The notes under the pieces are model-generated. The model made no database searches. It saw nothing but the letters and a program-made list of their open reading frames with translations, and was not told the DNA's origin. 32,000 nucleotides of DNA, taken from positions 750,001-782,000 of the forward strand of contig NC_006576.1 in NCBI RefSeq assembly GCF_000010065.1, written 5' to 3'. Every line of letters begins with the position of its first letter. The first letter of the stretch is position 1. Made by a program: the position numbers and the translations under genes. The stretch comes from Synechococcus elongatus PCC 6301. GTDB lineage: Bacteria > Cyanobacteriota > Cyanobacteriia > Synechococcales > Synechococcaceae. Positions 1 through 32,000 of the stretch are shown here, piece by piece.

Positions 1-1360
1 GGGCGTAGGGTTTGGCAACCGTCATGAAATTGAAATCGGGATCCAAGCCTTTGCCAACCCCTTCCAGGGTCGAAAACGCTCGCATCACAAAGGTAAAGGT
101 AGCGGGAAAGCGAAACGGCTGGTCGTAGGCAATCTCGTAAATATCGTCGCTAATCGCACTGATCGACTGGCCTTCAAAGGGGCGATCGAGGAAGTTATCG
201 AGCAGATATTGCACCGATCGCCGCACAGGGCCGAGATCGCCTGTGGGCAAAAGCGCTCCCAGTTCGACTAGGGCACTGACGATATCATCAGCATCTTTGC
301 GGGCAATGCCTAAGAAGACCTGCATCAACTTACTGCGGACATCAGTGCGAATCTCGCCCATCATGCCGAAGTCGTAGAAAATCAGGCGACCCGTCGGACT
401 AACCGCCAAGTTGCCCGGATGCGGATCAGCATGGAAGAAGCCGTGATTGAGCACTTGGCGTAGGTAGGCTTCGGCGTTGAGCTGCGAAATTTTCTGGCGA
501 TCGAGGTTGGCCGCTTCCAGCGCCGTGTAGTCACTGATTTTGATGCCGGGCAGATATTCCAGCGTCAGCACCCTCGGACTGGCATAGCGCCAATAGACTC
601 GCGGCACCAGCAACCAGTCGCAGTCGCGAAAATCACGCCGAAAGCGATCGGCATTGCGACCCTCGCGCAGGTAGTCGGTCTCTTGCCAAAGGATTCGGCA
701 GCATTCTTCGTAAATGCCCACCCAATCGCGCCCTTGGCCCCAGCGGCGATGGCGCTGAAAGTATTCAGCAATGCCCCGCAGAATCGCCAAATCGACGGTA
801 AACAGTTGCTGGAGGCCGGGGCGTTGCACCTTGACCACCACGGCTTCGCCGGTCTTCAGACGGGCGCGGTGAACTTGGCCTAGGCTGGCGGCCGCGAGAG
901 GAACCGGATCAAAGTCACTGAACAGTTCTTCAGGACTCGCCCCCAATTCATTGCTCAGGATCTGTTGAACCTGCTCTAGATCAAAGGCTGGGACTTGATC
1001 CTGCAGCTTCGAGAGTTCTTCGACATACTCGGCTGGAAATAGATCGGCCCGCGTTGAAAAGAGCTGCCCAACTTTAATAAAGGTTGGCCCCAGATCCAGA
1101 CAGGTTTCGCGGATCCAACTCGCTAATTTGCGGCGGCGTTGGTTTTGGCGATCGCTACTGAATCCTCCGAAATACGTCCAAGGTCGCTGAATCAGCCACA
1201 GTCGAAAACTAAGCAGCAGCACAAACCGCCAGATATCGGCACTGCGCTGCCAGCGTGGATAGCGTCGCCGATCCCAGCGATAGCGACGACGGGGTGGCTG
1301 GGGCGGCGAGGGAGCCGCTGCGATCGCGGCTGACTCAACAGAGAGAGCAGTCACAGCCAC
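1..1360 (-). CDS. ABC1/UbiB-family atypical protein kinase (AarF domain); about 453 N-terminal codons, with the C-terminus running off the left edge
   Basis: This ORF is absent from the ORF track because it is open to the window edge. Hand translation of the minus strand from GTG 1358-1360 gives AVTALSVESAAIAAAPSPPQPPRRRYRWDRRRYPRWQRSADIWRFVLLLSF...LASWIRETCLDLGPTFIKVGQLFSTRADLFPAEYVEELSKLQDQVPAFD. Positions 898-842 read LAAASLGQVHRARLKTGEA and 454-407 read VLNHGFFHADPHPGNL. These are hallmark ABC1 kinase motifs. The GTG directly abuts the TAG (1361-1363) of the upstream ORF. Confidence 0.85.
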   Translation of the reverse strand, partial: MAVTALSVESAAIAAAPSPPQPPRRRYRWDRRRYPRWQRSADIWRFVLLLSFRLWLIQRPWTYFGGFSSDRQNQRRRKLASWIRETCLDLGPTFIKVGQLFSTRADLFPAEYVEELSKLQDQVPAFDLEQVQQILSNELGASPEELFSDFDPVPLAAASLGQVHRARLKTGEAVVVKVQRPGLQQLFTVDLAILRGIAEYFQRHRRWGQGRDWVGIYEECCRILWQETDYLREGRNADRFRRDFRDCDWLLVPRVYWRYASPRVLTLEYLPGIKISDYTALEAANLDRQKISQLNAEAYLRQVLNHGFFHADPHPGNLAVSPTGRLIFYDFGMMGEIRTDVRSKLMQVFLGIARKDADDIVSALVELGALLPTGDLGPVRRSVQYLLDNFLDRPFEGQSISAISDDIYEIAYDQPFRFPATFTFVMRAFSTLEGVGKGLDPDFNFMTVAKPYA

Positions 1361-1690
1361 CTAGTCTGAAAGAGATTGGCGATACTGCTGCAGCGCAAAC
1401 CGGGTTGCAGCAATTTCCGCTCGTAGGTCATCCAACAGGGCTTGCAGATCCACATCCGTCGGACGGCTCGGTGCTGGCTCCTGCTCCAGATCCGTCTCGG
1501 CTTGCTGAATCACTTCCTGCACGAACTGCTGCAGCGTTTGCCGGTATTCTGCTTCCCAAATGCCGAAATCACTGAGGCGATCGGCAACCACTTCGCCCGA
1601 GGGCGCGCTGAAATTCACGGACGAGCGATCGCCCCAAGAAAAAGGCTTCCCGGCTGGGATCAGACGGAGCAGACAAGATAGCGTTAACAA
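1361..1690 (-). CDS. Hypothetical protein of 109 aa with an acidic, helical C-terminal half
   Basis: Track ORF on the same strand as its neighbours, abutting the ABC1 kinase start. The first codon is TTG (1688-1690) and there is no internal ATG, so the start is uncertain. I recognise no family motif. Confidence 0.4.
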   Translation of the reverse strand: MLTLSCLLRLIPAGKPFSWGDRSSVNFSAPSGEVVADRLSDFGIWEAEYRQTLQQFVQEVIQQAETDLEQEPAPSRPTDVDLQALLDDLRAEIAATRFALQQYRQSLSD

Positions 1691-1744
1691 ACGGCAACAG
1701 GGGCCATTATAACGATCGCCACTCGTCTGGCTCTGCTGCGATCA

Positions 1745-2326
1745 CTACTGGAGCGGCGGTGCAGTGGGGGTTGGAGCGACTGGCTCGGGTGCGGAGGGCG
1801 CGATCGGTTCGGGTGCGGGAGACGGTGTCGGTGCAACCAAGCTAGGCTCTGTAGCGCTCTCGGTGGATGGAGCCGCCCAAGCTGGTGGTTGCTCGCTCAG
1901 GCTATCTGTGGCGGCCGCGTCGGGAAACTCTTGGCTCGGCATGGGCATGACCGGCAGATCGGGTGCGATCGCTGTTGAGGGCTGGCTAGACCACTCGTCA
2001 ACGGCACTAGGAGGATTGACGGCACCGTGGCGGGCTTCTAGATCACGGTAGTGGGTGCCGGGAAGATTCGCTTCTGGAAAATCCTGTTCGCTCTGCAGGA
2101 TATTCGCTACTGGATTGAAGGTGGGGCGACTGAATCGCAAGGTCAGGGCAAAACTGGCGCCAAAGCCACATCCGATCGCGATCGCGAGCCATAAGCCGCC
2201 GTGAATTGCCGAGCGGCGGGGCTGGCGGGGAGGCGGACTGCTGGGACGTCTTTGTCCTGAACGCGCTGCTGCTTGGGAGGGCTGCTTAGGCGAAACGATG
2301 ATAGTGCGATCTTCGGGACGACTCAT
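1745..2326 (-). CDS. Proline-rich single-pass membrane protein, hypothetical
   Basis: The track ORF 1745..2371 begins at a TTG. The first ATG is at 2324-2326 (MSRPEDRTIIV...). It has a basic N-terminus, one hydrophobic span (GGLWLAIAIGCGFGASFALTL), and a P/A/S/E-rich tail (APTPSPAPEPIAPSAPEPVAPTPTAPP). Confidence 0.5.
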   Translation of the reverse strand: MSRPEDRTIIVSPKQPSQAAARSGQRRPSSPPPRQPRRSAIHGGLWLAIAIGCGFGASFALTLRFSRPTFNPVANILQSEQDFPEANLPGTHYRDLEARHGAVNPPSAVDEWSSQPSTAIAPDLPVMPMPSQEFPDAAATDSLSEQPPAWAAPSTESATEPSLVAPTPSPAPEPIAPSAPEPVAPTPTAPPLQ

Positions 2327-2388
2327 CGTGGCAATCTCATGAACAGCTCCAGCCCAGTCCAGGATCGCCAAGGGCGATCGCCTTCAGA

Positions 2389-2880
2389 CTAGCGATAGTT
2401 AGTGAACTGCAACGGCGCCGGAACGTCCTGTTGCTTGAGGTATTGAATCACAGTCTGCAAGTCATCCTTCGACTTAGCACTGACCCGCAGGGCATCTCCT
2501 TGAATCGAAACCTGCACTTTCTTGAACTGGTCACGAATCTGTTTCGACAGATCCTTCGCCAGCTCGCTGCTCAGGCCCCGCTGCAGGGTAATGACCTGAC
2601 GAACGCGATTACCGCTCGCAGTTTCGACTTTGCCGAAGTCAAAAATTTTCAGCGAGAGATTGCGCTTGGCGACTTTAGTTTGCAGCAGGGTGACGACCGC
2701 ATCCAAGCTGAACTCGCTGTCAGTGTTAATCGTCAGAGTCTCGGCAGTCAGTTCCAAGGTCGTAGCGGAATCTTTAAGATCGTAGCGATTGGTAATCTCG
2801 CGCCGCGCCTGATCAACAGCGTTGACCAGTTCTTGCTGATCGAAGTCGCTGACGACGTCAAAAGAGCTTGCAGTGGCCAT
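2389..2880 (-). CDS. yajQ: YajQ-family (UPF0234) nucleotide-binding protein
   Basis: 163 aa with an ATG start. The N-terminus [38 protein letters not shown] and the C-terminal ...LQFTNYR are characteristic of YajQ in sequence and length. Confidence 0.9.
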
Positions 2881-2952
2881 GGGGATTTAGGAATAACGAC
2901 GCGAAGAAACCCGATCGCAATCAGCGACTGCGGGCTGAGCAGGTAGCACTGC

Positions 2953-3471
2953 TCAATCGAAGTAGAACAAAGTGACGAGGTGGTGCTGGTCTTCAGCGTA
3001 ACGACAGGTTTCCAAGAGCGTGTGGCTGTCGTGGAAGGCAAAGCAGATCAGCTGCTGGCAGCGCGTCACGATCGCCTGGTTGCAGAGGGTGCTGGCTTCC
3101 GCCAAAGACAGGTGGTCATTCTCGGCATGTTCAACCAGGTGAATGACCTTTTCCAGTTGTTCCCGCGATTCTCGGGGTTGGCGATCGAGACTTTGGGGCA
3201 AAATCACCGTCAGCAGATTGGGGTCCGCTCGCATCGCACCCCGAATCACAGCCGCGTTGGTTCCCTGAGCACCGGAAGTCATCAGACGATTGCCCGCCAG
3301 CACGAGAGCGTAGCTCATCATCTCAATCAGGTGCTGGTGCGTGATCGGAACGTGGCGAGATCCAAGAATGGCAACACGCTTGGAGCTGGTTTGCTGAATA
3401 GCAGCTAGCTCTTGAGCGAGCTCGTCAATGCGATCGAGCTTGGGGATATCGAGGTCGATGGACTGGCTCAA
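2953..3471 (-). CDS. DprA/Smf-like Rossmann-fold (SLOG-type) protein, short form
   Basis: 172 aa. The core RVAILGSRHVP...LAGNRLMTSGAQGTNAAVIRGAM resembles the DprA/Smf nucleotide-binding fold (G-S-R ... SG-A-G-D/N). The start codon is TTG (3469-3471) and there is no nearby ATG. Confidence 0.6.
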   Translation of the reverse strand: MSQSIDLDIPKLDRIDELAQELAAIQQTSSKRVAILGSRHVPITHQHLIEMMSYALVLAGNRLMTSGAQGTNAAVIRGAMRADPNLLTVILPQSLDRQPRESREQLEKVIHLVEHAENDHLSLAEASTLCNQAIVTRCQQLICFAFHDSHTLLETCRYAEDQHHLVTLFYFD

Positions 3472-3657
3472 CGTCGAAACGATCGCAACGGCTTGCCCAT
3501 TTTACAGCAAGCCCTGAGCTGCTGCTCTTTAACCCGCTCCTGCTCCGCATAGCACTGCCTAGGGCTGCCCCGCTTGGGAAATCCCGCAAACCGTCCCAGA
3601 TCGGAAACCTGCTGGGGTCTAGCTCAGACAGGGGGATCGCAGCAGGATTGTGGGGAC

Positions 3658-4839
3658 TCAGGACGCAGCAGCGATCGCCGGCAATCCAAGCAGAGATTGC
3701 AGCCGAGGGAAGTCAAGCGCTTCCCGCACCAAGCGGCTGACATACTGGGCTTTAACGACCTCATGCAACCGCACTTGGCCAAAGGCTTGGTCGATGATTT
3801 CCACCGTTGTCAGGGTATCGAGCTGAACCGAGAGAATCGGGATTTCCATCTCTTCGGCCCGACTGATAATTTGCGGCAGCGGCGCGACCCGACCGGTCAA
3901 AATCAAGCACTGGGTCGAGGTTTCTAAGGCCGCCAGTTGAATGTCCGCACGATCGCCGCCGGTCACCACGGCCATGTTGCGACCCTTGCGGAAATACTCC
4001 ATCGCCGAGTTAACGTTCATCGCCCCAATCGTCAGGCTCTCGACCATCAGATCGAGGCGATCGCGGCAGCAGAGCACCTCAGCATTGAGGCGACTGACCA
4101 GTTCTGTGACGCTGACGCTGCGCAGCAGAGCGCTCTGGGGCAGGAGACCAAGGACGGGAATACCGCGAGCTTCGAGGAACGGCACCAGGGTTTCTCGGAC
4201 ATGATCTAGTTCGCTCCGAGGCACGGCATTGAGCACCACTCCCAAGAGGCGATCGCCGAGGGATTGTTGCGCCGCTAGCAGACTGTCCACCGACCCTGTT
4301 TCGGACCAACGATTGGCCAGCAAGACCGGCGCGTCTAAGGCCGCAGCCACAGCCGGCAGATCCAGACTGAACACCTGACCATCCACCAAACGGCCTGCGC
4401 CTTCAATCAGGGCAATATCCCCTGGCGGGCGATCGCGATACTGCTGGAGTTGGGTGAGGTAATCGGTACTATCAGTTTGCGCTAACCGCCGCTGCACACT
4501 GGTCGGATCCAGCATCACCAACGTGGGATAGCGCTGATCCTCACTGAGGTTGAGAGTTTCTGCGATGAAGCGAACGTCTTCATCGATCAGGACAGCGCCC
4601 GGTTTAACTGAACTGTCTTCAAAGCAAGTGCCCAAGGGCTTGCCGTAGGCAATCCTCAGCCCTTGTTGCTGAAAATACTGCGCAATCCCCAGCGTCAGTG
4701 CTGACTTACCGCTATAAGCTTCGGTGGACCCCAACAGAAGATATGGCGAAGACGGCAGCACTTTGCCCCCTGGATCATTTTCGTGGCGAATGTCCGACCA
4801 TTTTAACGGCGTCTTGAACCCTCCCCAGTACTCCGCCAT
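3658..4839 (-). CDS. P-loop (dethiobiotin-synthase/CobQ-like) plus DRTGG domain protein, resembling the N-terminal part of phosphotransacetylase
   Basis: The track ORF starts at TTG 4842, and ATG 4837-4839 is the next codon. It has a P-loop-like segment (LLGSTEAYSGKSALTLG). The C-terminal half contains MAVVTGGDRADIQLAALETSTQCLILTG, which is the DRTGG-domain signature. Confidence 0.75.
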   Translation of the reverse strand: MAEYWGGFKTPLKWSDIRHENDPGGKVLPSSPYLLLGSTEAYSGKSALTLGIAQYFQQQGLRIAYGKPLGTCFEDSSVKPGAVLIDEDVRFIAETLNLSEDQRYPTLVMLDPTSVQRRLAQTDSTDYLTQLQQYRDRPPGDIALIEGAGRLVDGQVFSLDLPAVAAALDAPVLLANRWSETGSVDSLLAAQQSLGDRLLGVVLNAVPRSELDHVRETLVPFLEARGIPVLGLLPQSALLRSVSVTELVSRLNAEVLCCRDRLDLMVESLTIGAMNVNSAMEYFRKGRNMAVVTGGDRADIQLAALETSTQCLILTGRVAPLPQIISRAEEMEIPILSVQLDTLTTVEIIDQAFGQVRLHEVVKAQYVSRLVREALDFPRLQSLLGLPAIAAAS

Positions 4840-4892
4840 CAAAATTTTGGGCTGGTTGACCCAAGTTGATCCGCCGCTGGCCTTCGATGGGG

Positions 4893-5270
4893 TTAGCTGT
4901 CGTAACCCAGCAATCGCCGGTAAAAAGCCCCAGGAAAATCTGTTTTCTGCATGCGTTGGTAGCCCATCAACATATCGATCAGATATTCCAGAAATTCGTG
5001 GTTGGGCAGCAAAATTTCGTAGGTCAGTTCAGCGTCGTTGTTGAACTGCAGGTGGCAGCGCGTCATATCAGCGGGCAGCGGGGTTACCGTCCAGGTGGCA
5101 ACAAAAGAAATGGGTGCCCCTCCTTCCACAGCACGACTACCTTCAATCGAGCTGCCTTGATAGAGACTGAGGGCATAGGGTAGGTAGCGGCGCCGATTCG
5201 CCTGAGAATAGTAAGGGGTATAGAGTGACACTGCCCGGGGATCTGCTGGGACCAGTTCATCAATTCGCAT
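4893..5270 (-). CDS. Conserved hypothetical protein of 125 aa
   Basis: Clean ATG-initiated ORF with ordinary amino-acid composition. It is divergent from the 5397 gene. I cannot assign a family from the sequence alone. Confidence 0.55.
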   Translation of the reverse strand: MRIDELVPADPRAVSLYTPYYSQANRRRYLPYALSLYQGSSIEGSRAVEGGAPISFVATWTVTPLPADMTRCHLQFNNDAELTYEILLPNHEFLEYLIDMLMGYQRMQKTDFPGAFYRRLLGYDS

Positions 5271-5396
5271 GGGGATGACAAGACCTCAAGCGTTAGGTTG
5301 CCTAGTCTGTCCTAACAGGTTTGCCGCTCCTCGACCAGAGTCTAGGGACTCAAAATGCCCATGTTATGGTTCAGGAGATGTGTTTGACTGCCCTCA

Positions 5397-6686
5397 ATGG
5401 CTGCAGCTTGGACTGTTGCATTCGGCCTGTCCCTGCTTTCAATTCTTTGGGTGGAGCTGGTTCGCGATAGTTATCACACCTTGGCCCACTATTGGACGCC
5501 GCTCTATCGGCTGCATGTCTGGCATCACAAGGTTTTTCGCCCCGATCTGACGGTTGTCGATCCAACGATCTACAGTCGCGCCCACTGGTATAACGATGTC
5601 CCAGAAGCCAGTGTGATGCTGCTCTGCGGCGGTTTATTCGGCTGGCTGGTACAGACCTGGGTGACGGTTGGCGCTTGGCTGCCGTTTCTCGGTTGCTTCT
5701 ACACCTTGATCTTTCTGGGTGGGGCGATCGCGCGGGGATTGGCCGTACCGGGGGCTGATGCCCTGACGGACCTGACGCACTTGCCCGGTCCTTTCACTGC
5801 GCCCCCCAGCGCTTGGTTAGTGAATCGCACCTACCATTGGCGTCATCACTTTGATAGCCAAACAGCCTATTTCTGTGGCACGTTTTCATTTCTGGACAAG
5901 CTGATGGGCACCGCATTGTCGCTCAAGGGCAAAACAGTGGCGGTAACAGGGGCAGCTGGCGGATTGGGTCAGGCACTGATTGTCGAATTGCAGCGAGCGG
6001 GAGCAACGCCGGTTGCCTTGACTAGTGGTAGCCGTGCCCTGCCAGCACTCTTTGAAGATCTGGGGGTGCGAGTCTTGCACTGGCAAGTGGGGCAAGAGGC
6101 GGCGATCGCCGAAGATTTACGGCGCATTGATATCCTGCTGCTCAACCACGGCGTCAATGTTCTGGGCGATCGCTCAGCGACAGCGATTGAGCAGTCCTAC
6201 GAAGTCAATGCTTTTTCGCAGTGGCGTTTGCTAGAGCTGTTCCTAGAGACAGTCACGGATAATCGCGCAATCGCTCGGAAGGAAGTCTGGGTGAATACTT
6301 CAGAAGCTGAGGTCAATCCGGCCTTTAGTCCGCTCTACGAACTCAGTAAGCGGGCAATTGGACATTTGGTGACGCTGCGCCGCCTCGACTCTCCTATTGT
6401 CTTGCGCAAACTCATCCTTGGGCCGTTTCGCAGCGATCTCAATCCCTATGGCGTGATGTCCGCTCGCTGGGTAGCTCGCCAAGTGGTAGCTCTGGCCAAG
6501 CGCGATATTCGTAACATTATCGTGACAATCAACCCCTTAACCTATCTGCTCTTCCCAATCAAAGAAGTCAGTGCTTCTTGGTACTACCGCTTATTTAGTC
6601 GGTCGGGGCGATCGCTAACGTTTACAGACTCTTCAGCAAAAGTTCATGAAGTGATTAACCAGCCTAGAGAGAAATTTCTACGATAA
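5397..6686 (+). CDS. Fusion protein: membrane di-iron fatty-acid-hydroxylase/sterol-desaturase-like domain plus short-chain dehydrogenase/reductase (SDR)
   Basis: The N-terminal half has hydrophobic spans and histidine boxes (HTLAH, HVWHH, HWRHH). The C-terminal half has the SDR cofactor motif VAVTGAAGGLGQAL and the catalytic YELSK (YxxxK). Confidence 0.8.
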   Translation: MAAAWTVAFGLSLLSILWVELVRDSYHTLAHYWTPLYRLHVWHHKVFRPDLTVVDPTIYSRAHWYNDVPEASVMLLCGGLFGWLVQTWVTVGAWLPFLGCFYTLIFLGGAIARGLAVPGADALTDLTHLPGPFTAPPSAWLVNRTYHWRHHFDSQTAYFCGTFSFLDKLMGTALSLKGKTVAVTGAAGGLGQALIVELQRAGATPVALTSGSRALPALFEDLGVRVLHWQVGQEAAIAEDLRRIDILLLNHGVNVLGDRSATAIEQSYEVNAFSQWRLLELFLETVTDNRAIARKEVWVNTSEAEVNPAFSPLYELSKRAIGHLVTLRRLDSPIVLRKLILGPFRSDLNPYGVMSARWVARQVVALAKRDIRNIIVTINPLTYLLFPIKEVSASWYYRLFSRSGRSLTFTDSSAKVHEVINQPREKFLR

Positions 6687-6919
6687 GAACATCCTCGGAT
6701 GGCTATTCTGAGCTGTTGGGTTGAACATTACCGCTTTGCATTTTAGTGGTTGAGGAAAGCAGAATGTTAGAGTCTTTAGCTTTGGCGATCGGGATCAGTA
6801 TCGTCATTGTGATCAGCAGTTGGCATGAAGCCTAGAGATAATGAGCTGATCGGACCTCTCTTTTGAACTGCAGTGGTTGTCTTGTTCAGTTGTTACAGAC
6901 TGAAATCTTGATCGGCTTC

Positions 6920-7879
6920 TTAATCAACAGCAAATAGATCTTCAAGGTCTTCCAAATCAAGATCGGGTAAATCATCCAGCCCCGGCATTTCAGAGCATGA
7001 ATCTGGTTGAGATTCTAGGCTGGATGAGGTAGGGTCATCAGCCTGACTTGGCTGCAGTTCTGGAGCGACCATCTCAGAATTCTGAGCTTCAGTCAGGTAG
7101 TCAGTTTCAACTTGAACTGTGGAGAAGTCAAAGGCTTCAGCAGACTCTAAGTCTTGAAGAAGATCACTCGTCAGGGAATCTTCCGGGCTGTCAGCACCTA
7201 CATCAGTCAGAAAATCAGTGGCTGCAGCGAGAATCTCTGCATCGAAGTCTGTCATTTCATCAATGATGACTTCATTACTCAATTCAACAGCTGTGGGATT
7301 AGCAAGGCTAAGGGAAGGCTGTAACTCGCTCGGTACAATCACTTCCTGATTCGCAAGGGTAGATAGCACTGCAGCAGGTTCCAAAATAAATGTGGGTGAC
7401 TGCTTCACTCCTTCAGTTTCTTCTACCGAAACGGAAGTCACAGCATGAATGTCTCCCCAGCGGAGATAGCTATCCGGCAGGCTGGTAATTGTCTGTTCCG
7501 ATAGACGCTGAAGTTGGGGAGACTGCTCAATCGGTAGACCAATGAGCTGACTGTTGGTATTGCCTTGATCGATTTTGATCAGAATGAGAAAGCGAGCCGA
7601 TTCTAGCCGAGTTTTAGCAGCCGTGGCTGAGGAATGAGCAACCCCCAATAAATGTTGTTCAATATCAATGACCGTTACTTGTTGGCCTTGATAACTGACT
7701 AAGCCAAAGCCTCGCTGATTAGGATCACCATAAAGAGCCGGCATTTGGATAACCTTGCCCACACTTTCAATGGGCAGGGCAAATTGCTGGTTGGCGATTG
7801 TAAAAATGAGAAACTGTCGCAAGCTTTGCTGGGAACTATTACGCGATCGCTGTAAACGACGGGGAGTATAGGTAGCCAT
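6920..7879 (-). CDS. CheW-like coupling protein with a C-terminal tail of about 140 aa that is acidic and free of K, R and H
   Basis: ATG at 7877-7879, 10 nt after the pixL stop. Residues of about 20-175 look like a CheW domain (FLIFTIANQQFALPIESVGKVIQMP...GLVSYQGQQVTVIDI...FLILIKI). The tail ends ...GLDDLPDLDLEDLEDLFAVD. Confidence 0.85.
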   Translation of the reverse strand: MATYTPRRLQRSRNSSQQSLRQFLIFTIANQQFALPIESVGKVIQMPALYGDPNQRGFGLVSYQGQQVTVIDIEQHLLGVAHSSATAAKTRLESARFLILIKIDQGNTNSQLIGLPIEQSPQLQRLSEQTITSLPDSYLRWGDIHAVTSVSVEETEGVKQSPTFILEPAAVLSTLANQEVIVPSELQPSLSLANPTAVELSNEVIIDEMTDFDAEILAAATDFLTDVGADSPEDSLTSDLLQDLESAEAFDFSTVQVETDYLTEAQNSEMVAPELQPSQADDPTSSSLESQPDSCSEMPGLDDLPDLDLEDLEDLFAVD

Positions 7880-7889
7880 GACCGAAATC

Positions 7890-10745
7890 CTAAGACTGTT
7901 TCACTTGAATTAGTTCTTGTAGGGTCTGGAGCAATTCTGGCTCGCGGAAAGGTTTGGTGAAGTAGGCGGCGGCTCCCAGATTGAGCGCTAAGCGCCGGTG
8001 CTTATCCCCGCTGCGTGAGGTCAACATAGCGATCGGTAGGTTTGCGCCAGCAACGATATTTTTGACTTGAGTCAGGAATCCATAACCATCCAACCGAGGC
8101 ATCTCCACATCACAAATGGCGGCTTCAACCTTTAAGCCATCTTTTAGTTTATCAATGGCTTCTTGGCCATCCTTAGCTTGTTCAACTCGATAGCCTGCTT
8201 TCTCTAAAATATTGGCTAAAAACCGTCTGACATTAATCGAGTCATCGATAATTAAGATGCTCTTCTGAGAGGGAAGTTGATAGGTTGCTGGCTGTATCGC
8301 TTTCAAGGAAAGACGACTAGGAACATTCGAATTCTGAATCCACTGCAAGAGCGAAAAGGTATCGACTAAAGGAACAATTCGCCCGTCACCCAGAATAGTG
8401 CAACTACTAAATCCCGGCGGCAAAGGAATCGTGCTATTTACTTGACGGATTGTAACCTCCTGTTCTCCCCAGTAGCGATCGACTTGAATGCCGACGAAAC
8501 TATTGCCCTGGTTAACAAGAAGAACAGTAGGCTGATTGATTGTCGGGACACCATCTAAACTAATGGGCGGGCAGGGCCGACTAAACTGAAACCACTGATC
8601 GAGCTGGAGCAGCGGAACCAGTATCTCATCGAGATTAAGAACTGTTTGACCAGCACTATTTAGAATCCAGCTTGGATTGAGTTCAATAATTTCCTCAATT
8701 ACATCAGTCGGGATGGCAACTAGAATATTGCTGACCTCGATGAGGAGAACCCGTGCAACCGAGAGAGAAAAAGGCACTGTAATCGTAAAAGTTGTGCCTT
8801 GGTTAGGTTTTGTTTCAATCTGGATATCTCCCCGAATCTGCTGAAGATTCGTGCGGACAACATCCATGCCAACCCCTCGGCCTGAGAGTTCGGTCACTTG
8901 CTCCGCAGTTGTAAATCCAGGCTCGAAAATCAAATCCAAAAGCTCGCGATCGCTGGCAGCTTCTAAGCTTGATTGATCTAGCCCCATCCGTTGGGCACGC
9001 TGGCGAATTTTCTGGAGATCAACGCCACACCCATCATCCCGAATTGTAATGACTGTTTGATTCCCTCGATAGGCTGCTGACACTTCGATGGTTGCTGTTG
9101 GGGATTTATCCCGAGATTGCCGCAGCTGAGGGGATTCAACACCATGGTCAAAGGCGCTGCGAACAAGGTGTAATAGCGGATCTGCTAGAAGCTCTAGAAT
9201 GGCGCGGTCAACTAGTGTATTCTCGCCGTTGATAATGAGCCGAACGTCTTTTCCATACTCTTGCCCTAGTTGGCGAATCATCCGAGGATAGCGATTGACC
9301 AAGTCAGCAAAGGGGCGCATTCTTACTTGGGTAAGGCGACCCTGCATCTGCTTCGCAGTTCGCCGCAAAGACTGTTCTGTCTGTTCCGTCTCTTCAAGGT
9401 TCGTTTCGATATCGCTAGTAATTTCTTGAATCTGAACAATGGTTTCCATCACGTCTTGGGAAACCAAATGCAGAGGGCTGTAGCGATCGAACTCCAAAAT
9501 ATCAAAGTTTTGGTGCCAAGAACTGCCGCCACTACCAACCAAACCGAAAGCTGTTGTTGCTGTCGCCGCGCGATCAGTCGTAGACCGTAACTCAAAGCTC
9601 GACTGCTCGAGTCGACGAACTTTTGTCTTGAGTGTTTGCAGAAGCTGCCGCATGCGCTTCAGTTGCAAACTGAGCCCATTCCGCTCAATATTCAATTCAC
9701 CAAACAATTCGCTCAGGTCTTCTAGTTGTTGAATCCCAACCCGTACAGTTCGTGCTTGGTTAATCTCTGACGTTAAATCTGTTGCATTTATTGGGGGATG
9801 AAGCGTTTGGGTTGTGATTGTCTCCGGCGTAAAGTCCAACTGACGAGCTTCAGCAACTGTCAAGCTGGACTGTATATTTTCCGAATTCCGAGTTGCTGTA
9901 ATTTGATTTTGGTGAATGACTTCCTTAGTTTGAGGGAAAGTTTCTGCTAAGCCAGAATTTGCTTCTAGAGTTATCCCCTCTGGAGACTGATCTTGAGCAA
10001 CAAATTGACTGGGCAGAGCATTGATTTGCTGGGTTAAAACGAGAGCCTGGCAATGTCTTAAGTCTTTAAGGATCTTGGTAGCGGTCGCCCTTAAATCAGT
10101 CGGCTGCTGTTCAAGAAGTTCAGCGATCGAGGTACAGAACTGACTGAACTGGGACAGTTCTAACATCTGCCCCAACCCCGCTAGCTCTTGGGCAACGATT
10201 GCAAATTCTTCCAATAAGCAGGGATGCTCTGGGGTTTGCAGCACCGACTCCAAACGTTGCAAGCACCCTTCAACCTCCGATTCAAACAGCAGCGATCGCA
10301 TATCATCGCCCGCTTCTTCCGAGAGCATTGCCAAATCAGCGTCAGGTTGAGGGTCCCCAAACTGCTCTCGGAGGACAGCAAATAAGGGTTGGACTTGACT
10401 CTCAAGCCATTGAGGTGAAGGGTCTGTCCCCTGGCGATTAACTTGCAGAACCTGATGGAGCCGATCAACTCCCTGAAGTAGCTGACGTTCTAGAGACTGG
10501 TCAAAGTTTTTGCCGCTGCGCATCACCTTAAAGAAGTCTTCAAGTTGATGCGCTAGTTCGCTGAGGGTGTTGAAGCCCATCATGGCCGCACCACCCTTGA
10601 TTGAATGGGCGGCCCGGAGGATGAGATCAACTTGCGATCGGCGATCGCTCGCTTGGCTTAAATCGACCAGTTCCTTTTCAATCGTGCCAAGGTATTCTTC
10701 AGCTTCTTCCAGAAATTGCAGTCGAAATAATCGCCTGAGGATCAC
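7890..10745 (-). CDS. pixL: Hybrid CheA-type histidine kinase (Hpt, Hpt-like, dimerisation, HATPase, CheW, REC); PixL/TaxAY-like
   Basis: GTG start at 10743-10745, 9 nt after the pixJ stop, with an in-frame TGA immediately upstream. The Hpt motif is LRAAHSIKGGAAMMGF, with the His47 codon at 10605-10607. ATP-lid motifs are IRDDGCGVD and GRGVGMDVV. A CheW-like segment follows. The C-terminal receiver is ILIIDDS...ICDVEMPRLDG...KPF. Confidence 0.9.
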   Translation of the reverse strand: MILRRLFRLQFLEEAEEYLGTIEKELVDLSQASDRRSQVDLILRAAHSIKGGAAMMGFNTLSELAHQLEDFFKVMRSGKNFDQSLERQLLQGVDRLHQVLQVNRQGTDPSPQWLESQVQPLFAVLREQFGDPQPDADLAMLSEEAGDDMRSLLFESEVEGCLQRLESVLQTPEHPCLLEEFAIVAQELAGLGQMLELSQFSQFCTSIAELLEQQPTDLRATATKILKDLRHCQALVLTQQINALPSQFVAQDQSPEGITLEANSGLAETFPQTKEVIHQNQITATRNSENIQSSLTVAEARQLDFTPETITTQTLHPPINATDLTSEINQARTVRVGIQQLEDLSELFGELNIERNGLSLQLKRMRQLLQTLKTKVRRLEQSSFELRSTTDRAATATTAFGLVGSGGSSWHQNFDILEFDRYSPLHLVSQDVMETIVQIQEITSDIETNLEETEQTEQSLRRTAKQMQGRLTQVRMRPFADLVNRYPRMIRQLGQEYGKDVRLIINGENTLVDRAILELLADPLLHLVRSAFDHGVESPQLRQSRDKSPTATIEVSAAYRGNQTVITIRDDGCGVDLQKIRQRAQRMGLDQSSLEAASDRELLDLIFEPGFTTAEQVTELSGRGVGMDVVRTNLQQIRGDIQIETKPNQGTTFTITVPFSLSVARVLLIEVSNILVAIPTDVIEEIIELNPSWILNSAGQTVLNLDEILVPLLQLDQWFQFSRPCPPISLDGVPTINQPTVLLVNQGNSFVGIQVDRYWGEQEVTIRQVNSTIPLPPGFSSCTILGDGRIVPLVDTFSLLQWIQNSNVPSRLSLKAIQPATYQLPSQKSILIIDDSINVRRFLANILEKAGYRVEQAKDGQEAIDKLKDGLKVEAAICDVEMPRLDGYGFLTQVKNIVAGANLPIAMLTSRSGDKHRRLALNLGAAAYFTKPFREPELLQTLQELIQVKQS

Positions 10746-10753
10746 TCATTGTT

Positions 10754-13700
10754 CTATTCCTCAGCTCCGACTCTAAAGGTGTCAACGGAGGATTTAAGTT
10801 TCTGAGCGACAGCCACAGTAGCCTGTAGTGAAGCGGAAATGTGACGGGAGGTGTCTGAAATTTCCTCTGAGAAACCGGCCATCTCCTCCATGAGGTTAGT
10901 CACAACATTAGAGGTCTGAGACTGGCTGACGGTTGCTTGCGAGATTGCCTGTACAAGTTGGTCAATCTGTTGGGAAACCTGCACGATTTCTTCAAGGCTT
11001 TTCTTAGTCGCCTCGACCAGCTGTGTTCCCTCGACTACTTGGCTGGTACCTGTTTCCATAGCCGTAACCACCTCATTCGTTTCTTGCTGAATCGTTTCAA
11101 CAATCTGCTCAATTTCCTTGGTAGCGTTAGCGGACCGTGTTGCTAACTGGCCAACCTCTTCTGCAACGACTGCAAAGCCACGACCTTCTTCACCAGCTCG
11201 TGCCGCCTCAATACTGGCATTAATTGCAAGTAGATTTGTTTGCAGAGCAATTTGGTTAATCAACGAGATCACTTTTGAGATCTGTTGAGAAGATTCACCG
11301 AGCCGCTTCACCTTCTTAGCAGTTTCAGCAACAGTTTCGCGTAGATGAAGAATACTGCGAACAGTCTCATCCATTGTTTGACCACTACTGATAGCTGTTT
11401 GCGATGATTTGCGTGCAACTTCAGCAGCTTGGTTTGCTGTGTTCGAGACATCAAGAATTGATTTCGACATCTCAGCAACAGCATTTAGGGTCTTTTTAAT
11501 CTTTTCTGCCTGACTTTGGGAGTCTGCTGCTAGTCGTTGCATCGAGTTAGCATCGCTATCCAGAGAAGTATTCACCTTCTGAGTGGAGGCTTTTACTTGG
11601 ACTACGACGGCTCGCAAACTTTCAATCAGAGAGTTGAAAATATCAGCAACTGTACTAATTTCACCGGCTGAGATGTCAGCACGAACAGTGAGATCACCTC
11701 GTGATGCATCTTCGACATCACTGAGAAGTTGAATCAGTTCGGCTTGAATCGCTTCGGTCCGTTGCTGTTGCTCTTGTGCCAGTTGCTCAGCGCGATCGCG
11801 TGCTGTTTCAGCTTGCTGTAGAAAATCTGCACGCGCTAAGGCTAAGCCAATTTGCGTGGCGAGTTGGCTAAACAAATCAATTTCAGATTGCTGCCAATCT
11901 CGTGCTCCTGAACATTGGTGAGCAACAAACAGGGCAATCAGTTTTTTCTCAACCACAATCGGGGCCACCAGATTGGCCTTGACTGCCAAAGGCTCCAATT
12001 GCTTGAGATGGCATTCCGTAAATCCAGCATTGTAAATATCAGGAGTCGCCTGAATGCGGCCTGCAGCATAGGCATCTACCCAATCCCGTCTGAAGCAGGG
12101 GTCATCGATCGTGATACTCAGTGCTGAGGGCCAGCCATATTCAACTGACTCTGCAATCACAGTACCTGACCAAGTTTCATCGAAGGCATAGACCACAACG
12201 CGATCGGTAGCGAGCGCACGGCGAGTCTCTTTCACTGCAGTTTGAAGCACATCTTCAGGATTAGCTTGCGCAACTAATCTGGAGGTAATTTCGCGGATTT
12301 GCTCTGCCCGTTTTGCCTCTGTAACCTGTTGCTCAAGGAAACGGGCGCGGGTAATTGCCAACCCTAGTTGCGTTGCTAGCTGACTAAACAGATCAATCTC
12401 AGATCGCTGCCAGTTACGTGGCCCTGAACATTGATGAGCAACAAACAAAGCAATTAGTTTTTTCTCAACCACAATTGGGGCAACCAGATTGGCTTTGACT
12501 GCCAAGGGCTCCAGTTGTTTGAGATGGCATTCTGTGAGGCCTGCATTGTAGATGTCTGGAGTCGCTTGAATTCGACCTGCAGCATAGGCATCCACCCAAT
12601 CGCGTCGGAAGCAAGGGTCATCAATCGTGACATTGAGGGCAGAAGGCCAAGAAGGGTTAACCGACTCAGCGGTTACTGTACCAGCCCAAGTACTGTCAAA
12701 TTCGTAGACAACAACGCGATCAGTATCGAGTGCACGACGAGTCGCGTGTACCGCTAGTTGCAAGACACTTGCAACGTTTGTAGGAGAAACGAGCTGTGAG
12801 GTGATGTCTCGAACTAGTTTGGCACGGTTGACCTCTGACACTTGTTGCTCAAGGAAACGAGCCCGAGTCGTTGCCAAACCAACTTGTGTCGCGAGCTGAC
12901 TAAAGAGATCAATTTCAGACTGTTGCCAATTGCGTGGGCCGGAACATTGATGCGCGATGAATAAGGCAATCAGTTTTTTCTCAACCACAATGGGCGCAAC
13001 CAGATTGGCTTTGACCGCCAAGGGCTCCAGTTGCTGAATATGACATTCGGTTAGGCCTGCATTATAAATATCTGCTGTCGCCTGAACGCGTCCAGCCGCG
13101 TAGGCTTCAACCCAATCTCTACGGAAGCAGGGGTCATCAATGACAACGTTGAGGGCCGCTGGCCAATTAGAGTCGCTCGACTCAGCAACGATCTTGCCAC
13201 TCCAATTCTCATCAAATTCATAGACCACAACGCGATCGGCCTTGATTGCACGGCGGGTCTCTTGAACAGCTGTTCTGAGCACGCTCTTAACATCAGCTTG
13301 AGCAACTAACTCTGATGTAATTGACCGCACAAGTTTGGCCCGATTGGCTTCAGCAATTTGCTGTTCTAAGAAGCGCGCGCGGGTCATTGCCAAACCGACC
13401 TGTGTGGCTATTTGGGCGAACAGATCGATTTCAGATTGCTGCCAGTCTCTTGGGCCTGAGCATTGGTGGGCAATAAACAGAGCGATTAGTCTTTTCTCGA
13501 CCACAATGGGCGCAACCAGATTGGCTTTGACCGCCAAGGGCTCCAGTTGCTGAATATGACATTCGGTTAGGCCTGCATTATAAATATCTGCTGTCGCCTG
13601 AACGCGTCCAGCCGCATAGGCTTCAACCCAGTCCCGACGAAAACAGGGGTCGTCAATGACAACATTGAGTCCTGATGGCCAATTGGGGTCGCCAGACTCC

Positions 13701-14974
13701 GCAATAATTTTGCCGCTCCACTTCTCATCGAATTCATAAACGATGACGCGGTCGGCTTCGAGAGCCCTCCGAGTTTCTTGGACAGCTGTTCTCAGCACCC
13801 CCTCAACATCAGCCTGAGCCACCAGCTCTGTGGTGATGGTTCGCACAAGCTTAGCGCGTTCTGCTTCAATCACCTGCTGCTCTAGGAACAGCGCGCGCGT
13901 CATAGCTAAGCCAACTTGTGTGGCAAGCTGAGTCATGAGATCAACTTCTAACTGCTTCCACTGGTACGGCCCAGAGCATTGGTGAGCAATGAATAGACCA
14001 ATCAGTCGTCTCTCAACAATGATCGGGGTAACTAGGTTGGCACGAACTGCAATCGGCTCCAGTTGCTTGATATGGCATTCAGTTAAATTCGCATCATAAA
14101 TATCAGCTGTGACCTGAACCCGACCCGCTGCGTAGGCCGCTACCCAATCTTTGCGGAAACAAGGATCATCAATGGTTACCTGCAGAGCTTGGGGCCATCC
14201 TGGATCAACCGACTCAGCGATGATCGTTCCAGCCCAAGTCTCATCAAACTTGTAGACAACCACGCGATCACATCCGATCGCAGCGCGAGCCTCTTGGACT
14301 GCGACATTCAGAACGTCAGTCACATTGGCTTGAGAAATCAGCCGCAGCGTAATTTCACGGACCAGCTGATTGACCCGAACTGTTTCTGAGCGTTGTTGCT
14401 CCCGACTGACCTCTGCAGTTGCTAAGGCTGTTTGAATTTGACTGGCAGCGTGGTTAATTTCTTGCCCTAAAACGGCAATCTCATCGTCACCATCCTCGGC
14501 AACGGCAACATTCACATCCCCTTGACTGAGCTTTTCAAGAGCTGCGATCGCAGCTTGCAAGCGTCGGCTACTGCGGTTGGCCAAAGCAGCTGCAATTATG
14601 CCGACCGCCACGGCTGATAAGCCGGTACCCCAGAGCAGAGTCAGGAAAAGACTGCGTTTGAGCTGGTCGGCTTCCACCTGCGCTGTTGGACTGCTGCTTG
14701 TTTCGGTCATCTCGGTAATTGACCGGTTGACGAGGTTATGAACGGTGACTCCTACCCCTAGGACAGGCAGGACACCCATAGCAATCGCTAGCAGGGTCAA
14801 CTTGAGCTTGAGTCCCGTGCGCGCTGGTTTGTTAGCTGGGCCAGAGAGAGAACTCGTTTCAACCGAAGTGAATGACGTCACCTGATCAGCACCGTTTAGT
14901 TTTGGGGTCAGCGCTTCAGTCGTTTGATTGTTGATGGAAGCGGGGGTGCTTTCAGGGCGTTGGGTGGTGGACAT
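10754..14974 (-). CDS. pixJ: Methyl-accepting chemotaxis-type photoreceptor: 2 TM, HAMP, five DXCF cyanobacteriochrome GAF domains and an MCP signalling domain; PixJ-like
   Basis: 1406 aa with ATG at 14972-14974. Two hydrophobic spans lie at about aa 57-79 and 108-132, followed by a HAMP-like linker. There are five repeats, each with DDPCF and, 28 residues later, TECH (the canonical bilin Cys-His). The conserved MCP hairpin is [34 protein letters not shown]. Confidence 0.92.
11807..14389 (-). repeat. Five in-frame tandem repeats of 516 nt (172 aa), each encoding one GAF domain inside pixJ
   Basis: The DXCF Cys codons lie at 14159-14161, 13643-13645, 13127-13129, 12611-12613 and 12095-12097, giving a constant spacing of exactly 516 nt. 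Block 12984-13099 is identical base for base to 13500-13615. Confidence 0.9.
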
Positions 14975-15045
14975 AGCGAGTCAGGTCCTGAGGAGTGAAG
15001 TAGAAAAGCCAAAGGGCTAACAATCAAGCAAAGCGAGAGGAAGGC

Positions 15046-15558
15046 TTAAATAGCGTGGGGCTGCAGGCTCTTGGCATGGGCGATCGCAGCAGCATCTAAG
15101 ACCAACAACAACTCTTGATCTTGGAGGTAGCAGCCTCGCAAGAAAGGCACCAAGGAGGCATCCACGGAGCCGACAGGAGATTGGATATCGCTGGGATTAA
15201 GCCGGCTCAGCCCTTCAATTTGTTGAATGGCTAACCCCAGTAATTGGCCCGCTACTTGGATGACGACAACAGCGTATTGCCGTAAATCCAGCATCAGCAT
15301 GGGTAACCCCAGCAACTGCGGTAGATCGATGACCCAAATCACGCGGTTGCGGTGATTGAGTAAACCCAAGATAGTGCCGGGCATGTTGGGCATCAAGGTT
15401 AACTGTTGATGAGTGACCATCACGACTTCTTGAGCCTCAACCGTCGGAATCACCGCGATCGTAGTATCACTCAACCTGAGCTTTAAAAAAGACTGAGTGG
15501 TTTGATCAGCAGCTCCAGTATTTGTTAATTCAAAGGAGAGAGAACTATTCATAGCCAC
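15046..15558 (-). CDS. pixI: CheW-like coupling protein, PixI-like
   Basis: 170 aa, consisting of a single CheW domain (FLKLRLSDTTIAVIPTVEAQEVVMV...GLLNHRNRVIWVIDL...YAVVVIQV). The track start is GTG 15558, and ATG 15550-15552 lies two codons in, so either could be the start. Confidence 0.85.
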   Translation of the reverse strand: MAMNSSLSFELTNTGAADQTTQSFLKLRLSDTTIAVIPTVEAQEVVMVTHQQLTLMPNMPGTILGLLNHRNRVIWVIDLPQLLGLPMLMLDLRQYAVVVIQVAGQLLGLAIQQIEGLSRLNPSDIQSPVGSVDASLVPFLRGCYLQDQELLLVLDAAAIAHAKSLQPHAI

Positions 15559-15571
15559 CTATAGACCTCGG

Positions 15572-15934
15572 CTAGAAGTCAACTGAGCGAACAGCCTTTA
15601 CTAAATCTTCCTGTTGGAAAGGCTTAATGACGTAAGCATCAGCCCCCTGTTTCATCGCCCAGAGGCGATCAATCTCTTGATTTTTGGAACTGCAGACAAT
15701 GACAGGTAGCTTTTCTGTCTCGGGATTTTTCTTGAGGCTCCGGCACAATTCAAAGCCACTCATGCCAGGCATGACCACATCAGTCACAACAACATCAGGC
15801 TTAAACTGGCTCACCTTGTTCAGTGCTTCTTTGGCATCAGCAGCCCCGATGACTGTGTAACCGCTATTTCGCAAGTAGGTGGTGATTAGCTCCATTTCAG
15901 AAGCGGTGTCTTCTACAACAAGTACTGTACTCAT
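15572..15934 (-). CDS. pixH: Single-domain CheY-like response regulator, PixH-like
   Basis: 120 aa with an ATG start. Receiver motifs are VLVVEDT, PDVVVTDVVMPGMSG, VIVCSSK and YVIKPF. Confidence 0.9.
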   Translation of the reverse strand: MSTVLVVEDTASEMELITTYLRNSGYTVIGAADAKEALNKVSQFKPDVVVTDVVMPGMSGFELCRSLKKNPETEKLPVIVCSSKNQEIDRLWAMKQGADAYVIKPFQQEDLVKAVRSVDF

Positions 15935-15978
15935 GAGCTGCTTAACCTTCGTGAGAGCGCAGATGGAAGAAACAAAGA

Positions 15979-17238
15979 CTAAAACTGCTTGTGCAAATGC
16001 TGATTAACGATGTTGAGTAATCCCTCCTGAGTGAAGGGTTTGGTGAGGTAGTCAGTCGCGCCGGACATCTTTGCCTTAGCGCGATCGATCAAGCCGGTAT
16101 TACCCGTAACCATGATGATCGGAGTCGTTTTGAAGTTGGGATGGTTACGGACAACTTTGCAGAATTTATAACCATCAACGTTTGGCATTCCTACATCTAG
16201 CAAAATCAGATCTGGCTCAATACGCATGACTTCCATGAGAGCTTTCACAGAATCAATAATCGTGATTACCTCAAACCGATCTTCATCTAGAAATCGGCGT
16301 AGCTCGCTCAAGATGATCGGGCTGTCGTCAATACAAACAATTTTGACTGGACGAGCAGTTGCCGAAGGAGAAGAAGTTAAATTGTTCGAAGTATCTACCG
16401 GACCAGCGATCGCAGTATTGCCAGAAATTAAATCGCTTCTCAAAAGGGGCGGTAGTTTATCAAATGGCGGTTGTGGCTCTCTAAAAAAAACTACGCCTTC
16501 TTGAATATAAGGATCAAGACTGCGCATCAACTTGATCTCATCTTGATGAATGAGTGCAGCCAAATGACGCAGACTGTACCCCTTCAGTAAATTTCCCAGC
16601 TTTTGAAGCTTCTCAGGACTAAACTTATTGTTACTCGTACTTTGACTAAAGAGATAGGGGCTCTGAAAAGGCGAGTAGACCTTCTCAGAAAGCCCCGACC
16701 ATTCTCTTAATCGTTGAAACGTCTCATCTAGGAGAGGGAAAACTGTAAATTCAGTCAAAATTGGCAGCGAGGGATCTAGAGCTAGAAATCTGTGACTCGC
16801 AGTTTGAAGACTCAGAAAAGACTCTAAGGTCTCTTTGATCAGATTTTTGATCAAGAGATCTGTTTGAAACTGGTTGATAAATCCTTCAGATCTCAACCAA
16901 GACAATGCTTGATAAACAGCAGTTGAATTAGACCCTTCTTGTTTTTCAAATAGGGATCGTATCTGCTGGCGAATAGGACGATCAATATTCGGGATCTCAG
17001 CACTAAAAGCCTTAAGATTCCGTTCCAAGCAATCGAAGGGATCGATGGAGGTTATGCCATAGAAAAGATTGCCGTTATGCAGGTAAAATATCCAGCTGAC
17101 ATCTTGACTCAAAATAGTTAAGCAACCACTTGCTCTAGACTCAGCTAGCTGACTAAGCAAGTTTGCTGGGCTGAGTGCTGCTGTTGATCGATCTGCGGCA
17201 GAGTACACCATCAACTGCATTCCACAAAATCTACTCAT
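15979..17238 (-). CDS. pixG: PatA-type response regulator (N-terminal PATAN domain plus C-terminal REC), PixG-like
   Basis: 419 aa with ATG at 17236-17238. The N-terminal region of about 280 aa (SGCLTILSQDVSWIFYLHNGNLFYG...) resembles a PATAN domain. The C-terminal receiver is VKIVCIDDSP...PDLILLDVGMPNVDG...IIMVTG...YLTKPF. It is the first gene of the minus-strand operon. Confidence 0.85.
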   Translation of the reverse strand: MSRFCGMQLMVYSAADRSTAALSPANLLSQLAESRASGCLTILSQDVSWIFYLHNGNLFYGITSIDPFDCLERNLKAFSAEIPNIDRPIRQQIRSLFEKQEGSNSTAVYQALSWLRSEGFINQFQTDLLIKNLIKETLESFLSLQTASHRFLALDPSLPILTEFTVFPLLDETFQRLREWSGLSEKVYSPFQSPYLFSQSTSNNKFSPEKLQKLGNLLKGYSLRHLAALIHQDEIKLMRSLDPYIQEGVVFFREPQPPFDKLPPLLRSDLISGNTAIAGPVDTSNNLTSSPSATARPVKIVCIDDSPIILSELRRFLDEDRFEVITIIDSVKALMEVMRIEPDLILLDVGMPNVDGYKFCKVVRNHPNFKTTPIIMVTGNTGLIDRAKAKMSGATDYLTKPFTQEGLLNIVNQHLHKQF

Positions 17239-18237
17239 TCATGGGCGGTATTACCTGAATCCCCTAGAAGTCCATAAGCATTCTTAGGGAAAGCAACTTC
17301 GTGTCGGACTAGTACCTATTCGAAGATTAAGGCCAAGTTAAATTCAGGCTTTCTCCATCTTAAAGCAATTTTACAATTTCTAAGGATTCTTCATGGTGGA
17401 TCTTTGGAGCCCAATTTTCGATAAGTAAATATGCTGCCAGTCACTGGAGTGGATGAATTTTTTATTGCCAAAAACTGATTAAATTTTCAAAGCGCCAAGA
17501 TTACATCAATTGCTTCTCAATGGGCTTTTCCATTGATTCATTGCTACATTTTTGGATGGAGCATTGAGCAATTTAAATCGATAGCTGTAGGAAGCAGATC
17601 CTTGAAGAAAAGTGAAGAGGATAGCATTTCGCTAATGGCTCTCCAAACCTGTCCTAGTGATTCAACGGAGTTGGAAGGGCTCTTGCTCACGTCTTTGTTG
17701 AAACTTGCTAATCCCATCGGCTCTCCAGAAGTACTTGAAATCTGAGAGGTGCAGAGAGGTAATCAAGGACTGAGCTGACAACACGGGCAAATTAAGATCC
17801 TTACCCCATGATTTTCCACTGGGGCAAACGGCGCTCTCGGTCATCGCCCCAACAACTTTAAAAACGGCTTCTCAAGCAGCATTTACAATCGTTTTACGAT
17901 TTTTAATTTGGCTGGAATGTAGCTTTGAGGCTGTGCTGAAACAAGCAGATGAAACAAGCAATTGCTCAAGCTCAGGAAAGCCTATCGCCAAACAAGACAA
18001 GTGAAACCGATGAAAGGACCTGCTTCCCTGCACAGCTTATCCATTGTCTGTGCGATCGCCCTCAAACGGCAGCGACGCTGATTATTGACAATGATTTTGG
18101 GGTCAGCAATCCAGATGAGCAGGAGGATTATTCCTTCTGTACTACTTGAATGGTTGGCGATTGCCGAGCCTATCGCTCCAGATCTCGCTCAACTAAGAAT
18201 CGTCAATTACGATACTTGGCTCAGTTTTCATATTTCT

Positions 18238-20634
18238 CTAGACGGGTTGTTGATCAACTGGAGAAAAGTTAGTTAGCACACCATAAACTGCCCAAATTGC
18301 CATTGGCCGGAGATAGTGGCTAGCGCGAAACGTTGCATTGGCAGTGATCGCTTCCGGCGTACGAAACTGTAAGCCGTTGTCATAAATTTGGCGAATGACC
18401 GTCTCTGTCACTTCAAAACAGCGATCGCGGTGACCTAGCAGCAACCAATAGGCAGCAATGCCAAAGTTAATTCCTGTCCACACTTCCAGCGGGTGCGTAC
18501 CCTTGGGACCTACTGGCGAACCATCTGGCAGCAGGCCATTGGCTAAACCAAATTGACCGCTATGAAACTTCTGGAAGCAAGCCTCATAGACCATATCAGC
18601 TGTGGATTGCGCGGCTTCCAGCGGAGCGACCGGCGGTAACTGCAATAGCCGACTATAAAAGTCACCGCAGAGTTGATCCGCCATCACGACTTGGCTACCG
18701 CTGCCGCTATCGAGTTGGTAATAGCGGCCATTCCAAAGGGTGTCGTGATAGAGCGATCGCGCCTGTGCTAGCCAGGATTGGAAGTCTTGGCGATCGCGGT
18801 CTTCTGCTGACAACTCCAAAACATCAGCGATCGCGAGAGCAGCCTCCAGCGCTGCAATCCAGAGCCCACCGCAGTAGGCACTAATGCCTTGCAAGCGCCA
18901 ATCATCAAAAGTTTGATCCGGCGCACCGCTATTCTCGGGAATGCCATCACCATCCAGATCAAAGTCCTTGAGATAGCGCAGTGCCGCTACGGCAGCTGGC
19001 CAGCAGTCCGACAGGAACCCACGATCGCTCGAACCAGTCAGTTGATAATCACGCCAGACCTGCAGGACAAAATCACAGCCCAAATCCTTCCAAAGGTTGC
19101 AATCTTGATAGCCGGTGTAGTTGGTCTGCAACCATGGCGACTCATTCGGTGCGCCTAAGTCATGGGGCGTCGCATTCGCCAACTTGCGTTTCGCTAGCGG
19201 ACTTTCTTGGCCAATCGTGAACCAGTAGCCAATCACCCGCGTGCGATCGTCAGCTTGGGGAATCGCCCGCGCAAAGGCTCGCATCACCGCTTTTTCTAGC
19301 TCTGGCCAGAGCATCAGCAGCCCAAAAGCGCCGTAGAGCCGCACATCCAAACTCTCGTACCAGGCGTAATCCAGGCATTCCAAAACAGCGAACTGCCCGA
19401 CTGGATCGGCTTCGCTGGCTGCTGTCCACAAACTGCCGCCACTACAGAGGTCATAGAGTTCGTTGAACAGTCCCAGCTTGAAAGTATCGGAGAGGTCATC
19501 GCGATCGAGAATCGGTTGTTGCCAAGCAGCGATCGCCTGTTCCCACTCGTCGTAGTGCTTCAGCCCCGTGGCGGCGATCGCGGCCGCATTACGACCGTCA
19601 CGCCCAAAGAAGTCGGTATAGCGCCGGAAGGCTTTCACACCTGCCGCAAATTCAGTGACCGGCAGGTCCCAAGCGATGCTGAAGGGAATTTCGCGGCTTT
19701 CGCCCGGCTGTAGCGTCAGCCGAACAGCGATCGCACCCGCCAATCGCTCACCCGCTGCTGCCGGCTGAGAATCCTGGCGATCTGGAATTGAGCCATCCAG
19801 CGCAAAGGATTGCCACAACTCCGATCCGTCACCTGTCGGATCCCAGCGATCGCAGCGGAAAATCTCCAGTCCTTCTGCCTCAGCAATGGCGATCGCCCAT
19901 TGCCCATCCCCTTCCTCAGGATCTTGCGATCGCGTTTGATCCAGCAGCAGCCCCTGCCAGCCTTCGCCTGCAATCCGCTGATTGAGATTGCCTACACTCT
20001 GGCCTAACGCGGGAACGTAGTCATAGACAGGGCTACCATCATCCCGGTAGACGACTTCCGGCGCTTTGTTAGTGTTGGTGAACCAGCCACAAAGATTTTC
20101 CCAGCTCAGCAGAATGCTGATCGTCAGGGGGCGATCGCTGGGGTTGTGGAGCTGCCAACGAAAAATTGCGGTCGGATAGCTGGTCGCCTGATAGTCGTGG
20201 GGCAGAATTGGCGAGAACTGGCGGCAGTGAATCTCTGCCTCAAACACCTGCTGATAGCTGAACTGGCTGCGTGGGTAGAGGGCGCTGTATTCTCCGGTCG
20301 ATCGCTCTGCCGTGCTGGCGGGATACCAGTTCCAACTACTGAGGCTGCCATCGCTCGGCGCTTCGGTACTGAGCGCGTAGGCACCCGTGCCACTTTCATA
20401 GACCGCGAACTGACAGGCAGGAATGCTGCCATACCAATGCTCGCCGCCGTCTAAATGCCAGAGCGTGACGTCGCCGCGCGGCGATCGCCCCCAACAACCC
20501 GCACCAAATCCGCCCAGCGGCGCACCATGCCAAGGCCCATCATCCAGATTGCTGGCGTAGCGAACGGTATACGGTTTTTCCCAGCCCAGACCAAGGGGTC
20601 GGCGCCAGGCAGCAGCGGGCAGTTCATAGGTCAT
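18238..20634 (-). CDS. GH116-family glycoside hydrolase (GBA2 / non-lysosomal glucosylceramidase-like)
   Basis: 798 aa with an ATG start. The N-terminus RRPLGLGWEKPYTV...APLGGFGAGCWGRSPRGDVTLWHL is typical of the GBA2 N-terminal domain. It is followed by an (alpha/alpha)6-type catalytic half (...FNELYDL...DVRLYG...ENSGAPDQTFDDW...). Confidence 0.85.
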   Translation of the reverse strand: MTYELPAAAWRRPLGLGWEKPYTVRYASNLDDGPWHGAPLGGFGAGCWGRSPRGDVTLWHLDGGEHWYGSIPACQFAVYESGTGAYALSTEAPSDGSLSSWNWYPASTAERSTGEYSALYPRSQFSYQQVFEAEIHCRQFSPILPHDYQATSYPTAIFRWQLHNPSDRPLTISILLSWENLCGWFTNTNKAPEVVYRDDGSPVYDYVPALGQSVGNLNQRIAGEGWQGLLLDQTRSQDPEEGDGQWAIAIAEAEGLEIFRCDRWDPTGDGSELWQSFALDGSIPDRQDSQPAAAGERLAGAIAVRLTLQPGESREIPFSIAWDLPVTEFAAGVKAFRRYTDFFGRDGRNAAAIAATGLKHYDEWEQAIAAWQQPILDRDDLSDTFKLGLFNELYDLCSGGSLWTAASEADPVGQFAVLECLDYAWYESLDVRLYGAFGLLMLWPELEKAVMRAFARAIPQADDRTRVIGYWFTIGQESPLAKRKLANATPHDLGAPNESPWLQTNYTGYQDCNLWKDLGCDFVLQVWRDYQLTGSSDRGFLSDCWPAAVAALRYLKDFDLDGDGIPENSGAPDQTFDDWRLQGISAYCGGLWIAALEAALAIADVLELSAEDRDRQDFQSWLAQARSLYHDTLWNGRYYQLDSGSGSQVVMADQLCGDFYSRLLQLPPVAPLEAAQSTADMVYEACFQKFHSGQFGLANGLLPDGSPVGPKGTHPLEVWTGINFGIAAYWLLLGHRDRCFEVTETVIRQIYDNGLQFRTPEAITANATFRASHYLRPMAIWAVYGVLTNFSPVDQQPV

Positions 20635-20761
20635 GGCCGCTATTGTTGCAGGGCGATCGCGATCGCCTCAAGCCGATCAGCAGCTGAATTGGCAGATGTT
20701 CTCCAGCAGTCTGCTTCAGCCAGTGATCGGTACTTGTACTGGATCGCGATCGCGACTGGCC

Positions 20762-21997
20762 CTAGGCCAAGCCAGCGCTGCGAATCCGCTGCATGGCCGT
20801 CACCACGTTTTCGCGGCTGTTGAACGCCGAAATGCGGAAGTAGCCTTCGCCTGCCGCACCAAAGCCTGAACCGGGCGTGCCGACGACATTACAGACCTGC
20901 AGCAACTTATCGAAGAAGTCCCAGCTCGTCAGCCCCGCCGGTGTTTTCACCCAAACGTAGGGCGCATTGACGCCCCCATGCACGTCCAGCCCTGCTGCTG
21001 TCAGCTCTTCGCGGATGATGCGAGCATTTTCGAGGTAGAAAGCCACCAGCTCCTTAATTTGGGCTTGCCCTTCTGCTGAATAGACTGCTTCAGCACCGCG
21101 CTGAACGATGTAGGAAACGCCATTGAACTTGGTTGATTGGCGGCGATTCCACAGCCCCCACAGTTCGACTTCGCTGCCATCAGCAGCTTTGCCTTTCAAG
21201 CCTTTGGGAACGACAGTGAAAGCGCAACGGGTGCCGGTAAAGCCCGCATTTTTGGAGAAGGATCGGAACTCGATCGCGCAATCCCGTGCGCCGGGAATTT
21301 CAAAAATTGAGTGGGGAATGGCCGGATCGGTAATGAATGCCTCGTAGGCTGCATCGAAGAGAATGATGGCTCCGTTGGCGCGGGCGTAATCGACCCAGGC
21401 TTGCAGATACTCACGGCTGGCAACTGCACCCGTTGGGTTGTTGGGGAAACACAGATAAATCAGGTCAACTTTTTCGCTGGGAATTTCAGCCGTGAAGTTG
21501 TTTTCAGCACTGATCGGCAGATAGACTAAGCCGTCATATTCGCCGCGATCGTTGGCGTCACCCGTGTGCCCTGCCATGACGTTCGTATCGACATAGACCG
21601 GATAGACCGGATCGGTGACGGCGATACGGTTGTTGTTGCCAAAGATGTCGAGAATGTTGCCACAGTCGCACTTGGAGCCATCGGAGATAAAGATTTCCGA
21701 GGCATCAACCTCGCAGCCCCGCGATTGGAAATCATGGGCGGCAATCTTCTCACGCAGCCAAGCATAGCCCTGCTCAGGGCCATAGCCCTTAAAGTTCTCA
21801 CGCTGGCCCATGTCTTCGACAGCCTGAATCATCGCTTGCCGACAGGCAACCGGCAGAGGCTCAGTCACATCGCCAATGCCCAGACGGATGATGGCTGCCT
21901 CGGGGTTACTTTGGGCAAAAGCATTGACGCGCCGTGCAATCTCGGGGAAGAGATAGCCCGCTTTGAGCTTCAGGTAATTGTCGTTAATGGTCGCCAT
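20762..21997 (-). CDS. dapL: LL-diaminopimelate aminotransferase
   Basis: From ATG 21995-21997 the protein reads [27 protein letters not shown]...[13 protein letters not shown]...[14 protein letters not shown] (the PLP-lysine region), which is the DapL signature. The track ORF extends 35 codons further upstream to 22102, and that extension is probably non-coding. Confidence 0.9.
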
Positions 21998-22142
21998 GGC
22001 ACTCCAGAGAATTCGCCGAGCAGCAATCTCGTAGTGTATCGGGTTTATCGCGATCGCCTCGCCAGCCGTAAGGCGAGACACTGAGGGCTCTTGTCGGCCC
22101 ATCTCGGTTTGATGCGATCGCCCAAGACAAAAATATTGGTGT

Positions 22143-22469
22143 GGTTTTCGAGATCGCCCTCAGTTGCAAATCAACCCACCACAGTAGCGTCAGTCCAAGA
22201 TCGAATGCTGTCTGTTCACACCTAAAAGCGTTGACTTGTTCCCCAAGCTTTAAGCGACTCCAGTAGGAGAAATAGCCATAGACCATTTGCCACCCTGGAA
22301 AGCCATGGGGTAGAGCTCGCCACTGGATGCCGTCATCCGCGATCGACATCTGGGCACTGACAACTTCTCGGATGTCTACCGCACGGGGAGAGCTGCTGGG
22401 ATGTGCTGGCGGCAAGATAGGGTTGACGAGCCATCGCCTCAGCACAGGCAACATCCCCATCGCAGCCAA
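22143..22469 (-). pseudogene. Degenerate N-terminal remnant of an IS4/IS5-superfamily transposase (DUF4096-like)
   Basis: The track ORF 21984..22469 contains WLVNPILPPAHPSSSPRAVDIREVVSAQMSIADDGIQWRALPHGFPGWQMVYGYFSYWSRLKLGEQV...AISKTT. This mirrors the conserved pattern W..I.PLLP...GRPR.vdlRei.nAI.Y....G.qWR.LP.dFP.W.tVY.YF..W...G.W...DSQSVKTT. No DDE catalytic domain follows, because dapL begins about 150 nt downstream. The right limit is approximate. Confidence 0.45.
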
Positions 22470-22608
22470 TCCCCTAGCCCAATCTCATCGTCTCGACCTT
22501 TCCTGTGAAACGGCTTCTTAATTGAGTGAGATTGCAATTTACTCTGGCTAATTCATTGCAGCAAGCCCGTAGTCCGTGCGATCGCGGGCAGGTTGTGGGC
22601 TTAGCTTC

Positions 22609-23667
22609 CTATGGCAGACCAATCAACGTGCCATCACCTGTCACTACTTCACCTAAGGTCCAAGCGGTTTGCCCTTGTGCTTTGAAGAACTTGAGAGCTT
22701 GAGTCTCAGCCGCAGCAGGGACAATCACCACCAAGCCGACGCCCATATTAAAGGTGTTGAACATTTCAGAGTCAGCAATATTTCCCTGCTTCGCCAGCCA
22801 CCGGAACACCGTCGGCCACTTCCAGCTCTCTAAATCGATCGCCACGGTCTGATTGGGGCCTAGGCAACGCGGCAGATTTTCAGGCAAGCCTCCCCCGGTG
22901 ATGTGCGCCATGCCGTGAATGGGGATTTTCTGGGCTTTGGCAGCCAGGATGGGTTTGACGTAGAGGCGGGTTGGAGTCAGAAAAACATCCCCTAGGGACT
23001 GGCCTTCAAAAATGGTTTGAGACGACGTCCAATCTAAGCCACTGTTAGCCACCACTTTGCGCACGAGGCTGTAGCCGTTGCTGTGGACCCCTGAGCTCGC
23101 GAGAGCGATCGCTACATCTCCCAACTGAACTTGGCTACCGTCTAACAGCTCTGATTTCTCAGCAATGCCCACGGCAAACCCCGCCACGTCATACTCGCCA
23201 GCTTCGTAGAAGCCCGGCATCTCGGCGGTTTCGCCCCCGAGCAGTGCACAGCCCGATTCCCGACAACCAGCAGCAATACCTTGCACCACGGCGGTCAGTT
23301 GTTCGCGATCGAGACGTCCCGTCGCCAAATAATCCAAGAAGTAGAGCGGTTCGGCCCCTGCCGTCAGAATGTCATTGACACACATGGCAACCAAGTCGAT
23401 GCCGATGCTGTCGTGGCGACCGACTTGATGGGCAATTTTCAGCTTCGTACCAACACCATCCGTGCCTGAGACCAACACGGGCTGCCGATAGCCGCTAGGC
23501 AGCTCAAAAAAGCCGCCAAAGCCACCCAGTCCCCCCAACACTCCAGGCCGCCGAGTGCTCTCGACTAGGCTGCGAATATCCCCGACAAAAGCCCGCCCAG
23601 CTTCGATATCTACACCAGCTTCGCGGTAGTTCATGTCCGGTTTGGGCTCCAGGGGGAAAACCGTCAT
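22609..23667 (-). CDS. purM: Phosphoribosylformylglycinamidine cyclo-ligase (AIR synthetase)
   Basis: 352 aa. Matches include [42 protein letters not shown] and AHITGGG, which are classic PurM motifs. An alternative ATG at 23632-23634 would remove 11 residues. Confidence 0.92.
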
Positions 23668-23823
23668 TGTACCGGCTGAGCCCGGTCAACTTGTCTGGAA
23701 CGGGTGAGCAAGCTCAGCCTTCTTAGGGGCGATCGCCAGCGCTGCATCTAGAACCTGTGAATCTCTCTCCTGTCTTACTCAGGAAGTTTACATTTTGTAA
23801 TCTTTTTTGCTGAGCTGAAATCT

Positions 23824-23885
23824 TCCACAGTCTCTCCACAGTCGGTGGCGCACTTTCCACAATCCCCCCTCCTGGTTTTCCACAG
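23824..23885. promoter_or_regulatory. Four phased direct repeats of TCCACA(G/A) in the purM / DUF2811-hemJ divergent intergenic region; candidate transcription-factor site array
   Basis: TCCACAG occurs at 23824-23830, 23835-23841 and 23879-23885, and TCCACAA at 23856-23862. The offsets are 11, 21 and 23 nt. The first two copies are a perfect 9-mer, TCCACAGTC. Confidence 0.3.
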
Positions 23886-24187
23886 GGCGATCGCGCTAAT
23901 CCTAGAAGCTTGGCTGTTTCTGGGGAAAACTTGGGTCACCGGTTCATCGTGGATCCAAATTGCGGCTGGCTCGCTAGCGGGCTCAACAAAGCGGCAAGAA
24001 CACTGCATTCTTGGCCGTTGCTCTCAAGTGAGTCTCAGCAAAGTCCCCATCTGGATAGGAGATTGACAAGCCCTAGGCCCCCTGCCGCACAATGATGCGA
24101 CCTAAGCCCTGGTGGCCTCGGCGTTGATCCCTAGCGATCGCCTCCGGGTTTTTTTGGGCTGTCCACTCGCTGCCTTGGAGACGCTCT

Positions 24188-24388
24188 ATGCCCGCAACCG
24201 TCAGCATCCTTGCTGAAATTCCCGAGGAGCTGCACGACTCACTCAAGGCCTATCTGGAAGGGCATCCGGATTGGGATCAAGATCGTGTTTTTACTGCAGC
24301 CCTGTCGCTGTTTCTGTTGCAGAACACGGGCAGCGATCGCCGCGCCGCTCGGGTTTATTTGGATTCGTTGTTTCGTCAAGCCGTGTAA
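24188..24388 (+). CDS. Small conserved cyanobacterial protein, DUF2811-like
   Basis: 66 aa with an ATG start. The sequence is MPATVSILAEIPEELHDSLKAYLEGHPDWDQDRVFTAALSLFLLQN. It lies directly upstream of hemJ on the same strand. The family assignment is from memory of this motif. Confidence 0.6.
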   Translation: MPATVSILAEIPEELHDSLKAYLEGHPDWDQDRVFTAALSLFLLQNTGSDRRAARVYLDSLFRQAV

Positions 24389-24457
24389 CTGAAGGGCCGA
24401 TCGCGGCTCAATCAACGGCTAGATTAGGAAACGTTGCGCTCTCTTGAGGCCGATCGC

Positions 24458-25045
24458 GTGGCCTACTACTGGTTCAAGGCATTTCACATCGTTGGTGTTG
24501 TGGTCTGGTTCGCCGGGTTGTTTTATCTGGTGCGCCTGTTCATCTACCACGTCGAAGCAAACGACAAGCCAGAACCGGCACGGACCATTCTGCAAGAGCA
24601 GTATGGCCTTATGGAGAAACGCCTGCTCAACATCATCACCACCCCCGGCATGCTGGTAACGGTCAGTATGGCGATCGCCCTACTCGTCACCCAGCCGGAC
24701 TACCTGCATCAGGGCTGGATGCACGCCAAATTAGCCTTTGTAGCCGTATTGCTGGGCTATCACCACTACTGCGCTCGTCTGCTCAAGAAACTCCAAGCTG
24801 GCACCTGCCAATGGACCGGTCAGCAGCTACGTGCCCTCAATGAAGCGCCAACATTGTTGCTGGTGCTGATTGTCATGTTGGTGATTTTCAAAAACCAATT
24901 CCCCACCAGCGCTTCCGTTTGGCTGATCGTGGGTTTAGTGGTCACGATGCTGGCGACGATTCAACTCTACGCCCGCAAGCGTCGTCTCGATCGCGAACGG
25001 CAAGAAGCAGCCGCTTCTCTGGAAGCAGCGCCCACCCAGTCCTAA
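24458..25045 (+). CDS. hemJ: Protoporphyrinogen IX oxidase, HemJ type (UPF0093 membrane protein)
   Basis: The track ORF starts at TTG 24434. GTG 24458-24460 gives (M)AYYWFKAFHIVGVVVWFAGLFYLVRLFIYH, the typical HemJ N-terminus. Four further hydrophobic spans follow. Confidence 0.85.
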   Translation: MAYYWFKAFHIVGVVVWFAGLFYLVRLFIYHVEANDKPEPARTILQEQYGLMEKRLLNIITTPGMLVTVSMAIALLVTQPDYLHQGWMHAKLAFVAVLLGYHHYCARLLKKLQAGTCQWTGQQLRALNEAPTLLLVLIVMLVIFKNQFPTSASVWLIVGLVVTMLATIQLYARKRRLDRERQEAAASLEAAPTQS

Positions 25046-25068
25046 GCTGGGCCATACCTAAAAAAGAG

Positions 25069-25131
25069 CTCACTGCAACTGACGCTGGCTTCCTTGGCCA
25101 ATCAATCACTTCAGTCGCAGTGAGTTTTTTG
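25069..25131. terminator. Candidate bidirectional intrinsic terminator between convergent hemJ and a small minus-strand ORF
   Basis: The left arm is CTCACTGCAACTGA (25069-25082) and the right arm is TCAGTCGCAGTGAG (25111-25124). That gives 13 of 14 complementary positions with a 28-nt loop. An upstream A-run (25060-25065) and a downstream T-run (25125-25130) flank the stem. Confidence 0.45.
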
Positions 25132-25231
25132 TTGGACAGTCTTGAACCCAAGCCTACAAGCGTCTGAGAACAGCCCAGTCAATCGCTAATCGCGAAACTG
25201 GGGCAGACTTGGCACTTAACCTTGCAAACGA

Positions 25232-25393
25232 CTAAGCGATGACGGTCGACTGCGGACGGGTACGAGCGCGGAGTTTACGGATGCCGTAGGGTTCAGGACG
25301 GCTCTGCTGTAGCTCGCGTTTGAGCTGTTTAAGCAGGGTGCGATGACGTTGTGATGGGAAAAAATCGAACTTGAGATCTGGGTTCCAATCCAT
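25232..25393 (-). CDS. Possible small basic protein of 53 aa
   Basis: Hand-translated ORF below the track cutoff: ATG 25391-25393 to TAG 25232-25234. The sequence is MDWNPDLKFDFFPSQRHRTLLKQLKRELQQSRPEPYGIRKLRARTRPQSTVIA. It is convergent on the 25069-25131 hairpin and divergent from uvrA. It competes with the GTG-initiated 71-aa track ORF 25216..25431 in another frame. Confidence 0.3.
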   Translation of the reverse strand: MDWNPDLKFDFFPSQRHRTLLKQLKRELQQSRPEPYGIRKLRARTRPQSTVIA

Positions 25394-25519
25394 GCAAAAA
25401 GCTGAGAAACAAAGCGCCTGACAACAGGCACCCCAACTTTAGCGCAGGGGCCAAGGCCGCGACCGAGCCAGCCTAGAGGTAAGCGATAGAATCATCTAGA
25501 TTTTTGCTGCTGCTTTCCC

Positions 25520-28500
25520 ATGCCCAAGCGCGCTTCTGTTGAGCCTTCATCTGATCTGGCTCATCGTAATGGCGATCGTCCAGCAGCGGAGACGGATCAA
25601 ATTCGGGTACGGGGAGCCCGCCAGCATAATCTCCAAAACCTCGATCTCGACTTACCCCGTAACCAGCTGATCGTATTCACGGGGGTGAGTGGCTCTGGCA
25701 AGTCGTCCTTGGCCTTCGACACGATTTTTGCCGAGGGACAACGCCGCTACGTTGAGTCCCTATCGGCATACGCCCGTCAGTTCCTCGGTCAAGTCGATAA
25801 GCCCGATGTTGACGCGATCGAGGGTTTGAGTCCTGCTATTTCAATCGACCAAAAGTCGACTTCTCACAATCCCCGCTCGACGGTGGGCACCGTCACCGAA
25901 ATCTACGATTATCTGCGCTTGCTCTTTGGGCGAGCGGGTGCTCCCCACTGCCCTCACTGCGATCGCTCGATCGCCCCGCAAACCATTGATCAAATGGTCG
26001 ATCGCCTGGCAGAACTGCCTGATCGCAGCCGCTTTCAAATTCTGGCGCCGGTGGTACGCGGCAAAAAAGGAACCCATAAAAAGTTGCTTTCCAGTCTGGC
26101 AGCAGAAGGCTTTGTACGGGTGCGGATCAACGGCGAAGTGCGAGAACTGAGCGACAGCATTGAGCTGGATAAAAATCATGCTCACACAATTGAAATTGTG
26201 GTCGATCGCCTCGTTCAAAAGGCCGGCATCCAAGAGCGACTGGTGGATTCCCTGACGACCTGTTTGCGCCGATCTGAAGGAATTGCGGTGATCGATGTCC
26301 TGCCGGGCGATCGCGGTAACGTCATCACCCTGCCGGTTGAGCACCATTCCAGCCGAGCCGCTGATACGGGCGCTGAATACAATCGAGAGCCCCAGGGCTA
26401 TGAACTGGTGTTCTCCGAAAACTTTGCCTGCCCAGAGCATGGCGCGGTCATGGAGGAGCTATCGCCACGCCTCTTTTCCTTTAACTCGCCCTACGGGGCC
26501 TGCTCCCATTGCCATGGCTTGGGCACCCTGCGCACCTTTTCACCAGAGTTGGTGGTTCCTGATCCCAACCTGCCGGTCTACGCGGCGATCGCGCCTTGGT
26601 CCGAGAAAGATCACAGCTACTACTTCAATCTCCTCTGTGGTGTGGCTGAAGTCAGTGGCTTTGAAATCAGCGATCGCTGGCAGGATCTGACGCCTGATCA
26701 GCAGCATGCGATTCTCTTCGGCAGTAGTGAGCCGATCGCCGTCGAAACCGACTCGCGCTTCCGCGATCGCCATCTCTACCACCGCCCCTTCGAAGGTGTC
26801 ATCCCCATCTTGGAGCGGCAGTATCGAGAGACCAGCTCGGAAGTCTACAAACAAAAGCTCGAGAAATATTTAGTCGACCAAACCTGCGAAGTCTGCCACG
26901 GCCTGCGCCTCAAGCCCGAATCGTTGGCGGTACGCATGGGACCCTACCGCATCACCGACCTAACCAGTGTCTCGGTGCGGGAATGTCTGAACAAAATTGA
27001 GGCCCTGATCGGCAGCGACAATCGCGAACCGCTGTTGACTGCCCGCCAAATGCAGATTGGCGATCTGGTACTGCGGGAAATTCAAGCGCGCCTGCGCTTC
27101 CTGCTCGATGTTGGCTTGGACTATCTCACCCTCGATCGCCCAGCGATGACCCTCTCCGGCGGTGAAGCCCAGCGGATTCGCTTGGCGACCCAAATTGGCG
27201 CGGGGCTGACTGGCGTGCTCTACGTTTTGGATGAACCGAGTATTGGTCTCCACCAACGCGATAACGATCGCCTGCTCAACACCTTGATTCGCCTGCGCGA
27301 TCTCGGTAACACCCTAATCGTGGTCGAGCACGATGAAGATACGATTCGCGCTGCTGATCACCTCGTGGATATTGGCCCCGGTGCTGGTGTTCACGGCGGC
27401 CGCATTGTGGCTCAAGGGAACTTGAACCAGTTATTGACGGCTGAAGAGTCTCTCACAGGGGCCTATCTCTCGGGTCGGCGGCGCATTGCTACGCCTGACA
27501 GCCGTCGCGCTGGGAATGGCCGTCGTCTGCTTCTCCAAGGTGCGAACCGCAACAACCTCCAAAATCTGGATGTAGAAATCCCCCTCGGCAAGCTCGTCTG
27601 TATCACCGGTGTCAGCGGGTCGGGTAAGTCGACGCTGATCAACGAACTCTTGCATCCGGCCTTGGAACATAGTTTGGGGCTCAAGGTCCCGTTTCCCAAA
27701 GGCCTGGCAGTGCTGAAAGGGACGAAAGCAATCGACAAAGTGATTGTGATCGATCAGTCACCCATTGGTCGTACACCGCGATCGAATCCTGCCACCTATA
27801 CGGGGGCATTTGACCCCATCCGGCAGGTATTTGCAGCGACCACGGAAGCCAAAGCCCGTGGCTATCAACCTGGGCAATTCTCGTTCAACGTCAAAGGCGG
27901 CCGCTGCGAAGCCTGTGGCGGGCAGGGCGTCAACGTGATTGAGATGAACTTCCTGCCCGATGTCTACGTCCAGTGTGATGTCTGCAAAGGCGCTCGCTAT
28001 AACCGCGAGACGTTACAGGTCAAGTACAAGGGCAAAACGATCGCGGACGTCCTGAACATGACCGTTGAAGAAGCGGCACAGTTCTTCGAGAACATTCCCC
28101 AAGCCAGTAGCCGTCTCCAAACCTTGGTTGATGTCGGCCTCGGCTATGTTCGCCTAGGGCAACCGGCACCCACCCTCTCAGGCGGTGAGGCTCAGCGTGT
28201 CAAGCTAGCGACGGAACTAGCCCGACGAGCAACCGGTAAGACGCTCTATCTCATTGATGAGCCGACGACTGGTCTCTCTTTCTACGATGTCCACAAGCTG
28301 CTAGACGTAATGCAGCGTTTAGTCGATAAAGGCAATTCGATTGTGGTGATTGAACACAACTTAGATGTGATCCGTTGTGCTGACTGGATTATCGACCTCG
28401 GGCCTGAAGGCGGCGATCGCGGCGGCGAAATCGTTGTTTGCGGCGAGCCAGAGATCGTAGCAACCCACAATCAATCTCACACAGGCCGCTATCTGGCCCA

Positions 28501-28531
28501 AGTCCTTGCCCAGCATCCGCCCGGTCAGTAG
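25520..28531 (+). CDS. uvrA: Excinuclease ABC subunit A
   Basis: 1003 aa. It has two ABC ATPase modules (Walker A motifs [10 protein letters not shown] and [10 protein letters not shown]; signatures [12 protein letters not shown] and [12 protein letters not shown]), zinc-finger cysteines (CPHCDRS and CEACGGQG...CDVCKG), and an N-terminus [16 protein letters not shown]. Confidence 0.95.
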
Positions 28532-28634
28532 TCTTCACGACAGTAGAGCTTCATCTTTTCCTTAGATTGATAGAAACGAGAAGCGACATTCTAAAAGAGA
28601 CCTCTCAGTCACCCCCACAGGAACAATCATTGCG

Positions 28635-29747
28635 ATGACAGCGCCGACCATTGAACAACTGGTGCGTAAGGCCTGCCAAGTGCAAGCATCTGATATTCAC
28701 CTGCGAGTGGGGCACCCACCCTACTTTCGCTTGCGGGAACAGATGTATCCGCTCCCCAATGCACCAGCTGCGACCGACAGCGATATGGCGAGCTGGCTTA
28801 ATGAAATCCTGACACCAACGCAACTGAGTCGTCTCAATGAAACCCAAGAGCTAGACGAGGCCCTGTTTTACCCTGACCTGATTCGCTGTCGGGTAATCTG
28901 CTTTCAAACGCTGGATGGCGTCGCCATTACCCTGCGGCTCATTCCTCTGCAGATTCCCAGTCTGATGGATCTGCAACTGCCCACAGTTTTATCCGCCCTG
29001 ATTCAACGCAAACAGGGATTGATTTTGGTGACGGGGCCAACGGGGTCTGGCAAGTCCACGACGCTGGCCGCCATGATCAGTGAAATGAATCAGTCCATGG
29101 CTCGGCACATCATCACGATCGAAGATCCGATCGAATATGTCTTTGAGCCAGTGCGATGCCTGATCACCCAGCGAGAGGTGGGGCGGCATGTCCATGACTT
29201 TTCATCGGCTGTACGGGCAGCGCTGCGAGCCGATCCCGATGTCATCCTCGTGGGAGAAATCCGCGATCAAAAAACCCTCAAAGCAGCGATGCATGCGGCG
29301 CAAACCGGCCACCTAGTGCTCGGGACGCTCCATGCTCGCAATGCGATCGCCACAATCGATCGCCTGATTGGTCTGGACGGCATGGTCCAGAGCGCCGATA
29401 CACGAAAGCAATTTCTCGAACTATTGGTTGCGGTGATTGCCCAACAGCTAATCACGACCTATTCGGGGAGTCGGCGTGCTGTTTTAGAGGTGCTCATCAA
29501 TACACCTGCCATTCAGGACTATCTCACCCGAGGTGAACTAGACGAGGCTTACCGGTTAATGGAGCTCGATACGATTGAGGGGATGCAGACCTTGAATGAG
29601 GCACTGATCACTGAGATTGAGCAAGGGCGACTCAGTATTGAAGAAGCCCTCAAAGCTGCTGTCGACCCCGGAGATCTCGATCGCCGAATGCGGATTGCTG
29701 GAATCAGCCACTCCTTTGGATTCTCCAGTTTCAAATCCAGCGCCTGA
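28635..29747 (+). CDS. pilT: PilT/PilU-family type IV pilus (retraction-type) ATPase paralog
   Basis: 370 aa. Motifs are Walker A GPTGSGKST, Asp box IITIEDPIEY, Walker B DPDVILVGEIRD and His box TGHLVLGTLHA. The usual AIRNLIRE motif reads AIQDYLTR. Confidence 0.85.
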   Translation: MTAPTIEQLVRKACQVQASDIHLRVGHPPYFRLREQMYPLPNAPAATDSDMASWLNEILTPTQLSRLNETQELDEALFYPDLIRCRVICFQTLDGVAITLRLIPLQIPSLMDLQLPTVLSALIQRKQGLILVTGPTGSGKSTTLAAMISEMNQSMARHIITIEDPIEYVFEPVRCLITQREVGRHVHDFSSAVRAALRADPDVILVGEIRDQKTLKAAMHAAQTGHLVLGTLHARNAIATIDRLIGLDGMVQSADTRKQFLELLVAVIAQQLITTYSGSRRAVLEVLINTPAIQDYLTRGELDEAYRLMELDTIEGMQTLNEALITEIEQGRLSIEEALKAAVDPGDLDRRMRIAGISHSFGFSSFKSSA

Positions 29748-29785
29748 GCAGCGGTCTGCTGCCTCGCCCACCTGCCAGAGCCGGA

Positions 29786-30604
29786 ATGATGGAAGATACG
29801 TTTACGCCGTTACAGCTCCAGGTTGAAGGGGCGAGCCTGCGGTTCTGTCGCTACGGTGGGCAAGTATTGTCCTGGCAACCCGCCGATGGTCAAGAGCGCC
29901 TATTCCTGAGCGATCGCAGTCTTTACCAGTCCGGTCAGGCGATTCGCGGTGGCGTCCCGATCATCTTTCCCCAGTTCTCGGGGCGCGGGTCATTGCCTAA
30001 GCATGGTTTTGCCCGCGATCGCGCTTGGGCTTTGCTGCAGTGGGATGAGGACAGCGGCCAAGCCGAGTTAGAGCTCCGAGAGTCACTAGAAACCTTACAG
30101 ATTTGGCCGTTTGCTTTTCGGTTGGTGCTCAAGCTGCAACTCCGACCCCAGCAACTGCAGCTGCAACTCACTGTTGAGAACTGCGATCGCCAACCTTGGT
30201 CGTTTACAGCAGCACTGCACAGCTATCTAGCGGTGCCGGATCTGGCCACTGTGCATCTACAAGGACTGCAAGGGCGTTGGGGCACGGAACAAACCACGGG
30301 CGATCGCTGGCAGGAGATGGAGTGCGATCGCCACTTCCCTCAAGCGATCGATGCGCTCTACGAGGCTCCGGCGCAGCCCTTGACCTTGCTGGCTCCTCCT
30401 TGGTCAGCCCTTCAGATCTGTCAGACAGGGTTTACCGAAACAGTGATCTGGAACCCGGGGTCAGCAGGGGTCAGTCAGATTGGCGATCTGGCCTCCGGCT
30501 CAGAACAGCAGTTTCTCTGTGTGGAAGCAGCTGTCGTGCAGTCTCCTCCCCGCCTTGAACCTGGGGAAATTTGGCAGGGGCAACAAGTCTTTCAGGTCGG
30601 TTGA
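29786..30604 (+). CDS. Glucose-6-phosphate 1-epimerase-like protein (aldose 1-epimerase superfamily, YeaD type)
   Basis: 272 aa. The segment AIRGGVPIIFPQFSGRGSLPKHGFARDRAW matches the conserved IRGGIP..FP.FG....P.HGFAR motif. HSYL and VIWNP elements occur later. Confidence 0.8.
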   Translation: MMEDTFTPLQLQVEGASLRFCRYGGQVLSWQPADGQERLFLSDRSLYQSGQAIRGGVPIIFPQFSGRGSLPKHGFARDRAWALLQWDEDSGQAELELRESLETLQIWPFAFRLVLKLQLRPQQLQLQLTVENCDRQPWSFTAALHSYLAVPDLATVHLQGLQGRWGTEQTTGDRWQEMECDRHFPQAIDALYEAPAQPLTLLAPPWSALQICQTGFTETVIWNPGSAGVSQIGDLASGSEQQFLCVEAAVVQSPPRLEPGEIWQGQQVFQVG

Positions 30605-31057
30605 ATGCCCCTGCGATGGTAGTGCTCACTGTTAACCCTGCGAAGTATTCCTGCAATTGCTTGGCAGTGCCGCGATCGCAATCCTAGGGTGAGGATAGTT
30701 CGGATGACGACCTCCAGGACAGCGTAAAGCTTGAGGACTGGACGGGTGAACATAGTCGGCGGTGGTTTCCTCTGGAGCCATCGCCTTTTATTGTTGTGTT
30801 TCCCAAGCTGGCCCTGCCAACGACGCTCGCTCAACGTCTTGCCAGTGACTCATGACAAGACCAAAGTTGCCCAGAACAGTTTGGTGTACCAACGCAGTGA
30901 TAAAGGGCTGAATGACCAGACCGCTCCTGAGGGAAATGCTATGCCTGGGGGCGGCTAACGCCAATGCATCCCACCGCAAATTGATAGTGCTCAAACCCTT
31001 CCATTCGTTAAAGTAGGATAAAGGCCAACTACTGAACCGATTCCCCTTGCTGCGTCC

Positions 31058-31768
31058 ATGGGTCGAGCCCTGACTGATAGAACGGCTGACCGCATCGATC
31101 TGACGGCGGCCGCCGCTCAGGTTCAGACTGTCCTGCAAGGAATTGAAGCCGATAGTTGCCCGCGCCTTTACAACTTCCATCTCCATACCACCTGTTCTGA
31201 CGGCAAGCTTCAGCCCCGAGAGGTGATGGAACAGGCGATCGCGATTGGGCTACGAGGGCTAGCAATCACAGATCATCACGGCGTGCGAGGCTACGAAGCT
31301 GCCTGTGCTTGGCTGGAGGATTATCAGTGGCGCAGTGGCGGTCGGTCGCCCTTGCCCAAGCTCTGGGTGGGAACCGAGATCAACGCCGATCTACAAGGCA
31401 CCGAAGTGCACATTCTCGCCTATGGTTTTCAGACCAGCCATGTGGCGATGCGGCCCTACCTAGTGGGTCGTCCGCCGCAGGGAGATGCGCACCTGGCACC
31501 CAATGTGATTGCCGCCATTCAGCAAGCAGGAGGGCTAGCCATTTTGGCGCACCCCGCTCGCTATCGGCGATCGCCCCAAGAATTGATTTTGGCGGCCTAT
31601 CGCTACGGCATCGACGGCGTTGAGACCTACTACGCTTACGGCAATCCCAATCCTAGGCAAGCCACCCCAGAACCAACTCAAGCGATCGCCAGCCTAGCCG
31701 CTGAGTTGAACTTGCTGAGTAGCTGTGGCACCGACACCCATGGTCGCAGTTTGCTCAGTCGCCTTTAG
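31058..31768 (+). CDS. PHP-domain metal-dependent phosphoesterase
   Basis: 236 aa. PHP histidine/aspartate motifs are present: YNFHLHTTCSDG, LAITDHH, GTEINA, LAHPARY and GTDTHG. Confidence 0.8.
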   Translation: MGRALTDRTADRIDLTAAAAQVQTVLQGIEADSCPRLYNFHLHTTCSDGKLQPREVMEQAIAIGLRGLAITDHHGVRGYEAACAWLEDYQWRSGGRSPLPKLWVGTEINADLQGTEVHILAYGFQTSHVAMRPYLVGRPPQGDAHLAPNVIAAIQQAGGLAILAHPARYRRSPQELILAAYRYGIDGVETYYAYGNPNPRQATPEPTQAIASLAAELNLLSSCGTDTHGRSLLSRL

Positions 31769-31931
31769 CTCGGTTCTCATCTCAACGACACTGCTGCTTA
31801 GCCAAGGGCGATCGCAGCTGTGGGCAATCGTTCCAGAACTGATTGTGAGTGCGGGTCTAACGCTCTAGCAGCTTCCCCGTAGAATTAGGAAACCGTGCCT
31901 TCATATTTAGTAATCGTTGGGGTGTCAATTC

Positions 31932-32000
31932 ATGACCGGTTTTATTCGGGGTCTGTTTCAGAGCAAGCCCAAAGCAGAACAAGCCCCGCAACCCAAGCAG
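31932..32000 (+). CDS. Possible start of a gene running off the right edge
   Basis: ATG 31932-31934 opens MTGFIRGLFQSKPKAEQAPQPKQ with no stop before the window end. The visible stretch is too short to identify. Confidence 0.25.
   Translation, partial: MTGFIRGLFQSKPKAEQAPQPKQ

What the first reader, a model, noticed from the sequence alone, without database searches (positions are those of the whole stretch)
11807..14389. Exactly phased 516-nt GAF repeats in pixJ with a 116-nt perfectly identical tract (gene-conversion signature)
The five DXCF Cys codons sit at 14159, 13643, 13127, 12611 and 12095 (codon 3-prime-most coordinates 14161, 13645 and so on). Every repeat is therefore exactly 516 nt, with no indel in 2.6 kb.

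Repeats 2 and 3 are identical at every base over 12984-13099 and 13500-13615. This tract encodes [38 protein letters not shown], the bilin-binding Cys-His region. The same two repeats diverge substantially immediately downstream of the tract. Repeat 4 carries many synonymous differences over the homologous tract, so the identity is not explained by protein constraint alone.

This pattern points to recent intragenic gene conversion or unequal recombination. Such events could also change GAF copy number in frame and so tune the photoreceptor.
Basis: seen in the sequence. Interest (0 to 1): 0.72.

Follow-up and report, generated by a model that had tools for sequence, protein, structure and literature searches.

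The report
Gene conversion in PixJ photoreceptor repeats
The five light-sensing GAF domains of the Synechococcus elongatus phototaxis receptor PixJ are exactly 516 nt apart because a rigid helical linker fixes their spacing, and two of them share a 116-nt stretch copied from one to the other by recombination, the same process that gave some related strains a sixth domain.

Summary
The gene (minus strand, 10754-14974; 1406 aa) is pixJ of Synechococcus elongatus, the known phototaxis photoreceptor PixJSe. Its protein is identical to the PCC 6301 entry. Five DXCF GAF units repeat every 516 nt with no indel, and 12984-13099 equals 13500-13615 at all 116 bases.

The gene-conversion reading is strongly supported:
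- 38 of 38 codons are identical where 13.9 are expected (P about 10^-18).
- The tract holds 45 consecutive agreeing polymorphic sites (0 of 2000 permutations).
- Synonymous sites are saturated everywhere else.
- The tract is only about 75% identical to its counterpart in the PCC 11801 clade, so the DNA sequence itself is not constrained.

Copy number does vary. PCC 11801, IITB4 and another strain carry six GAFs, while PCC 11802 and IITB7 carry five. The extra unit is a 5'-R3/3'-R2 chimera, as unequal crossover predicts.

One correction: the exact phasing is not a conversion signature. The 172-aa period, or 172+7, holds across distant cyanobacteria, and a structure model shows one continuous 45-residue helix linking neighbouring GAFs.

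The conversion predates the split between UTEX 3055 and PCC 7942/6301. Any effect on photoreceptor tuning is untested. The process is a known one, seen here in a known gene, but I found no published description of it.

The parts
10754..14974 (-). pixJ (PixJSe / Synpcc7942_0858 orthologue): HAMP, five DXCF GAF domains, MCP signalling domain; 1406 aa
   Evidence: ORF. Pfam hits for HAMP, GAF x5 and MCPsignal. The protein is identical to PCC 6301 BAD78872.1 (P0128) and differs from PCC 7942 by 1 aa.
11795..14374 (-). Array of five 516-nt (172-aa) GAF units: R1 13859-14374, R2 13343-13858, R3 12827-13342, R4 12311-12826, R5 11795-12310
   Evidence: There is no indel. Pairwise nucleotide identity is 65-80%.
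13500..13615 (-). Conversion tract, copy in R2 (unit coordinates u243-358). It encodes [38 protein letters not shown], including the canonical bilin-binding Cys-His (Cys472 codon 13561-13559).
   Evidence: Alignment to TePixJ 3VV4.
12984..13099 (-). Conversion tract, copy in R3, identical at 116 of 116 nt to 13500-13615 (Cys644 codon 13045-13043)
   Evidence: It is also present in PCC 7942. In UTEX 3055 it carries one substitution at u272 and extends to u370.
12480..12518 (-). Probable second, shorter conversion patch in R4 (u308-346). It matches R2/R3 with one mismatch; in UTEX 3055 the same stretch carries 5 synonymous differences within 13 nt.
   Evidence: SNP-cluster scan statistic p = 5e-5.
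13304..13438 (-). Coding region of the continuous 45-residue helix (aa 513-557) that joins GAF R2 to GAF R3; the repeat boundary lies inside it
   Evidence: AlphaFold model from a 6-row alignment: mean pLDDT 78.8, helix at model residues 149-193 with block pLDDT 84-93. The only length variation among homologues is a 7-residue block in this linker.
14432..14584 (-). HAMP domain coding region (aa 131-181)
10874..11422 (-). MCP signalling domain coding region (aa 1185-1367)
15979..17238 (-). Upstream operon gene: PatA_N plus receiver response regulator (pixG-like)
   Evidence: ORF. Pfam hits of the orthologous locus L001.
15572..15934 (-). CheY-like receiver (pixH-like)
15046..15558 (-). CheW-like (pixI-like)
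7890..10745 (-). CheA-like hybrid kinase (pixL-like), immediately downstream of pixJ
   Evidence: The window carries one extra T at 10726-10728 relative to PCC 7942, UTEX 3055 and PCC 11802.

Best explanation
The region is the tandem GAF array of pixJ, the bilin-binding cyanobacteriochrome/MCP receptor that steers type-IV-pilus phototaxis in Synechococcus elongatus.

(a) The exact 516-nt period is a structural constant. Each GAF is joined to the next by one continuous helix of about 45 residues. The unit length is therefore fixed at 172 aa, or 172+7 (one heptad) in other lineages, and indels are not tolerated. The comparative data and the model show this. The link to signalling register is inferred.

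(b) The 116-nt identity between R2 and R3 is a non-reciprocal homologous-recombination (gene-conversion) tract between adjacent, misaligned repeats.
- It sits on the most conserved coding segment, the Cys-His chromophore pocket. The location is shown. That this is where paralogues keep enough identity to seed heteroduplex is inferred.
- The event happened shortly before UTEX 3055 and PCC 7942/6301 diverged. Since then it has decayed by single substitutions.
- The same segment has been re-converted in R4 and R5, and independently in the PCC 11801 clade.

When the same misaligned pairing resolves as a crossover, it adds or removes whole 516-nt units in frame. This produced the 6-GAF alleles, whose extra unit is a 5'-R3/3'-R2 chimera.

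Inferred and not shown: dependence on RecA, use of sister or other chromosome copies of this polyploid cell as template, and any effect on phototaxis.
For: Tract statistics:
- 116 of 116 nt are identical; the next-longest run is 27 nt.
- 0 of 29.7 synonymous sites differ in the tract. Other repeat pairs show pS 0.55-0.75 in the tract, and the R2/R3 flanks show 0.70 and 0.99.
- 38 of 38 codons are identical against 13.9 expected, while all other pairs and regions have z between -2.2 and +3. log10 P = -17.7.
- 45 consecutive concordant polymorphic sites, global p < 0.0005.

No nucleotide-level constraint:
- The tract is 74-78% identical to any R2/R3-type unit of the other clade and 79-82% to R4/R5.
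- There is no Rfam hit, no promoter-like site, and no unusual RNA fold (z = -0.30).

Not an artefact: the tract is present in the independent assemblies PCC 7942 CP000100 and UTEX 3055 CP033061.

Concerted evolution: R1, R4 and R5 are positionally orthologous between clades, but R2 and R3 are not.

Ongoing exchange:
- Within the PCC 11801 clade, strain-to-strain differences are 3-4.5% in R2/R3(/R4) against 0.3-1.7% in the flanks and termini.
- In R2/R3(/R4), 59-100% of the SNPs in each unit (about three quarters overall) have both alleles present in paralogous repeats, against about 18% expected.
- The variable-site table is visibly mosaic.
- Between UTEX 3055 and PCC 7942, SNP density is 2.7% in u243-370 of R2-R5 against 0.8% elsewhere (Fisher p = 4e-4), with 5 SNPs in 13 nt of R4 (p = 5e-5).

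Copy number:
- 6 GAFs in P0001, P0121, P0124 and P0125; 5 GAFs in P0122, P0123 and P0126.
- The extra unit is like R4 at 40-56 informative sites on the left and like R2 at 21-29 on the right.

Period:
- Every spacing in 80 loci is 172 or 344 aa.
- More distant homologues show 172 or 179.
- The 7-residue block lies in the linker.
- The model has continuous helices at residues 149-193 and 321-365.
Against: - Donor and recipient of the 116-nt tract cannot be assigned, because the outgroup clade has homogenised its own R2/R3 and synonymous sites between clades are saturated (pS 0.69).
- The event is not very recent. It predates a 1% divergence between strains.
- The permutation tests are my own scripts, not GENECONV or RDP.
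- The hot-spot explanation (more residual identity leads to more initiation) is an inference. Selection that tolerates conversion only where R2 and R3 proteins are the same would give the same map.
- The structure model rests on a 6-row alignment (pLDDT 78.8). A single-sequence model was poor (43.6).
- The window appears to come from the original PCC 6301 sequence, which is reported to contain many errors (PMC9239245). Its three private SNPs in R2/R3 may therefore not be real.
Confidence: 0.85

Rival explanations
1. The identity is kept by purifying selection on the nucleotide sequence itself. Candidates are an embedded RNA element, an internal promoter or antisense transcript, or extreme codon selection at the chromophore pocket.
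For: The tract covers the most conserved protein segment. Codon identity among other repeat pairs in this segment is slightly above expectation (z 1.9-3.0).
Against: - The same segment differs at 17-19 synonymous positions in R4 and R5.
- It is 74-78% identical to any R2/R3-type unit of the PCC 11801 clade.
- There is no Rfam match, no promoter-like site, and the RNA fold z-score is -0.30.
- The slight excess among other pairs fits short older conversions.
Confidence: 0.02
2. R3 is a recent duplicate of R2 (or the reverse), and the flanks diverged quickly while the pocket region did not.
For: R2 and R3 are the most similar pair overall (80% nt, 88% aa).
Against: - Synonymous sites outside the tract are at saturation. 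Downstream, 14 of 44 codons for identical amino acids are the same against 16.8 expected by chance.
- The tract has zero synonymous change. No uniform clock can produce both.
- Both clades already have R2 and R3.
Confidence: 0.03
3. Assembly or sequencing artefact: reads from one repeat were mis-assigned to the other, or repeat copies were collapsed or expanded.
For: The repeats are 516 nt long and similar. The window matches the old PCC 6301 record, which is reported to be error-rich.
Against: - The tract is identical in PCC 7942 (CP000100) and differs at one base in UTEX 3055 (CP033061), both independent projects.
- The flanks are only 70% identical, so mis-assembly is unlikely.
- The 5- and 6-GAF counts recur in several independent records per strain group.
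Confidence: 0.02
4. The mosaicism comes mainly from recombination between strains, that is, allelic import of pixJ segments by natural transformation, rather than from exchange between repeats within one genome.
For: S. elongatus is naturally transformable. In the PCC 11801 clade, copy number does not follow flank similarity: 11802 with 5 GAFs is closest to CP144288 with 6 GAFs.
Against: - Allelic import cannot make R2 and R3 identical to each other unless the pairing is out of register, which is the same mechanism.
- About three quarters of strain SNPs in R2/R3(/R4) are variants already present in paralogous repeats.
- Import probably adds to intragenic exchange and does not replace it.
Confidence: 0.08

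Closest known systems
PixJSe of Synechococcus elongatus UTEX 3055 / Synpcc7942_0858 (Yang et al. 2018, PNAS 115:E12378; known to me through citing papers PMC7332365, PMC11181946, PMC10781874; the paper itself was not readable here)
   Same: It is the same gene. The window protein is 1 aa from PCC 7942 and 3 aa from UTEX 3055. It is a five-GAF blue/green photoreceptor in a tax1-like operon.
   Different: None of the papers I could search describes a conversion tract, concerted evolution of R2/R3, or 5-versus-6 GAF alleles. I could not check the 2018 paper's own text.
TePixJ GAF (PDB 3VV4, 4FOF/4GLQ, 2M7U/2M7V), the DXCF blue/green cyanobacteriochrome
   Same: Each repeat aligns over its whole GAF with E = 6e-52. 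The DXCF Cys and the canonical Cys-His are conserved.
   Different: By recollection, not tested here, TePixJ has a single such GAF. Here five are chained at a fixed 172-aa pitch.
Concerted evolution of tandem domain repeats inside bacterial genes by gene conversion and unequal crossover (general knowledge, for example repeat-bearing surface proteins of Gram-positive cocci; rDNA-type concerted evolution reviewed in PMC3595265)
   Same: Sharp identity tracts occur between paralogous repeats. Paralogues group by genome rather than by position. Copy number changes in whole units, with chimeric junction repeats.
   Different: The repeats here are old and mostly saturated at synonymous sites. Homogenisation is partial and focused on one roughly 130-nt segment. 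The repeat is a signalling photosensor module whose length is fixed by a helical linker, not an extracellular spacer.
Helical-linker (signalling-helix / coiled-coil) length constraints in modular sensor proteins (general knowledge; not tested against a specific family here)
   Same: Unit lengths are quantised (172 or 179 aa), and the difference is one heptad in the inter-domain helix.
   Different: The constraint applies to a chain of up to 8 GAFs rather than to a single sensor-effector junction. The few exceptions (171, 173, 182, 168+175) are unexplained.

Membership tests
DXCF cyanobacteriochrome GAF (TePixJ/SyPixJ1 type) | GAF fold with the canonical bilin-binding Cys in a Cys-His motif | tested here: met
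   Five Pfam GAF stretches. TECH is present in all five units. R2 aligns to TePixJ 3VV4 at E = 6e-52 with 'agltech' conserved.
DXCF cyanobacteriochrome GAF (TePixJ/SyPixJ1 type) | Second Cys in an Asp-Xaa-Cys-Phe motif | tested here: met
   DPCF at aa 270, 442, 614, 786 and 958.
DXCF cyanobacteriochrome GAF (TePixJ/SyPixJ1 type) | Covalent bilin binding and a reversible blue/green photocycle | not testable with these tools
   Citing papers report PixJSe to be blue/green-responsive.
PixJ/Tax1-type phototaxis MCP | HAMP plus C-terminal MCP signalling domain, in an operon with PatA-type and CheY-type regulators, CheW and CheA | tested here: met
   Pfam hits. Neighbouring ORFs. Pfam hits of the orthologous locus.
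Intragenic (ectopic) gene conversion | An identity tract with sharp borders that is significantly longer than expected from the pair's overall divergence | tested here: met
   45 concordant polymorphic sites, 0 of 2000 permutations.
Intragenic (ectopic) gene conversion | Synonymous divergence drops to zero in the tract while the flanks are diverged | tested here: met
Intragenic (ectopic) gene conversion | The tract sequence is not conserved in orthologues or other paralogues, which excludes constraint on the DNA | tested here: met
   74-78% to any R2/R3-type unit of the other clade and 79-82% to R4/R5. No embedded element found.
Intragenic (ectopic) gene conversion | Paralogues group by genome rather than by position | tested here: met
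   Met for R2/R3 only. R1, R4 and R5 group by position.
Intragenic (ectopic) gene conversion | Donor and recipient identified, or the event observed directly | tested here: inconclusive
   The outgroup is saturated and itself homogenised. Direction can be inferred only for the short R4 patch.
Unequal-crossover copy-number variation | Alleles differ by whole repeat units, in frame | tested here: met
   4215-nt and 4731-nt genes with 5 and 6 units, all spaced 172 aa.
Unequal-crossover copy-number variation | A chimeric junction unit with the polarity expected from misaligned pairing | tested here: met
   The extra unit is 5' R3-type and 3' R2-type in all three 6-GAF alleles.
Unequal-crossover copy-number variation | Copy number verified by reads that span the array | not testable with these tools
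   The only support is recurrence in several deposited records.

The most novel reading that the evidence does not exclude
PixJ GAF arrays may be recombination-tuned modular sensors. A heptad-quantised helical linker makes every whole-unit gain, loss or pocket swap structurally legal. A conversion hot spot over the chromophore-pocket coding segment spreads or reshuffles pocket residues among GAFs. The resulting natural alleles, such as 5 versus 6 GAFs in PCC 11802 and PCC 11801, would differ adaptively in the sign or sensitivity of phototaxis.
Probability: 0.2. Interest if true: 0.7.

Novelty: new member of a known kind. Interest (0 to 1): 0.45.

Why it matters
PixJSe is reported to control both positive and negative phototaxis through its multiple GAF domains, but how a chain of near-identical sensors is integrated is not understood.

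Three results here make that question easier to test:
- Nature has already made 5- and 6-GAF alleles and pocket-swapped mosaics in closely related, culturable strains.
- The unit pitch is fixed at 172 aa (or +7) by a continuous helix. This tells engineers which deletions and insertions should be tolerated.
- R2 and R3 have not evolved independently, so treating the five GAFs as independent lineages in phylogenies of cyanobacteriochromes would mislead.

It is also a practical warning. Short-read assemblies and PCR of this gene are prone to error, and recombination can change the array during strain propagation.

Tried and rejected
1. Selection against homology. R2/R3 downstream pS is 0.99, which looked like excess synonymous divergence. 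I rejected the idea because codon identity at conserved residues is 14 of 44 against 16.8 expected (z = -0.9), which is plain saturation.

2. The three window-versus-PCC 7942 SNPs, all inside R2/R3, as micro-conversions. I rejected this because UTEX 3055 has the PCC 7942 state at all three. They are therefore private to the window lineage. They may even be errors of the original PCC 6301 sequence.

3. Searching for more S. elongatus-like alleles.
- The genome-contig scan returned only distant cyanobacteria, mostly Nostoc.
- An exact 33-mer of the tract found nothing in metagenomes.
- The protein scan of metagenomes gave one 71%-identical relative with a single GAF (L089), which is useless for polarity.

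4. HIP1 (GCGATCGC) as a recombination signal at the tract borders. There is none inside the array.

5. A single-sequence AlphaFold model of R2-R3 was too poor to use (pLDDT 43.6). I replaced it with a model from a small alignment.

6. Yang et al. 2018 could not be read, either by DOI or by PMC id.
Full report
**What is there.** The finding lies inside one long minus-strand ORF, 10754..14974, of 1406 aa. Pfam finds a HAMP domain, five GAF stretches and a C-terminal MCP signalling domain. The neighbouring genes are a PatA-type regulator, a CheY-like receiver and a CheW upstream, and a CheA-like kinase downstream.

A protein search identifies the gene as the Synechococcus elongatus GAF-domain chemotaxis protein. 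The window's product is identical to the PCC 6301 entry, 1 aa from PCC 7942 (Synpcc7942_0858) and 3 aa from UTEX 3055. CP033061 is named as UTEX 3055 in PMC9239245. This protein is the published photoreceptor PixJSe, a five-GAF blue/green sensor controlling positive and negative phototaxis. A single repeat aligns to the TePixJ GAF structures at E = 6e-52, with both the DXCF Cys and the Cys-His conserved.

**Checking the observation.**
- The five DPCF Cys codons are at the stated coordinates, 516 nt apart. The repeat finder gives five in-register copies.
- I set the units as R1 13859-14374, R2 13343-13858, R3 12827-13342, R4 12311-12826 and R5 11795-12310.
- 12984-13099 and 13500-13615 are identical at 116 of 116 nt. 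The next-longest in-register run between any repeats is 27 nt.
- Just downstream, R2 and R3 differ at about 30% of positions although the proteins are nearly the same.

**Is it more than chance or protein constraint?**
- By Nei-Gojobori counting, R2/R3 have 0 of 29.7 synonymous sites changed in the tract. Every other repeat pair has pS 0.55-0.75 there, and the R2/R3 flanks have 0.70 and 0.99.
- At residues that are identical between two repeats, the chance of using the same codon can be estimated from the gene's own codon usage. Every pair and region sits near that expectation (z from -2.2 to +3.0) except the R2/R3 tract, with 38 of 38 against 13.9 expected (z = 8.5; log10 P = -17.7).
- A GENECONV-style test on polymorphic sites gives 45 consecutive agreeing sites, never reached in 2000 permutations. 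No other pair in the window is significant globally.
- The 0.99 downstream value is plain saturation, not selection against homology.

**Alternatives at the DNA level.**
- The tract's sequence is 79-82% identical to R4/R5 and 74-78% to any R2/R3-type unit of the PCC 11801 clade. So nothing constrains these particular nucleotides.
- There is no Rfam match, no promoter-like site, and the RNA fold is ordinary (z = -0.30).
- It is not an assembly artefact. PCC 7942 has the same 116-nt tract. UTEX 3055 has it with one substitution.

**Comparison among strains: the 7942/6301/UTEX 3055 clade.**
- PCC 7942 differs from the window at only three bases of the gene, all in R2/R3.
- UTEX 3055 carries the PCC 7942 state at all three. 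They are therefore private to the window. They may be errors of the original PCC 6301 record, which PMC9239245 reports to be error-rich.
- In UTEX 3055, R2's tract equals the window's. R3 has C at u272, and at u359 it has C, the same as R2. Its longest R2/R3 run is therefore u273-370, 98 nt.
- The simplest history is one conversion covering at least u243-370 before these strains split (1.0% divergence in this gene), followed by single substitutions.
- SNPs between UTEX 3055 and PCC 7942 are concentrated in the homologous segment of R2-R5: 2.7% against 0.8% elsewhere (Fisher p = 4e-4).
- This includes five synonymous SNPs within 13 nt of R4 (scan p = 5e-5). There, the PCC 7942/window R4 matches R2/R3. 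This looks like a second, shorter and later conversion into R4 (window 12480-12518).

**Comparison among strains: the PCC 11801 clade.**
- The proteins are 84% identical to the window's, and synonymous sites between the clades are saturated (pS 0.69).
- R1, R4 and R5 pair by position across clades: 76-79% nt against 63-72% for paralogues, and 81-89% aa.
- R2 and R3 do not. They are 80% (window) and 87% (11802) alike within a genome, but 75-77% across clades with either partner. That is concerted evolution of the R2/R3 pair.
- Within this clade, strain-to-strain differences are 3-4.5% in R2/R3(/R4) against 0.3-1.7% in the termini and 1-kb flanks.
- In R2/R3(/R4), 59-100% of the SNPs in each unit (about three quarters overall) have both alleles present at the same position of other repeats, against about 18% expected for random mutation.
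- The variable-site table is a patchwork.
- PCC 11802 has its own significant R2/R3 tract at a different place, u133-220.

**Copy number.**
- PCC 11801, IITB4 and the P0121 group encode 1576 aa with six GAFs. PCC 11802 and IITB7 encode 1404 aa with five. All are spaced 172 aa.
- Older, frameshifted records of the same strain groups show the same counts (P0125 six, P0126 five).
- In all three 6-GAF alleles, the third unit matches the following unit at 40-56 informative sites on its 5' side. It matches R2 at 21-29 sites on its 3' side.
- That is the polarity expected when R3 of one copy pairs with R2 of another and a crossover resolves between them.
Since the 7942 clade has five units, six is probably the derived state, although later exchanges blur this.

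**The exact phasing is something else.**
- In 80 loci from Nostoc, Symploca, Caldora, Tolypothrix, Geminocystis and others, every DXCF-to-DXCF and Cys-His-to-Cys-His spacing is 172 or 344 aa.
- In more distant PixJ-like proteins the spacing is 172 or 179. Gloeomargarita shows 172, 179, 172, 179, and Mastigocoleus shows 179 seven times. A few exceptions occur (171, 173, 182, 168+175).
- Aligning Cys-to-Cys segments shows that the only length difference is one 7-residue block in the inter-GAF linker.
- An AlphaFold model of R2-R3 from a small alignment (mean pLDDT 78.8) has one continuous helix at residues 149-193, joining the last helix of one GAF to the first of the next. A second such helix lies at residues 321-365. 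Both have block pLDDT around 84-93.
- So 'no indel in 2.6 kb' reflects a conserved structural pitch with heptad quantisation, not recent duplication.
- This pitch is, however, what makes unequal exchange harmless to the reading frame and probably to the fold.

**Generality.**
- Within PixJ-like proteins of other lineages, the GAFs of one protein are also more alike than GAFs of different lineages: Cyanothece 91%, Gloeomargarita g2-g5 74-80%.
- The permutation test reaches p <= 0.01 in 9 of 75 other arrays, where fewer than one is expected. These arrays are mostly related Nostoc orthologues, so they are not independent.

**Mechanism and limits.**
- Shown: the tract, its statistics, its phylogenetic distribution, the hot segment, the copy-number alleles and their chimeric unit, and the conserved pitch.
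- Inferred: that exchange is RecA-type homologous recombination between misaligned repeats on sister or other chromosome copies.
- Inferred: that the pocket segment is hot because it retains the most identity among repeats (79-85% among R2-R5 against 63-79% in the rest of the unit, apart from the R2/R3 pair).
- Inferred: that any of this changes phototaxis.
- The donor of the 116-nt tract cannot be determined.

**Literature.** Searches for cyanobacteriochrome with gene conversion, concerted evolution or unequal crossing-over, and for PCC 11801/11802 with PixJ, found nothing on this. The S. elongatus comparative-genomics paper does not mention pixJ. I could not read Yang et al. 2018.

**Verdict.** This is a clear, well-documented case of a familiar evolutionary process in a known photoreceptor gene. 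The naturally occurring 5/6-GAF alleles and the fixed helical pitch add value.

Noticed in passing
window 10726-10728 (start of the cheA-like pixL gene; canonical ATG at 10749-10747): The window has one extra T in a T-run, 22 nt after the ATG, relative to PCC 7942, UTEX 3055 and PCC 11802. The ATG frame then stops after 16 codons. The long ORF instead starts at an overlapping GTG (10745), giving MILRRLF... in place of MSDPQAII.... PMC9239245 reports many erroneous indels in the original PCC 6301 sequence, so this is probably a sequencing error rather than biology.
   Followed up: partly
window 13491, 13427 and 13256 (gene positions 1484, 1548, 1719): These are the only three substitutions between the window and PCC 7942 in pixJ. 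All lie in R2/R3, and all are private to the window, because UTEX 3055 agrees with PCC 7942. One causes K495R. They are either real PCC 6301 mutations or errors of the old record.
   Followed up: partly
window 11792 to 14544: HIP1 (GCGATCGC) occurs 63 times in the 32-kb window, about one per 500 nt, but not once inside the GAF array. The nearest sites are 3 nt past the end of R5 and 170 nt before R1. This 2752-nt gap is the longest in the window.
   Followed up: no
L008-L087 and proteins P0003, P0007, P0015, P0017, P0073: The GAF-to-GAF pitch in tandem DXCF arrays is 172 aa across distant cyanobacteria, or 179 aa (one heptad more, inserted in the linker helix). Rare exceptions (171, 173, 182, 168+175) are unexplained.
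   Followed up: partly
L068, L072, L080, L082, L024, L066, L037, L026, L086 (Nostoc and relatives): Nine of 75 other tandem-GAF arrays show a significant in-register identity tract of roughly 30-65 nt between repeats in the same permutation test. This suggests that inter-GAF conversion is widespread. The arrays are related to one another, so the count is not of independent events.
   Followed up: partly
L004-L007 and L001 (PCC 11801 clade), 1-kb flanks of pixJ: GAF copy number does not follow flank similarity. PCC 11802 (5 GAFs) is closest to CP144288 (6 GAFs). This hints at recurrent gain and loss, or at exchange of pixJ alleles between strains.
   Followed up: no
L089 (VFQU01000057.1) 1001-3880: The closest non-elongatus relative found in metagenomes (71% identity in the best segment) has a large periplasmic region and only one DXCF GAF. 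The five-unit array therefore appears to have expanded within the S. elongatus lineage.
   Followed up: no
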